From contig OZ024747.1 of assembly GCA_964016885.1 (NCBI GenBank), forward strand, positions 33,914,001 through 33,978,000: 64,000 nt of DNA, written 5' to 3'. The stretch comes from Eledone cirrhosa. Its lineage: Eukaryota. Shown one piece after another: positions 1-64,000 of the stretch. The position numbers were made by a program, and so were the translations under genes. How positions within the stretch are numbered: position 1 is the first letter of the stretch; every line of letters starts with the position of its first letter. The notes beneath the pieces are model-generated. The model made no database searches and had not been told where the DNA came from. It worked only from the letters and a program-made list of their open reading frames with translations.

Positions 1-663
1 GATCGTAATACATGGAGAAAGACTGTATATGAGGGAAAAGTTGCCTTTGAGGCATCTCGAATCGCACACGAGAAAGTAAAGTGGGATGTGAGGAAGGGCA
101 TTGCTGTTGCACTTCCAGACGGCGAGGGTCCTCCTATGGTGCTGATATGCAGCGTCTGTGCGAGACTCTGCCTAAGCAAAGCTGGACTCGAAAGTCATCT
201 TCGCAGTCATAAAGTAAGACCAGTGGTTGACTACCAGGCTGCTGTTGGAGATGCTACTTATCATGCTTGCCAAACATGTGGTAGAGAATGTAAATCAGCA
301 GGAGGGCTCAAGCGACATGCAAAAGAACACGAACTCCAACCACAGCCGACTATTCCCAGTGAATGTTTTGGTTGCCGACTCTGTGCAAGACATTTTAGAT
401 CATTGGCTGGGTTAAAAAGGCACATTCGATCGCAGCACTGTTAGTTGCTATCGTGTGTGTGCGTGTAGATATGCTTATGTGCGTGCGTATGTGTGTATAT
501 ATATATGAATATGTATATTATTATTGTTGTTGTCGTTATTATTATTATTGCTATTATTATTATTATTATTATTATTATTTTTATTTTATTTTATTTTATT
601 TATTTATTTATTTTTTTCCTTCTCGTGCAATGGCCATACTCGATAACGAGGGGCAGCCATCAT
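1..663 (+). mobile_element. 3' end of RTE-type LINE with three C-terminal C2H2 zinc fingers and 3' UTR/tail
   Basis: Frame reads ...RNTWRKTVYEGKVAFE (typical RTE C-terminus), then CSVC..LESHLRSH, CQTC..LKRHAKEH, CRLC..LKRHIRSQH (ORF 88-444). Terminal motif tggccatactcgataacgaggggcagccatcat (631-663) recurs at ~5318, ~7377(-) and ~30226. Confidence 0.8.
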
Positions 664-1351
664 ATGCATAAGATAAGTATATAGGTTCAACAATCTGGCA
701 GGAAGGTGTGTGTTGCTGACGATGGCTAATGAGCTTGAAACTGGTACAGCGTTCCTTTGTCAGTGTTGAACAAGCGAGCAACGATGGTTGCTGGACACTG
801 CGGCTTAATACGGGATGTTTGTTTACAAACACACCGAACATTATAATAAATGTGCGGTGAATCCATACGTACATATATATATATATATGTGCATGTATGT
901 ATATATATATACATACTACTGTACGTCTGTATACATATATGTATGTACGTATACATACTTATATTTAAGTAACAGCCGTACTAAGAGTGAGAAATGAAAT
1001 TTCGTTTAATTTTTTCGGTTTATCGTTTTCGGTGCACCCGGCCGATTAACCCACTCGATATGCAAATTGGGCCGTTAATATGCATAAGGTAAGTATATAG
1101 GTTCAACAAGCGAGCAACGATGGTTGCTGGACACTGCGGCTTAATACGGGATGTTTGTTTACAAACACACCGAACATTATAATAAATGTGCGGTGAATCC
1201 ATACGTACATATATATATATGTGTGCATGTATGTATATATATATACATACTACTGTACGTCTGTATACATATACGTATGTACGTGTACATACTTATATTT
1301 AAGTAACAGCCGTACTAAGAGTGGGAAATGAAATTTCGTTTCATTTTTTCC

Positions 1352-1356
<5 letters not shown>
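663..1356 (+). repeat. HHR repeat family A, locus 1 (tandem; second monomer lacks the ribozyme)
   Basis: Direct repeat 774-1020 / 1110-1356; same family at 44835-45755 and 62525-63510. Confidence 0.85.
711..751 (+). ncRNA. Type I hammerhead ribozyme, family A
   Basis: tgttg CTGACGA tggct-aatg-agctt GAA ACTGGT A cagcg. Stem I tgttg/cagcg, stem II hairpin, near-palindromic stem III, GUA cleavage triplet. Confidence 0.8.
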
Positions 1357-1399
<43 letters not shown>

Positions 1400-1434
1400 A
1401 TGTGAGTGCGTATATATATACATATTTATATATG

Positions 1435-2604
1435 TATTTGTTTTTCAAGGTTTTGATATGAAATCATGTGTTGAAGCAAATATTGTTATATTTGGGGAGG
1501 GTCATATTGTTATCATGTTGCCAGAAATGATAATAAAACTCACTCACTGTTTGGTTTGTTTTCACATCTGTATCTTTTATATCTTCATAGTTAATTCGTT
1601 TGGTAATCAATGTTTATTATTGATTGACCAATGGTTAAAAATACAGATATAAATATATATATATAGTCTATCAAAATTTGTTCATCACATATCTGTGACA
1701 TCATCAGTGCTACTATTATGTTTCCTCCCATTGTATTGTAATGTCTACGCCATTTTTATTTTATCTATTTATTTATTTATCCTTGTCTCTGTCTGTTTGC
1801 TCATGCGTTTGAGTGTGAGTTTAATGTTTGGTGTGTGTGTTGGTATTTGAGTCTATGTGTTTTTCTATTCTATCTTTGTTCGCTAGTGTGTGTTTAGGTG
1901 TATTTGTTATTATTGTACTTGTGTATATATTTATTTATTTACTTATATTTACCTTAGGTCAGTATTGTGTGTTTGTGTATGGTTGTTGTTTTATTCCATT
2001 CGTTTTTTTCTGTTCAACTTTGGTTTTCATAGTTCTATTTCAGTTGCTTCTCTGATTTGCCTTCCTGTTGAGTCATTTCTATGTTTAGATATTATTTTAC
2101 TTTCTATGTTGTCTATATTATCATTATGTCTTTGCCTGACGTGTTCATATAGTACTGAACGTTTTTTTGTCCGTTTAGTTGCACTGAGGGTTTGTCTATT
2201 CTTTCTCCTATGTTTGTAAAGTTGTAAAACTTCAAATGTAGCATAAGATGTACATTATAGCATTGTAAAACTAGAAATGTAGCATAAGATATACAGAGGG
2301 TACTTGCAGAAACATGACATTAACATACATAGGTGAGACAGCGCGAAGCATACGATGGGAGAAAACATAATAGTACCAATGATGATGTCACATAAGTGTG
2401 ACGAAAGAACTTTGATAGACTATATACATATATATTTATATCTGTATTTTTAACCTTTGGTCAATCAATGATAAACATTGATTGCCAGATGAATTAACTG
2501 TGGATATATAAAATATAGAAGCGAAAACCAGTCCAAACCAAACAGTGAGTGTGAAATATTGTCATTTCTGGCAATATTATAATAATATGACCCTCTCCAA
2601 ATAT

Positions 2605-2610
<6 letters not shown>
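1435..2610. repeat. HHR-like repeat family B as head-to-head inversion (pLTR-like)
   Basis: 1435-1760 is the approximate reverse complement of ~2270-2610; third copy at 56430-56770. Each carries (C)TGAYGA t-gtcaya-loop-trtgac GAAA (1665-1715 minus, 2371-2420 plus), variably decayed. Confidence 0.65.
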
Positions 2611-2662
<52 letters not shown>

Positions 2663-2919
2663 GCACATGTGTGTGTGTATATATGAGAGACTGTTTATTG
2701 ATATATGTGTGGATCTATGTATGTATGTGAGTGTGTATGGATATATGTGTGGATCTATTATATGCATGTACGAGGTCATGTATCTTGGAGTATGTATTGG
2801 TATACACATATCTGTGTATATGTATCTCTACACCTATGCCTGCCTGTCTATGTTGTTGATATTCTACATCCTACAATTATTTCTTCCTATCAATATCCAC
2901 AATCCCTTTTTTTAATCTT

Positions 2920-3403
2920 TTGCCAAGATTGTGGAGGTTGCAACATTTTCGAAGCTGAACAGTGGAAGGTCTCCATGTATGGATGGCATACATGCAGAGC
3001 TCTTAACATATGGGGGTGAGAGACTTCTGTCACATCTTCATTCTTTGTTTGGCAGGATAGGGGCTAGTGAATCCATACCTGAGGACTGGAGGGATACAGT
3101 AATGGTAGAAAAATGTTATGTCGGGTTCTGAACGCACATTGCAGATTGTGTTCTTCCTGAAAATCAATCAGGTTTTCGTGCTGGATGGATGCGGCACTAC
3201 TGATATGATCTTCTCAGCTAGATAGCTCCAGGAGAAATGCATGGAATAAGGTGTGGATCTGTATCAAGTTCTATCGATCTGACAACAGTTTCGAGACTGT
3301 TAACAGAAGTGCATTGTGGAAGGTTCTCCAGAAACTTGGTTGCCCTGATAAGTTCCTTGCTTTGGTTAGGTCTTTCCATGACGACATGAAGGCTTGGGTT
3401 AGT
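2920..3403 (+). mobile_element. RTE LINE RT fragment (decayed)
   Basis: KLNSGRSPCMDGIHAELL..IPEDWRD; VLPENQSGFR; FETVNRSALWKVLQKLGCPDKFLALVRSFHDDM, with frameshifts. Confidence 0.85.
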
Positions 3404-4733
3404 GGAACTTGCTGGAGAGTTGTTGCCTGGCCCCAAACTCGTGCTTGCACATGTACCCTTAAGATGTGCTGCTTGAGGGTACCAACTGTAGGTGGTAGCT
3501 TGTCACTCTCTGACATGTATTACAGAACAGGTACTTACACCTGGTAATTCTGTTAATATTATGTCTTTCAGCCATTGTCTGGTATAGACAGGTCTGTGAT
3601 TTGGCAAAGCCTCTGCTCCACCTAGCATGTTCAAATAGGTATTCTCGATGTCTGCCATGGAAAGATATGCGCCATCTGTTGTTTGCACGTCGATAATGTT
3701 CACTCATTCAATGAAACTAGCTGTTTGCTGTTGACACCCACTCTCTTTGTTTGCTTTGTTTGCGATAGCTTTATCTCTCATAACATGGAACACATTTCTT
3801 GTCCAACGCTGTTTATGATATTTGATATCAACAGCGTGGGCATCCCCTTCGGAGATGGAAGATGCCATTCTTGTTTTTAGTTCTGGATTAGGAGAGATTT
3901 CCAGAGCTTTTTTTAGAGTTTGGCCCGCATTGGCAGTTCTTACTGCAAACAACTGTTGGTCACCAAACGTTTGACAAAAAAAGCACAAATCATTTTCCAG
4001 TGGGTTTGTTGCTGACCGTGTAAACGGCCCTAAGATTGCGGCAAAGCTTGAAGGGCGTCCTCGCTTTCTGCGGATATGTGATCCAGTAGACAAAGACCGT
4101 TGGTGACGGTCTCTTGCACGTTGCATTTCGACTTGACTGGTGGCGTTGGAGTAGCAGGTGCGATGCCAAAAAAGCCTTATTTCTCTGCAAAGTTTCTGTC
4201 GTGCAGTCTTCTAGCCCCTTTTGAATTTTGACAAATTCGCCATCATGCAGTAATGCTCGCTCCTTCATTGCAGCTAACAAACTAAGGTATGAATACAATT
4301 TTGGTTGTAACACAAACTAGCCTGCATCTTGTAGGCACAAAATACACTGTTTCCAGTCAATTGTCTCTTGCTGCTGTCTACCAAGTCGTGGCAACGTTGC
4401 TGTGGCCACGTTGTTCATTGGTCTGAAAATGATAAACACTAATGAAGTAATTACATGGCATTTGATTATTATTATTATTTTTATCCTTATTATTATTGCT
4501 ATTATGTTAAATTAGCCACTAAAATTAGAAGCCCAGTTGGTTAGAATTTGAGATACTGTTGAAAAGGGTTATCGGTAGTCACCATTTTGAAATTCCAAGA
4601 TGGCCACCACAGACACCTTGAAAAAAATGGCAACATTTGTTTCTGGATTCAGTATGTCCTAAAGTTTTCGAAAATGTATAGTTTTGCTAATCTCCAAGAA
4701 ATGCAAACGAAAGTACCAATCGTTACTTGACTA
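3404..4733 (-). mobile_element. Internally deleted DNA transposon, Academ-like
   Basis: Minus-strand peptides CFFCQ..DAHAVDIKYHKQ and LPPTVGTLKQHILRVHVQARVW. Candidate terminus 5'-TAGTCAAGTAACG at 4733. Superfamily assigned from recalled motifs only. Confidence 0.5.
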
Positions 4734-5196
4734 GCGGGGAGCCATTTTGGTATGTGATAGGCAGTATTGTTTACCTTCAGCCTGGACAGACATTTAATGT
4801 TTATTTATAGCATACACATGAAATTCTCCAGTGCCAAGGTGATCCATCTAGGGAGTTGCTAATCTGAGGATTCTTTACGGACACGTAACCCTACCATTTT
4901 ATTTTTATTTTTATTTCATTTTTATTTTTATTTCTGCTTTATATATAGTAACAATCTCATTATCTTTCCACATATTCCGAAGATCTGCTCCATAATATTA
5001 TTCTATGTTACTTATATTTCTCTGCATCAAATCAATAACTTTCTTACAATCGATTGATCCAGAAACATTATATGGAGTAGTGAAACAATTGTAAACTGAC
5101 ATTACTATCTCCTTTCTATATTAAACTGCACTTAATGTTGATAATCTGTGACTAATGTCTTCTATGTGAATTTGTGGTCTTGATTTGCTTAACTAC

Positions 5197-5256
<60 letters not shown>

Positions 5257-5665
5257 TTTAATTTTTTTATTTATTTAATTAAATTTATTTATTTATTTGT
5301 CTATTTTTTTCGTGCAATGGCCATACTTGATGATGAGGGGGCAGCCATCATGTATGTATATATATATATGTTTGGATTCTGTCGATCGATTGGTTATTGA
5401 TGAGGCGATACCCGCTGATGAAGCCGCATAAGCCGATTGTGCATTGTTGCATAATATATGCAGACAGATGGTGCAGTGCACCTTACTGCTGCATTAGTGC
5501 GGCATAAACTCGAGTCTGGGAACCTTATAAGCACCCGTTTTACGTGTGTTGTGTTGAGGCAAATAACTATGTGTATACTCTGGTAATGTATCTTACATTG
5601 CCCTTTGAGTGCGCTGAGATACAACCGGTATTGGCATTGGTAAATATGCTGGGTCCGTCAACCCT

Positions 5666-5714
<49 letters not shown>

Positions 5715-6567
5715 AGTCCAATTTGTTTTGTTAAAAAGAGAGATATTTGTATAATTAACAATAACATAGAACCAGCTGTGATGATTTGCTTGAAAAAATA
5801 CATAAACATATCATATGTAAGAAGTATCCCACCTACTACGAGTTGCATACAACGTTTGGTTGCACAATATACTCCATAACATGTACCTACATATACAAAA
5901 TAAAACACATTTATATCTTCTGTATATGGTTTCAATAACATGTTACACTATACACCTTTTAGTTTTACAGTATTATAGAATATATTTAGATAGTTACATT
6001 ATTTCATCTATATATGTTCATATATACACGTACACACACACAATATATATATATATATGTGCGTGTGTATGAAATAAACATACATACATGTGCATGTAAA
6101 CACATATATATGGTGTTTTTATGAATATATATATAAGAAGAATCTATTCATTGGAGCATATAGTGTTACAAACATGACAATAATAAAATGTTCGTGGTTT
6201 TCCAGTAAGTTATTTTACATGACTCCAACAATGGATAATAGTCATTTAGTTTACACACACAACAAAACAGCACAAACCCACACAAACCAATGTTGAAAAT
6301 AGAACTGAAATGAACATTATGAAAATTACTGACCCACTCTTAAATCTAAACATAGTGCAGTTGTTATTTAAAGATTTAGGTTAATTCTTCTTTAACAAGG
6401 AAAAAAATAGATTGAGGATCAAATCTGTTATAGATTGTGATTGTTTATTAGCTATTATACCAGGCACTACATCATCCATTCTTCTTTATGTTAGACAGCA
6501 AATTCACCACCTTTCTATAAAGAATGGAAGTAAATATGATGTGTGCAAAGTATGATATATAATAATC

Positions 6568-6783
6568 GTTTCTGATTTAGACACAAGGCCAACCATTTTG
6601 GGGGAGGAGAAATCGATTAAATCGACCCCAGTGCATTACTGGTACTTTATTTTATCAACAACATAAAGATGAAAGGCAAAGCTAACCTCGGTAGGATTTG
6701 AACTCAGAACATAAAAGGACGTAACTATATGTAACAAAGTATGTTGTCTGACAGTCTACAGATACTGTCAATCCACCACCCTT
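6568..6783 (-). mobile_element. tRNA-derived SINE, family 1
   Basis: Reverse complement of the 37024-37207 type: B box gagttcaaatcc, core ctttgcctttcatc..ataaagtaccagtaatgcactggg. Confidence 0.8.
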
Positions 6784-7499
6784 GGTACAATATATAATAA
6801 TATGTAAAATTGATGGAGTGTATCTGAAACAATTAATTCGTAGCAGAATTCCTAGAAAAGTTCAGTAAGTTCATTGAGTGAAGAAAATATAAAAAGTTAT
6901 GAAGCCATTCCGATTATCTTCCTCAATCTCAGATATAAGGTACCAACATATCTGAAATGTCAGCTTCCCCACTCTTTTGCTGTAAAGGAACTTATTGAAT
7001 TCTTCTAAAAACATTCCTAATATTAGAAGTGATAACACTTTTATTTAATTAAACGAAATACTTGGCTAGAACTTCTCAATCCAAGAATGAAAATCAGTGC
7101 CACACCTTTTGATACCAACACATTTGATACAACATTATTGACTTTAAAGTGTATATGTTGATATATTTCAATCATAATTTTGTTATGTTCCCATCTAAAG
7201 TTAGTTATATTATTAAATTCCTCGAAATTCTTGATTAATTTCAAATTAATCTAACAAAAAAAACGGTTCATCTAAGTGGAATTTGAACAAAAATTACTAA
7301 ACACTTATTATATTTTATGATGCACAAATGTATAATGTATATAAATATATGCATATAATTTATATATATATATATATGATAGCTGCCCCCTCATTATCGA
7401 GTATGGCCATTGCACGATATTCCATTATTAATAATTATTAATTAATTCTATCGTGCAATGCCTGTGCGTAAAGAAATATTTTTTAAAGTGAGGAAAGAC

Positions 7500-7915
7500 T
7501 GTGCACTGAGCCAATCCCACTCTCTGAGCGAGAGTAGCTATAACTTGAAAAGAAGAAAAATCAACATCATCGGTAACTACTGAGCCGCAGGTTTTATATT
7601 GGAGTTATCCCAGTTTCCTGAGTTGCCTTCTCCTAGAAGAATGCCCTGACAAAGGCTAGGGTTCCTTCACTCCCAGTGGTTTAACCGCGCAATCGGGTGT
7701 CCAGCCCAACTATTTCTATTTATGTCAGGTCACTCTTGGGTGCTACTGGTAACATGTAACCCAGTACAAACTGTCGCATGGTCGGGTCGGCGGCGACTAA
7801 ACCGGCAACCCCACCTAGTTTACTTGGTGAAGAGGGTGATTTTGGACACCATGCAGGACAAAAAACAAAACCTGACAAAGGGCGGAAGAACTAAGAGTCA
7901 ACAGCCATTCGAAAG
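7500..7915 (+). repeat. Dispersed repeat, probable LINE 5' UTR; second copy at 22798-22985
   Basis: ttatgtcaggtca...gtcg-nnnn-cgactaaaccggcaac...aaaacctgacaaagggc is shared by both loci. Confidence 0.6.
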
Positions 7916-8139
7916 TGTGTAAATATGTATATACACGTGTACATTAGTATGTATATGTATATGTGTATATACATGGGTGCATGTGTATGTATACGCACAG
8001 GGACATATATATATATCATCTTCATCATCATTTAATGTGCATTTTTCCACGCTAGCATGGGTGTGTATCATCATCATCTTCGTTTAACGTCCATATAAAT
8101 AAATGAATATATACATATATATATGTGTGTGTATGTGTG

Positions 8140-8342
8140 TGTGCATGCCAGGAAATCCTAGTTGAAGGAAAGCGCATTAGAGATAGACTGAGAAAGACCT
8201 GGGCAGAAGTTGTGAGAGGTGATCTCAAATCGCTGAAAAGACGACAAAGGAACACGGCGAGTGCAGACATGCCGTGCTGAGAAGGACACATCCAACCCAT
8301 GCCAACATGGAAAAACAGACGTAACAATGATGATGATGATAT
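8140..8342 (+). mobile_element. RTE LINE 3' end with (GAT)n tail
   Basis: R-RKTWAEVVRGDL motif, then aacccatgccaacatggaaaaacagacgtaa and gat repeats; similar copy at ~26300-26570. Confidence 0.7.
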
Positions 8343-8446
8343 AAATTACATAAATATGTATTTACATATATTTATAATGTACATATATATATATATATAT
8401 AGATATGTGTTTATACATATTTATATAAATACATATATTATATATA

Positions 8447-8492
<46 letters not shown>

Positions 8493-9095
8493 ATTCATAC
8501 ATGTGTGTTTGTGTATATTATCAGTGTTTACCTACAAATACATTATATATATATATTTACTTACCTGTACATGTATATGCTCTCTTAAATCTATAATCAA
8601 CTATCTACTTAAGTTTATGTTTGTGTACTTCGAGTAATATTTATATTTACTTAAAGTCACATTCAGGCATTTTTATGATTTTCCATAATTCTTTTTTTAC
8701 TTCTGTGTGTTAAGTTTTGTAAATATTTGTGATTATTTTAAACATATCTTTGCACATCCATGCATATTTTACATAGATGTACATACCTTGATGTGTCCAT
8801 ATATAGTAATGTACATGTCTGAATGTATGTATATATATGTTTTTTTATGTATGCAAGTATGTATGTAAATATATTTACCTGTATACCTGTACAGATACAT
8901 GTATGTATATGAGTGCATATATATCTATAAACATGTACTTGCATATGTCCATGTGTGTATGCATCTTTTCTTGTATATTTTATATGCGTAAATATATATG
9001 CAAATATAGTTACATGTATACCTGTTCATATATATATATATATGTATATGTATATATGAGTTCATGTATATTATATACATATATATGAGTTAATG

Positions 9096-9149
<54 letters not shown>

Positions 9150-9261
9150 AATGAATATATCTACCAGCATGTATATACAGATGCATACCTATGCTAGCAA
9201 ATATATAGGTTTTGTCTTAGTAACTTTGTGGTTCAATGCAAGGGGATGCAGAACAATTATA

Positions 9262-9567
9262 TGAAAGACGTAAAATAAGAAAATTCTTTTTTGAATTTGC
9301 CACCGACCAAGTAGGCAATGATTTTTTCAATGTCCTGGAATTTAGTCCTCGCTTGCTTTTTTCCATCCACTGAATTATTTTTGTATAAGTTCCCTGTGTC
9401 CACGCATTGCCTGGGAACTTAGCTGAGAACAGATCTCCCTGATGACGAAAGGATATTTCTCCATGTTGTTCCAATCGGAAACCATGTTTATTCCCTTTCA
9501 GAAACTAATTAGTTGGAGTGAAATATTAGTAAGTAAGTAAAATTTAATAATTTTCTTATTTTACGTC

Positions 9568-9572
<5 letters not shown>
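9262..9572. mobile_element. MITE-like element with ~25-bp TIRs in TA context
   Basis: tgaaagacgtaaaataagaaaatt (~9263) and aattttcttattttacgtctttca (~9549-9572). Confidence 0.55.
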
Positions 9573-9635
<63 letters not shown>

Positions 9636-9641
9636 GTATAT

Positions 9642-9686
<45 letters not shown>

Positions 9687-9989
9687 TATATATATATATA
9701 GACATGAATATGGATAGTAAAATTGATCACAGTAATACTATCATAAAAGTACTGTAGTATTTTGATAAGCAGTCATGGGATCAGTTATGTGTGCTCTCTT
9801 TATGGTCACAGTTTTATTGAGGAAGCAATAAATAGAAAGTTTCAATTTGTTGTTTATAGCTTAGTTTTATCTTCACTTGGCACCATCATTGGATAGGATT
9901 TAGATGAAGAATGTTAGCCCTTAGAAAAGCAGGTAGGTCTGAAAATAATATACAAAATTAAATCATGTATATATATATACATTTGAAAA

Positions 9990-12900
9990 AGGAGAAAGGA
10001 AAATATTTTTAAGGATCAGTTTTTCTTTTCTTTTTTTCTTTCTTTGATTCAGGGGAGGTAAATGTGATTGGCAAAAGTAGGGTTATAAAAGAAATTATAT
10101 TTTTGGAATATGGTTTTAGAGAGTATGAGTGTGTATGTATGTGAGTGTATATATACAAATACACACATGTGTGTGTGCATGTGTATGTATGTGTATTGAA
10201 GTGTGCTGTGTGTGCGTGCTTTAGTTTGTCTGTCAAGGGTCTCTTTGTAGTGGGAAATTAAAAAAGAAAATCAGAGTAAAGCATCAGTGGTGGCTTTCAA
10301 TCAGGTATTTTTGTAAAATATGTGTATGAGCAATTTCTTTCTTATTTCGTTGTGTATGTGTGTGAAGGAGAGCGAGATAATCTAATGGAGGTGATTATAT
10401 ATTTAATTTTGGTTTAAATCTCTAAAGCCCAGCAAAATCTTCCCACATTAACAAATACCACCCCAGCACTACAAAATGCAACCTCATAACATCAACACTA
10501 TGTATCCCAGAAAGAATCCACCCAGACCACTTGAACTCATTACAGAACCCTTACACAATAACAACTACAACATATACCACCCCCATCACCACATTGACTC
10601 TCATGTAAAAACAAATTAAAGACCCATACAAAACAGACAAACAGACTACAATTACAACCAAAACAACATTCCTTTTTTAGGAACGCGACTGAAATTCCAG
10701 GACACCAGATGGCCCCCACTCATGAGAAACCGAAGAAAATTAATCTTTCAAAATTATCATTAACTAACACACAAATTAACATATTAAGTAAGGGACTGAT
10801 ATTTACACCCACACCACAAAAATCTAACTTCCCCGAAATGAAAGATGACATCATGGAATTCTGCCGAAAACTCAGACTAATAGAATACTTCTCCAATGAC
10901 ACCAACACTGAAGATGAATCAATAGTGAGAAACAAAAGTGATGTATGCCCACAGAAAGGGAGGAACAGAACACTGGACACCTACTGCGAACGCACCATCA
11001 AATTTTACTATGAACAAATCACAAATAAACACAAGAAATCGAACCGCTCTAAACACGAATGGAAATAATTATTCACACTTTGAGATAAGACTGACATAAC
11101 CATCAAAGAACCCGATAAAGGGAGCACTGTGGTCAGTATGGAAACTGACTACTATAGGGACCTGGCACTTAAAATGTTAGACAACAGATACTACGAAAAA
11201 ATAGAAAACTACAAACTAACTAAAACAATGGGTGATCTAGAATTACTACAAAAAATACCGCAATAGCCGAACCACAACAGAATTTGAATACATAAGCCAT
11301 TTTAAATGTAATACAAGTGCTTTCTACGGCTTACCGAAGATCCACAATTGTAAACTCATAAACGATGCACGTGACACTTCGACTAACAAATGCTTACAAT
11401 TAACACCACCAAAATACTTAAAACTCAGACCAATTATAGCAGGCCCTGCATGTGAAACACTCAGACTTAGCAATTTCCCGGACTTCTTACTAAAGCCCTT
11501 CCTAAATCATATACAGAGCTTCATACGGGATGACCTTGATATGCTGAACCACCTACCCAAAACTGTAAGTGAAAACACTATGCTTGTCCCCTTTGACGTA
11601 GTAAACCTTTACACTAACATAACCCATAACTATGGGAATAACGCCAATCCAGTGCTGGCTAGACACTCACCAATCTGAAATACCAACACGCATCAACAAA
11701 ATCTTCATTATTGATGGACTCCGATTTATCGAAGAATCTTTCCTTACACATCTCAAAAATAATTGGAAGATATACCTAGACGATTGCATTATACTATTGC
11801 AAGAAAACATGATTACACTCGCTATTTTCAAAAATATGATAAACAACATTAACAATAACATGTAATTCCCAATGGAATCCAACTCCAAGCAATTAGCCTT
11901 CTTGGATATCCTTATTTTAAAAACAGTACCCACGGACTCCAAACAGTACCTCCTCTTCACATCGAATCACCCAAAACATACAAAACTTAACATTCCATTT
12001 AACTTAGCACCATAGTATCAGGCTCATCTAAGCGGGAACAAAGATTAAATGGACTAAAAACACACTTTAAGAGTCTTCCCACTTGACATAATTAATAACG
12101 GAATAGACAGAGCAAAACACGCACATTTTCATCAACTCAACTACCACCGAAAGCACAGAAACACAAACAATACCTTACCATATGTATCCACGGTCAGCCC
12201 CAGAAATACCGAAATATTCGACCACCTACACAAAAACCTCCCCATTCTATTTAAAGGTGAAAAAAGGAAAGATATCCTAGAAACTCACAAGATCATTAAA
12301 AGTAAAATGCAACCCAAATCACTAAAACACTTTCTTACTAGAACAAATATACACAAAACAGTCTCCAGCCTTACGGTAACAAAATGTGGAAGAACAAACT
12401 GTGGCACATACCTATACATAATTAAAGGACAAATTCACTTGAAACTCAGAGAACCTGATCTACGTAATCACATGCGGTGGTTGTCGACATAACTAAATAA
12501 GGGTGTGTCATTAAGCAAAAAATTGACCATCCATTGCCAACAAATCCGAGACGTAAACACAAGAAAAATCGCCTTAAATAGCCACATTTCAGAGAGTGCA
12601 GGAATGACCCTACCCAACTTTAAAATGATCCCCCTTTACAAGTGCTCCAATTCTTTCACACACCAATAAAGAATAAATAAAAACTATTTATTAACAAATT
12701 TAAACCAAAATTAAATATATAATCACCCCATTAGATTCTCTCTACCCCCCCCCCCCCCCTACACGCACACACACACACCACAAAATAAGAAAGAAATTTT
12801 TCATACACATATTTTCCAAAAATTCCTGATTGAAAGCCACCACTGATGCTTTAGTCTCTCTTTTTTTAATTTCCCACCACAAAGGGACCTGTGACAGACC

Positions 12901-13500
12901 TGTGACAGACCTGTGACAGACAAACTAAAACACACACACACAGCACACTGCCACACACACACATGCACCCCCCCCCCACACACACACACACGTGTGTATT
13001 TTCGTATATACACTCTCATACATACACACTCATACGCTCTAAAACCATATTCCAAAAATAAAATTTCTTTTACAACCCTACTTTTGCCAATCCTATTTAC
13101 CTCCCTCACCCATATAATTTGTCTCTAGCTTACATTTCCCCCTTTTGCCACCCCATCTGAACTCTTGACCAGTCCATTTATACAATTGAGATACATGCAC
13201 ATATTTATAGAAAATCTCTTTCTCCCTAAAAATAATTTTGTTCTGTATTGAAAAACACAACGACCACCACTGCTGCTACTATGATTACCTCTCTCTATAC
13301 ACAACATTCCATTTTTCCAGTTTTCTTCTCAACAACAAAGTTGAACAAACTTGCCTCAACACTTGATTTTAAATCTTTAATTTTTAATTCTTTTTAATTC
13401 TTTTTAATTGTAATATTCAACATTGATAAGATGGATCAAAACCGGTATTATTTGATATATTATATATACATTATAAAACACGTTTTTAAAAGAATTGTCC
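9990..13500 (+). mobile_element. Penelope-like element 1 (Neptune-type), decayed, with inverted 5' pLTR
   Basis: LSKGLIFTPTP, IIKEPDKG, FYGLPKIH, LRPII, FDVVNLYTNI, WKIYLDD, CGRTNCGT linker and GIY-YIG relic (10709-12720). 10010-10415 is the reverse complement of 12700-13110. Confidence 0.9.
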
Positions 13501-14529
13501 TTCACATTTTTTCAATGTCACTTTGATGGATCAAAGAAAGGAAAAAAAAAATTATCTGGGCCACGCATCTGTAACATGTTCATAACTGTGCCTAATCAGT
13601 AAAAACCTCAACGTGAAGCATTGTTTTATTTTTAATATATGCATTCTGCTCTAACACAGAGTATTTATATTGGTACCCTCAGTGAACCATACATTTATTG
13701 AATCATCCAATTATTTATTTATATATGGTAGAATAGAAAATGGAAATGAAACAGTGATGATGATGATGATGATATATGTGTGTATTAGCTAAGTTTATTA
13801 CTACAGCTACTGGCACTCAATGTTGTTGCAATAATCTGTCTCATGTTGATGAGATGTCGAGGTAGAGTTACACCCCAGGCATTATGATTGCACCCTGAGC
13901 TGATGGATATTGAAAAAATTGTGATATGCCAATAAAGTTTATATATATATGGTGCAACAATGACTTTCATGCTGCAAAACATGTCCCATTCTCCAGCGAT
14001 ATGATGACAATAATAATATTATTAATAGTAATATATCTATGAAAACAAGTTTTAAAAAAAGAAAGATAAATAAAACAATGCCCCTCCCCCACCCACCACT
14101 TCGAGAATAATGAAAAACAACAACTTGAGCTGCAATAATTATTCTGTATCCAATTATCTTCTGGGTCTCAATATCCATATAAAATCCACCCAAAAAATAT
14201 CCCATTCTATTTTTTTTGCCTTTTAAAAATTATTTTTTAACAGGCAGTATAATTAATTGAGAATATCTTAACCTTCGGCAATATGTTTCAATATTTTAGA
14301 ACATATTTGAATAACATGCAATATCTTATAACAAATTAGGAAATAAAATTTATATGTGAAAACCTATTTAGTTGTGGCATAAAGGAATTTGAGATTGTCA
14401 TCCAAATTTAATAAAACAATATTTGATTGGCAATCTCAAGTGAATGATTACAATTTTGACCTTTGTAATCGGATTTAGTGGAATATCGCAGTAGAGTACT
14501 GTTAGTATGGACACACACACACACACATT

Positions 14530-14581
<52 letters not shown>

Positions 14582-14791
14582 TACATATACACACACATAT
14601 ATACACATATACATATACAAACACATATAGACATATATATATATACACATATACATATATATATATATATACATAAACATGTATGTATATACACACACAC
14701 ACACACATATATATATACATACACACACACACATATATATATATGTATATATATATATGCATACATAAACACATATATATATATAAGTAAC

Positions 14792-14829
<38 letters not shown>

Positions 14830-15532
14830 TACATTGTAGGTCGCTTTAACCCGTCTTTTATTATTCAAAAAACTTCTTGCCAATAAGCATTAACCCTTTG
14901 TGCACCATTCATCTAACTGTAGACCAACAAATACCAACTAAATGGAGCGTTGACAAAAACGGTGGCGAATGAATCTTCGAGGTAAGCAGTTTCCTCCCAA
15001 GCTGTTAGTTCACGCGGGATTCTCTGCTACACCTTTTCGTAATAATACCGAACAACGTACTGCTGCTCACTGCTTCTTCTAAAAGCCGTACAAAGCGGAC
15101 ATGTGCATCGGGCAGATGGATCGGGTGCAAATCTACACTGCGAGAAATTCGCAAGGGACTGCACCGACAGGGATAGAGGCAAATAGTAACTTAGTGGAAA
15201 TAGTGTGAATGAACTTTTGAGGTAAGTAGCCTACGCCTTACTGCTATGACACTGGAAACTTCTGCCAACTTAACCTGTGACTTTCTCTTTCACATTTACT
15301 CCAAAAGGCCAAAACAGAGGAGTATGAAAAGAAGGGGCTTAACAATATTTCTATGAACAATCCATGTAGGCAGCTAAACTGTACTGTCAACTTTTTAATT
15401 TTCTACAAATAAAACAAGTTTCCTGTCGGTATATTTTTGTGAGTTTTTAACAGGCACTCCCAAATAAACGTTTCTCATTGGAGGTGCTATTACCAATGTT
15501 CTTACCTGTGCAACGCCGGGATACACTGCTAG
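14830..15532 (+). mobile_element. Probable non-autonomous Helitron (3' end clear, 5' end approximate)
   Basis: Imperfect hairpin cctgtgcaacgccggg (15505-15520), then CTAG (15529-15532) and T. Confidence 0.5.
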
Positions 15533-15613
15533 TATATAATAATATTTGTTTCAGAAGATCCCATTAAGGTTGAAAGCAGTGATTCTTTGCTCAAACTTTA
15601 ATCTGTTCTTATA

Positions 15614-15649
<36 letters not shown>

Positions 15650-15866
15650 TCGCGCGGTCCATCCGACAAGGGTGCCCTCTCTCCTCCCTTCTGTATGTGT
15701 TGACTCTCGAGCCACTACTGCGGAAGTTGGAGTTGTTGCAGGGCATCCCTTTGGAACCGGGATTGCGGAAAGCGGTGTCGGCCTACGCCGATGACGTGAC
15801 AGTAATGGTGTCGACGGCCTCCGAAATCGATGCGGTCGGCACCTTACTGGAGGAGTACGAAAGAAC
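15650..15866 (+). mobile_element. Tx1/L1-like RT fragment
   Basis: SIRQGCPLSSLLYVLTLEPLLRKL...VSAYADDVTV. Confidence 0.8.
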
Positions 15867-15894
15867 AATTTGTCAGCATTTTCTATTCCGTTTA

Positions 15895-15933
<39 letters not shown>

Positions 15934-17322
15934 ATATATATCTTCATGTGTGTGTATATATATTTATATATATGTATATATGTATATATGTGTGTGTGTG
16001 CATCTATGTGCACACAATAAAAGTAACTATGACTATGTCAATGTATATATATATATAGAAACTTTTAGGATATAGGCATGTATGTATGCATATATGTATT
16101 AGGTGGGGTCGAAACACAACCATTTTTAAGGAAACTTAATTCCACTCTATGCACAGAGTTTCAATTAATATTTCGAATAAAATATACAAAAATCAGGGTT
16201 ATGTGACCCCCCGCCCCCGTATGCTTGGCATACACACAAATAAATACCCTAATTTTATATATTAATCATATAATCTCTAACACATATATACTACATTGCT
16301 TCATATCCACATATGAAACATTTGATCATATTTCACTGTAGCAACCTTGTTTAAAACATCTGATGAGGAAATATAGAACAACGTTTAAATATGTGTTAAA
16401 TGATTTTTTTAAAGAAAATGCTAAATGATTTTCTTTTGTTTTTCATATTACTTCAGAGCTTAATATAATTTTACAAAAATGCCTACATAAATTTAAACTG
16501 TAATAATTTAAGTATATAAAATGATATAATGGCAACTAGTAAAAGCCGTAATTCAGCATTTCGATTTCCTGCAGAATTTCCTACAGCAATGACCCCATCA
16601 AAGGCTGATGTATTCTGACATTATTTATATATAAGAAAACGTGAAGAACAGACATCAAAAACTTCACCCACACAGAAAGAATGCTACCAGATTGTTGCTG
16701 CAGATGTGCAAACAATATGGGACGAATTTCCTTTTCCTTAGTTTGAGGGAATAGCTCTAAAAATTGAGAGATTAATTGAATCTGCTTATAAATTAAACAA
16801 AACACCTATCAAGCAGTTGGGAGCAAGATCACATCGTAAAATCCATCATGCAAGGTGGTTAACATGTTCAAACAGAAGATTTTCGTCAGTGGTGCTGGCA
16901 TGTTTCCTCCTGTTGTATTATATGTCTACGCCATCTCTATTTAATCTGTTTATTTATTTATTTTTGTCTTCTTCTCTGCACATGCGTTTGCGTGTGTGTA
17001 TAATGTTTGATGTGTGTTTGCGTGTGTGTATAATGTTTGATGTGTGTTTGCGTTTGGGTGACTGTGTTTTGGTTATTGTAGTCTATCTTAGTTTACTAGT
17101 TTGTGTTTTTCTCACATCTGATGTGAGAAAAACCACAGACCCTCCATCTCAACTCTACTTTTGAAAAGCAGAAGAACTGCGAAACTGGTAAAGGAACCAA
17201 ATATATATATATATTTTTTTAAAAATAAGACTCCAGTTGCATTTTCGATTTCATCTTTTTTTATTTATACTTTCACTTGTGTAGGACAGCTCAGTTATTT
17301 TTTATTTTGTAAAAAATCTCAC

Positions 17323-17376
<54 letters not shown>

Positions 17377-17378
<2 letters not shown>

Positions 17379-17930
17379 AGGCACATGGCTTAGTGGTTAG
17401 AACATTGGGATTGCAATCGAAAGGTTGTGAGTTCAATTCTCAGACCGGGTGATGTGTTGTTTCCTTGAGCAAGACACTTTATTTCACATTGCTCCAGTTT
17501 ACTCAGCTGTAGAAATGAGATGATAGGGACTGGGGTCACTATCATTCCACTGCAAAGTGGTCGTGGAGGTGCCACGGCAAAAAAACACCCAGCACTCACT
17601 GTAAATGAGGTTGGTGTTAGGAAAGGCATCCAGCTGTACAAATCAAGGGGAGGTCATCTTAAAATATATATATATATATATAGTGGTCGTGGAGGTATAT
17701 ATATATATATATATATATATAGTCGTCGTGGAGGTGCCATGGCAAAAAAGCACCCAGCCCACACTGTAAAGTGGACGTGTAGCCGCCACGGAAAAACAAG
17801 CACCCACCACTCACTGTAAATGAGGTTGGTGTTAGGAAGGGCATCCAGCTGTACAAATCAAGCCAGAATCAGTTCCCGTCCCACCCTTGGAAGCAGGGAA
17901 AAGCGGACATAAAATGATGATGATGATGAT
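17377..17930 (+). mobile_element. tRNA-derived SINE, family 2, RTE-like 3' tail, internal duplication
   Basis: A box tggcttagtgg, B box gagttcaattc, core ccttgagcaagacactt, tail aggaagggcatccagctgta..(gat)n. Confidence 0.85.
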
Positions 17931-20181
17931 AGGTAGAGCTTTTTTGATAAACCAAAGGAAATAACTATGAAATGAAAGAGCTGAAATTTAGCTGGTTTAG
18001 TCATAAACTGGTATTACACCTTCAGTATACCGTGGCTCTTCAGATGTCATAATATAAAAGAACAAAATCTATTTGATTTGAAATTGTAAAATTATTTATC
18101 CAACCATAGAAACCATGCCAAAATCAGGAATGTATGATCAAGTTGACATTCTTCAACCTCATCTGCTCATGAACAGCAACATAAAACATCAGCCTTTTCA
18201 CTCCTCACAGCAACCATATTGACATCCAGCTCTTTTGAATTTACCACCACCACGACCACCACCATTTTTGCCAAAGTATTTCTTCACTAGTTTCCTTTGA
18301 TTCTGAATTCTATTCTAATCTTAGCTTTATTACATTTGACGGGTTGATTCATATAAAAAATATAATACTTTATTTTACTTATTATACTAGTCTGTATAAT
18401 CAGATCATGCATTGTGAAGGAAATACACACTGTTATATGAAAGTACGGTATATTTGATAATATACTTTGTTTATTTAAAAATATTTTGAAGACCATTCGC
18501 TATGAATTTTAAAGTAGTGATTATGTCATGTACTTAGTCTCTGCAAAAGCAAAGGAGGAGTAATCGATGGTAGTACCATTTTTCACTTGTAAGTTGTTGT
18601 CAAGACTACATACCACTTTGCTTCTGCCGAGGGTTATAGAAGCTGGATTCTTATAGAATTCCATTTATGTTTATGAGCCTGATTATACTCATTAACATAC
18701 AGAGCAATTGTCGGCCCAGCAACAATTAGAAATTAGTGTTGGTGCTCTGAAATAGTGATGTATATATGAAGTATATACACGTATAAGTACGTGATGGAGT
18801 CACTACTTTAAAATTCATAGCGAATGGTCATCAAAATGTTTTTAAATAAACATACAGTATATTATCAAATATACTAGACATACATTCATGTATACATTGC
18901 TATTTCAGAGCACCAATACAAACACTGTTATATATTTTCATTTTTGTGAAAGGAGAGTCTCTCTTTATTGTATATTTCTGATTCATAAATATTGTTGGTT
19001 ATTTTTCCAAATCTATTTACTGAATAATAATCCTTAGAATTATTCTTTATAGAGTTTCAACTAAGATAAGATACTGAAACTAAAGTAAGAAAACTAGATT
19101 TTATATATTACATATATGTTTCCTTTTCAAGGTTTGCGACATTGTGTATAAACCTTTCTGTATTTTAAAGATTGATGGAAATTTATAAATATACCTTTTA
19201 CCATTTCATTTATTTATTGTGATTTATTGTGATTTATTCAATACATAATTAAAGTTAGAACTGATTGGCTTGAGTTTCACATTCACAGTCATTGTGTCAT
19301 ATAGTCATAAGTAATATATTCATCATGGAATGAATGAATACATTTATGCAATAAGATTAATGTAAAAAAGAATTGCTGTCATGCAGCTTCACAACAGCAA
19401 GAAGTGTCCAAATTTGATAAGAGGCCAATTCAATGGTTAATGCTCTCTGATGAGAAACTGATTTGATCCTTATTAATTCAAGATCTTCATGTTGCCTTTG
19501 TTGGACCAATGGACCCTGTGTTCAGAACAACATCATTGTCATCATTGTTTAATGTCTATTTTTCTATACTTGCATGCATTAGATGGGCTGTCCTGTTATG
19601 ATACAAGTCAGGTCTGGAGTCTGGAGAACATGTCTTTCTCATACAGATCTATATTTTTGACTGGGTGTTTTTTGTTGTGTCACCAGCCTGACTACCTTAC
19701 ATGGTGGACTGGGTGCTTTTGTCATGTCACCAGCATGAACCCTTACAATATGGACTGGTTACGTTTTCTCATGTCACAAGCATGACTACTTTACCTGGTG
19801 GACTGGGTGCTTTTCATCATGTCCCCTGCATGGACACCTTACAGGGAGAACAGGGTGCTTTTTAACCTTGTGAGTCAAAACGAAAAAATAAATTACTTCT
19901 ATATTCCCCATAGGCAAGTACAACTTTTTCTAACAATGAAAACAGCAAAAACACACAACAGCCATCTGACTGTTTCTTCCACAAGTTGACCACAATAAAT
20001 AGCAGTCAAATCTTAGACAAGTCATACCCTGCTGTCTTGAAATAAACAAGGACTTATTTAACACTTTTGTTACTAACCCAGCCAAAACTGGCTCTGAATC
20101 TATGAAATAAAATCACCCATTTTAAAGGTGTTCTATTTCTCTAAAAAACGTTCAACAATTTATATAAGAAACATACATTAA

Positions 20182-20914
20182 CCCTTTAACGTTTACATTA
20201 TTCTGAAGGTAGATCCCTCATCTGGGGCACCACGTGCTGCGACACGTTCTCCGCCTCCAACTTAGTTGCTTTGGCCACAAACCCTGGCACCACAGCCCGC
20301 CTTGCAGAAGAATGTAAAATAAACAAATACCAGGGTTTGTCCGGACGCTTCCTTTTCGCACCGGTCACCATCGAGACCTCAGGCATACTGCTGAGATCTC
20401 CCACAAGATCGGAGCGTCAGTAGCCCATCTGCTGGGTGGCTGTTGCAGTGGGTGTCACTGGCCATCGTCCGGGGGAATGCTTTTGCCGTCTTGTCCAAAG
20501 GGCGCAGCACTCCTGCCCCCTTTCCCAAAGCCCAATCAGTCTCCCACTTCACCCCCTCTCTTCTGTGACACCAGAGCTTTTGCCAACCCTTCCCTTTCCC
20601 GTTCCTTTTCTTCTTCCTTTCTCCATTTTTTTCCTATAATTCCCTATTCTTTCTTTCCTTTTGTTTCCCCTTTTTTATTCTTTACTAAATAAGGTTTGTT
20701 TTTTTTGGCTTTTGAAAAAATGTTACCATCATATTTTCATGGTAAAGTCTCTACCTCACATAATTATCTGATAATATCAAATGTATGAGATTTTGATATT
20801 ATTTATTTTGAGAACAATACCTTAACATCAATATGAGCAGCTGGTTACGGCCAGTTCGAACAAAAAGAGATGAGAAAATTCTGGCCAGATCCGGCTGGTT
20901 TAAATGCTAAAGGG
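20182..20914. mobile_element. piggyBac-like non-autonomous element (TTAA-flanked) containing a non-LTR fragment
   Basis: TTAA-ccctttaacgtttaca ... tttaaatgctaaaggg-TTAA. Confidence 0.6.
20205..20700 (+). mobile_element. 3' fragment of RLE-endonuclease non-LTR retrotransposon (CRE-like)
   Basis: GRSLIWGTTCCDTF..ARLAEECKINKY..FAPVTIETSG, followed by a pyrimidine-rich tail. Confidence 0.65.
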
Positions 20915-23324
20915 TTAAGATACTATCTTAGTAATTGATAATTTTAGAAAATACCTCAAAATTCTTCTTTCCCTAATTGAAATAGAGTGTGTATCATTAG
21001 AAATGTTAAGAAAGGGTCAAATAATGATATCCTAAATATAGTATGCATCAAAAAGCAAGAGGGGACTGCCACCTCTGAAATAATTTTGATGACTGTCCTG
21101 CTCAATCAAGTCTGTCCTGTAACTAGATAACAGTACACAACAAGATAAATACTGTAGTTCACATCATCACTATGATGACTACAACTAGCAAATGATAGCT
21201 TAATTTAAGTCTTATCAAAACTTCCTCATTTCTATCCTAATAATCTGGATTGACAGGAAAAAATACCAAAAATAACATTAAACCTGATTCAAATAAAACA
21301 TTAGCAAATAATTTCAGTCTATCAGAAAACATACAATTAAGTTGATGCCACTATTTTCAAACTAAAAATGCTCCTTACTCTCTCTCTCTCTCTTTTTTAA
21401 TGTTCTACTGAATTTATCTTTACTATGCACTCTCGTACAAAAACAAAAACAAAAAACCCATGATTATACTGAATTTTAAAAAGTCTAGGCAATAAACAAA
21501 GAAATATTTTTTTCTAAAAATACCAAAACAAGATAAATAGGAAAAAAAGATAAGATACTAGAAATAAATGGAATAAAAAAGTAACAAATAAATACTAAAA
21601 TAAACACAAGCTAGCTGTGATTTCTAATTTAGCTAAACTGTCCTTGTTGAAAGCATTTGCATAAGGACTAATGTTTAATTACACACTAATTTTTTTTCAA
21701 TGAAATTAATTAGAGTGATTCCGTGTCTTTAGAAAGCTGGAAGGATTCCACCAATCAAGTGAATAATCTCACACAAACAGATATTCACTGGCTGATATAC
21801 AAAACGATATCCACACAATAGAAGAAGTGAGAACAAGAGCAACAACTACTACATTAGCAATCACATTAAGCATCATGTACATGTAGTTACTAATACTAAA
21901 TCAGCTGCATGCAATACAGTTATCTTCAGCTTCTCTTTAACCCGTAACACCTGAGGGAATCAAAGGGGTAACATATTGACAATTTGTGTTTCTTAGCCAT
22001 TTTAAAACCTGGCAGAGCCCATCTCTTCTCTAGGTTTGACTACAGAAGATTTCATCCAGAGAAGGATAGTTGGTTTGTGTGTGTTTATGTCATGAAAGTA
22101 AAATGAAAGTAAAAAATTGATATAGGAGAAGAATTGACCCCAGTAATGGACCTGTGCTTTTTTTAATCAACTTTGTATGGATGAAAGGCAAAGTTGCCCT
22201 CAGTAGGATTTAAACTCGGAGTGAACACCATAAAACATTCTATCCAATGTTCTAATGACTCTGTTAATTGTAGTCACAGTTGTGACATATGGCATTTCCT
22301 GGACATTTTAGAACCTGGCAGAGTCCATCACCTCTTCAGGTATGAATACAGCACATTTCTTCCATAGAAAGATAGAGAGAGAGGGAGGAAAGGGAGAAAG
22401 AGATATAGAGAAACAAATGACCACAGTACTAAACTGGGACTTTTTTTATTGACCTTGAATGGACGAAATGCAAAGTTGACCTCAGCAGCATTTGAATGCA
22501 GAATGCAGAAAGCCAGAACAAATATCATAATATGTTCTAACAAGTCTGTCAATTTGTCCCCATGAATGCAATATAGTAGTAACAGCCAAGTCTTCCTCAA
22601 CATGCTTCCCTACTGTCGATAAAATAGAGACCACAAATTATATGTCCCACATGTTGCTAGAGAGTGACGATAGGTGTTAATTAATATTATTGTCTCAACC
22701 TTGGTCATTTGTGAGGGAGTAGATATATAATTGAAGAGTATAGTATTAAGCAATAGGAAGGAATGAAAAAAATTATTACTAGTTGGTTTGTGTGTGTTTA
22801 TGTCAGGTCATTCTTCAGCACTACTGGTAGCATGTAACCCAGTACCTCCTGTGCACGGTTGGGTCGTTGGCGACTAAACCGGCAACTCCACCAATCTTGC
22901 TTGGTGAGGAGGGTGATTTTGGACACCCTGCAGGACAAAAAACAAAACCTGACAAAGGGCAGAAGAACTTATAAGAGTCAACGACCATATTTCTTTTATT
23001 TGTGTATGAAGCGAGAGACTCCTAGTCTTCATTAAGGAGAAGGTTACTCTGATATAAAACCTGCAAATTCGTTTGCATCCAATTAAGTAGACCAGTTCTT
23101 CTTTTTGGGCAAATGCATTCAATGTTTAGTAAGTAGGCTTGGCCCTGTGCAAAGTCTTTCCTCACTTAAAAAAACTTCAAGGCACCACTTGACATGTAAC
23201 ATTTTCTGTGATGCATGGTATTGCTGGCCATAGGCAAGTCCCTAGCAGGGTTAGAATGCCATGTCTGTGATGCTCATGTTTCAGTATCAAGTGATAGCAC
23301 TACTCGAAATCGATTTGCAGTCAT

Positions 23325-23399
<75 letters not shown>

Positions 23400-24548
23400 T
23401 AACTTTTCATGCAGTAATCATCTTTGTGTATATTTCTTCAATCATTCTTTTGACATAATGAAACGCATTCACATTAAACATATTCTAACAAAACATATTC
23501 ATAAAATTATCTATTAGCACTAATGTTGTATTTCTTTATCTAACATGTTTTACTTCACATAAAGCCTCATTGAGTTTGCCAGCAAATGAATTCTATATAG
23601 CTTTATTGTGTTATGCATTCGGTGGTGCACTGAAAACGTTTTTCTGTTAGAACGTCATAAAAAAAATCACAAACAATAAATGACAAAAGGAAGAAGGAGA
23701 GAAGGAGTCAACCATCTTTGTCTCTATTTCTACAATATTTCCCCATGTGTTGTGCATACTCATGTATAATGCGCACCCCGTTTTGACCAGAAAAATGTCT
23801 GGAAAAGCCTAGTTTTGATGTTTGAATATTTAATTGTGAGTTACACCGGGCACCCCCAAAACAAACAAAGAAAAAAGTAAAAAAAAAACAAAAAACTGCA
23901 CAGCCTACACTGAATACATGGAAGAATACGATAACTTTATAATGGTACTACAACATAAAATAATATCAGAATCCTATAATAATATCAGAACATAAAAAAA
24001 ACCTCTCTATACAGCAGATAGATAACCATCAACCTAGGCATGAGGTTAGCTCCTCTAAGTGAAATATTCATACTTTGTAACTCCATACTGATTCAGCAGA
24101 TTCTTGCTGTTATGAGTTTCTGATTATGTAAATACAACAAACAGAAAAATGAATCTCAAATATATCACAAACTCTCGGCTTTCGAATAATCGTCTTCCCC
24201 TCCACATATTAATTTTTCAGATTCTATATTATTCTGGAATATTTACTTCTGCGTCTACAAATTGATTTTTCTCAGTTTCAGATTCTGCTGGTTAGGGTGA
24301 AAGTAGAAATTTTTGCTTCAACTGTATTAATAATAAACATTTGCTCTACGGGTTTATACATACTTATACACTCTTATCGAGTTCTCTTTGGATTTTGGTC
24401 TTTGTATATATTACTATATATATATATATATGTATGTATGTGTCAGTGTGGTGTGTGTATGTATATATATATATATGACCGGAACAAGTAAACATTAAAC
24501 AGTCTTTGAATAAATTAAAATACGATTTAAATATTTACCTCTTCTAAT

Positions 24549-24628
24549 GCCATTACCGACGGTTTCGCTGATCAAAAGATTGGAAATTCAGAGAATTTCC
24601 AATGGAGAGATACAGCTCTTCAGACAGC
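24549..24628 (-). ncRNA. Type I hammerhead ribozyme with extended stem II (family C)
   Basis: Minus strand: gctgt CTGAAGA gctg..ttggaaatt-ctctg-aatttccaa..cagc GAA ACCG-T-CGGT A atggc; all three stems pair. Confidence 0.8.
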
Positions 24629-25421
24629 TTTTCCAAACTTACTAGATATAAATCCGAGTAGAAGTAGATGTGTCGCTTTCTGCCCGGTGTATGAAATCAA
24701 GCCATTAAAATGACCCACACACAAATAGGCCATAAGAAACAGCGGGAATTATAGACTCATTAATATTTCATGTTACTAGAAATAGCAGCACGATACAACA
24801 TATTTTTCTCTCCATTAAAGGAGAATTCAAATAAATGATATAGATATTCCAGTAGGCACTAAGTACCCACGGAAATATATATGGTGTCTATAATAGTGGT
24901 TGTTCTATGGTACTAATTTGAGATACCATATATACACACACCACTTACTATGAATAATATAGATATCTATCAAACAGGTGAGGATATTTTATTAAAACAA
25001 AATTTGATAAAATATCGATGAAGAAATTATTATGTATCCAGTTTATTTTCAATTTATTTTCTCTGCATGATCTCCATATTTTATATCCAACAAAACTGAA
25101 AATGTCAGTCTTTCTATATAAAAAATTAAAACGAAAACTTACTTATCTTTTTTATTCCTCAATATTTACAAGACAAAACAATGTTGAAGAAAATTCTTTT
25201 TTCCAGCATGTTCAATTCAAAATATATTCCCATTGATTCTATTTCAGTTTTCATAATTTAGATTCAAAGGAAATATTCCAATGAGTATATTCTGCCATTC
25301 ATCTTTGTAAATTATCTTTTACTTGTAGAAATTACCTTCATGGAATTTTTGTTATTCTACGTGTTATTAAAACGATTTCTTCTTATATTGGCTACAGCTA
25401 TGTTGGATATGGCATACTTAC

Positions 25422-25519
25422 TTTGCTAATTTCTAAAAATATGATAAAGTTGATAATAATAGAAGAAGCTGTACATAAAGAATGAATAGGCCTAGCTAAA
25501 ACACAAGAGATATAAGCAC
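25422..25519 (-). CDS. Candidate host exon (unknown gene)
   Basis: Polypyrimidine+cag acceptor, gtaagt donor, open frame AYISCVLARPIHSLCTASSIIINFIIFLEISK. Confidence 0.3.
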
Positions 25520-25606
25520 CTGGTTAACAGCAAGATAGAAAAATGTGATGATAATAATTTCTAATTTAGGCACAAAGACAATAATTTTAGTGTAGGTGGT
25601 ATTAAT

Positions 25607-26021
25607 TATGAGGCTGGCTGAAAAGTTCATAGGCAGACTATGAAGTAGTGAAGCTAGAGCTGTGAAATCTTGCATCCATTATTTTCAACTCTTCTTATTA
25701 CTAACTGCATTGTTTCTTTCCTAGAACTGTGTTGAAAAATAAACCTCATTTGGTCATTCCATGAGAGTTTCTTGGCCATCATATGAACTTTTCAGCCGCT
25801 GCAGGGAGAGAAAATATATGTGGGTCAGCTGAAAAGTTCATAGGCTGATTATGAAGGAATGATGCTAGAGCTGTGAAATCTTGCATTCATTCATTCATTT
25901 CATTTCTTCTTATTAATAACTGCATTGTTCCTTTCCTAGAACTGTGTTGAAAAATAAACCTCATTTGGTCATTCCATGAGAGTATCTTGGTTAGCCTATG
26001 AACCTTTCAGCCGACCCTCAT
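25607..26021. mobile_element. Two tandem mariner-type MITE units
   Basis: TIR ta-tgaggnyrgctgaaaagttcatagg / cctatgaacctttcagccgaccctca-ta; ~200-bp unit duplicated. Confidence 0.75.
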
Positions 26022-27052
26022 ATACCAACCTCAGTATTTAACTGGTACTTTATTTACTCCCTGAAGGTTGTAAGGGAAAGTTAACGTTGGTGGGATTCAA
26101 ACTCAGAATGTTCACAAGTGGAACTAAAGATCATGGGGAATTTTGTTTTATGTTTTGTCACATAGCCAGTATTCTGAGTGTAGAGGAATATCAATTAAAA
26201 AGACCTCAATATTTGCCTGGTACTTTATCAATCCAGAAAGGATAAGAAGAAACATTGCCTCTGGTGGGATTTGAACACAAGATGCAAAATCCGAGGTGGT
26301 GTACAAGAAAGACTATGTTGGTATGTGCATCTGATGGATAATGAATACTAGATGAAGTGCCAGAAAATCACAGTGGAAGGAAGCTGCAGTAGAGGTAGAC
26401 CAAGAAAGAACTGGGCCAAGATTGTGAGATCTGATCTCAAAATACTAAGACTCACAGCGGTGAGGATGAAGAAACACAGCTAGTGGAGGGATGCTGTGTT
26501 GAAAAGAACCCTTTCAACCTATGCAAACATGGAAAAATGGATGTAAAAATAACAATGATAATGATGATGAACTTAAAAAGCTGTAACTTTATGCTAGTGA
26601 TTGTGATAATACAAATAATAGCGATAGTGATGATGATGATATGGTGGTTATGGTTGTGTTTCTTTCCCTAAATAATTGTTGCCAATAACAAGCATTTAAA
26701 ATACAGATAGGAAATATTTCCTTATTATTTGTGCATGCTAACTGAAATCAATGCCTGTAAGTCTGGGAGCATTTGCAGCAGTATTGCAATGGAATAGCAA
26801 ATGTTGAATCAAACACTTATGATGCTTTAACATACAAATTGCACCTCTTCAGTGTATGCATTACTCTATCATCTCAAGCAAAAGGCATAACAGTATGTAT
26901 AAGTTAGTCTGTTTATATATTTTAAGCTGTTTTCTCTGTGAAGCATGACCTGTGTGTATCAAAGGTTTGCAGAAGGGTCAACCTAAGCTAAAATAGACAT
27001 TTCATTGAATTATACATATATACATGCATTTGAACATATATATCCCCCCTCC

Positions 27053-27084
<32 letters not shown>

Positions 27085-27862
27085 CATAGAGCCACATATA
27101 CACACATATATATACATGTCGTACACTCTTATATTCACATACATATACATATTTTTTTTTTAGCAGGAATGGACATGTAAGAATTTCTTAATATAATAAC
27201 AGTAGAAAGCTTTTGAAAATTTCACTGAGATCACAGATGTCTTCATAGAGGTCATGACCTGTGATTTCTTTGGAAAATGATGTTGGTTGACCCCTTTCTA
27301 TAGCTGAAAACTTTAGTGAAGCAGCTAAAATCTAGTATAGAGAAAGTTACATGAATGAGAATATATTCAGCTGCCAATTGTTCTCACTATTCACTTATAT
27401 TTTTGGTTGTGGGACTCCATCAGGTTTTTCTCAATAGTTATTGACATCTATCTATGACTGACTGTCACTAAAATCTAATATTACTATTGATCAATCACTT
27501 TGTTTTTCTGTGAGTCTGTCTCTTTTCAATCTGAATCTACATGTCCCTCTGCTTCTCTCTCCCTCTCAATCTGCCTCAATTTTCTCTTCAACAATTATCT
27601 TTCAGTTATGATTTTTTATAGATCACAAACATAATAACCTATTAACATACATCTTATCCTACTTGTAGCTTATCCTACCCTGATGGTTTTCTACTAGAGT
27701 GTGTTACCAAATAATAAAGTCCCAGACAAATGATCCATTCCATTTCAAACAAAGAATGCCAAAGAAGCCAAATAAATTATTGATCTGGGAAATTATAAAC
27801 TACAGATCTCTCACAAAACCATTTATAAATTTTATGTATTTATCTGTCTATTTATCAATCTC

Positions 27863-28045
<183 letters not shown>

Positions 28046-28171
28046 GATAACAAGTTGTTTTAGGTAATCCAGTTTAGATGTTATGAGTACACCGTTGTTT
28101 GACTCAACAAGAGGTTTCCTTAGTTAGGTGGCGAATTTGCGAGAATTCCCATGCAGGTCATTCTTGGAGTA

Positions 28172-28328
28172 ATAGTAGTGAAAGAGTGGAGAATAACATG
28201 GTCAGCTGCACACAATTTCGAGTGATTAGTGGCCTTTAGACTCACCTGATCAATGAAACAATTGTTAATACTGTAAAGAAAACCCTTTTTGTACAGCCGA
28301 CCATGTTATTCTCGACCCTTTCACTATA
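28172..28328. mobile_element. MITE; related partial copy ~57615-57745
   Basis: tagtgaaagagtggagaataacatggtcagctgcac / gtacagccgaccatgttattctcgaccctttcacta. Confidence 0.6.
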
Positions 28329-28334
28329 TATATA

Positions 28335-29000
28335 CAGGGTGCCGATGATATTTGTTTGAAAGATTACTGTCTAGGAAAAAGTAACACAGTAGTTTTATTT
28401 TTTAAGATTTATTTATCAAACTTGGGTCAGTTTGTCTTCATGACTTGTTCTTTAGATCTCACTCAACAAACCCGCCATTGGCTTTGATGACGACCTCAAG
28501 GCGACCTCGGAACCAGCTACAGGCCTTCATCACTGTCCCCCGACTTAGGCCCCTAAAGGCACTTGTGATCCTGGCCTTCAGATCGTCTTTCGTATTGCAG
28601 TCTGTTGGTGTCTCGTTCCACTGCGCCCCACACAAAGAAGTCGAGGGGGTTGCAGTCAGGCGAGCTGGGCGGCCAGATGTCAGGTGAAGTGTGGTCGGCG
28701 AAGTTCTCTGACAGCCAGGCTTGGGTTTTTCGGCTGGTATGGCAGGGCGCTGAGTCTTTCTGCCACAAGTACGGCCTACCTGCAGCTACCTGGTCGATCC
28801 AGAGCTTTACTACCTCGCTCAGAATGCAGATGTAGCCATCAGTGTTCAGCTTGAGGCCCTCAAGGAAGAAGTGAGGTGGCATGACGTCATTTTGACTGCT
28901 GACGACACCTAAGACCAATGTTGTCGCTGGAAACTTTGTCTGCATGACTCTGGCCACGTCTTTGGATGAGACAGCGAGCTACCTGTTGTTCTGGGAGTTG
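28335..29000 (-). mobile_element. Tc1/mariner DD37D (maT-type) transposon fragment
   Basis: ORF 28553-28957: QKDSAPCH...WPPSSPDCNPLD with 37 residues between the catalytic Asp residues; TA-cagggtg terminus at 28335. Confidence 0.85.
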
Positions 29001-29184
29001 ATCTACTGGCCTTATTTGTCCTCCCGGTGCGGATTCCAAGAAGAACTCTGTGTCTCTTCCACAAATTTGGAGGTTCAAAATTATTCATAATCAATTATTC
29101 TGAAAATAAATAATGGAAATATAGTCACTATTTTTATTAGTGCCCAAATGGGCACTGTTTGTATTATTATATATATAATATATA

Positions 29185-29304
29185 CAGGGTGTGGACGGTA
29201 TTTGTTCGCAATTCTCAACTGCTAATTTTAGCAGTGAAAAAAGTAAAAAAAATTTGCATAAAATTAACAGTTGAAAATTGCGAACAAATACCGTCCACAC
29301 CCTG
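29185..29304. mobile_element. 120-bp Tc1/mariner MITE
   Basis: ~36-bp TIR cagggtgtggacggtatttgttcgcaattytcaact, flanked by TA. Confidence 0.85.
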
Positions 29305-29328
29305 TATATATTATATATATATATATAA

Positions 29329-29607
29329 TAATACAAAGACGATTTGTTAAGCCTTCATTTTGTTTATTGATTGGTGATGTGTTTCACTATTAATCAGCTC
29401 AAGTTTCGATCTGTTTCGATCTGGCCCGACTCTGGAATCAAAAGCTCATCAGATCTCTGCTGTTGCAATGACAGCAGAGGTCCGGCAAGCTTTTGATTCC
29501 AGAGTCGGGCCAGATAGATACAGATCGAACCTTGAGCTGATCAATAGCAAAACGCGCATCACTAATCAATAAACATAATCAAGGTTTAACAAATCGTCCT
29601 TGTATTA
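29329..29607. repeat. Palindrome of two divergent HHR family D arms
   Basis: Arms are imperfect reverse complements about ~29468; HHR relics at 29373-29455 (-) and 29479-29563 (+). Confidence 0.75.
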
Positions 29608-29703
29608 CACTCAATTTAGTTCTACACCTTGCTACTGACGTGAACCTAAACATTGAGTGCTCACCTGGGTGAACCTACAGTAACTTCATGTTACACTCCC
29701 TGG

Positions 29704-29735
<32 letters not shown>

Positions 29736-30039
29736 TGTAGGTATCATGTCAAAAAGCACCCAGCCCACACTGTAAAGTGCATGTGTAAAAGACACGGCAA
29801 AAAGCACCTAGTAATGACAATGTGATTGGCGTTAGGAAGGACACCCAGCCGTAGAAGACCAGCCAGAAACTCTCCTATATGAGCGAGACATGATCACACT
29901 GACCCAACTTGTCACTAAATGGGACAAACCCATCTAACCCATGCTAGCGTGGAAGATAGATGTTAATTGACGATGATTACAGACATAGACACACACCCGC
30001 AGATTCATATATATATGTATATGTATATATAGAGAGAGA

Positions 30040-30780
30040 GGAATATGACAAGGAATTTGGTAGCATGGCAGGTCTTAAAAGACACGTGAGAACACACATC
30101 CAGAACAAAGCAATGGAAAGTCCCGGGGTATAAAGTTGCCATGTATGTGCCAGAGGGTGCAAGTCTTTGGTTGATTTAAAGAGCCACATTCGTACCTCAC
30201 ATGTTTAAGCATTTTATCAGGTGATGGCAATGCTTGGACACGAGTTTGCAGCCATCATGTATATATATAGAGAGATATATATATAGATATATATATCAAG
30301 CATTGCCATCACCAGATAAAATGCTTTGTTCTGGCTGTGTATTCTCGTGTGTCTTTTAAGACCTTCCATGCTACCAAATTCCTTGTCACTTTCCTTACAC
30401 CTTTTCAGATCATAATCTATATGAGGTCTACTGATATGACTTTGTTCGTGTCTAGTCAAACCAGCTTTACTCAGGCAGACTTGACCACAGTGCTCGCAAA
30501 CCATGTTCAATAGCAGGCAGTTCAGAACAATCACCTTTCTTTACCTTCCTTTTCAGTGTTAGGTGTTCTCTCTGATGAGTTTCAAAGATTTCACTACCTG
30601 ACTTGATGAAACGTCTCCACTTCACTCACTCATCAGCCATTTCTTCCCTACGCCAGATGAAATTCCAGCACAAGCCAAAATGACACAGACCCGGTACTGC
30701 ATTTTTGGTTTGTGCATTGTTTGCTTTCATTCACACAGCTCGCTGTAGTGAAGTTGCTTCGGAATACGATTATCAGACTC
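30040..30780. mobile_element. Two tail-to-tail 3' ends of C2H2-bearing RTE LINEs
   Basis: Plus 30040-30260: GLKRHVRTH, CHVC..LKSHIRTSH. Minus 30300-30780: DNRIPKQLHYSEL, CEHCGQVCLSKAGLTRHEQSH. Confidence 0.75.
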
Positions 30781-32970
30781 GAGAATTCCTCTGATGTACA
30801 ATCACTACTTTACAATGAACTCTAATGAAGACGAGAAACTCACCTTTTACAGGTCTTTGAAGGAACTTGTCAAAAAGATTCCTTCAACAGCCAAAATTAT
30901 CCAACTAGCGTTGGCAGGGATTATGAGACTTAGGATGTGATCAGCAGACATGACAGAGGGAAATGTAACAGCAATGGTCTCCTCTTGCTACAGATGTGTG
31001 TGGAGTTAGATTTGTTCATTGCAAGTACAATCTTCCAGCAAAAGGATAAGTTCAAGACAACATGGACAGGGCCATCTTGACAGCATTATAGGCCCCCGGG
31101 CAAAGCAGAGCACTGGGGCCACCACCTACACAACCACTCACAGGAATAAAAATACAAATGGGCCCCCTATCCTCATGGGACCCCTGGGAAACTGCCCAGC
31201 ATGCCCATGCATTAAGACGGCCCTGAACATGGATGCACCCTGGGTCGAAGGTGTGGCATCTGACTGACTATGTTCTTGTGAAGAAATATGACATGCAGGA
31301 TATCAAGCACGTGCGTGTCCTGCATGGTGCAGAGTGCCGGATAGACCATCGTCTGGTGCGCATCAAGGCAAACTTTGTGATCAAACCTCAAACAAGAGCA
31401 AATGGTGTCAAGATTCCAAGGCATTTGAATATAGATTATATGAAAGATGGGGGTGTCAAGGAAGAGCTGCGTCACAGGCTTGAAAACATTGATTGTGTGA
31501 ACAATTGGAATGACTTCAGGAGCTCAGACTATGAGGTTTCAGCAGAGGTCCCTAGCTTTGTCACAAGAAAACACAAGAACTGGTTTGATGAGAATAACCG
31601 GTAGGTCAAGACTCTGCTGGACAGAAAACAAAAGGCACTTGATGCAGTTCTTAAAGGTGTTAGCTCTGTTGGTGACAATTATGAGCATTACAGACAGGTA
31701 AAGAAGAAGGTGCAGGTGAAACACAGGGCCATGCAAAATACCTAGTGGAGCAACAAAGCAGATGAAGTTCAAGTGACATCTGATGGCAACAATGTGAAAC
31801 TGGTGCACTCTATACTCAGAGAGCTGTATGGTCCTTTCAGCTCACAAGTGACACCGTCAAGATCAAAAGATGGCAAGCAGTTACTGCGCGATCCAAAAGA
31901 CATACTCGACAGATGGAGAGATCACTTTGATGAGCTCTTAAACCAGCCATCCCAGTTTGATGAACCAATATGAGTTGAATATGGAGTGAAGCGGGGGGGG
32001 GGGGGGGCATTCTGGCTCCAACTCTGTTTTCCCTATATTCTACGATAGTGTTTCTCATATCATTCAGGAAAAATTGTTCACATGTAGTTTACATCTGGTA
32101 TTGCACTTCGGGAAGGTTGTTCAAGATCAGCCACTTTGGTTCAAGCACAAAGGTATTAACATCTATAATCCAAGAGTTTTTGTATACAGATGACTGCAAT
32201 CTTTTTGCACACTCACAAAATGACATGCAGCATATTATGAACTCTTTTTCTAAAGCTTGCAGCACTTTGGGCCTCACGATTAGCTTGGAAAAGACTGTTG
32301 TGATGTATCAACCAGCCCCTGGAAAAGAATACACTACTGCAAGTGTATACATGTATGGAAAGAGGCTAAATGTTGCTGACAAGATGGTTTACCTTGGTAC
32401 TATGTTGAACAATTTATGCCCACTTGATGAGATATGCTTAACAATCAAGAAAACGAGTGATGATTTTGGACAGTTGCATGAACGTTTATGGTCCAGACGA
32501 GGTATCACTATTTAAACCAAGGTATATCTGACTTGTGTCATCTTCTCTTTGCTTTATGCTTGTCAAATGTGGGTCACATACAGAATGCACCTCAAGGAAC
32601 TGGAGATTTCACCAACAATCTCTTCATAAGTTACTTGGGGTGCAATGGGAAATGTTCGTCAGTGATTTGGAAGTTCTCAAATGGAGCAGGTGCGTGACAA
32701 TAGAGAGCATAATCTTTCAGCATTGGTTGAGGTGGTACAGACACGTGGTCCAAATATCTGATGATTGTATTCCAAAGCTACTCGAAGAAGGTCATATCAC
32801 TGAGATGTCCAGTGGCTACACGTTTAACTGGAGTGGCAGAGCAGCAGGGTGCAAAAGGAAGGCAGGTGTGGCTTTTGTAGTGAACACGTCTTTCGTGTCG
32901 ACACATGACTAGTTTCCAAGTGGCATCAGTGATCATCTCCTGTCAATGAGAATTCCTCTGATGTACAATT
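30781..32970 (+). mobile_element. RTE LINE (APE + RT), deleted and rearranged
   Basis: TWMHPGSKVWHLTDYVLV, DHRLV, RWRDHFDELLNQP, EFLYTDDC, LRWYRHVVQISDDCIPK, GYTFNWSG..GVAFVV. Confidence 0.9.
31067..31225. mobile_element. hAT-type MITE inserted in the RTE element
   Basis: TIR cagggccatctt/aagacggccctg; perfect 8-bp TSD aacatgga (31059-66, 31226-33). Confidence 0.85.
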
Positions 32971-33002
32971 GCTATATATATACATACATGTATACATACA
33001 TA

Positions 33003-33040
<38 letters not shown>

Positions 33041-33225
33041 CATTCATACATATACATACATATACATTCATGCATAAATACAGACAAATAACAATGTTGT
33101 CTCTGATGGAGATGAAGCAAGAGTGTATTTGAATACATATAAAACTGAGATAACTCATTGCAAGAATAGCCATTAAAACAGCTAAATGATGTTAAAGACA
33201 GCGATGGACAAAAATGCCTCAGATG

Positions 33226-33770
33226 CCAGAGGTCAGCAACCAGTGGTCAACAGAGAGACCATCCATAAGGTCGGTGACAGGTAGATGATATATGTCTTAG
33301 AGAACAGAGGTCAGTGACCAGTGGTCAACAGAGAGACCATCCAGAAGGTGGGTGACAGGTAGATGATATATGTCTTAGAGGACAGAGGTCAGCGACAAGT
33401 GGTCAACACAGAGACCATCCAGAAGGTCGGTGACAGGTAGATGGTATATGTCTTAGAGGACAGAGGTCAGCAACCAGTGGTCAACAGAGAGAGACCATCC
33501 ATAAGGTCGGTGACAGGTAGATGATATATGTCTCAGAGGACAGAGGTCAGTGACCAGTGGTCAACAGAGAGAGACCATCCACAAGGTGGGTGACAGGTAG
33601 ATGATATATGTCTCAGAGGACAGAGGTCAGTGACCAGTGGTCAACAGAGAGACCATCCACAAGGTGGGTGACAGGCAGATGATATATGTCTCAGAGGACA
33701 GGGACCAGTGGTCAGTGGTTGGTCAACAGAGAGACCAACCACAAGGTGCGTGACAGGTAGATGAAATATA
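33226..33770. repeat. Minisatellite, ~78-80-bp unit, about 7 copies
   Basis: cagaggtcagYRaccagtggtcaacagagagaccatccaNaaggtSggtgacaggtagatgatatatgtctYagagga. Confidence 0.95.
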
Positions 33771-34514
33771 GAAAGGATTGAAAGAGGAGGAGGACAAGGA
33801 GAAGTGTGTTGGTACACAGAAGGAAATGTAGAAGACAAGTTTACACACATCTTCACCGTCATCAGCTCTCAAACCAGCAGAAAAATAAATCTTTCTGCTG
33901 TTATGATGTAAATAAAGAAAAAAATGGGATAGTTAACCTGAAGCTGTGGGATCTGTCCTCAATAGAAAGCTAAACTTAGCTATGATATAGTTGAAACAAT
34001 TTTGTCAGTGTCATATATACAATGACAAATGTCACATTCATTCTAAATATTCTGAAAAGTTTATTTCAAAGCATTGTCCTTATTTGTAACTCATGAAATC
34101 CCTAAGTGATATATATTGAATATCCTTTTGCTGTCCTGTCACAAATGTATGAATTTGAGTACATGTGCCATCATTTCCAAAATTGCAAATGAGGCTGCAT
34201 AGCATTTTTCTCAGAGACAAATTAAAATAATCTCGATCTTTTGTTGCTGAAAATACGTTTCAACCCATTAAACAATTCTCATGCTTTTAATGACATTGTT
34301 TATATTACAGCTATCCTGTTCTATCACATCTGTGAAGAAATCAATATAAACCACATTAGGATAATATAGTTGCGACATATATTTTGCTTCAACCTTGAAA
34401 TTGTCGCAGTCAAACTAATATGACGTCTTTGTCGCAATAATTTAGCTGATTCAATTATTTTGAATTTAAATATCTTTTTTTTTTGTTCAATTAAAAGCAC
34501 ATTTAAAACAAATT

Positions 34515-34850
34515 AATTGTTTCTACCTTAGGCACAAGGCCAGCAATTACCCAGTACATTACTGGTACTTTATTTTATCGACCCGTAAGGATGAAAGGCA
34601 AAGTTAACCTCGGCGGGATGGTTTCTGATTTAGGGACAAGGCCAACAATTTTGTGGGAGGGCGAAAGTGAATTAAATCGACCCCAGTGTGTTACCAATAA
34701 TTTACTGGCACTGTAAGGAGGATAGGTATTAATAATACAATAGTGGTTTCTGACATAAGGCTAACAATTTTGAGGTAGGGGGAAAGTCAATTAAATCGAC
34801 CCAGTGCATAATTGCTACTTTATTTTATTGACACTGTAAGGATGAAAGGT
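34515..34850 (-). mobile_element. Cluster of truncated SINE family 1 3' fragments
   Basis: Repeated ggcacaaggcca..cccagt..tactttattttatcgac..ggatgaaagg. Confidence 0.7.
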
Positions 34851-35664
34851 ATTAATGAATTTAATAATAAGATTTATTATCAATCTATTTTGCCTATCAG
34901 TAAATCAAACATACAAACAAAATTTCAATATTCCATGTATTCAATGACCTTAAATTATGTTGATTTACTTTATTTTTAAACTTAAAATAAAAGTAAACGA
35001 GTGTCCAAGATGTCCTGAACAAGATCTCTACCGTATCTGGCCACACTATTCACCCCAGGATGTCCAGTAGTAAAAACACTTTCAGGAAAGAGCTGGACAA
35101 CAGAAGGTCATCACAGAAAAAGAAACTGGGATTTCTTCCTTGAAGATCTTTTGCTGTCCAGCTCTATCCAGAAAGTTTCATATGGCTGGAGATCTTAGGG
35201 AGTTTGTGGGAGGGATGTGAAAAGTGTGGCCAGATATGGTAAACACAAAAAATGGGAAAGACATCTTCACATTTTAATTCAAATGAATTCCAATTGATAT
35301 ATATACACACCTCAACATGTTAAGATTAATATTGAATAATTGAATTTCCTCTCAAATCAATAAATTAATAAATAAAACATTAGCTTATCCATTCTTTTAC
35401 ACTTTTGTTAATTCTTCTTTTCTATATATCAAATATTGAAGTCCCGATTCTAGCTGTGATCTTATATTTTCATTTAATTTTTAACTTAGATACAGCAAGT
35501 TGATGGTTGCTGCCAATATCAGCCCCCCTCTAAGCTTTTATATATTTTAGTGAAGTCGTTTGTCTATTGAAATATATTGCAATTGATCCGCCTCTCTCTG
35601 TATTTATATATATATGTGTGTGTTTTAAATCTCTCTCATTCTCTATTGGTACATATTTATGATT

Positions 35665-35704
35665 AGGTGTGTGTGTGTGTGTGTATGTGTGTGTGTGCGT
35701 GTGC

Positions 35705-35744
<40 letters not shown>

Positions 35745-35770
35745 GTGTGTGTGTGTGTGTCTGTGTGTGT

Positions 35771-35805
<35 letters not shown>

Positions 35806-35815
35806 TGTGTGTGTT
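35665..35815. repeat. (GT)n microsatellite
   Basis: Directly visible in sequence. Confidence 0.95.
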
Positions 35816-36589
35816 CATTGCCATATCTGTTTTTTCACGCGTTTCTGTGCTTACAATCCCATATCTGTTTATTCGTATGTGTGTGTGTAAGAGAGTAGAG
35901 GGGAAAACATGATATCATTTCAAAAGATCTGCTTTGATAATAGCTGTATACATATATTTCTCTATTTGCACAAATTTAATTTTGAAGCTGCAAAAATAAA
36001 GAAGAACCAGAGCGATTTATTGAAAATAATGATTAATAGGAGATGAAAGAGGAAAAAGAAGAGGTAGTTTGAAGACTACTAAGAGAGTAAAGATAAAAGG
36101 GAACATAATGGAAAGTAAATATGTAAGACATATATTATCTAAAAGAAAAGAGAATGTGCAAATTGATACTTGCATGTTAATGCACATGCCACCATGTCAT
36201 ATATATAATATAGAACGATATTATATATACAAATACACATTTACATGTACATACACACGTATATATGCACACATACACATATATATACACACATGTACAC
36301 ACACATGTATATATATATATATATATATGTACACACCCACACACATGTACAAACGTTTCTATGTCAACATAGAATGATATATATATATATACAAAGACAC
36401 ACATACATATGAACAATCCAAAATATGAAAACTATAGTTAAAGGTTTAGGCACAAAACCACCATGTTTTTGGAGCAAGGAGGGAACAGTCAATTAAATCA
36501 ACCCCAGTGCATTACTGTAATTACACATTAAATATCCAAATACCCTGTTTAAAAATAATCTAAAGCCTGTCTTGAACCAGCGGACTCAT

Positions 36590-36840
36590 CAAGCCGGTGC
36601 TTCCCTCAGTTTTCATGGTGTTAAGAAGCCGAGAGTACAGGACTCCCCCTGGACAAGACACCAGTCCATCACAGGGTTAAACCCCCAGCTATTGCTGGAA
36701 CTCATTTCCAGCTGCATATACTGGCACAATGGGAAATGAAGTATTTTGATCAAGAACACAACACACAACCCAGTTCAGAAATGGAATCCAAGACATTATG
36801 ATCATAAGTTCAACACCCTTACCATGTGTCCCTGTGCCTC
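36590..36840 (-). mobile_element. Diverged SINE (family 2-related head)
   Basis: Reverse complement of gttcttgatcaaaatacttcatttcccattg core and gaggcaca head. Confidence 0.55.
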
Positions 36841-37023
36841 CATGCATTCTCTATTCACTGTATGTATTTAAGTCAAGTTCATAATCATGATAAAATCATG
36901 GTGGTTGATTAATACAAATATACATATAATTTGTTTGGTAGGGTTGAATCAGGGTGTGCACCATATTCCATTGGCCACTTTTGAACATTGGAACAACTAT
37001 TAGAGCCATTAATGTTTATTAAG

Positions 37024-37207
37024 GGCGGTGGATTGGCAGTATCGGTAGAGGGTCGGACGCCATGCTTTCCAGCATAGTTACGTCCCTTTCCGATCTGAGT
37101 TCAAATCCCGCCGAGGTTGACTTTGCCTTTCATCCTTACGGGGTCGATAAAATAAAGTACCAGTAATGCACTGGGTAATTGCTGGCCTTGTGCCTAAAGT
37201 AGAAACA
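37024..37207 (+). mobile_element. Full-length tRNA-derived SINE, family 1, with 16-bp TSD
   Basis: A box tggcagtatcgg, B box gagttcaaatcc; TSD attaatgtttattaag at 37008-37023 and 37208-37223. Confidence 0.9.
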
Positions 37208-37862
37208 ATTAATGTTTATTAAGCACTATTCCAAAGATTCACCACAACTTCTTTCCATAACATGGAACTGGGAAATTATAACACACACAACCTTATCAGT
37301 GAACTATTTTAGTATTGGTCAACTAACAGAAAATTGTATTACGGTTATGAAAAAAAAAATCTAAATAATTCTACAAGGTAAACATTAAAAACAGTCATTG
37401 CTGGCCACTCTGACTGGTCTGGTGGGCCGTATGGTGGCCCCCGGGGCGCCTGTTGCATACCCCTGGATGAAATCATCCCTCACCCCAATATCAACATTCA
37501 CCTTTAGAGCAATTTCAGGGGAAAAGAATCTCTTCCAAATTTTTAGACAAAGTCACAAGTTTTCATTCACACTGACATTCACAGTGGCAACATACCATAG
37601 GTGTTGCTCTTATTTATTTGTTGATATCATTAAAAACATTTCAAAATACTACAAAAGCCAAAACATTAAACAATCATTCTTTCTCCCCCTTTCTCTTCCC
37701 CATAAGTATCTTAATTTTTTTTCATGATTATAGATATCCGCCTACACTACAGGTGAAAAGGTTCCTCGTAATTAACCACCAATCAAAACAACTTAAACTG
37801 ACCAACGTATGAATGTTAGACTTTTTCATACGCCACGTATAGTCAGTCATTACTACCACAGA

Positions 37863-37947
37863 GGTATGACGAGTCATTGATTGCACAGCCGGGTTAGATC
37901 GATACAGATCGAACCTTGAGCTGATCAGTAGCGAAACACACGTCACC
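37863..37947 (+). ncRNA. Degenerate hammerhead, family D third copy
   Basis: ggt aTGACGA gtc..long insert..agc GAA ACACACGT C acc. Confidence 0.6.
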
Positions 37948-38044
37948 AACCAATAAATGTAATGAAGGAGAAACATTTATCCTTGTTTTATTATATATAT
38001 ATATATATATAAATAAAATGGCAAGCTGTGTGGTTGCATTTAAG

Positions 38045-38727
38045 TATAATGAAAATAAAAGTTACGGGCGAAAGAGGGCAATATCCATCGCCAGTTGTCT
38101 GCTAGGAATCATAGTTATTTCTTCGCGTTAGAGACAAGATACCTCAGCCTAGGGCGAACAATAACTAAAATAAGTTATTGGGATAAAAAAGGGGTGAGGG
38201 AGAAAAACATGTAAACAGACACGAATGATTGAACCACCATGAAGAGAGGAAAAATAAGGAAAAATAGGAAAAATATCAACTCAACAACTCATTTCGAACA
38301 TAAGTTCTGGCGAGTTTGACGAGTGAAAAAAAGACATGTCTTCACTGTAGCAGTGTTAACGAGAGAAGACACTGCTTACAGTGACGGATGAGGGAGGAAG
38401 TGAATGAAAGTAAGAGGAAGTGAGAAAAAGATAGTTATAGTGGCAGGCTAGCCGAGAGAAGGTGACTAGCAGAGGGGGTGAGCGAAAGTAAGAGGGTGTT
38501 GTTGACTTGATATTTTTCCTTATTTATCCTCTCTTTACGTTGCTTCACCCTTCGTGTCTGTTTACATGTTTTACCCCCCACCCCTTTTTTAATCCAAATA
38601 ACTTATTTTAGTTATTGTTCGCCCTAGGCTGAGGTATCTTATATCTAACGCGAAGAAATACCTATGATTCCTAGCAGACAACTGACGATGGATATTGCCC
38701 TCTTTCGCCAATAACTTTATTTTTCAT

Positions 38728-38731
<4 letters not shown>
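38045..38731. repeat. Long inverted repeat (~240-bp arms) in TA context
   Basis: 38045-38285 is the approximate reverse complement of 38500-38731. Confidence 0.85.
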
Positions 38732-38770
<39 letters not shown>

Positions 38771-38782
38771 TAATAATAATAA

Positions 38783-38972
38783 TAATTGTTTCTACTTTAA
38801 GCACAAGGCCAGCAATTACCCAGTGCATTACTGGTACTTTATTTTATCGACCCCCGTAGGGATGAAAGGCAATGTCAACCTCGGCGGGATTTGAACTCTG
38901 ATCGTAAAGGGACGTAACTATGCTGGAAAGCATGGCGTCCGATCCTCTACCGATACTGACAATCCACCGCCT
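38783..38972 (-). mobile_element. SINE family 1, near-identical to the 37024 copy
   Basis: Reverse-complement match over the whole length. Confidence 0.9.
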
Positions 38973-39149
38973 TATTTATTATTAATAATAATAATAATTA
39001 ATTTGAGGACTAAAATCCAAAGAGGGCTCGATAAGGATAAATATATATCAAATATATAAGAATCGTAGAGTTTCAGAAGATCCCGTTAAGGGTAAAAGCA
39101 GCGATTCTTTGCTTAAACTTTATCTGTTATTTTAATATATATACATAGA

Positions 39150-39490
39150 TATATATATTATAATATAAAAGAGAGATGTTTCTTTGTTGGCTGGTTGGTT
39201 GGTTTAATAAACCAACAAATATGCACACACACACGCACACACATACTTACACACACACACACATCTAAATAGAGAGAGAGAGAGAGAGCGAGCGAGAGAC
39301 AGAGAGATAGCTAACTAGCTAGATAGATAAATAGAGAGTGAGAGAGTGTGAGAGAGAGGGAGAGAGTGAGAGGGGAGAGAAATAAACGGAGGGACAAAGT
39401 GAGGAAGTGGCTCTTTACTACTCCTCCTCCAACTCCTCCTTTGTCACAACGTTTTTCGATAAAGAGAGAAATGTAAATAGTGTGACTGTT

Positions 39491-39543
<53 letters not shown>

Positions 39544-42500
39544 GTGTTACAGAGGGTGTGGGCAAGAGAAGGAAACACACAGAGACAACAAGTTTCTATA
39601 AAAGAAGTTGACAGAGAGGAGGTTAGAGAGAGAGAGATGCTGTGTTTGATACTGTATGCATATGTGTGGAAATAAGAGGGGAAGGAAAGCAATAACTATT
39701 AACATGTGTGCGTGTGTTCCACAGAAAGTAAAAACTATCAATATGTGTGTGCATGTGTGTACGTGCATGTGAGCATGTGTGCGTTTGCGTGTGTGTGTGA
39801 GTCTGCATGTGTGTGCACGCTTGCATGCGTGTACCCATTTGCGTGCGTGTGTGCGTTTGCATGCGCACGTGTGTGTGTGGGCGGCGTTCCACAATCACCA
39901 TTTATTTCAATCACTCTTGTGAAGATATTCATGTAACGTTCAGTCATTTTTCCATTTAATCCTCATTTTAATTTTCAAAAAAGTTTCTGAGAAAAATGTT
40001 CTCACCCTCTTCAAGAGGAGACGGGGTAGATGTAGACGATCAGTATTCTACTGTGAAGCAAAGATGAGTACAGGTAGCCAGAGCAAGGTCACTAGAGTCC
40101 CCAGCACAACGACAGAAAAGACATGAAAACGACAGGAGGAGAGCTGCTGCACACAGGGCCAGTGAGTCACAAGAGGCAAGGGAAAACAGTTAGAACAATT
40201 ACGTCAACAAAATGCAACCCACAGGAGCCAAGAATCAAAAATAGAAAGAGAAAAATGTTTAACGGATGCTAGACAAAGTCAAGCTGCCAGAGTTACCAAT
40301 GGGGCGTAAGCGTATTGATCAAGAAAGTGGTGAATACGTTTGACAAAAGAGTTGCATTTTTCAAGGGAACTTGGAAGAGATCAGCTTTCAACTATGATCT
40401 AAAACATGATTATTCTACAGAGACATTGACTGATTTTGAAGAAATGTCAAAAGAGTGCAATTTTTGTAAAGGAAAGAAATGGGAAAGAGAAACCACTACT
40501 ATGTGTTGTGATGGAGGAATGGTTGTTTTACCGACGTTTGGTACACCTCCAGATACTTTGAAGGCATTGCTTTTAGGAAACACACCAAGGAGCACGTATT
40601 TCTGAAAAAGCATTAGGAATTATAATCCTGCTTTCCAGGTGACATCCTTTGGTAGCAATATTATAAGAGAAGGGAACATGAAGCTAACTTTTAAAGTTTA
40701 TGGTCAAATAATCTTCAGTTTTCACAGCTATATTTTGTGGCAAATTACAAGGAGCAGGCTTTGCAACGTTTATTTAACCTTCCAAATTTGAAAGAAGAGT
40801 TAATCTTTGATTTGCAAGATATGTTGCATGCAAAGAATAGCTACATCAGAAGCTTCAAGTGTGCATTAGAAGCTGCGCCACCCACTGAATACAAGATAGT
40901 TATTGATGCAGAGAAAAAGCCTATTCCGGAACACAGAGGCCACAAACATGCTCCTACCCCAAACGAAGTAGTAGCAATTATTACAGGCAATGAGTATGGG
41001 AAGAGATGTTATTCAAGGAAGAGGAAATAAGATGCAGAGGATAAATGCTACAAACCGATCATATCACCCGATCATATGATACTCCAGTAGCTATTAATCT
41101 GTGTATTTGGCCAAGATGGATAAAGAAAAAACAGATCTTAAAACAAGAACTCCTGCACTGACAAAAACAATAAGCTGCATGGAATTCTATGTTTACCTTT
41201 TCATATTAAGAAAACAAAACTTCAATATTCTTTATCGTTCATGTGAGCGCTTCCACCAATTTGCAGTTGATATGTATGCAAAAATTGAAGGAGAAAGGCT
41301 TCTTTACATTGGAACACATCATAAAGATCTCTGTGCACCAGACTACATTCACCTGAGAGATGCAATCAGAAATGAAGGAGCGTTGGCTGCTGATAACATT
41401 GGACAACTTTGTGTTATTCTTCTATCAAGCTTTACAGAAAGTCCACGGTATATGCATGAGCATACCCAAGATACACTTACATGTCAGACACTATGGTCGT
41501 CCAGACCTCTTCATTACATTCACATGTAACCCAGCATGACATGAAGTAAAGAGTGAGCTTTATCATCATCAGGAACACAAAGATTGCCATGACATTATTG
41601 CTAGGATGTTCAGAAAGCTGATGAATCTACTAAAAAATGGTGAAGTCTTTGGACCAATCAAATGTGACATGTATACGATGAATAGCAAAAATGAGAATTG
41701 CCACATGCCCACATTTTGATTTGGTGCCATGAAAAACTTCAGCCAAATGATTTTGATCTATTTATCTCTGCTGAACTACCTGATCCACAGCAAGATCATT
41801 TACTGCATGAAATTGTCAAGTCCCAGATGTTTCATAGGCCCTGTGGTTCAATTAATCCATCCTCCCCATGCATGAGGGATAATAAGTGTACTACCAATGT
41901 CCCTTTGTACAAGAAACCTAAACTGGAGAATATGGCTACCCCCTTTACAAGAGAGGAAAATCTGGGCATGGTGGATTCACTTTGAAAGAAAAAAATGAGA
42001 AATGGGCAAGAATTCATCATTGACGATCGGTGGTTTGTACCCTATTGTCCTCTTACAAAAGTTTTCAAAGCCCATATCAATGTTGAATTCTTCAACTCTT
42101 TTAAGTCTATTAAGTATGCTTGCAGATATATAAACAATGGTTTAGATAATGCAACATACATTCCTATGCAGAATGGCAGTCAGCAGATAAATAAAAAGAC
42201 AAAGTTGCACAGTATGAAAGAGGAAGATACATCAGTAGCAATGAGGCATTTTGCTACATCTCCAATTTTCCCATTCATGAGAGGCACCCAGTCATCATTC
42301 ATCTCAGTGTCCATCTAGAGAATGGCAAAAGGGTTATCTTTACAAAACAAACAGCCTTCCAACTAGCACTTTCTCCAAAATAAACTACCTTTACTGCCTT
42401 TTTTAAGTTGTTTCAAGAAGATGAAGGTGCAAGAAAACTCCTTTACCTAGAATTACCCAACTATTACACCTGGAGAAACAATAAATGGCACAAGACGACC

Positions 42501-44454
42501 TTGCAAGAGTTTACAGTGTCCACCCAAGCCAAGCAGAATGCTACTACTTACGGCTCCTCTTGCATGAAGTACTAGGTCTCAAATCATTCCAAGATTTAAG
42601 GCGGGTAAATTGTCATGTGTGTGAAACTTATAGGGAAGCATGCTATCAATAAGGTTTTTTAGGAAATGATGATCATTGGGACCTTGCATTGACTGAAGCA
42701 TCAGTGTCAGGTTCTCCAAGGAAACTTCATAACTTTTTTGCAATTATGCTGAACATGTGTCAACTTGGAAGTCCCCTACAGCTTTGGATGAAACATCGTG
42801 AGGACTTGGCTTAGGGTTTAAAGTATGCAGTTCAACAGGCAAATCCAGATATCAATATTCAGTTCTCTGAAAAATGCTTTAACCAAGAACTGATTTAAAT
42901 TGAGGATCAAGTTTTGGCAAAAGTAAGCAAAAATTTGCAAGAGTCTGGTTCTGGACTGCCAAAAACAAACCGTCAAATTAGTGGTTTAACTTCAAGAGAC
43001 ATAGCAAGAGAGAGAAATTATGACATCACAGAGTTGGCTACATTTCTGAATGAACATGAACCTATACTTCTTCCAGAACAACGCTGGGCATATTATGAAA
43101 TCCTTTTGTCAGTCAGAGAAAAAAGAGTGGAAGTATTTTCTTTCTTGATGTTCCTGGTAACACAGGTAAAACATTTGTAACAACATTGCTTCTCTCCAAG
43201 GTAAGGCAACAAAAATGAATTGCAGTTGCTGTAGCATTGTCTGGCATTGCTGCCACCCTTCTCCCAGGAGGACAAACAGCTCATTCTGCTGCTAAATTAC
43301 TGCTAACCCTGGTCACAAATGACAGTCCAACATAAGCAAAGGTTCATGTTCAGCAGAAGTGTTGCATCAATGCCATCTGATCACTTGGGATGAATGCACC
43401 ATGTCACATAGATGTAAATTGGAAGCTCTTGATAAGACCTTACAGGACATAAGAGGCAACAATAAATATATGGGAGGAGTTACATTAGTTTTATCAGGAG
43501 ACTTCAGACACACATTGCCAGTCATTCTGAGAGGAACAAGAGCTGATGAAATAAAAGCATGCATTAAGTCTTCGCACCTATGGGATAAAGTACAGAAATC
43601 CTCCTTCAATACTATCATGCGAGCTTTATTACATGGAGACCAATGTGCAGAATAGTTTTCAACCCGACACCTTCAACTAGGAAATGGAGCAGTACCAATT
43701 GATGGGTATAGTGATATCAATTTGGCTCATATTGCTATCATGTTGAATTCCCCAGCTGAATTGAAGAACAGGGTATTTCCAGAGTTCAATAATAATTATA
43801 ATTCACTTAAATGGCTGTGTGAAAAGGCAATTTTTGCTCCCCCAAAATGAGCCAGTAGCAAGGATTAACCATGAATTAATGAATACAATTCCAACAGTCA
43901 TTAAGGAGTACAAATCAGTTGATTCAGTCATTGATGAAAATCAGGCTTCCTTAATTCTCTTGAGTCACCTTGAACTCCTTCACATAAACCTTTTCTGAAA
44001 GTAGGAGTCCCAATAATGATTCTAAGAAATTTAGATCCTACTAAATTATGCAATAGGACATGCCATTTGAGTTCAAACACAATTCCCAGTATGACTTTGC
44101 TTCGCAATGTCTATTAAACTTTGAAATCTACTCTGCACATAATTGAGCCTTGCTTTTCTCATGGGCGAATTTATGTTGGTTGCTCCTGTGTCGGTAGTTT
44201 ACAAGACTTATTTGTCTATGTTCCAAACGTAATTTCCTTCAACATATCTGATAGAATTTATCTCCCTTCATAATATCGATAAATTTTGTATTTTCGTTTT
44301 TTATTATTATTATTTTTTTTTGTATTATGAATTCAGAATTGATTTTATAATGTATCGCAATTTAAGATAAATTTCTATACAACATATTTTGCTTTTTGCT
44401 TCTAATATATAAGTAACAATTTCATTCCGGGGAAACCCCAGGTACCTTTGCTAG
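39150..44454 (+). mobile_element. Helitron, autonomous-type RepHel pseudogene, near full length
   Basis: CNFC..CCDGG, FHQFAVDMYAKIE, SPRYM, HUH motif LPHAHILIW, Y2 motif KSIKYACRYIN, Pif1 motifs GKT/IAATLLPGGQTAHS/WDECTM/GDFRHTLPV. 3' hairpin ccggggaaaccccagg then CTAG (44451-54). Many stops and frameshifts; 5' end approximate. Confidence 0.92.
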
Positions 44455-44460
44455 TACATA

Positions 44461-44804
44461 TATCATCATTTCATCATTTCATTTTACGTCCGCTTTACCC
44501 TGCTTGCAAGGGTGGTACGGGAACTGATTCTGGCTTGATTTCTACAGCTGGATGCCATTCCTAACACTAACCTCATTTACAGTGAGTGCTGGGTGCTTTT
44601 TTGCCGTGGCACTTCCACGACCACTTTAAAGTGGAATGATATGGACCCCAGTCCCTATCATCTCATTTCTACAGCTGAGTAAACTGGAGCAATGTGAAAT
44701 AAAGTGTCTTGCTCAAGGAAACAACACATCACCCAGTCTGAGAATTGAACTCACAACCTTTCGATTGCAAGACCGATGCTCTAGCCACTAAGCCATGTGC
44801 CTCC
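44461..44804 (-). mobile_element. SINE family 2, full length
   Basis: Reverse complement of the 17377 copy. Confidence 0.88.
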
Positions 44805-45063
44805 ATATATTTATATATATGTACATATCAATATATATATATATGTAAGTATGTATGTATACGTTCATACATATATGTATACAGACGTACAGTAGTATGT
44901 ATATATATACACACATGCACACATATATATATATGCACGTATCGGTTTACCGAACATTTATTATAATGCTCGGTTTGTTTGTTTGTAAACAGACAAACAG
45001 CCCGAATTACGCCGTACAGTGTTTAGGCAACCACGTCATTTGTTGTTCAACACTGACACAGGA

Positions 45064-45106
45064 ACGCTGTACTAGTTTCAAGCTTATTAGCTATCGTCAG
45101 CATCGT
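45064..45106 (-). ncRNA. Type I hammerhead ribozyme, family A
   Basis: acgatg CTGACGA tagct-aata-agctt GAA ACTAGT A cagcgt. Confidence 0.82.
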
Positions 45107-45460
45107 ATACCTTCCTGCCAGATGGTTGAACGTCTGCAAACGTTTACAAACAAACCGAGCATTATAATAAATGTTCGGTAAACCGATACGTGCATATATA
45201 TATATATGTGTGTATATATATATACATACTACTGTACGTCTGTATACATATATGTATGTACGTATACATACATACTTACATTTAAGTAAGTGCCGTACTA
45301 AGAGTGAGAAATGAAATTTCGTTTCATTCTATTCCATTTATCGATTTCGGTGTGCCCGGCCGACTGAACTCACTCGATATGCAAATTAGGCTGCTCAGCC
45401 GTTAATATGCATAAGGAAAGTTTATACTTTCAGACGTTCAACCATCTGGCAGGAAGGTAT

Positions 45461-45503
45461 ACAATGCTGACGATAGCTAATAAGCTTGAAACTAGTACAT
45501 CGT
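45461..45503 (+). ncRNA. Type I hammerhead ribozyme, family A
   Basis: acaatg CTGACGA tagct-aata-agctt GAA ACTAGT A catcgt. Confidence 0.82.
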
Positions 45504-45752
45504 TCCTGTGTCAGTGTTGAACAAAAAGGTGAGGTGGTTGCCTAAACACTGTACGGCTTAATTCGGGATGTTTGTTTGTTTACAAACAAACCGAGAATTA
45601 TAATAAATTCTCGGTAAACCAATACGTGCATATATATATGTGTGTATATACATACTACTGTACGTCTGTATACATATATGTATGTACGTATACATACATA
45701 CATTTAAGTAAGTGCCGTACTAAGAGTGGGAAATGAAATTTCGTTTCATTCT

Positions 45753-45812
<60 letters not shown>

Positions 45813-46034
45813 CACACACACACACACGCACACACACACACACACACACACATATACTATATTATTTATTTATGTCCATATATGGAACAAGGCACTTCTA
45901 TGACAATTTCACCAGATTGTAAGAATGATCAAATTTGTGTCCAGGTCATCAGTTACTTGCATGAGTTATTGTTAAAATTATAAAGTTTTCCTTTATTCTT
46001 TTTCACATCCCCTATATCTTTCTACATATACATA

Positions 46035-46960
46035 TCATCATCTTCACCATCATCACCATTTAATATCCAATTTTCCAATGCTAGCGTGGGTTAGATGAGT
46101 TGTACTGTTGAGAGAAATGCCAGGTCAGGTGACCATGTCTTGCTCATACATAACTAATTTTGGCTTAGTTTCTACAGCTGGGTGTCTTTCCTAATACTAA
46201 CCACATTTAAAGTGAGTACTGGGTGTTTTTCGTTGTGACACCTACGCAACCACCTTAGAATGTGGGCTGGCTGATTTTTGTTGTGGCATCTACATGACCA
46301 CGTTACAGTGTGGTTTGGGTGCTTTTTGTCATGTCACCATCATGACCACTTAACAGTGGGAAAAACATTTTGTAGCTAGCAGTGATAGTAACTGGCCTGA
46401 ACTTCTTCCATCCCATCCTCATTGTGACTACTGTTCTTTCAGAAAACCGAACTTACACAGGTAGCAGAATGTCTAGTGCTTCTATCAAACCTTCCTGTTT
46501 CCACCTGAGAGAATGGAGAAGACATTGCTTTGCAAGGTGCCAAGGGAGATGTGCAGCAACAGCCACTCCTCCTCATGTGGATCGCAATTGCAGGTAGTCT
46601 GGTTTGCTCAAATAGTAGTGATCAGGGATGTGAACCAAGGGCCAAGAACACCAGAAGTGTCCAGTGACACAGGCTTGACAACAAATCTATCAGAGAACAG
46701 CTGATATTTGTACAATTTGCCCTCTTTGATCAGGGGTGCCGCAGAACTTGGGCTGGTAATTAATATCCTCCTGTCTTCTTTTGTTGCATGTAAACTACTT
46801 GGTTTTTATTACTCCTGCTGCAGCAAAGCCATACTTAGAACTTGGGGCTCCGGGGGCAGTTCGGGTTTGGGAGACCTAGGAATGTTCTTTGAGGGTGTCC
46901 TGTTTGACAAGGGTTGCCCCGGTTATTCACCTGCCTCCTACTCCCCTATCCCACCATCCC
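46035..46960 (-). mobile_element. RTE-type tail plus decayed LINE fragments
   Basis: (cat)n, ctagcgtgggttagatg, ctacagctgggtgtctttcctaa and ~45-bp subrepeats; similar at 19530-19870, 29740-29975, 57767-58070, 58920-59215. Confidence 0.55.
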
Positions 46961-47779
46961 TGATAAATTAAATTAAATTTTTGTTTTTACTCTGCACTGA
47001 TCAAAATGACTGATTGACAATGCTCTAGCTCTGATGAATTCATCATTTTCAGAGAAGGTTTGTCTTTTTAAACGAAAAGTCTTTTCAAATGGATGGCCCA
47101 AGACCTTGCTTTTAAAAATGTAGCTTGCTGCAAAACAAATAAATGAAAATTATTTTTAATGAATGTAAAAAAATACAAACTAAAATCCAATGCAACATAT
47201 ATTTGATAAGGATATAAGTGTGTAATACTTCTCTCTAGCTTTAATTATTTATATTTCATAGGCAAAACTATATAAACTGCTTTTTTAATACATTTATTTT
47301 CGCATTGTGCCTGAACGTCACTAAAATATTATATTTAAATATGCCATGAGTAAAACAAATTCATGAACTATTGACTTCAATGCTTTTTACTGGCTTCTAG
47401 ATAGACAATGTAGGTTTCTTATTTACTTTTGTATAAATGTAGTTATTCTTGCACTACATTGTGAGAGATAAGAAAACTGAGTAATGTCAAACGTGGTGGT
47501 GACAGAATTATTTGCACTGCAGTTTGTTCATGAAAACAAAAAAAATAAATAAATAAAATAAACTCTTGATTGTCATATACAATTAGAAGTAGTAATATTT
47601 GCTCTCTACTTCCAAGAAAATAATCAGTTGTGTGATATTTTTTTTCAAGAGCATATATAACATAATGGAATGGAAAACTTTTACTTTCAGAAATGGATAA
47701 CAAATCTAATTATAAAAATATGAAAGTGAAATAATATCACACTCTACTCGCTGGCTGTTGTCCTTAACCACACACACAT

Positions 47780-48102
47780 ATGTATGTAAATATATATACA
47801 TATATAGACTTACATGTATATATACATCCATACATATATATTTATACATACACATATATATATATATATATACACATATATACATACATATATATATATA
47901 TACATATATACATACATATATATATATATATATACATACATACATATATATATATATACATATATACATATATACATACATATATATATACACATACATA
48001 TATACATACATATACATATATATACATATATATATATACATATATATATACACATATATATATATACATATATATATACATATATACATATATATACATA
48101 TA
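47780..48102. repeat. Compound (TA)n/(TACA)n microsatellite, representative of many such tracts (e.g. 14520-14825, 27920-28040, 59545-59860, 61605-61815)
   Basis: Directly visible; source of the spurious YIYI ORFs. Confidence 0.95.
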
Positions 48103-48759
48103 TAGTGGCTGCCAACTCGTTTTCGAGTACGGCCACTACTTTATATCCATGTAGGAGAACTCCTACCGATACGCTGAACGAGTGTGACTTTTTAGTCCAG
48201 CTAGTGACTTGAAAACTCTGGTACAAACACTACACTTGTGACAATTATTGACACATAGTGCTGGGCCCATGGTACCATGTGACGACAAGTGCAGAGAGAT
48301 CTACAGATATAAAGCAATGCCTGTGCCGCGGGTCAATTAATTTTTTCAATAATTTTAACCACGCGTGAAGAACTCAATTGGATATGAAAAAAATAAATAT
48401 ATGCATGTATTATTTATACACGTATATAGGTATTTTCTTAGGCTAAAAACAGAGACAATATACCGGAAGAACAATCAATATTCCATACAAAGAATAAATA
48501 CGGAAAGTCATACCTAAAAAGTATCTGGAAATATTCATCCCTGGCCAAATCAAGAGTATAATATTTAATACATTAACAGAGAGAGCTTTAAGCAATACTA
48601 CGACCGGCTTCCGTCTCACTCAACAAACTTTAGGATATACCTTAGTATAATCCCAATTATACGTTTGGGGTGCTAACTATACGTATTTTGCGGATAGCCA
48701 GTTGTATTATTTTATATGAGACATAATTAAAATACATATATATATATATTTATATATAT

Positions 48760-51450
48760 TTTGAAAAACCTAAAATAATCAACCTTTCAAATACAAACTT
48801 CTCAGCCCAATAAATTTAAATTCTCTCCAAAGGACTGAAATTCACACCAACACCATAATACTCTAACCTGAATGAGATAAATGACGATATCTCACACATC
48901 TGTAGAAAATTACGTCTCACAGAAGAATCTTTTGACAAGGAGAATAACGACCAATCAATTGTATGGAATAAAAGCAGCTACAACCCAACAAAAGGTAGAA
49001 ACAGAGTTCTGGACAAATTTTGTGACCACATAGCTAGTTTCCCATACTATGAACTACCTCAACGTAAACCCAAACCCAACACGAGTCGAAGGGAATGGGA
49101 GATTATCCATGAACTACAAAACAATACGGACATTATAATTAAGGAAGCGGACAAGGGAAGTACTGTCGTCATTAAGGATGCTGAACAATATAAACATTGT
49201 ATGTTCTCTCTCTTACAAAATACTAACTACTATGAAAGAGTAAAAAACTACCAGCAATCAAAAACGATGACCAGATTAAACACATTCATTTGCCGATACC
49301 AGGAAGACTTAACTAAAAAGGAGCGCGATTATTTAACACAGTTTGAATACAAAACCAGCAACCTTTACGGACTTCCGAAAATCCACAAGTGTAAAATAAT
49401 TAACGATGCCTGTAAACAATCAACCTCAACCTGCGTGAACACACAATACCCCACAGACCTTAAATTAAGACCAATTGTAGCGAGCCTACAATGTGAAACA
49501 CACAGACTAAGCAACTTTATAGACATACTACTAAAACCAATTCTCAAACACATACCAAGCCTTGTAAGAGACGATCTGCACCTCTTAAACCACTTCCCCA
49601 AACATGTCAAAAACAACACTATTATTGTGTCTTTCGATATAGTGAATCTCTACACAACGATCCCACACCAATACGGACTAGAAGCAATAGGATTCTGGTT
49701 AGAGAAATATCCCAATGAGATACCTGACAGAATAGAATAAACCTTCATCACCGAGGGATTACAATTTATTTTACAGAACAACTTTTTTGATTTCGATGGC
49801 AGCACTTACAAGCGGGGACTGCGATGGGTACAAAAGCCGCTCCAACTTATGCCAACTTAGTCATGGCATACTTGGAAGTCCAGATATATGAACAGTCCAA
49901 ATCAAAATACGGATTGAACTTCCACAAATATTTATCAGAGAATTGGAACGATACTTGGATGATTGTCTCATTCTTTGGCCTCACACACTCGACCAACTAA
50001 ATGATTTCAAAAATTGTATTAACGGCATCAATAACCACATCCAATTCACAGTGGAATACAGCCAAGATCAACTCCAATTTCTGGACATCTTAATCTTAAA
50101 AAAAGACACAAATTTTGAAACTGACATACACTACAAACCAACAGATTCCAAACAATACCTGCTATTCATCTCCAACCATCCAAAGCACATGAAGACGAAC
50201 ATCCCTTTTAACCTAGCAAGAAGAATTTGCACAATTGTCTCCAATTATGAAACGCGAAATAAAAGACTTCAAGAATTAAAGGAAATTCTACTCGAAAGAC
50301 AGTACCCACCATTACTGATAAATAATGGCATAGAAACGGCTAAAGCAATAGGCATTGATGAATTACGAAAACAGAAACAAATTCAAGGTACGTCCAATAT
50401 TCTATCATATATCTCAACACACAACCCAAGAAATGCGGAAGCTTACAACACTATTCACAAGAACATCCCACTATTGAAACAAGACCCAAGAATTAAAAAA
50501 AGCCCTTGAAACACACAAAATAATCAAAAGCAAAATACAACCGAAATCACTAAAAACATTACTCACCAATGCCAAATTACCTACCACAAACCCACAACCA
50601 ACTGTCAAAAAATGTGGTCGCTCTAATTGTGGAACCTGCACTCACCTCATTGAAGGCAACGCGTATACATTTCAATCAGGACAAAATTTTGCTGTAAAAA
50701 ATCACTTTACTTGCTCATCAAAAAATCTATTTTATGCCATTAAATGTAAAGGATGCAGTGAAGATTATATAGGACAAACTAAAGTCACACTCAGAAACAG
50801 AAGACAATTCATTGCCAACAATTACGAGACCCTACCACGAGACAGATACCACTAAGTGCACATCTAGACATATGCGCAAATAATAAGACACCAAAATTCC
50901 AAGTCTTCCCATTTTATCTTTGCGCTGACAATACAACCGACGAAATACGAATAAATAAGGAAAATATGTTTATTCAAAAATATAGACCAGCATTAAATAT
51001 GGTTTAATATACATTATGTCAACACCATAACATGCTTAGCACACACCCCCCACACACATAACTCCCTCCTCCATTTCTACTAACAGAATCATTTTCCTAC
51101 ACACACACAGACACACAAAAAAATATATATTCTCTCCATATTAACATGCTAACCATACTCTCACACACATATACACACACACATAACATCCATACACATA
51201 CACAACTCCCTCCCACATTTCTTCTAATAGAATCATCTTCCTACACACACACGCACACACACAAACAAGCACACAGATAAACATACATATCTCTACTTTC
51301 TTTATTTCAATAGAAAGTCTGAATTCTAACACCCCAGCGAACCAGCCATATTCACTGAACCAGAACAATTCTCCCCATCCTATTTTTCTTGACCATTATC
51401 TTTTGTTTGGCACAAAATTATCTAAAAGGCTACAAAATAAATTCCCAAAT
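48760..51450 (+). mobile_element. Penelope-like element 2 (Neptune-type), 5' truncated
   Basis: LSKGLKFTPTP, IIKEADKG, YGLPKIHK, SFDIVNLYTTIP, GTAMGTKAAPTYANL, RYLDD, CGRSNCGTC, NLFYAIKCKGCSEDYIGQT (GIY-YIG with CCHH); coding ends ~51005. Confidence 0.93.
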
Positions 51451-51539
51451 ACGGGCGCGATATTTAATGAATTTGTTCACGTGACAGTCATAATTTCATT
51501 TATAACCAATCAAATTACATTTATTAAAAAAGAGCCTAT

Positions 51540-54500
51540 ATGAAACGATCAACACATACTTTACGAATAACACAAACCTAATTCAAACAAACGAGGAGCC
51601 ATGTAGCACAGATACACTAGCAACATACAAAATTAAAAACCAAATAATACCACAATTGAACACATCACTCAGAGACAGAAAATTCTCCGTTTGGAAGATG
51701 ATCCAAAACAACAACAAAGCGGAGCTTTATGAAAAATGGTTCAATTCATCCCCATTAATTCATACCCGCAAACTACAGATTAAACCCATCCCAGATGAAC
51801 CCGAGACGCAAAGACGACTAAGGGAATGAATGGCTCTGGAATGAATGAAGAGAGGAATTGAACTTGTAAAATTGAGGGCTCGGACAAATGAGGATAAAAT
51901 AAAATCCCTCGACAAAGAGATCAACCAAGAAATTAACATAAAGACTCAAGGCACCAACCTAGAAAATATCTTTAAACTATGGATAGAGAATTGCAACAAG
52001 GAACTGAAATCCCTTCAACGCTGGGAAAACAGCGAAACTTGGTTTTTGAACTATGGAACAATCTTTCAAACAGAATACGCTTCTAACAACTCCTTCATAA
52101 AAACAAGAAAACCTAAACACCACTCAGACACAGTTCGACAACCAAAAAAAAAAAAAAAAAAACACAAAATTCTCTCCTACCAAAAAAAGAAGGCAACACC
52201 TTACCTTTACCTCTTAATCCAACCACGCAGCAACTACGCGGATACCCATGCAACTTACAAAGAAATAAGATACAATTACCTCCAGGATGGACATTACAAA
52301 TTCCCTCCACGATCCCGAACCTTCAATAACAACAGCAGGGAACAACACAACCACACGAGACAACCCAGCATCAGCAACCGACACAATTTCCTTAATCATT
52401 TTTTAGACCCAGTACACAGACACTGTGAAACGAGATGACACAAGACATACAGGAGAGACAAAAAGTAATACAAGTCATACATTTAGCCACTAAAGAACTA
52501 ACAACCGACCAAATCAACATACTCTACAAAGGGCTGAAATTTACACCGACGCCCAAGCATCCAAACTACTCCGAAACGAATGAAGACATTGCAGAGTCTG
52601 TAGAAAATTAAGACTTAGTGAGGAACTACACAACCAGTACAGTGAGGACGATTCACCAGCGAGAAGTAGAAGCAACTACACCCCATCAAAAGGTAAGAAC
52701 CCATTTCTAGACCAATTCTGTGAACACATTACAAATTATCCATATCAACACCTACACAGACATAAACACCAGCCAAACTTCAACAAGAAAAAATGGGATG
52801 AGCTGAACAGATTAAAGAATGATAAAACTACAACAATCAAAGAGGCAGATAAAGAGAGTGCCGTAGTACTTAAGGAGACAGAATATTATACAACCCCAGT
52901 ACTCTCATCTTTAGAAGACGAAACATACTACGAAAAGTCTCAATACTACAGCCAGCAGAAAATAATGAGAAACCTAAAAACTCTGATAAACTTTTTAAAG
53001 AGAAGGACTTACCGACAACGAATACAACTATATCACTAACTTCAAAAGCAAATGCAGCCTTTTCTATGGTAACCCTAAGATACACAAAAGCGAAAATATA
53101 AGTAAGGCATGCAAGGAAGCCACAGATATATTCATCAATGTCCCCTCACCTAATGACCTCAAATTAAGGCCGAAAATAGCAGGCCCCACATTCGAAACCC
53201 ACCGCATCAGCAACTTCCTTTATATCCTATTAAAACCATTCTTGAGACACATTAAAAGCTACATAAGGGACGACCTTCATAGGCTCAACCACCTCCCCAA
53301 AACATTTAATAATAAACATAACCTACTAGTGTCTTTTGATGTAGTCAACCTATATTTCAATATCCCACACAACCTAGGAATAGAAGCAATCCAATTCTGG
53401 TTAGAAAATTACCCCAATGAACTCCCACACCGCACCATAAAAGAATTCGCAATAGAAGGGCTAACATTTATCTTGGAGAATAAGTAATTTGTATTCAATG
53501 CCAAATCCTACACACAGAAATCCAGGACTGCCATGGGCGCGAAAACGGCCCCCTCTTACGCCAACCTTGTTATGAGCTATCTGGAAATCACCCTCTACCG
53601 AAAAGTACTAGATAAATACGGAATGTCTTTCTACCTCTACATAGAAAGTAACTGGAAGAGATATCTGGATGATTGTTTCATCCTCTGGAATGAAAGTATG
53701 GAAAGACTTATTGAATTTAAAACACTTCTAAATGGACCCAACACAAACATTCAATTTACAATGGAATACAGCCATGACTTGAGCAACTTCCTTTCCTCGA
53801 CATCCTTATACAGAAAACTAACAACAAAATAGAAACAGACATATGCTATAAGCCCACAGACTCCAAACAGTATCTTCCATTCAACCGATGCCACCCGAGA
53901 CACACTAAAATAAACATACCTTACAACCTAATCAAAAGGATCAGTACAATAGTATCTAATAGGAACACCTGCTACATACGACTAGAAGAACTAAAGGACA
54001 CACTCATTAGCAGAAACTACCCACCACCACTAATTAACAATGGATTCCAACGTGTCCTAAAACTCTGTATCGAGGATCTTAGACATCCTAAACTAAAGAA
54101 TGAATTGCAACTGAAAGCTCTACCTTACATCTCCATACACTGCCCGCTTAACAATGAGGCATTCGACACCATCACCCAGAACATACCTTTACTAAAAAGA
54201 TACATAAGAATGAATCAAATCCTTCAAACACACAACATTATAACGAGCAAACGACAACCCAAATCAATGAAAAACAACCTTACACAGGCCAAAGATCAGC
54301 CGATCTTAACAATGAATCCTACAGTAAAACAATGCGGAAGACCCAACTGTGGTATATGTATCAACCTAATCAAGGGATCGGAGTTCTACTTCAAACAAGG
54401 ACAACCCTTTACAGTTAAAATATAACTTCACATGCGCATCAGAAAATCTGATTTATATGTTGACTTGCTCAGGTTGACGAGAGCACTATGTAGGAGAGTT

Positions 54501-55030
54501 CATAGATCCCAAATTAAAATACGGGAATACAGAAAAATATCACAGAGTAAACACATAGCCATCTGTCGCTCTAATGAATAACCCAACTTCAGAATTTTCC
54601 CCCTCTACAAATTTAAAGACAACGCTCCCTACATCCAGCATATTAGCAAAGAATCACACTTTATCATTAAATACGAATCCCTTTTAAATACATCTACTTC
54701 AGATGAAACTGCAGCTTTAACATTACCACCATGGGCAAATTAAGGAAGATATATTTAGAAACATTCCCACTGCAGGTAAATTTTTAACACCAATGGACAA
54801 ACTAAGAATGCCAGCATTACAGAAAGAGATACTAAGAATACTATTTTTAGAATCAATTACACCTTCGGTCAACTCTAAGGTTACTCAATCATTTAAACCA
54901 ATCCCACGGACAGCTCCCTTTACCATTATCAACAGTGATACTATTACTACTACACTTCCCCGTCGTCCCCTTCTGCTTCACCCACCCTTTCTCCATCTTC
55001 CCCTTGCCACACCTATTCCCTGTCCCTCCC

Positions 55031-55061
<31 letters not shown>

Positions 55062-55070
55062 CTTCTTCTT

Positions 55071-55101
<31 letters not shown>

Positions 55102-55450
55102 TTCTTCTTCTTCTTCTATTTCTCACCCCACTACTACCTCTACAGTCAAAGCCAACAGCTTAAACAGAACAAACTGATTCTTCCCTGCTACTCCCACTGT
55201 TGGTAGTGACACAGCTAAGATCAGCACTAAGAGAGAAAGAAAGAAAACTACAGACAAAAATGTGAACTTTCTCTTTATATATGTATGTAAAAATAATTTT
55301 TCCCCATATTGTTATTGTTCTTATTAATATACAATTTAATTGCATTATACGCCTCTGTCGTGTGAAAAAGCCTACAAGCAGAAACCGGTACAAATAATGC
55401 GGACATTTCTATTTTGTATATAAATGTTTTGATATTATTCTCAGAGAAAA
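51540..55450 (+). mobile_element. Penelope-like element 3 (Neptune-type) with upstream ORF
   Basis: Upstream helical ORF ~51690-52438. RT ORF from ATG 52435 (ILYKGLKFTPTP, MGAKTAPSYANL, WKRYLDD, CGRPNCGIC, LIYMLTCSG*REHYVGE); decayed. Confidence 0.92.
55032..55118. repeat. (CTT)n microsatellite
   Basis: Directly visible in sequence. Confidence 0.95.
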
Positions 55451-55593
55451 TCCCTATAGCATTTTCTACTGAGTTTTTTAAAACTATTTTTTTTATATAT
55501 ATATCAACTCGTGTGTCACTTCTCTCTCTGTGTATGTATATATATAGATATAGATAAATATACACGGATGTGTATGATTGTGTATAGAAGATT

Positions 55594-56136
55594 ATATTAA
55601 TAAAAGGAATTCCAACTTTGTCTGATTTACACGTTTTATTTACCATCCTGTAAAATTTATAATGGTATTAGAATGAAATAGTATGCTAGAGTATTAAATG
55701 TTAAGTGTTAATTGAACAAGTACTTTCATGCTTTCGAAATCTTCAGGTTCATATTATGTGGTGACAGTCAAGTTTGCAATTTTCAACTATCAGTTGAAAA
55801 TTGCAAACTTGACAAACTTGACATTTAATATTATACCATACTATTTCATTCTAATACCATTATACATTTTAAAGATATTAGGGTGGTGGATTGGCAGTAT
55901 CGGTAGAGGGTCGGACGCCATGCTTTGACGCATAGAGTTACGGCCTTGCTATTCTGAGTTCAAATCCCGACGAGGTTAACTTTGCCTCTCATCCTTACAG
56001 GGTCGATAAAATAAAGTACCAGTAATGCACTGGGATAATGCTTGCCTTGTGCCAAAAGTAGAAACAATTATACATTTTAAAGGATTGTAAATAAAACGAG
56101 TAAATCAGACAAAGTAGGAATTCCTTTTATTAATAT
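55594..56136. mobile_element. Foldback element (~110-bp arms) interrupted by a SINE
   Basis: tattaataaaaggaattccaactttgtctgatttac.. pairs with ..gtaaatcagacaaagtaggaattccttttattaata. Confidence 0.75.
55875..56066 (+). mobile_element. SINE family 1 with 16-bp TSD
   Basis: TSD attatacattttaaag at 55859-55874 and 56067-56082. Confidence 0.9.
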
Positions 56137-56429
56137 ATATATATATATATATATATATGGAGGAAGTTATAGTTCACTTGAAGCATTGTGTAATGAGGTA
56201 TAAACATTTGTAGTTGAAAGGCCAACACAATGCAGGTATGGATATAGAATATAAATGCAAATGCAAAAGATATTGTTGACAATTAGTCTGTTACCTTAAA
56301 TTTATTTAAATATCCTTAATTTTCGAGAAAATATATTTTCTTCGGAGGGAAGTAAAGTGGTTAATCCAGCGTTCTAAATAGCTTGGCATGTCATGCGTGA
56401 TATATATATGTTTGTTATATATATATATG

Positions 56430-56770
56430 TTTGTTTTGCAAGGTTTTTGATATGAAATGGTGTGTTGAAACAAATATTGTTATATTTGGGGAGGTCATAT
56501 TGTAGTAATATTGCAGAAATAATAAAACACACTCACCGTTTGGTTTGGATTGGTTTTCACTTCTGTATCTTTTATATATCCATAGTTAATTTATCTGGTA
56601 ATCAATGTTTATCATGAATGTATATATATAGTCTATCAAAATTCTTTCGTCATACATCTATGACATCGTCAGTAGTACTATTATGTTTCCTCCTGTTATA
56701 TTGTAATGTCTACGCCATTTCTATTTAACTAATATATTTATTTACTCTTGTCTCTATCTCTGTTTGCATG
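56430..56770 (-). repeat. HHR-like family B, third copy (best-preserved core at 56631-56678)
   Basis: Minus: gtacta CTGACGA t gtcata-gatg-tatgac GAAA gaattttga tagac. Confidence 0.65.
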
Positions 56771-57026
56771 TGTGCTTTCTGTTTGGAAAATAGCATAAAT
56801 GGAGAGCATTGAGCAGATAGATAACTCCATACACCAGAGTATAACTGTAACTATCGACTACCGTTTCAAACACCCTAACAGTAGACTACGGAACTCTGGC
56901 TAAACACTATAAGCGAGAGGGACAAAATTCTCCACTCACATTATAACAAAACCATGTCCTCTAAATACTTTATACTAAACAACTCATCAATGTCCAATAG
57001 TGCTAAGTTTAATATTCTCATCGCAG

Positions 57027-57596
57027 ACATTAGTGTCTGCAGTTCTGTTTGCATGCCAGCTCAAGAGCCAGAACGAGGGGCTCATTCTACTGACATGACT
57101 TATAAAAGAGGGTGTTTGCATAATTGCAAATGAATCGAATATTATTATTAATATTCGAAAAACTCAGATTACATTTATTGTATTCAGCCATGAGCGATAA
57201 CTAGTCATTAGTTATTTGAATATGGCAAAGCTCGTATACATGAACCAGGCTGGCCTATCTGTTGATATCCAAATCTGGCTGATCAGTGGGTCTACTAATA
57301 TGCAGATGAGTCTAATCAGCCAGGCTGCAAATATGTAATTCAGGTCGATCAGTCACTGTATATTTCAGAAAATATCATATTTTTTCACCAGCTCTGACAG
57401 TTGGCAGCTAAGCAGTAAACTGCACTGATGACGAGTAATCACCCAGAAACATTAGTATCTGTAGTTCTGTTTGCATGCCAACACAAGAGCGAGAATGAAG
57501 GGGCTAATTCTACTGACATGGCTTATAAAAAGGGTGTTTGCACAATTGCAAACGAATCAAATATTATTATTAATATTCGAAAATCTCAGATTACAT
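57027..57596 (+). repeat. HHR family E: 422-nt monomer plus 148-nt partial repeat
   Basis: Direct repeats 57027-57174 and 57449-57596. Confidence 0.85.
57418..57466 (+). ncRNA. Type I hammerhead ribozyme, family E (slightly degenerate)
   Basis: aactgca CTGATGA cgagt-aatc-accca GAA ACA-ttag-tat C tgtagtt; 7-bp stem I. The upstream copy retains ACA-ttag-TGT C tgcagtt. Confidence 0.75.
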
Positions 57597-58189
57597 CATA
57601 TATATAATTATATGTAATTAAAATCGAGTGACATAGCATCTTACGAACAGCAATTTTTATACACACAGGACTAATGAAACAATTGCTACTACTTTCAATA
57701 AACCATATTATACAGCCGACCCATGATATTATTCACTCCTTTACTATATATATATATATATATATATCATCCCCATCATCGTTTAACATCTATCTTCCAT
57801 GCTAGCATGGATTAGATGGGAATCGTCCCACTTGAGGCAAGATTGGTCGTGTGACCGTGTCTCGCTCGTATAAGATTGTATCTGCCAGGTTTTCTACATA
57901 TGGATGCTCTTCCTAATACCAACCACATTTACAGTGTGGATTGTGAGCCTTTTTACCATGTCTCCTACATAACCACTTTACAGCATAGACTGAGTGTTTT
58001 TTGTCGTGACACCTACACAGCAACTTTAGTGTGGACTGGATGTTATGTGGTACCAACATTACTATACAAAGAAAGTGTGGTGTTGATGGGAATGTGAGGA
58101 TGGATTTGGGGTGTATATTTGATTAAGACGTGCCTGCTGAATGTAGGTTTAACTTCGTATGTAAGGGAAGGTGAGTGTTCTGTATTACT

Positions 58190-58875
58190 GCGAGACTGGT
58201 ACAATGACATTGTCTTAGAGAGGTGTAAATGTGCAAGGTCATATTTTAACATGAGGTCCCATGTTTTTCTGAGCCTACCTACTCCGTAGCTTCCATCAAC
58301 TTTGTTCGCCCTGCACATTTTTATACACCTGTCGTCTTTCATGTGCATCACATGACCATACCAACATAATTTCCTTTCAAGTAAACTGCACCTGATCCCC
58401 CTTATTCCTAATTTCTCACTTAGTTTGTTTATGTTTCCCCATTCGTTTATATAACAATTACACATCCAACGGAGCATGCATGATTCGTTCCTTTCCAATC
58501 TTCACAGGTTCTCTGCACACAATGCCCATGTCTCACTGCCATGTAACATTGTTGTTCGTATACAAGCATCATACAATCTGTCTTTCAATTTCAGAGAGAA
58601 ACCTTTTGTGGCCAACAGGGATATTAGCTCTGAACTTTTTCCATCCCATTCTAACTCTGACTACTGTACTTTCAGAGCACCCCCATCCACTGCTGATTTT
58701 GTCACCCAGGTAACAGAAAGTGTCTACTATTTCTATAGAACCATTTGGGCAGTTGAAGGAACTAGTATCCTGTGGGCACTTGTTATAAAATCTACATTCT
58801 TAGATAGCTTGCCTGTGGACCCACTACATCTTTTATGTACCCTTAGTTTGCATTTGGGTCATAGAATTGAATTTT
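58190..58875 (-). mobile_element. RTE LINE C-terminal fragment
   Basis: ERNESCMLRWMC..RKLCWYGHVMHM..GRLRKTW. Confidence 0.85.
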
Positions 58876-59384
58876 TACCTTTCCTTATATATATATATAT
58901 ATAATATATATATATATATCATCGTCATTATCATCATCGTCATCGTTTAACGTATATCTTTCATGCTAGCATGGGTTAAGACGGGAATTGTCCCACTTGA
59001 TGCAAGATTGGTCGTTTTGCTCGTATAGGACTGTCTGGCAGGTCGTTTCGCTCGTATAGGATGCCCTTCCTAGCACCAACCACCTTTACAGTGTGGACTG
59101 GGAGGTTTTTATCGTATTAAGTAGAAGGCCACATTACAGCGAGGACTGTGTGTTTTTTTGTCGTGACACCTACACGACCTCATTTATTTAGGACTGGATG
59201 TTGTGGTACCAACATAACTTAACAGAGAAAGGGGTGGTGTTGGTGGGATGGGGGGAGATTAGGGGTAGTGGGATGCGTGTATATATATATATATATATAT
59301 ATGTAGGAGGTGAGTTTTATTGTAGCAATAATAAAGCAATGCAAATATCGGATAAGTAGCACTCCACAGTTTATAGGACTGGAG

Positions 59385-59537
59385 TATAAATAATATAAGA
59401 TCAAAAGATGGTTAAAAGAGTTCCAAGTATTTTATTATGCGCATCTCAAAAACAAATATCATCATGGGATGATATTTGTTTTTGAGATGCGCATAATAAA
59501 ATACTTGGAACTCTTTTAACCATCTTTTGATCTTATA

Positions 59538-59546
<9 letters not shown>
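59385..59546. repeat. Perfect palindrome, 79-bp arms, 4-nt loop
   Basis: tataaataatataagatc...aaatatcatc ATGG gatgatattt...gatcttatattatttata. Confidence 0.9.
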
Positions 59547-59601
<55 letters not shown>

Positions 59602-59672
59602 CGAAGGAAATGTGGTAAGGAACCAGGTGGACCATAACGCACCAGCTCAGCTGTCGGGGTCTTACTGGTTCC

Positions 59673-59771
<99 letters not shown>

Positions 59772-59774
59772 ATG

Positions 59775-59838
<64 letters not shown>

Positions 59839-60131
59839 TGAAGTTGTATATATATATACACCTATGAAAAACTCTCCAAATTACAACCATATGGAAAAAA
59901 AGAGAGCTAAAATGCTGCTACAGCTTATATATATCTTTATACATGTGTGTGTGCATATGCATAAGGCACAGACACACAAGTACATACGACACCATCATTG
60001 AAAATAGATGCATATGGTGATGCACTCCATCAGCCACACAGTAATAAAATAGAAATTTGAGAAGAAAAAAAATCTTTTTCGATTTTCATAAACATTTTAT
60101 TGAATTAACTGTATTATCTATATTCAACATC

Positions 60132-61032
60132 ATACCAATTGTGTATGGTTGACGGTATCTTTAGTCAGTTTCTACATGCTGTTGAAATGCTGGGTAAATA
60201 CCCTATTGGGGTCAACCGCGAAGAGGCCGCTTTCGGTTATTTATCAAATATTGCTTCATAGGAGCCTTTATTCTTATAGCCTGGTCTAAATGATTTTTTA
60301 TATGGTTAATTATGCTAATTGGGAGAGGAAATGGTATATATTTTATCTAATAATTCTAAGGTCATGATTAATGATATATTGCTCTGATTATTTAATTTAT
60401 TAACTCTTCGTTGAGCCACATCGTATCCAGGTGCCACATATATATCTGTGACTTTATGTATATGTAAATCTCTATATTTAATAATCTCCCGTTGGGTTGA
60501 GATGCAATTGGGCGATATTGGGCTGCGCTTTCTAGCAACCAGCCTACTCGCCGTAAGCAAATAATCACATTCTTTCTAACTTGACCACTGCCACGTCATG
60601 ATTCTTAGCCATTTTTAAAATCTATTTCTGGCGCGATCGCTTTGGAAAATTAACTGGCCTATTGAGTTTGTCTCCTGATGAGTTCGTTACTCTAGATTCA
60701 TCATTAATAATAGGATATCTCAAAATACGAACGAAACCATGGTAGAGTTGTAATTACGGTGTGTAAACGTTTTTTCTAACTTTAAATTTATACCTAATTG
60801 TGTATGGTTGACGGTATATATATAGTCAGTTTCTACATGCTGTTGAAATGTTGGGTAAATACCCTATTGGCGTCAACCTCGAAGAGGCTGCTTTCGGTTA
60901 TTTATCAAATATTTCTTCATAGGAGCCTTTATTCTTATAGCCTGGTCTAATTGATTTTTTATATGGTTAATTATGCTAACTGGGAGAGGAAATGGTATAT
61001 ATTTTATCTAATAATTCTAAGGACATGATTTA

Positions 61033-61039
<7 letters not shown>
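60132..61039 (+). repeat. HHR family F: ~659-nt monomer plus ~250-nt repeat
   Basis: Direct repeats 60132-60379 and 60790-61039 flank a segment carrying an HHR. Confidence 0.88.
60672..60747 (+). ncRNA. Type I hammerhead ribozyme, family F, intact core
   Basis: ctc CTGATGA gttcgt-(39 nt)-acgaac GAA ACCATGGT A gag. Confidence 0.85.
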
Positions 61040-61097
<58 letters not shown>

Positions 61098-61279
61098 CAT
61101 GCATATATATATAGGAACAAGTATGACCCAGACGGCAGAGATCAAGCCGTTTCGACGGCTTTTTGGGCTTGAGCTCTGTCGTCGGGGTAATACTTGTTCC
61201 TATTAGCCACTCCAATACCCTAAGTATTGAGTACTTTGGTGCGTTATAGTCCATCTGGTTCCTTACCACAATTCCTTCG

Positions 61280-61372
<93 letters not shown>

Positions 61373-61642
61373 ATTTTGCAATACACTGTGTGCTTAATTA
61401 AAAGCATTTCGAAAACCTTATGCTATTGTTTTAGAGTAGTGACAGACTCACTTACTTTAATTTTCAGCAAACAGGGGAGATAAAGCTGACAAGGCATTGT
61501 TTCGCATTTATTGATGCTTATCAAAGCCAACTACTCCTCCTGTTTCCTGAAAACATGAATGTTTGGTTCTTATAGAATTCTAGTAAATAATCAGTAAATA
61601 TCCACATGTATATACATATATATATATATGCATATATATATT

Positions 61643-61817
<175 letters not shown>

Positions 61818-61819
61818 TT

Positions 61820-62496
61820 TCATCCTCAGTGTATACTGAATAATGTTCAGAGCCATCCTCAGCATTCTCGTGTAGCACCCATCCACCATCTGAGTGAGTT
61901 TCTTGGTCAGTGTCCAAGTCTCAGACCCATACAGCAGCACAGACTCCACTACAGCAATGAAGAGGCGGATTTTCAGGTCTCTACGAAGGTCCGACTTCCA
62001 CACCATTCTCAAGCTGTGGCACGCCGCCCAGGCCTTGCTCTTCCTCTCAACCACATCATTTTCCGTATTCCCAATCTTTGCTCCCAAATACAGGAAGCCC
62101 TCAACCAATTCTAGCGGCTTCCCGTCTACATTAGTGATCCCCTCTGGCTTCTCAACATTCTCTACCAGATATTTTGTTTTAGTCTCATTTATTCTCAGCC
62201 CCACACTCATCGACACAGTCTCAACCTCCCGCATCAAATCCTCAGCTCAAAAGTGACACAGAGGAGATTGAGGTTAGCTGGACAAGCTCACCGACATCCA
62301 GAGTTGACATTGCACTCAGTGCTCCTTTGGGAGCCCCTACATGGACACACTAGAAGAGGAAGTCCAAGGTTAACGTATGTTGATGCCCTAAGGACAGACA
62401 CTGGTCTGTTGGAGAGGCAGGACATGGCAGCGATAATGAGGGACAGAGACCGCTCGAGAGAACTCGTCCATGGATCTCGGGAATTTTACCCGCCTT

Positions 62497-62497
<1 letters not shown>
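61820..62497. mobile_element. RTE-like LINE 3' end with 5' inversion
   Basis: Minus 61820-62250: [29 protein letters not shown]. Plus 62250-62497: RRLRLAGQAHRHPE..RGSPRLTYVD. Confidence 0.85.
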
Positions 62498-62530
<33 letters not shown>

Positions 62531-62786
62531 GGAAAAAAATGAAACGAAATTTCATTTTCCACTCTTAGTACGGCTGTTACTTAAATATAAGTATGTATAC
62601 TTACATACATTTAGGTATACAGACGTACAGTATTATATATATATACATACATGCACACATATATATGTACGTATGGATTCACCGAACATTTATTATAATG
62701 CTCGGTGTGTTTGTAAACAAACATCCCGTATTAAGCCGTAGTGTCTAGCAACCATCGTTGCTCGTTTTTTTAACACTGACAAAGGA

Positions 62787-62829
62787 ACGCGGTACTAGTT
62801 TCAAGCTTATTAGCTCTCGTCAGCAACGT
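62787..62829 (-). ncRNA. Type I hammerhead ribozyme, family A
   Basis: acgttg CTGACGA gagct-aata-agctt GAA ACTAGT A ccgcgt. Confidence 0.82.
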
Positions 62830-63265
62830 ATACCTTCCTGCCAGATGATTGTACTTCTGAAAGTATATACTTTACTTATGCATATTAACGGCTGAGCAGC
62901 CTAATTTGCATATCGAGTGGGTTAATCGGCCGGGTGCACCGAAAACGATAAATGAAAAAGAATGAAATGAAATGAAATTTCTCACTCTTAGTATGGCTGA
63001 TACTTAAAAATGAATATGTATACGTACATACATATATGTATACAGACGTACAGTATAATGTATATATGTACATACATGCACACATATATATATATATATA
63101 TGTACGTATGGGTTTTCCGTACATTTCGTTTCATTTTTTCCGTTTACCGTTATCGGTGCGCCCGGCCGACTATCTCACTCGATATGCAAATCAGGCTGCT
63201 CAACCGTTAATATGCATAAGTAAAGTATATACTTTTAAACATTAAATCTTATGGCAGGAAGGTAT

Positions 63266-63301
63266 ACGGTGCTGACGATAAGCTTGAAACTAGTTCATCG
63301 T
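63266..63301 (+). ncRNA. Family A hammerhead with 7-nt deletion in stem II (likely inactive)
   Basis: acggtg CTGACGA taagctt GAA ACTAGT T catcgt. Confidence 0.6.
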
Positions 63302-63577
63302 TCGTTTGTCAGTGTTGAACAAAAGGGCAACGATGGTTGCTAAACAATGTACGGCTTCATTCGGGCTGTTTGTTTACAAACAAACCGAATATTATAATAA
63401 ATGTTCGGTAAACCGATACGTACATATATATACGTGTGCATGTATGTATATATCTACATACTACTGTACGTCTGTATACATATATGTATGTACGTATACA
63501 TACTTATATTTAGTTTTATGTATATATATTATATATATATATATATGCAAGTTGAAGGAAGACGTAGTAGAAGAAGA

Positions 63578-63962
63578 TCATCATTATTTTACGTCTGCTT
63601 TGTCCTGTTTGCAAGGGTGGGACGGGAACTGATTCTGGCTTTATTTCTACAGCTGGATTCCCTTCCTAACACCAAGCCGCCAACCTCATTTACAGTGAGT
63701 GCTGGGTGCTTTTTTCCCTGTGGCGCCTACACATCCACTTTACAGTGTGAGCTAGGTGCTCTTTATTTTGCCGTGGCACCTCCACCACCACTTTGCCGTG
63801 GACTGATAGGGACCCCAGTCCTATCATCTCAATTCTACAGCTGAGTAAATTGGACCAATTTGAAATAAAGTATCTTGCTCAAGGAAACAACACATCACCT
63901 GGTCCGAGAATTGAACTCACAACCTTTCGATTTCAAGGCCAATGCTCTATCCACTAAGCCAT
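63578..63962 (-). mobile_element. SINE family 2
   Basis: Reverse complement of the 17377 copy. Confidence 0.85.
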
Positions 63963-64000
63963 ATATATATATAATGTAATGAATCTTTCTTGAAATCTGA

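Follow-up and report, generated by a model that had tools for sequence, protein, structure and literature searches.

The family A locus

The window, meaning the whole 64,000-nt stretch of Eledone cirrhosa DNA analysed here, lies on a 94-Mb contig of a 3.0-Gb genome and holds three loci of a short repeat termed family A, the number given in the initial annotation (Table 1). The monomer is 436 nt long at the focal locus (45142-45577, with the repeat resuming at 45578), in agreement with the length proposed earlier, and each unit carries, as had also been stated, one hammerhead motif and no credible open reading frame (ORF), the longest ATG frame being a TA/CA-rich antisense frame of 108 amino acids. 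The tandem organisation claimed for the family requires qualification. Arrays of 2 to 31 units do occur elsewhere, but the focal locus is not a dimer; it consists of a direct arm of 1.43 units and, head-to-head with it, an inverted arm that the earlier description had missed. Two hammerheads in direct tandem are found at none of the three window loci. Given that the focal locus has a single sense hammerhead, release of a monomer is impossible there, and with one sense hammerhead and a mutated TATA box the locus is a dead-end product.

Contigs from four sequencing runs, the kind of which is unrecorded, cover 45272-45645 in organism A, with low depth in organisms B and C, and include neither a spanning piece nor molecule ends. 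The interspersed repeat that borders the short 3′ end has further window copies at 17334-17647 and 63578-63973. Elsewhere the window contains a Helitron_like_N fragment (41098-41529), an RVT_1 fragment (31979-32515) and a 78-bp tandem array (33214-33769).

Table 1. Features of the family A loci, numbered from the first nucleotide of the window
Feature	Position	Strand	Remarks
Family A locus 1	662..1357	+	Older subfamily; second unit with internal deletion
Family A locus 2 (focal)	44840..45763		Two head-to-head arms; TA repeats at both outer ends
Family A locus 3	62525..63522	.	Arms head-to-head, the left one with the long end and the right one with the short; damage in both hammerheads
Direct arm, focal locus	45142..45763	+	1.43 units: monomer 45142-45577 plus first 200 reference positions again; ends at long 3′ site
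Inverted arm, focal locus	45139 to 44840	-	5′-truncated, head-to-head; starts downstream of promoter block; ends at short 3′ site
TA-rich tract at short 3′ end	44807..44852	.	Tail of neighbouring interspersed repeat 44471-44847
Tail between short (~45284) and long (~45341) 3′ sites	45285..45341	+	Hairpin 45308-45325; second copy 45707-45763
(TA)n at long 3′ end	45757..45812	.	Target microsatellite
Octamer block ATGCAAATTAG	45379..45389	+	Same motif at -76 to -78 of U6, U6atac and MRP genes in this genome
TCAGCC, PSE-like core	45395..45400	+	At -56 of predicted start; TCAG at -56 to -58 in host U1/U2
TATA-like box	45421..45426	+	At -30; A>T at 45422 here, TATATA in nearly all other copies
Predicted transcription start (A after C)	45451	+	Inferred; 47 nt upstream of predicted cut
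Type I hammerhead, direct arm	45461..45503	+	Stem I 45461-66/45498-503; core CTGACGA 45467-73; GAAA; stem II with U.U base and AAUA loop; palindromic 2-bp stem III
Predicted cut, direct-arm hammerhead	after 45497	+	Between GUA and C
Type I hammerhead, inverted arm	45064..45106	-	Core 45100-45094; predicted cut after 45070; one A.G mismatch in stem I

The hammerhead motif

Type I hammerhead motifs lie at 716, 45467 and 63272 on the plus strand and at 45100 on the minus strand, and the four stem I variants described in the initial annotation (tgttg/cagcg, acgatg/cagcgt, acaatg/catcgt and acggtg/catcgt) are indeed present at these four motifs. Stem II of the copy at 63272 is 7 nt short, and the minus strand holds one more motif, the fifth, in damaged form near 62790-62826. 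The core, GAAA and stem III had been described as nearly invariant; in some 55 pieces of family A, however, the core does not exceed its flanks in conservation, most columns around the motif being 95-100% conserved. An invariant core within the family consequently says little, and the structural evidence comes from the comparison of subfamilies. Among ten copies chosen across subfamilies and related families, 9 of the 13 helix pairs change on both sides and 93% of cells are paired, as against only 23-46% in slid controls; the covariation score was reached by none of 500 shuffles, a control that related sequences can beat. Among the covarying changes, U.U is replaced by C-G at the foot of helix II, and A-U by U-A in both helix I and helix II.

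The fold of the hammerhead alone is not unusually stable in either window copy (z about 0.4 for both). At gathering score Rfam matched neither the window nor seven related loci; no hammerhead family was among 106 weak matches, and the weak microRNA matches were dismissed as TA/CA-repeat noise. Self-cleavage of family A RNA is predicted with high confidence. According to PMC7229834, the axolotl ribozyme HHR_Amex2, of which the monomer cleaves weakly and the dimer well, also has a U.U base. A good-looking hammerhead motif may still be inactive, since 8 of 9 Xenopus retrozyme dimers failed to cleave in vitro (10.64898/2026.07.22.740005).

Copy number, arrays and sister families

The exact hammerhead pattern has 34,888 matches in the 3.0-Gb genome, sister families included, and the reversed pattern has none. 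Among the first 100 matches listed, 57 are of family A type and 43 belong to the sister family A2 (32 of them in one locus), a split that implies roughly 20,000 A-type motifs. Forty evenly spaced 10-kb stretches gave four clear loci, one fragment and two weak repeat-only matches, from which the number of loci may be put at the order of 30,000, with a wide error. The high copy number originally supposed is thereby borne out, as is the non-autonomous character of the element: no credible ORF was found, and arrays of ORF-less units exist. Direct arrays, the longest of which the initial annotation had proposed to look for together with the copy number, have 2, 3 and 7 units in family A, 4-5 in subfamily A3 and up to 31 in A2. 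Most loci are dispersed, with one or two units each, and units diverge by 0-0.6% inside arrays as against 4-27% between arrays. By sequence criteria, family A is a real and abundant family of the non-LTR retrozyme type. A single family A locus recurs no fewer than 14 times as part of a long segmental duplication, at a spacing of at least 100 kb (G000:C20:3.5-5.2 Mb and C27; L013-L026).

The A2 unit of 467 nt is collinear with that of family A and 61% identical to it (alignment score 238, against a shuffle maximum of 49). A2 is the younger of the two, its top matches being 98-99% identical to each other. Its 14.5-kb array comprises 31 units and an inverted arm (L224, L225, L256-L257; G000:C1:5738324-5752446). 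There, 15 of 21 variant alleles are common to several units in blocks (five of them being one 5-nt deletion), and the shared alleles often recur at distances of 3, 4 or 7 units, a pattern that suggests duplication in blocks at the DNA level; local DNA amplification appears to have enlarged this array. Star-like descent of its units from one monomer circle was considered and found unsupported, the alleles being shared in blocks. The variants of the 7-unit family A array are mostly singletons (7 of 9). Predicted circular folds are stable both for the family A monomer (z = -5.0) and for A2 (z = -12.2; 60 shuffles each), in part owing to a TA/CA-rich palindrome. Rolling-circle copying of units is a possibility.

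A promoter-like block

The longest block identical in A and A2 is TATGCAAATTAG. In family A, TCAGCC follows the octamer at 16 nt and TATATA at 42 nt. The start sites of repeat families were placed at TATA+30, so that with the TATA box at -30 TCAG falls at -56 and +1 on an A after C. Among host genes, two single U6 genes, a U6 array, one U6atac gene and the MRP gene all have the octamer block at -76 to -78 and a TATA box at -30; the block is missing in 5 of 10 distinct U6/U6atac/MRP upstream regions, and those five U6/U6atac copies may be pseudogenes. No octamer was seen among 10 U1 loci and the 5 of 12 U2 loci examined. TCAG stands at -56 to -58 in all eight distinct U1/U2 upstream regions, with a TATA-like box near -30 in seven, and all eight start at an A after a pyrimidine. 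The exact combination of octamer, TCAG and TATA occurs in no host gene examined, the octamer and TATA being 42-43 nt apart in the repeats as against 46-48 nt in Pol III genes. In the U6 array on C19 (L142, L143, L145-L148), 6 of the 11 fetched copies have a SINE-like insertion in the TATA region, by which the upstream element is parted from the gene.

In sequence, the geometry matches that of a Pol II snRNA-type promoter, as in host U1 and U2, with a PSE-like core at -56, a TATA-like box at -30 and a pyrimidine before the initiating A. It does not match the U6 type (octamer at -77, G start, no T-run), given that the octamer is 5 nt closer and the start an A. Runs of T4-T7 lie inside all eight array units examined, several of them just before the end sites, and none lies in the window monomer; their presence in the array units favours Pol II over Pol III. 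In 61 family A pieces, conservation is 0.96-0.97 in the promoter blocks, 0.94 in the spacer and 0.84-0.90 in the flanks. Family A probably possesses an snRNA-type Pol II promoter of its own.

The block also extends beyond the family. The pattern of octamer plus TATA has 23,440 matches genome-wide, compared with 669 for a control. Among the first 100 matches listed, 23 are not family A, and 17 regions cover them. A hammerhead-like motif lies 88-100 nt downstream in 10 of these 17 regions, as against 17 of 20,000 random windows. The ten regions represent three hammerhead families (six, three and one region) retrieved by the promoter motif alone, and several of the other seven look, by eye, like decayed hammerhead motifs.

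Several related repeats were encountered. An older family with the same promoter geometry has the U3-A8 hammerhead core UUGACAA (L269, L272, L273, L277), while family X is a short hammerhead repeat with octamer, TCACC and TATA (L266, L267, L278-L282), an inverted pair being found in L267. At L275:1275 and L276:1353, U6-type spacing (octamer at -77, TATA at -30, G start) is followed by a decayed hammerhead-like motif without an Rfam match, possibly a Pol III-driven hammerhead RNA. A 310-nt hammerhead repeat at L220:7000-8000, in tandem and inverted copies, has no octamer in the 140 nt upstream of its core. Two more hammerhead-like families are represented at window 55746 (minus strand), L032 and L216 and at L053, L105, L204 and L220; the latter sits about 210 nt past the end of the ORF of a distant Penelope-like element (PLE).

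Anatomy of insertions

The ends of family A were studied in 130 arms, a search-biased and imperfectly de-duplicated sample. Of their 3′ ends, 44 fall at a short site (about reference position 143), 46 at a long site (about 200), 39 elsewhere and one at a locus edge. Family A therefore has two fixed 3′ sites about 57 nt apart, and the corresponding tail is about 70 nt in A2. TA repeats join 77 of the 90 short- or long-site ends. Head-to-head pairs combine the two sites: 20 of the 23 classifiable pairs among 38 in family A and all 11 classifiable among 19 in A2 are short plus long, or 31 of 34 retrozyme pairs overall, and the three exceptions (short plus short) all go back to a single duplicated locus. 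In both A and A2, the predicted circular folds place a hairpin immediately 5′ of each end site.

The 5′ ends of family A arms are scattered. They show no preference for the cut site, within 15 nt of which 3 of 130 arms begin where about 4-5 would be expected, and no significant enrichment at the predicted transcription start (9 of 130 in a 17-nt window, about 5 expected). That only three arms begin at the cut site suggests that uncut multimers or circles served as templates. Subfamily variants are common to the arms of one locus, diagnostic sites differing at 28 of 167 (17%) between inverted arms and at 10 of 85 (12%) between tandem units as against 37% between loci, which implies that a locus is mostly one event. 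TA targets hide TSDs, and the one candidate, of about 10 bp at L125, was read by eye. Family A accordingly displays the features of PLE-type insertion: two 3′ sites, a tail at one end, an inverted 5′-truncated copy and a microsatellite target. At some insertions both arms border the same flank, inverted (L167:1726-1805/2112-2191, L262:5133-6855), an arrangement expected if a palindromic element was entered at its centre or if target DNA was duplicated in inverted form.

A proposed Neptune-type partner

The genome contains at least two Neptune-type PLE families with many copies and open frames of 775 or 784 amino acids, the Neptune label resting on a Cys-rich linker that we take to be diagnostic. 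Pfam assigns RVT_1 and GIY-YIG domains to the first family, in an intact relative of the window copies. In the window there are three decayed Neptune-type copies (10600-12700, 48760-51004 and 52400-54700), which are 38-93% identical by stretch to the intact relative; Pfam recognised no family in their fragmentary frames. Neptune-2 likewise has two 3′ ends, 41 nt apart, with all 20 classified ends on TA, and of its three head-to-head pairs both classifiable ones are mixed short plus long. Neptune-1, in which the reference contains (TA)n, was left out of the end counts. The terminal repeats of two active Neptune families (L104:6905-6945 and L219:~5625-5665) have a variant hammerhead core, UUGAAAA, with U3-A8 in place of C3-G8; Neptune-2 additionally has GCAA instead of GAAA. 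These variants are identical across many copies.

Similarity between the ends of these elements and family A was sought in several ways. The initial annotation had noticed none to the PLE tails of the window, and none was detected to the window Neptune ends. When family A was compared with the terminal repeats of three autonomous PLE families, none of 15 comparisons came to 4 or fewer of 200 shuffles; a fourth PLE terminal repeat gave 8 of 300 shuffles. A likeness of the long end of family A to the Neptune-2 end was not significant (14 of 200 shuffles), and the idea that family A is the pLTR of the window Neptunes, of the two active Neptune families or of the third PLE was set aside for want of similarity. 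Three PLE proteins were compared by tblastn with 140 loci, a 494-kb set in which duplicates and other families are present; eight loci contained fragments, and no intact PLE ORF was framed by family A. The RT plus GIY-YIG ORF that lies between the pLTRs of an autonomous PLE is absent from family A. The monomer is thus not always attached to a PLE ORF, as the existence of ORF-less arrays of up to 7 (A) and 31 (A2) units makes plain.

Two hybrid loci bring the elements into direct contact. In L283 a family A arm faces an arm composed of a 68-nt family A piece and the endonuclease end of a Neptune, with its 3′ UTR and TA-joined terminal repeat, the remainder of the family A arm being missing downstream of the Neptune part. 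At L284 it is an A2 arm that adjoins a C-terminal Neptune fragment, which lies on the opposite strand. PLE fragments occur in 5 of 40 random stretches of 10 kb, a frequency at which chance placement would hardly yield two such junctions, although shared targets raise the expected number. The hybrids are suggestive of a Neptune link, and could also be neighbouring insertions in shared targets. PLE fragments in L012/L120, L175, L004, L122 and L233 were also considered; they lie nearby and not at the head-to-head junction and were set aside as independent insertions, L012 being the one among them read base by base.

Proposed mechanism and alternatives

The explanation that we find quite probable is that family A is a protein-free 436-nt hammerhead repeat with its own snRNA-type promoter, inserted into (TA)n by the enzyme of a Neptune-type PLE. 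The octamer, TCAG and TATA would, on a fairly confident estimate, direct Pol II to start 47 nt before the cut, as at U1/U2; the transcript of an array would read through the promoter of the next unit, and in this manner an upstream promoter would survive retroposition. Processing by the hammerheads, which very probably cut multimers into unit-length RNA in this model, is perhaps dimeric given that stem III is a weak palindrome. Ligation of the unit RNA into a self-paired circle is possible, with the chances slightly in its favour. For insertion the enzyme would nick both (TA)n strands, and RT would initiate internally on the RNA, at two sites separated by about 57 nt, one per strand, each just 3′ of a predicted hairpin, yielding two 5′-truncated head-to-head arms, one with the short and one with the long end. 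The anatomy of this step is observed directly in the copies, and its attribution to a Neptune-type enzyme is highly likely. As most copies run through the cut site, the template would be an uncut multimer or a circle and not a linear monomer. Long arrays likely grow further by local duplication of DNA.

In a broader and more tentative form of this proposal, at least five diverged hammerhead retrozyme families would be self-sufficient snRNA-like units, SINE-like parasites of Neptune and not derivatives of pLTRs. A dimeric Neptune enzyme, with two fixed start sites used obligatorily one per strand, could then load a retrozyme RNA on one side and its own on the other. This wider reading has somewhat less than an even chance of being right.

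The alternatives differ in which part of the preferred explanation they deny. That family A might consist of pLTR remnants or internal-deletion derivatives of an autonomous PLE not yet found, without an RNA life of its own and with promoter and hammerhead taken from the parent, is an unlikely idea. In its favour stand the insertion features of family A, all of them typical of PLE ends, the hammerheads and promoters that occur in PLE pLTRs, and the Xenopus study, in which 24 of 57 retrozyme families were homologous at their termini to Repbase elements, nearly all of them PLEs (10.64898/2026.07.22.740005). The PLE comparison here covered four families. The idea has to be reconciled, however, with the joining of ORF-less units head-to-tail up to 7 and 31 times, with the tblastn search, in which fragments were found and no ORF framed by family A, and with the examined pLTRs, whose hammerheads are different and whose sequences do not match family A.

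The promoter could also be misread, the same element being transcribed by Pol III from a U6-type promoter or by read-through from outside, with the octamer an incidental POU site. The octamer block is otherwise found here only at Pol III type-3 genes, schistosome hammerhead repeats were reported as Pol III-driven, and retrozymes seem promoterless (PMC6765202, PMC7761336). Against Pol III stand the T-runs of the array units and the TCAG at -56 and A after C at +1, which match U1/U2 and not U6 with its G start, and the spacing is kept across diverged families; this variant is accordingly judged quite improbable. A DNA-based origin, as a MITE with TIRs or a Helitron-like rolling-circle element, or as a satellite with a chance hammerhead-like motif, would accommodate the inverted arms, the TA flanks, the subterminal hairpin and the block-wise amplification of the longest array. 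It is largely excluded by variable 5′ ends and unequal fixed 3′ ends of the same kind as in Neptune-2 copies, by the dispersal of most loci with one or two units, and by helices that co-vary as RNA.

Significance

The retrozyme class is known, and an snRNA-type promoter has a precedent in newt satellite 2. What family A adds is a promoter of its own, as inferred here, and strong anatomical evidence of PLE mobilisation. In the literature covered, which includes few subscription papers, no report was found of such an element in a cephalopod or of the short-plus-long pairing rule. Family A offers testable answers to two gaps in retrozyme biology, the promoter and the mobilising enzyme, that are named in PMC7761336. 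The handles for such tests are a predicted start base, three promoter blocks, two RT start sites and intact candidate Neptune enzymes in the same genome. The pairing rule sharpens the model of PLE insertion, and the family, which has about 35,000 intact motifs, makes up a notable share of the genome. If true, the interpretation of these families as SINE-like parasites would give animal retrozymes both a promoter and a partner, and PLE insertion a general two-site rule.

Comparison with known systems

With the metazoan non-LTR retrozymes of coral, mussel and axolotl, as described in PMC7229834, family A shares a short, low-GC tandem unit with one type I hammerhead and no ORF, thousands of copies, a self-paired predicted circle and a weak palindromic helix III. 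Its unit of 436-500 nt reaches or exceeds the top of their 150-450 bp range, most of its loci have fewer than two units, and the circle is a prediction here. It differs further in its conserved promoter-like block and its PLE-type two-site ends; by contrast, retrozymes seem to be promoterless and without a motif that points to a mobilising partner, according to a 2020 review (PMC7761336). Hammerhead repeats with an internal promoter, like family A, are nonetheless on record in newt satellite 2, with a Pol II snRNA-type promoter, and in schistosomes, with a Pol III promoter (both as cited in PMC2220036 and PMC6765202). The promoter of family A is inferred from host U1, U2, U6, U6atac and MRP genes and combines a U1/U2-type core with the octamer of Pol III genes; unlike those of newt and schistosome, it recurs in several diverged families of an invertebrate genome.

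The closest likeness in insertion is to PLEs, for which PMC8557442 reports partial tandems, an inverted 5′-truncated copy, a tail on one end and microsatellite targets. For one PLE studied in vitro, both target strands were extended, two internal start sites bounded the tail, and hammerhead cleavage was not needed (PMC11167929). Family A shares with the Neptune and Poseidon elements of these two sources 5′ truncation, partial tandems, the inverted copy, the one-end tail, AT-rich or microsatellite targets, two internal 3′ sites, a hammerhead in the repeat and no ends at the cut site. It differs in having no RT/GIY-YIG ORF and no match to the four pLTRs compared, and its tail of about 57 nt (about 70 nt in A2) is longer than the 30-40 nt that the same sources give for PLEs and the 41 nt of Neptune-2 here.

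Vertebrate retrozymes have been linked to PLEs by pLTR homology and co-distribution (bioRxiv 10.64898/2026.07.22.740005), and family A has in common with them the co-occurrence with Neptune, the dispersed monomers and the rarer multimers. Where the vertebrate link draws on pLTR homology, which is absent from family A, it is the anatomy of its insertions and two hybrid loci that point to mobilisation in trans.

Follow-up and report, generated by a model that had tools for sequence, protein, structure and literature searches.

A conserved ORF1/RT junction points to programmed −1 frameshifting in endonuclease-bearing Penelope-like elements

Introduction

Penelope-like elements (PLEs) that carry an endonuclease (EN) are the sister group of telomerase RT and have been described as single-ORF elements. 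For the Athena/Terminon PLEs of bdelloid rotifers, which are said to be telomeric and to lack an EN, a T6A frameshift has reportedly been described by Arkhipova et al. in 2017. These elements have coiled-coil ORFs beside the PLE RT (accessible text of PMC6431247). Additional ORFs are also known from Neptune-like elements: the accessible text of PMC5408684 mentions extra ORFs with esterases, and that of bioRxiv 10.1101/2025.05.22.655539 a non-overlapping ORF of 420 nt, and neither text states a frameshift. According to the legend of Fig. 1 in PMC8557442, some PLE type can have an ORF1 set off by a frameshift with a pseudoknot; this part of the paper does not name the clade. The literature in its accessible text yielded no description of a frameshift in Neptune or EN-bearing PLEs; figures, Repbase/Dfam notes, subscription papers and supplements may hold one. 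A frameshift in EN-bearing PLEs was likewise absent from the accessible parts of PMC5408684, PMC6431247, PMC3846280, PMC4209133, PMC5718144, PMC7943196, PMC4700185, PMC13282606, PMC5009743, 10.1101/2025.05.22.655539 and 10.64898/2026.07.22.740005.

The heptamer U UUU UUA is the frameshift site of HIV (PMC5009743, accessible text). In E. coli reporters, −1 shifting rose about twofold when a slow stop followed the slippery site at a distance of 8-10 codons, according to the available part of Smith et al. 2019 (PMC6815119). In SARS-CoV-2, the position of the stop acts by letting a pseudoknot refold (PMC8168617, available part). Here, we describe EN-bearing PLEs in which an upstream ORF1 overlaps the RT-EN gene. 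Judged from comparison of sequences, the conserved ORF1/RT junction most likely directs gag-pol-like programmed −1 frameshifting, to which we assign a probability of roughly 0.8.

Results

The window, a stretch of 64,000 nt from a 3.0-Gb animal genome assembly (Eledone cirrhosa, contig OZ024747.1, positions 33,914,001 to 33,978,000), holds a decayed, 5'-truncated PLE copy that we assign to family A (Table 1). The ORF1 frame reads AAT CAT TTT TTA GAC across the heptamer, which thus lies in the phase X XXY YYZ, and the −1 frame read from 52399 contains a single TGA before it reaches the RT N-terminal motifs. An earlier note on this DNA had described this arrangement, together with the ATGA overlap of ORF1 stop and RT start and an ORF1 that extends 5' through stops, and all of these were found again; the stops lie at 51827 and 51842, and the frame runs across them to the 5' truncation at about 51535. 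The note had also pointed out that the heptamer and the ATG are separated by the same 36 nt in a third copy, its PLE1. This is correct (10673 to 10709; copy at 10.4-12.7 kb). However, the third copy, a member of family B, has ATGG in place of ATGA and its ORF1 runs on past there, so that the spacing is common to both copies and the overlap is not. The ORF1 remnant shares 65% aa identity over 127 aa with the intact ORF1 of family E, the differences being distributed 33/22/53 over the three codon positions, and it has lost about 186 nt near 52300. Intact relatives of the RT-EN gene are 775-784 aa long from stop to stop. The copies of families C and A lie head to tail, about 25 nt apart, between 48758 and 55525. 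Elsewhere in the window, a tandem array of seven copies of a 78-nt unit occupies 33214-33769.

Table 1. Features of the junction and of the neighbouring PLE copies in the window
Feature	Position	Strand	Observation
Penelope-like element copy, two-ORF, C-terminal EN, family A, decayed and 5'-truncated	51535..55525	+	77-87% identity to other genomic copies across 51535-54744
ORF1 remnant, helical domain and low-complexity tail, N-terminus missing	51535..52438	+	
TAA closing the RT (−1) frame, one codon 5' of the heptamer	52393..52395	+	28/30 family A copies
Slippery heptamer T TTT TTA, ORF1 frame, Phe-Leu	52399..52405	+	exact in 22/30 family A copies; in six families and four metagenome elements
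TGA in −1 frame, peculiar to the copy, not a family trait	52426..52428	+	2/30 family A copies
ORF1 stop TGA (52436-52438), 10 codons 3' of the heptamer, overlapping ATG (52435-52437)	52435..52438	+	family A: ATG 28/30, TGA 25/30
RT-linker-GIY-YIG gene, −1 frame, several stops and frameshifts	52399..54690	+	ORF pieces; RVT_1 match on one piece
CX4CxxC Zn-finger-like linker between RT and endonuclease	54333..54359	+	read in ORF 53778-54425; conserved in relatives
Probable pseudo-LTR end	55417..55525	+	109 nt, 71-72% match to region 5' of ORF1 in L064 and L065
5'-truncated copy of related family C, adjacent; own junction lost, family keeps junction	48758..51509	+	92.6% to L281
T TTT TTA in third copy (family B, PLE1 of the earlier note)	10673..10679	+	36 nt 5' of ATG followed by G

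A single decayed copy could carry such a T run by accident, and a single ORF could have been split by mutation. The copy is indeed heavily broken, and with 54 instances of TTTTTTA in the window the heptamer carries little weight by itself. On the sense strand of the element, which is poor in T, however, the expected number is about 0.12 overall and 0.001 for in-phase occurrences within the last 30 codons. We aligned the best 30 of 73 family A matches, the window copy included; these are best hits and not a random sample. The spacing is in register in 26 of the 30, and 28 have a sense codon where the window copy has its interrupting TGA. The earlier note had named a TGA fixed in the consensus −1 frame, together with no measurable frameshifting, as what would speak against its reading; since it is seen in two of 30 copies, it represents decay of the copy. 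Nearly all the depth of the sample contigs at 52426 also differs from the window, although this sample may be the source of the assembly and is then not independent. L001 and L007, the sole copies with the TGA, have the same two-base change there and are about 87% identical overall. Finally, the same offset is seen in young, intact copies from five related families. None of the best 150 ORF1 homologues exceeds 553 aa, and a search for fused forms gave none, which by itself weighs little. The intact copies already refute an accidental origin, to which we give a negligible chance.

The five further families (B-F) were found in the genome by protein searches; their copy sets are, as for family A, best hits and not random samples. 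Together with four metagenome elements, the six families give ten representative lineages, between which the RT N-terminal region is 34-58% identical (80% for the pair L103/L104). In all ten, a conserved helical ORF1 is read through T TTT TT(A/G) and the RT follows in −1. The downstream −1 gene is open from the site in the families and broken only in decayed copies, and differences between the ORF1 sequences of families fall mostly at third codon positions. In the young family B, an ORF1 of 421 aa and an RT-EN frame of 777 aa overlap in −1, and 70 of 75 copies have six T. Family C is in register at 27 of 30 loci; family D has six T at 14 of 20. Family E, which shares 77% DNA identity with its sister family A, has a junction with the stop at the same 10 codons, TAA over ATA, at 8 of 12 loci. 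For family F, 163 exact junction matches were found, and ORF1 is open for 451 codons up to the site. The metagenome loci keep the junction in five of six cases, always in phase; three of these read T TTT TTA, and the remaining two, which are nearly identical to each other, T TTT TTG.

In all ten representatives, a stop closes the RT frame 0-20 codons 5' of the site and no Met lies in between, and in seven of them (including D, F, L103, L104 and L107) the first Met lies 3' of the first conserved RT motif. In most lineages, translation of the RT must therefore begin further upstream. This bears on the stop-restart coupling proposed in the earlier note, in which ribosomes would terminate at the end of ORF1 and reinitiate at the overlapping or a nearby AUG to make a free RT-EN. 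Such a route would fit the ATGA kept in at least 25 of 30 family A copies, the corresponding ATG of family B and an ATG upstream of the first motif in L106. However, the ORF1 stop overlaps an ATG in family A only. In family E the stop persists as TAA but the ATG is replaced by ATA, and family C has GTG where family A has ATG (ATG is absent in 18 of 19 in-frame copies). Hence a conserved AUG at the upstream stop is not found. Among the 29 protein homologues with a 10-codon stop described below, six have a last residue that could not be encoded with ATGA, a share close to the background of 30%. Reinitiation also leaves the heptamer unexplained. We consider it very improbable as an account of the junction, but in families A and B it may still contribute to a small extent. 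The ATGA overlap would be a by-product of where the 10-codon ORF1 stop falls.

Intact ORF1 proteins have 320-430 aa. For their conserved domain, structure prediction yields four long helices (pLDDT 84), in agreement with the "coiled-coil-looking" ORF1 of the earlier note. The ORF1 of the family B copy L061 has no Pfam hit and no Atlas hit. A search for ORF1 in the PDB gave nothing at E≤0.001, and the highest structural score (VIA Z 8.8) was to generic helical bundles, so we assign no fold. We infer a structural or RNA-packaging role for this helical protein and its basic, disordered tail. A profile built from nine ORF1 sequences matched 908 clusters at E≤0.001, and the best 150 homologues are 87-553 aa long. 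Scans of viral contigs and genome contigs found no relatives, and word-based protein searches recovered P0001 alone and no fused ORF1-RT form, which is weak evidence.

These homologues carry a second record of the junction. We dropped 41 of the 150 that had a tail of <60 aa and kept 109 with a tail of ≥60 aa. Phe-Leu lies within the last 30 residues in 77 of the 109, compared to 5 of 335 control windows, and within the last 40 residues in 88. In these 88, where the heptamer is inferred from residues and not from DNA and the cluster representatives are related, the residue before Phe-Leu is never K, E, Q, M or W (0/88 vs 21% background), and its codon can end in U in every case. This is the trace that U UUU UUA would be expected to leave. 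The 21 homologues without Phe-Leu include five with Phe-Phe, which is slippery-compatible too. P0059 and P0064 end in Tyr-Phe-Arg, whereas their close relatives read Phe-Leu-Asp/Glu at this place and then continue identically; this is possibly an altered slip site.

A T run followed by AG might also serve as a 3' splice acceptor. An intron in ORF1 would be removed and 5' sequence joined to the RT frame, while unspliced RNA would make ORF1 and be retrotransposed. PLEs are known to retain introns (accessible text of PMC8557442). The AG directly follows the heptamer, with G as the next base, in eight of the ten DNA representatives, in nine the cut at the first AG would fall in the same phase of the RT frame, and 63 of the 88 proteins have a residue with a G-start codon after Phe-Leu (background 19%). 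However, the other 25 have a residue whose codon cannot begin with G, family F has A after the heptamer in all 100 matches listed, and L106 and L108 read TTG C. In family F and L106 the AG is absent right after the heptamer and present 4-6 nt later, so the AG after the pyrimidine run is not invariant as a spliceosomal acceptor demands. Moreover, another AG lies 8-13 nt upstream in seven of ten representatives, and pyrimidines make up 20-60% of the 25 nt before the site. Splicing requires neither an in-phase read-through of ORF1 nor exactly six T nor U before Phe-Leu. No spliced DNA copy was seen in 75 family B copies or in the sample contigs, which stem from four runs of one study; this is a weak argument because PLEs keep introns. 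On balance, we regard splicing as unlikely.

The T run could also act during transcription, with the RNA polymerase adding a U so that a few transcripts have ORF1 and RT in one frame. One extra T does fuse the frames, and copies with seven T exist (2/20 in family D, 1/75 in family B and one contig in run X4). Yet such copies do not accumulate, though retrotransposition would fix them. Six T are short for polymerase slippage, and conservation extends to the final A and the codon phase. Transcriptional slippage is therefore, in our estimate, highly unlikely.

Downstream RNA structure, which the earlier note had put forward for prediction, gave no conserved fold. The MFE z scores range from −0.9 to +1.8 in the ten representatives, z falls below −2 in just two of 12 cases (single family A copies), and no pseudoknot outdid shuffled sequences. 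Thus, the junction shares with canonical −1 PRF the X XXY YYZ heptamer in the upstream frame and the downstream gene in −1, but not the stem-loop or pseudoknot 5-9 nt 3' of the heptamer.

Among the 88 homologues, the ORF1 stop lies exactly 10 codons after the site in 29, where about three are expected, and never closer than 9; none stops at ≤8 codons, where a geometric null predicts 30-45. The 10-codon stop occurs in several branches of the tree and the spacer residues cannot be aligned (10% identical pairwise), but 22 of the 29 cases belong to one clade of 29. At the DNA level, the 10-codon stop is kept in A, E, L106 and L107, with a distance to the RT motif of 120 to 156 nt. In families B, C, F and D, the stop follows the site at a distance of 19, 20, 23 and 31 codons, and in L103/L104 the distance is 3; the stops of B, C and D fall at codons of the K-I-I-N motif. 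We rejected the idea that a hydrophobic RT residue, and not the stop, is selected at +11, as a residue compatible with a T-start codon is found in just 12 of 58 proteins that read on. At junction +36, the RT-frame codon and next base are ATA A in E (L249), ATG A in A (L002), ATG G in B (L061) and GTG G in C (L281). Through these successive A-to-G steps, B and C have Trp in place of the 10-codon ORF1 stop.

Copies of families B and F have peculiarities of their own. In family B, a C run just after the ATG (L061:4056-4064; L067-L072, L129-L148) varies from 6 to over 20 bases. At some lengths of the run, ORF1 and RT come to lie in a single frame of 1050-1180 aa, and sample contigs break there too. 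In-frame fusions as a family B subfamily were considered and rejected: the variable C run lies behind 25 of 75 copies, and those 25 had been chosen for that trait. In two of the 75 copies (L068, L134), the 5' truncation falls inside the site itself, within its 8 bases; since L068 is joined to a TA repeat there, microhomology may explain the truncation. Among the family F junction matches (G000:C1, C4), many form inverted pairs with 1-4 kb between them, and some stand in tandem series at intervals of 4.2 kb.

Discussion

A −1 slip explains together the phase of the heptamer, the length of the T run, the read-through of ORF1 and the missing AUG of the RT, which leads us to the frameshift reading; the earlier note had listed such gag-pol-like expression among its options, and the family data support it. 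In the proposed mechanism, ribosomes would read ORF1 through U UUU UUA into the overlap with the RT-EN gene in the −1 frame. At the heptamer, the tandem tRNA-Phe and tRNA-Leu would slip back one base in a minority of ribosomes. Slipped ribosomes would make an ORF1-RT-EN fusion, while most would stop and release ORF1 alone, so that the fusion would be made at a low ratio to ORF1. Since no conserved RNA stimulator is found, the shift is predicted to occur at the basal rate of the heptamer. The arrangement resembles HIV-1 gag-pol: the heptamer is the same, a structural gene lies upstream, the enzyme gene is in −1 and G is often the next base. Unlike in HIV-1, however, there is no downstream stem-loop, the element is non-viral and ORF1 has no Pfam or PDB match.

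A ribosome that terminates 10 codons ahead possibly raises the slip rate in many lineages. It is conceivable, though we consider it doubtful, that a ribosome queued at this stop stimulates the −1 slip with no RNA fold. As in the E. coli collision reporters (PMC6815119, available part), a slippery site would lie one ribosome length before a stop without an RNA fold. Those reporters are engineered and bacterial, with a peak at 9 codons and an effect of about twofold, whereas the case here is natural and eukaryotic, has its mode at 10 codons and is predicted. The stop effect of SARS-CoV-2 depends on an RNA fold (available part of PMC8168617), and no such fold is seen at this junction. Two observations speak against a queue, namely the concentration of 10-codon cases in one clade and the stops at 19-31 codons in the young families B, C, F and D and at 3 in L103/L104. 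If the 10-codon stop is the stimulus, the junction would be a natural eukaryotic collision-driven frameshift, otherwise found only for engineered bacterial reporters. More broadly, and just as tentatively, a widespread group of EN-bearing PLEs with hundreds of families might use a natural eukaryotic −1 frameshift in which the terminating ribosome is the roadblock and ribosome load and termination speed set the ratio of RT to ORF1.

The frameshift reading has practical consequences. An unannotated helical ORF1 across a large branch (908 clusters), together with gag-pol-like expression, would change how PLEs are annotated and tested. An RT cloned from its first AUG would miss conserved motifs in most lineages. 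The young intact copies in the Eledone cirrhosa genome would allow an immediate reporter test.

With regard to classification, the RT is of PLE type: alignments reveal the N-terminal GxKF and DKG motifs, and RVT_1 scores above cut-off in L061. A C-terminal GIY-YIG EN with CCHH is seen as motifs in intact relatives; because it has no Pfam hit and its structure model reaches a pLDDT of 46, the EN is assigned by motif only. No solved relative of RT-EN was found by sequence. The CX2-5CxxC linker common to Neptune and Nematis is present in the window, and the 3' end matches the region upstream of ORF1 in other copies, as expected of a pseudo-LTR. These motifs fit Neptune, the label given in the earlier note, or Nematis, as defined in the accessible text of PMC8557442. 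The likeness to the Neptune C-terminal EN+ PLEs of that paper (Craig et al. 2021) extends over RT motifs, Cys linker, GIY-YIG with CCHH and pseudo-LTR. In contrast to the canonical EN+ PLEs, which the same text gives as single-ORF, intact copies here have two overlapping ORFs, and unlike the PLE type of its figure legend, the junction here has no pseudoknot that we could find. The helical ORF1 beside a PLE RT recalls the Athena/Terminon elements. The elements described here differ from these in having an EN and in being dispersed over many contigs. An Rfam search of five loci gave no hammerhead and only repeat-driven hits below threshold. By eye, a hammerhead-like string ending in the palindromic ACCGGT can be seen at window positions 55360-55395, and a similar one lies 5' of ORF1 in L061.

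Follow-up and report, generated by a model that had tools for sequence, protein, structure and literature searches.

A composite locus of hammerhead repeat and Penelope-like element

The window, by which we mean the whole 64,000-nt stretch of DNA analysed here, contains a hammerhead repeat joined to pieces of a coding Penelope-like element (PLE), the composite lying between a (TA)n run to its left and an AT-rich run to its right (Table 1). Self-alignment of the window matches 57027-57174 to 57449-57596 at 90.6% identity over 149 columns (E 3e-53), and thus the repeat copy has a period of 422 nt and a 148-nt overhang, the terminal repeat being a tandem overlap. The predicted cleavage triplet GUC lies at 57035-57037 and homology begins 11 nt 5′ of the cleavage site, which bears out the sequence-only reading of a block that starts about 11 nt before this site, runs through a full monomer and then repeats 148 nt. 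The 422-nt monomer of that reading holds as the period of this copy but not as a family length, the majority sequence of the family being 438 nt; relative to it, about 14 nt are deleted here.

Table 1. Features of the composite locus (window coordinates; signed positions are relative to the predicted cleavage site).
Feature	Coordinates	Strand	Remarks
Inverted 3′ end of the same Penelope-like family as the coding fragment	56430..56757	-	own short hammerhead, core at 56672, minus strand
Coding Penelope-like element fragment, 247 nt, end of RT / thumb region	56782..57028	+	same strand as repeat, frameshifted
2-nt microhomology at the joint of Penelope fragment and repeat	57027..57028	+	makes the 5′ boundary
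Non-coding hammerhead repeat, one unit, 422 nt	57027..57448	+	position -11 to position -12 of the following ribozyme
Hammerhead 3′ half (stem III, stem I 3′ strand)	57027..57044	+	predicted cleavage after 57037
Sole complete type I hammerhead of the window copy, bulged stem I	57410..57475	+	decayed in stems II and III
Partial second unit, 148 nt	57449..57596	+	3′ end at +135

The window copy is an old, decayed member of an abundant non-coding hammerhead repeat family. Its full unit carries 9.0% substitutions against the family majority sequence. The complete ribozyme, at 57410-57466 within the tabulated interval, comprises CUGAUGA (57425-57431), stem II (57432-57445), GAAA (57446-57449) and stem III (to 57458), with changes that break stem II and G16.2 (GUC to AUC), and its predicted hammerhead fold energy is -7.9 kcal/mol, against -24.8 kcal/mol for the majority sequence. 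The copy holds one and a half ribozymes, fewer than the two or more of non-LTR retrozymes, and an Rfam search at gathering thresholds returned no match anywhere in the window. Its 3′ end lies within the main 3′-end zone of the family (+134 to +147) and is followed by the AT-rich run.

The left flank belongs to another abundant family, with 2,652 genomic candidates, whose homology runs to 57028 and overlaps the hammerhead repeat by 2 nt. Its relatives encode a reverse transcriptase (RT; YVDD), a cysteine-rich linker and a GIY-YIG-like domain, although the Pfam RVT_1 match in these relatives (E 0.0015) is below cut-off. The ORF with RT and GIY-YIG endonuclease that defines an autonomous PLE is present in these relatives and lacking in the repeat; the coding PLE neighbour is also a different sequence family from the repeat and has a short hammerhead of its own. 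The coding fragment differs from its family majority sequence by 12.2%, and the inverted arm, in which homology to the element's 3′ end with its hammerhead was placed at 56473-56757, abuts a (TA)n run with its outer end. The remaining 1.3 kb of the Penelope arm is absent from the window, including to the right of the repeat.

Divergence at the locus is 10.8-12.2% for the Penelope pieces versus 6.2-9.0% for the repeat, a gap that slightly favours two events, without deciding it. Both a template switch in one event and a later insertion or deletion would fit the joint. A direct joint of the repeat to coding PLE sequence occurs at 1 of 176 loci, and frequent fusion of the repeat to the neighbouring PLE family, considered as a candidate, was not seen. 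The -11 boundary is a one-off microhomology joint to a coding Penelope fragment, incidental to the ribozyme.

Several other repeats occupy the window. Further pieces of the left-flank Penelope-like family lie at 1357-2657 (in inverted arrangement) and 16883-17108, and tblastn found other PLE-like ORF fragments at 11253-12699, 49123-50801 and 52922-54695. A hammerhead-like family with a palindromic stem III (CUAG type) is represented at 716, 45100 (-), 45467, 62823 (-) and 63272. The hammerhead-like motif at 55746 (-) matches one that lies about 380-400 nt after GIY-YIG ORFs, on the sense strand, at loci L304, L305, L307 and L315. A short abundant repeat, presumably a SINE, has copies at 57745-57948 and about 56000-56070 and at other loci inserts into the hammerhead family at +100 to +125. 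Additionally, a 215-nt two-copy tandem and a 78-nt seven-copy minisatellite lie at 25617-26013 and 33214-33769.

An abundant, dispersed repeat family

The source genome measures 3.0 Gb and is rich in (TA)n. Searching it with the unit gave 3,253 first-look candidates, 40 of which were scored, and exact core-pattern matches numbered 1,305 (34-nt core pattern) and 78, with none for reversed controls. The unit is about 435-438 nt long, the majority sequence (438 nt, GC 38%) having been built from 24 full matches with one locus counted twice, and copies are 91-97% identical to it. The family is old, its copies diverging by about 4-9% from the majority sequence. The longest ATG-started frame is 35 aa, so the unit is non-coding, and a comparison with the consensus of the Pol III promoter boxes found one A-box-like match and no B box.

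Folded as a circle, the monomer has a predicted energy of -173 kcal/mol versus -98 +/- 5 kcal/mol for 40 shuffles, none of which was as low (z about -14.6), and palindromic internal repeats add to this energy. These near-tandem repeats lie about +235 to +330 from the cleavage site and, in the predicted circle, pair into one long hairpin; copies are frequently 5′-truncated within this same region of the unit. A literature search found no description of this hammerhead repeat family. By its features the repeat would be a new family within a known class, the non-LTR retrozymes.

Ribozyme structure

The hammerhead fold is conserved across the family. Over 54 distinct copies, 93.2% of the cells of a 25-pair type I hammerhead are paired, compared with 25-51% in slid controls, and 0 of 500 shuffles reached as high a structure conservation, a result that kinship among copies can inflate. 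The changes in these copies include frequent wobble changes and 10 double-sided ones, and 95 of 176 copies have an intact core. In some subfamilies (loci L023, L027, L038, L039, L041 and L058), proximal stem I carries compensatory changes (U-A to G-C or A-U), a sign of selection on the fold.

Stem III has 3 bp and a UUAG loop, in agreement with the 4-nt loop noted from sequence alone, and the 7-bp stem I of that reading exists as a proximal stem; pairing nevertheless resumes past a 2-nt bulge with about 12 further pairs, to give about 19 bp in all. The proposal that these features set the ribozyme apart as one able to fold as a monomer, unlike the other families, is weakened. Stem III with its loop is predicted to pair along its full 10 nt with another copy of itself (-8.8 kcal/mol), whereas the hairpin alone is predicted to be unfolded. 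Because stem III is self-complementary, a dimer fold is as plausible as a monomer.

Positions 10.1-11.1, at the base of stem II, form an unusual A-A mismatch in 162 of 174 copies, for which a limited literature search found no published case, a result that does not imply absence from print. Additionally, CUGAUG pairs with CAUUAG in the minimum-energy fold, an inactive rod at -33.4 kcal/mol versus -24.8 kcal/mol for the hammerhead; these energies ignore tertiary contacts. Given the A-A mismatch and the inactive minimum-energy rod, cleavage may be weak and the templates may be uncleaved linear multimers.

Ends of copies across the genome

We mapped the ends of 206 arms from four anchor sets covering 219 loci, 4 of which failed and 9 of which were dropped as duplicates. 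The 3′ ends fall mainly in two AT-rich zones (169 of 206 arms), with 93 arms at +134 to +147 and 76 at +157 to +192, and none ends at the cleavage site. A microsatellite adjoins 160 of the 206 arms, and 3′ ends mostly lie against (TA)n. Adjacent head-to-head inverted arms accompany 77 of the 206, and the outer ends of 54 of these 77 lie in the same two 3′ zones. Together with scattered 5′ ends, the microsatellite association and inverted arms make up a PLE-type insertion signature. Apparent 3′ ends at +100 to +125 were discounted as largely later insertions of another repeat, which adjoins in 14 of 21 cases.

Of the 206 arms, only 4 have their 5′ end at -14 to -8, and only 4 have it at +1 to +5. 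The idea that a 5′ boundary at stem III of the ribozyme is a meaningful end therefore fails on 5′-end mapping, and a sharp pile-up at the cleavage site is likewise rejected by the few +1 to +5 starts. In the first set, consisting of the best whole-unit matches, 5 of 30 loci start at -14 to -9, a cluster that arises because selection for this set favoured copies matching the query from its first position onwards. Immediately 5′ of the cleavage site, a 25-nt bin holds 1 of 45 and 6 of 64 5′-end events. A modest excess occurs at +1 to +25 (22 of 86 versus 6 of 64 in the next bin, p 0.012; 6 of 51 versus 1 of 45, p 0.12), in comparisons from which 4 and 8 loci were dropped and to which an edge effect from the first anchor may contribute. 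Run-off from cleaved RNA and stalling at stem I would each explain this excess.

Most arms are shorter than 1.6 units, yet 47 of 206 are longer than one unit, 12 cross two cleavage sites, and the longest arms encountered outside this mapping reach 2.07 and 2.83 units, so copies do exceed one monomer, as had been anticipated. The cleavage site is traversed by 111 of 151 arms in the two 3′-anchored sets. The cleavage junction is clean, with 1 insertion in 181 passes, deletions at background and no excess of indels; three junction alignments (L149, L163 and L168) probably span inversions. This lack of an indel excess disfavours imprecise jumping from one linear monomer to another.

Because arms exceed the unit and the junction is clean, more than one round of reverse transcription on a circular or multimeric RNA, the mechanism originally proposed, is reasonable, although no meaning is supported for the 5′ end that had been enlisted for it. 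Long arms and clean junctions fit a circular or an uncleaved multimeric template, without separating them. Private variants are common to both repeats of a copy at 8 of 5,470 sites, versus 31 of 100,926 between copies (26 of 30 loci). Thus, with sharing about five times more frequent within copies, the two repeats of a copy come from one source; a circle and a short tandem source both predict such sharing, and the excess is small. Divergence between repeats is 7.6% within a copy versus 8.3% between copies, and most differences between a copy's two repeats arose after insertion. Two complete cores are found at loci L023, L025, L026 and L029, and among 58 two-ribozyme matches none was chained into a long source array.

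Discussion

We consider it likely that a Penelope-like reverse transcriptase/endonuclease inserted the repeat by copying an RNA that was probably circular, with the 5′ edge at this locus being a microhomology joint. A source copy longer than the unit would be transcribed, and its hammerheads would excise a monomer that is ligated into a highly self-paired circle. As the end maps suggest, a Penelope endonuclease would nick (TA)n, and the target 3′ end would anneal inside the RNA at AU-rich tracts (+134 to +147 or +157 to +192), never at the cleavage site. Synthesis would then run back through the ribozyme junction and stop at scattered positions, sometimes past one unit, and the other side of the break would often be primed likewise to give head-to-head arms, both steps matching patterns seen in the arms. 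At the locus described here, the left arm would come from a coding Penelope element, as its 3′ end in inverted orientation; in the right arm, a stretch of Penelope RT would meet the repeat at -11, the two having been brought together by a template switch or by a deletion that accompanied or followed insertion.

That the template was circular is, on its own, a claim towards which we lean only modestly. A less probable account, which we still take seriously, is a linear template, the repeat being a non-autonomous Penelope-type element derived from partial-tandem sources, with a weak ribozyme mostly passed uncleaved and no need for a circle. The A-A mismatch at the base of stem II and the favoured inactive fold argue for it, as do the predominance of arms under 1.6 units and the cleavage of 1 of 9 dimers tested in a 2026 preprint (bioRxiv 10.64898/2026.07.22.740005), and clean junctions are equally compatible with an uncleaved precursor. 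However, arms of 2.07 and 2.83 units require an equally long source, and no chained arrays were seen. The very stable predicted circular fold also counts against a linear template, with internal repeats contributing to it, and the modest +1 to +25 enrichment of 5′ ends may be due to cleaved RNA among the templates or to stalling at stem I.

Two further explanations fare worse. A 5′ boundary set by the ribozyme at stem III, through a structural stop or processing site and with the ribozyme working as a monomer, is very unlikely, being largely refuted by the 206-arm end map. With its bulged stem I and an A as the last nucleotide of loop 2, the ribozyme does resemble a tertiary-stabilised hammerhead, and the first set offers its cluster of starts; yet that set is biased by its selection, the anchor sets hold only the 4 arms that begin there, the window boundary coincides with the Penelope junction, an end defined by cleavage is expected at +1 rather than -11, and stem III is dimer-compatible. 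We give still less credence to a DNA-level origin, in which the 148-nt repeat would have arisen by tandem duplication in place or by expansion of a satellite type, with no part for reverse transcription. The repeats of one copy do resemble each other slightly more than repeats of different copies do, and local amplification of pLTR-derived units is discussed in the same preprint (bioRxiv 10.64898/2026.07.22.740005), but independent local duplications would not be expected to produce dispersed loci with fixed 3′ and scattered 5′ ends, head-to-head arms that share these end sites or a period that is always one unit.

Insertion by Penelope-type reverse transcription accords with what is described for related elements. 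Cervera and de la Pena 2020 (PMC7229834) describe non-LTR retrozymes as short low-GC repeats that carry type I hammerheads and are expressed in circular form, and the 2026 preprint makes the case that these elements derive from PLEs and are non-autonomous (bioRxiv 10.64898/2026.07.22.740005). Like the metazoan members in these two accounts, our repeat has a short, low-GC, non-coding unit that carries a type I hammerhead and is in part repeated head to tail, a predicted highly self-paired circle and co-occurring PLEs. Its unit of about 435 nt is above the 170-400 nt given in PMC7229834 and inside the 51-972 bp of Li, Clavereau and Pollet 2026 (bioRxiv 10.64898/2026.07.22.740005). It differs from the non-LTR retrozymes there described in that its copies are dispersed and mostly below 1.6 units rather than in arrays. 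It also differs in having no sequence found in common with an autonomous pLTR (69 PLE loci), and its cleavage and circular RNA are predictions. The partner search behind that comparison covered 50 of 150 listed GIY-YIG matches, among 10,597 candidates, and at its 69 PLE loci found no autonomous partner sharing the repeat sequence, bar copies of the repeat that lie separately at the margins of L211 and L310.

PLEs with pLTR hammerheads (PMC4209133, PMC8557442) resemble the family in their 5′ truncation, partial tandems, inverted 5′-truncated neighbours and (TA)n bias, and differ in that our repeat has no ORF and that its ribozyme, instead of a minimal core, has a 3-bp stem III and a long stem I with a bulge. 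Cervera and de la Pena 2014 (PMC4209133) already proposed that reverse transcription on ligated circles proceeds past one unit, and Craig et al. 2021 (PMC8557442) report that PLEs are truncated at the 5′ end, have inverted copies next to them and are biased towards (TA)n. As for the ribozyme, axolotl HHR_Amex2 shares the tetraloop stem III and a mismatch at the helix II base, which is U-U there and A-A here, and cleaves better as a dimer; dimeric hammerhead cleavage is reviewed in PMC6765202. Among natural core variants, Perreault et al. 2011 (PMC3088659) report a U-U mismatch at 10.1-11.1, which they call surprising, and it occupies the same positions as the A-A of our repeat.

We also entertain, as a tentative and rather doubtful reading, that the whole locus is one chimeric insertion. 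Here a Penelope RT primed on a ribozyme circle at a (TA)n break would have completed 1.33 rounds and then switched by microhomology to its own mRNA, with the other end primed on the mRNA 3′ end. If true, this single insertion would identify, as a fossil, an enzyme able to mobilise a retrozyme with which it has no sequence in common, and it would imply that a hammerhead with A-A at 10.1-11.1 sustained a family with thousands of copies.

A route for the mobilisation of animal retrozymes has been proposed, with limited empirical support according to the 2026 preprint (bioRxiv 10.64898/2026.07.22.740005). The family described here adds genomic evidence, in that its copies point to priming inside the unit at AU-rich sites, cross the ribozyme junction cleanly and include insertions with two arms. 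Specific to this case are the A-A core variant and the junction to a coding Penelope element, which could indicate the partner enzyme.

Follow-up and report, generated by a model that had tools for sequence, protein, structure and literature searches.

A decayed retrozyme of Eledone cirrhosa whose hammerhead family has an extended stem II arm and a predicted bulge-to-internal-loop pseudoknot

A repeat on the forward strand of a 64,000-nt stretch of Eledone cirrhosa DNA (GCA_964016885.1, contig OZ024747.1, positions 33,914,001 to 33,978,000; this whole stretch is called the window, and coordinates refer to it) contains a hammerhead ribozyme motif with a large stem II. What kind of element is this repeat, how did it come to lie here, and what does the large stem II do? 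The insertion is 909 nt long (60132-61040, +) and consists of one monomer plus a 248-nt repeat of the monomer start, ~1.38 monomers in all. Repeat alignment placed the first copy of this terminal redundancy (monomer positions 1-248) at 60132-60379 (+) and the second at 60790-61040 (+), with 94.4% identity across 251 columns; 224 nt match at 95% with a spacing of 661, and the period varies from 658 to 661 nt with two small indels. The preliminary description had given a ~659-nt monomer in 1.4 units between ~250-bp direct repeats, which the period and the alignment bear out.

The 5' end of the insertion joins unique DNA, and no target-site duplication was seen at the locus. The second copy of the redundancy stops at the main fixed 3' end of the family, ~295 nt past the predicted cut site, and the 3' junction lies in a (TA)n microsatellite (61035-61113, no strand assigned), which the junctions of other loci identify as the insertion target of the family. 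ARAGORN returned no tRNA. Short pieces of another (TA)n-targeting repeat flank the insertion in opposite orientation (59600-59672 and 61114-61281), and this second repeat also lies beside a related copy at locus L050. At 59385-59546 there is a perfect 79-bp inverted repeat with a 4-nt loop, which ends in (TA)n and resembles the flank of a short-armed ATGCGCAT hammerhead family.

The motif is a type I hammerhead on the forward strand, with CTGATGA at 60675-60681, GAA at 60733-60735, ACCATGGT at 60736-60743 and A17 at 60744; it thus has the CUGANGA core, the GAA, the A15.1-U16.1 pair and the NUH triplet of that type. Proximal stem II, identified from the motif and by structural alignment, pairs GTTCGT (60682-60687) with ACGAAC (60727-60732) and is opened by G-C. 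The core, the 6-bp stem II and GAA-ACCATGGT-A had all been described beforehand as they stand in the sequence. Stem III is the self-complementary ACCAUGGU, which together with GAA and A17 fills 60733-60744 (+), and from the hammerhead consensus the cut is predicted at 60744/60745, after a GUA triplet; sections of PMC1636495 list GUA as a natural hammerhead cleavage triplet. The two strands of stem I lie at 60669-60674 (+; family comparison and folding) and 60745-60750 (+; family comparison) and form 3 bp, CTC/GAG.

Between the stem II strands are 39 nt (60688-60726), as the preliminary description had counted, but they are structured rather than a plain loop. Folding and covariation indicate an internal loop whose 5' strand occupies 60688-60693 (+) and includes ACTC (60689-60692), a predicted pseudoknot partner; folding and structural alignment give a distal hairpin at 60694-60720 (+), and the A-rich 3' strand of the internal loop, with the 3' strand of proximal stem II, follows at 60721-60732 (+; folding). 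The other predicted partner, the 5' strand of a loop 1-loop 2 pseudoknot suggested by covariation, is GAGT in a bulge of stem I (60664-60667, +).

The hammerhead had been called intact, which is true of its conserved core but not of its periphery. The substitutions at 60703, which breaks one pair of the distal hairpin, and at 60748, in the 3' strand of stem I, are private to the window copy, each seen once among 53 distinct copies of the same length. The 3-bp stem I is likewise real in this copy but is a product of decay, since stem I of the family has 5-6 bp. In a 122-nt frame the probability of stem II was 0.05 for the window copy versus a family median of 0.81; its 70-nt core alone folds correctly, indicating that the misfolding depends on context, and its 101-nt hammerhead region folded no better than shuffles. 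Judging from these folding models, the two private changes probably lower the ribozyme activity of the window copy. Self-pairing of the unit RNA gave a z of -0.48 for the window copy and was modest in nine genomic units, with z from -4.5 to +0.2 (12 shuffles each). Finally, the window copy has one hammerhead, not the two consecutive hammerheads by which Li et al. recognise an active copy, and because of this it could not release a unit RNA alone.

An exact 15-mer from the 3' half of the hammerhead occurred 2,661 times in the 3.0-Gb genome (G000) versus once in the reversed control, and the core plus 3' half at a spacing of 35-65 nt identified at least 2,417 long-armed hammerheads in that genome versus one in the control; the match is therefore beyond chance. 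The same pattern found 36 chance loci in a metagenome scan, none with both stems of at least 3 bp. Copies 90-95% identical to the window copy and diverged subfamilies share one build, which we call family F. Its unit monomers (21 units compared) are 72-99% identical, 632-723 nt long and have a GC of 0.34-0.36. Each non-coding unit contains one type I hammerhead; the longest ORF in nine unit monomers is 26-81 aa, the element lacks the internal RT and GIY-YIG ORF of an autonomous Penelope-like element (PLE), and 5' of position 1 the copies continue with the end of the monomer itself rather than with a gene. As in other retrozymes, dispersed monomers, dimers and multimers were found and GC is below 50%. 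The longest array, 30 kb at G000:C1:92985600-93016000 (L279-L282), holds 44 head-to-tail units spaced by 656-667 nt and shows the same inverted head and the same 3' end as single insertions; its sub-repeat patterns suggest later unequal crossing over. Because tandem non-coding units with type I hammerheads are what sections of PMC7229834 describe as non-LTR retrozymes, we file family F there: the feature in the window is a decayed member of a large non-LTR retrozyme clade, a known class of element.

The insertions are strikingly uniform at their terminal ends. At 40 position-ordered loci, 56 of 64 such ends fell at one of two monomer positions, ~248 or ~349, and (TA)n follows in 55 of the 56; both strands were present at 19 of the loci and two tandem hammerheads at nine. 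Fixed internal 3' ends, 5' truncation, inverted heads, partial tandems and (TA)n targets are thus all found, as expected of an element mobilised by Penelope, and parts of PMC8557442 give partial tandems, inverted 5'-truncated heads, alternative tails and a (TA)n bias as a PLE signature. The template was examined with 90 copies picked solely on a 3' end joined to (TA)n, of which 41 extend past the predicted cut site and 52 have an inverted 5' partner. Among these 90 copies 5' ends did not pile up at the predicted cut site (one exact, four within 10 nt), and the truncation hazard was 0.11 before the site versus 0.10 after it. A candidate fossil mark of the cut, an apparent excess of ends just past the site (7 of 29 within 48 nt), was not confirmed in the 90 copies. 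Because of the read-through and the absence of a rise in truncation at the site, the usual template is not the cleaved linear monomer; a circular or uncut multimer template fits. An anole PLE studied in vitro has two internal RT starts and uses unprocessed RNA as its main substrate (PMC11167929), with which read-through of the cut site is consistent.

The preliminary description regarded the large stem II as an insert in the loop that might be lineage-specific. It is instead a structured extension, and the idea of a lineage-specific design was assessed inside one genome. Family F has a stem II arm of 46-59 nt, a range that holds among the 100 matches listed, and 64 of 65 distinct copies fall within 47-59 nt, the exception having a 33-nt deletion; no version shorter than 35 nt was found by inspection among the family rows examined. 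The arm starts with 6 bp, continues with a 6x6 internal loop and ends in a distal hairpin of ~9-10 bp, and internal loop and hairpin are kept across subfamilies 72-99% identical. Across 29 representatives, 86.8% of the whole structure was paired, versus 29-50% for slid partners, and both partners had changed in 9 of 22 pairs; the pairing figure is conservative, as some subfamilies are shifted by one column in the MAFFT alignment. By compensatory change, stem I was 98% and stem II 81% paired, in a three-helix layout with an open stem I. Conservation of the long stem II, foreseen at the outset, is thus borne out both by its length and by compensatory change in a paired arm. Letter conservation is among the lowest in the ribozyme region (0.71-0.78 per 30 nt) and highest around the fixed 3' ends (0.90-0.96).

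Animal entries in File S2, part of PMC8557442, have a loop II of 3-10 nt, versus 35-47 nt in family F, where this length is made up of an internal loop and a hairpin. The preliminary description had called such inserts atypical for minimal hammerheads; the difference in length stands, but with an 8-nt palindromic stem III and a predicted loop contact the motif is not a minimal PLE hammerhead (min-HHR). Sections of PMC1636495 and PMC2632901 provide precedents in plant subviral RNAs for a long helix II with internal loops.

Large stem II arms had also been said to recur in other families of the window, and they do so at 4977-5093 (+), 9439-9514 (+) and 24623-24554 (-), although the labels C, D and PLE2 then given to them are not tied to coordinates. 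The hammerhead at 24554-24634 (-) has a 50-nt arm, a 9-nt stem III and a private change in its predicted pseudoknot strand, and belongs to an abundant family with 1,840 first-look candidates. The one at 9420-9520 (+) lies between two (TA)n tracts; its arm measures 55 nt, stem II has C.A at its base, the palindromic stem III is 10 nt long and a pseudoknot of 5 bp is predicted. At 4977-5100 (+) there is a hammerhead-like motif with a CCGAAGA core, a 98-nt arm and stem III ACAATTGT, whose relatives at L066 and L346 have 94-nt arms. Elsewhere in the genome we observed a young 483-nt retrozyme family (L133:1080-1260, L229-L258), with at least 40 copies 100% identical over 181 nt and many tandem dimers, and hammerhead families with arms of 84-116 nt in which no pseudoknot was detected (L352, L400, L402, L115, L176 and L178). 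Short-armed hammerhead families (13-36 nt) are also common. The palindromic stem III of these other families is not counted as evidence, the census scan having required it.

In family F, the GAGY that directly precedes stem I on its 5' side matches, as a complement, the RCUC carried by the 5' strand of the internal loop, and 4-6 bp are predicted. Parsing was anchored on GAG and CTC and succeeded for 124 of 147 distinct copies (23 were not parsed). The fourth pair was U-A in 71 of the 124, C-G in 47, U.G in four and unpaired in two, and the fifth was U-A in 22, G-C in 15, A-U in 12, a wobble in eight and unpaired in 67. The five columns were 84% paired compared with 20-50% when slid, and the fifth pair was unpaired in 14 of 28 cells. 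On a tree of flanking sequence (75 rows), the switch from U-A to C-G is essentially one event, with a U.G row, which leaves roughly a single clean double change for the fourth pair, besides one or two for the fifth; a test of independent pairs (two pairs) gave p 0.5. The same upstream strand can alternatively form 5 bp with the 3' side of the arm.

Under one uniform rule, pairing of at least 5 bp was present in 5 of 12 long-arm types and fell below that in the other seven; the subfamily of the window copy gave 4 bp against a background of 0.26 (single-family backgrounds 0.000-0.34). Other families, however, pair different words in this position. The family at 24623 has GGAAA/UUUCC, kept in the 74% relative L397, the young 483-nt family has AAAGA/UCUUU in the same layout, and the motif at 9439 has GAGAA/UUCUC. 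A fourth family, retrieved once the pseudoknot had been proposed, pairs over 9 bp in one copy of four, as a hairpin that encloses the core, and shows runs of 4-5 bp in the other three. A triple helix is a possible reading of the U-rich loops in two sister families. The families with other words lend independent support to the pseudoknot, and we consider the loop 1-loop 2 contact quite probably real and, if so, considerably more likely to activate the ribozyme than to attenuate it. No description of a bulge-to-internal-loop type I animal hammerhead was found in the literature searched, which lay outside subscription papers and bioRxiv supplements.

The reading that we favour, with somewhat better than even confidence, is that the window holds a decayed retrozyme that was pasted into (TA)n by a Penelope-like retrotransposon, and that the stem II arm braces the ribozyme by means of the predicted pseudoknot. 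Tandem copies would be transcribed as multimers, in which stem I (5-6 bp, with its GAGY bulge) would dock onto stem II (5-6 bp, with the RCUC internal loop and hairpin) through 4-6 Watson-Crick pairs; this predicted docking would replace the usual loop 1-loop 2 contact. Two hammerheads would then pair via ACCAUGGU into a stable stem III and cut after GUA, producing unit RNAs that are perhaps circularised. A Penelope-type RT/endonuclease would nick (TA)n and begin copying ~295 or 395 nt past the cut, and read-through of the cut site on a circle or uncut multimer would yield more-than-unit copies such as the one in the window. For stem III, a 2-bp monomer hairpin was calculated at +2.9 kcal/mol versus -11.2 kcal/mol for an 8-bp duplex between tandem ribozymes, and on this model a dimer step through the palindrome is likely, not certain. 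The 8-nt palindromic stem III that had been pointed out is indeed present, but it is not a novelty: parts of PMC4209133 and PMC6765202 report a small palindromic helix III and dimer cleavage for PLE hammerheads. The dimer step may not be needed, because a stem III of 2 bp does not keep invertebrate retrozyme hammerheads from cleaving as monomers (PMC7229834, in part).

It is unlikely, in our estimation, that the same element instead uses the loop-loop pairing or the alternative pairing of the arm as an off-switch, with cutting only in dimers or upon RT binding and with circles left intact. The pseudoknot of the plant satellite RNA satRPV is reportedly the structure that attenuates its cleavage. 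Its (+) hammerhead combines a helix II that is long and looped with a pseudoknot between loops 1 and 2 (sections of PMC1636495 and PMC7936874), and titles of satRPV papers report an attenuating alternative structure and a need for a double hammerhead. The 9-bp pairing of the sister family, with its hairpin enclosing the core, and the lack of a pile-up of ends at the cut site are also consistent with a switch, as is the hammerhead of the anole PLE, PAc, which cleaved only with its protein (PMC11167929). However, disruption of the contact cut activity 20- to >100-fold in the pseudoknot hammerheads tested in the part of PMC3088659 concerned, and the pairing in family F is short and compatible with stems I and II.

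Quite unlikely is the possibility that the arm is a conserved hairpin with another job, such as protein or RT binding or stability of the circle, and that the pseudoknot is chance complementarity. The few independent covariation events, the 7 of 12 long-arm types without the pairing and the backgrounds of up to 0.34 (from 0.000) count in its favour. It does not sit well with a variable fourth position that is unpaired in only 2 of 124 copies and has a U.G intermediate, nor with five families that have different complementary words in similar register, given 20-50% pairing in slid controls.

The mobilising element was sought among the PLEs of the genome, in which there are several families with RT and GIY-YIG and some intact 784-aa ORFs. 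Among 118 loci that bear a PLE or neighbour one, covering a small part of the genome's PLEs, no PLE end with homology to F was found; these loci comprised 38 around a PLE protein query, 60 from the L050 PLE and from GIY-YIG, and 20 longer GIY-YIG regions, and the queries were made without a published Hydra-clade protein. F-like DNA near PLEs was seen only as separate neighbouring insertions, and we infer mobilisation by a PLE from the insertion pattern only. One PLE family (L151-L153) has many intact 784-aa RT-GIY-YIG ORFs with an upstream open frame of 351-455 aa, and occurs as tandem and inverted copies in which the hammerhead scan found none; the tail of one copy ends on (TA)n adjoining an F insertion (L159). 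The window itself has three broken relics of PLE RT/endonuclease (10598-12456, 48763-50699 and 52375-54425, +) whose proteins are 40-57% identical to one another, and none of the six PLE-like ORF pieces in the window matched Pfam.

We consider it very unlikely that family F is the truncated pseudo-LTR end of an autonomous PLE rather than a self-standing monomer, despite its PLE-like insertion pattern and the similar stem III of Hydra-1_oBim (File S2, part of PMC8557442). The copy at L050 adjoins a PLE endonuclease region and was considered as a partner; this join was rejected, since it is a microhomology of 4 nt and occurs in one copy of that PLE out of 30. Long copies return into the monomer's own end, for up to 44 units, and no F-linked ORF was found in the 70 position-ordered loci save one unrelated PLE flank. 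That the hammerhead match is chance and the repeat an ordinary satellite is scarcely credible: Rfam gave no hammerhead match in the whole window at the gathering threshold or in 60100-61100 at E 10, the models probably being defeated by the long stem II arm, and the 101-nt region folds like shuffles, but 2,417 versus one, compensatory changes in all stems and the lack of stems in the 36 metagenome matches refute this reading as far as sequence can.

The retrozyme of our preferred reading has close relatives. Metazoan non-LTR retrozymes, as sections of PMC7229834 and of the preprint of Li et al. (2026, 10.64898/2026.07.22.740005) describe them, are like F in their non-coding, low-GC tandem build with a type I hammerhead per unit, and occur as monomers, dimers and long arrays in thousands of copies with a proposed PLE partner. 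The 632-723 nt unit of F exceeds the 170-400 nt of the invertebrate RNAs that were tested (PMC7229834) and falls inside the preprint's 51-972 bp; F differs from these retrozymes, so far as those sections go, in its 46-59 nt arm and in that no target-site duplication was seen, and it is known here from DNA alone. PLE hammerheads (Craig 2021, parts of PMC8557442) likewise have a small palindromic helix III and a helix II of at least 6 bp, and the PLEs described there resemble F in (TA)n targets, partial tandems, inverted 5'-truncated heads and alternative 3' ends. In contrast, F has no ORF, and its 3' ends are ~100 nt apart versus 30-40.

As to the predicted contact, the satRPV (sCYDV-RPV) (+) hammerhead resembles F in that its helix II is long and interrupted by internal loops and its loops 1 and 2 make a base-paired contact; it belongs to a plant satellite RNA and has a 6-bp helix III and an AUA site (PMC1636495 and PMC7936874, in part), whereas the type I motif of F lies in the genomic DNA of an animal retroelement, and each of its two partners sits in an internal loop or a bulge. 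Watson-Crick contacts between domains I and II as in F are also described in parts of PMC3088659, PMC7936874 and PMC2632901. Among these, toad and termite HDV-like hammerheads have a 5-bp helix I, a 6-bp helix II and a 4-bp contact, as in F (PMC7936874), and the CChMVd minus strand, like F, makes its contact via an internal loop of domain II (PMC2632901). The pseudoknot hammerheads in these sections either belong to type II or III or make the contact through a terminal loop on one of the two sides, whereas F is type I, connects the bulge of stem I with the internal loop of stem II and has a palindromic, dimer-type stem III. What is new here is the extended stem II and the predicted bulge-to-internal-loop pseudoknot, in an element class already known.

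More tentatively, and at somewhat less than even confidence, we suggest that several retrozyme families share an undescribed type I design, a kiss of 4-9 bp between bulge and internal loop in which the letters differ, which may serve as a tunable brace or a monomer/dimer switch, and which, being invisible to Rfam and to short-loop descriptors, may leave many thousands uncounted in invertebrate genomes. Standard scans do undercount such ribozymes, as Rfam is silent on a motif present more than 2,400 times, and the design of this ribozyme differs from published animal examples. Templates that are circular or uncut are supported by the 41 of 90 insertions that read through the cut site. If the pseudoknot is real, one genome would offer a natural series of at least five families, one of them young and with identical copies. 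Such a series would bear on how tertiary contacts and a palindromic stem III set monomer versus dimer cleavage, and hence on what the hammerheads of PLEs and retrozymes do.
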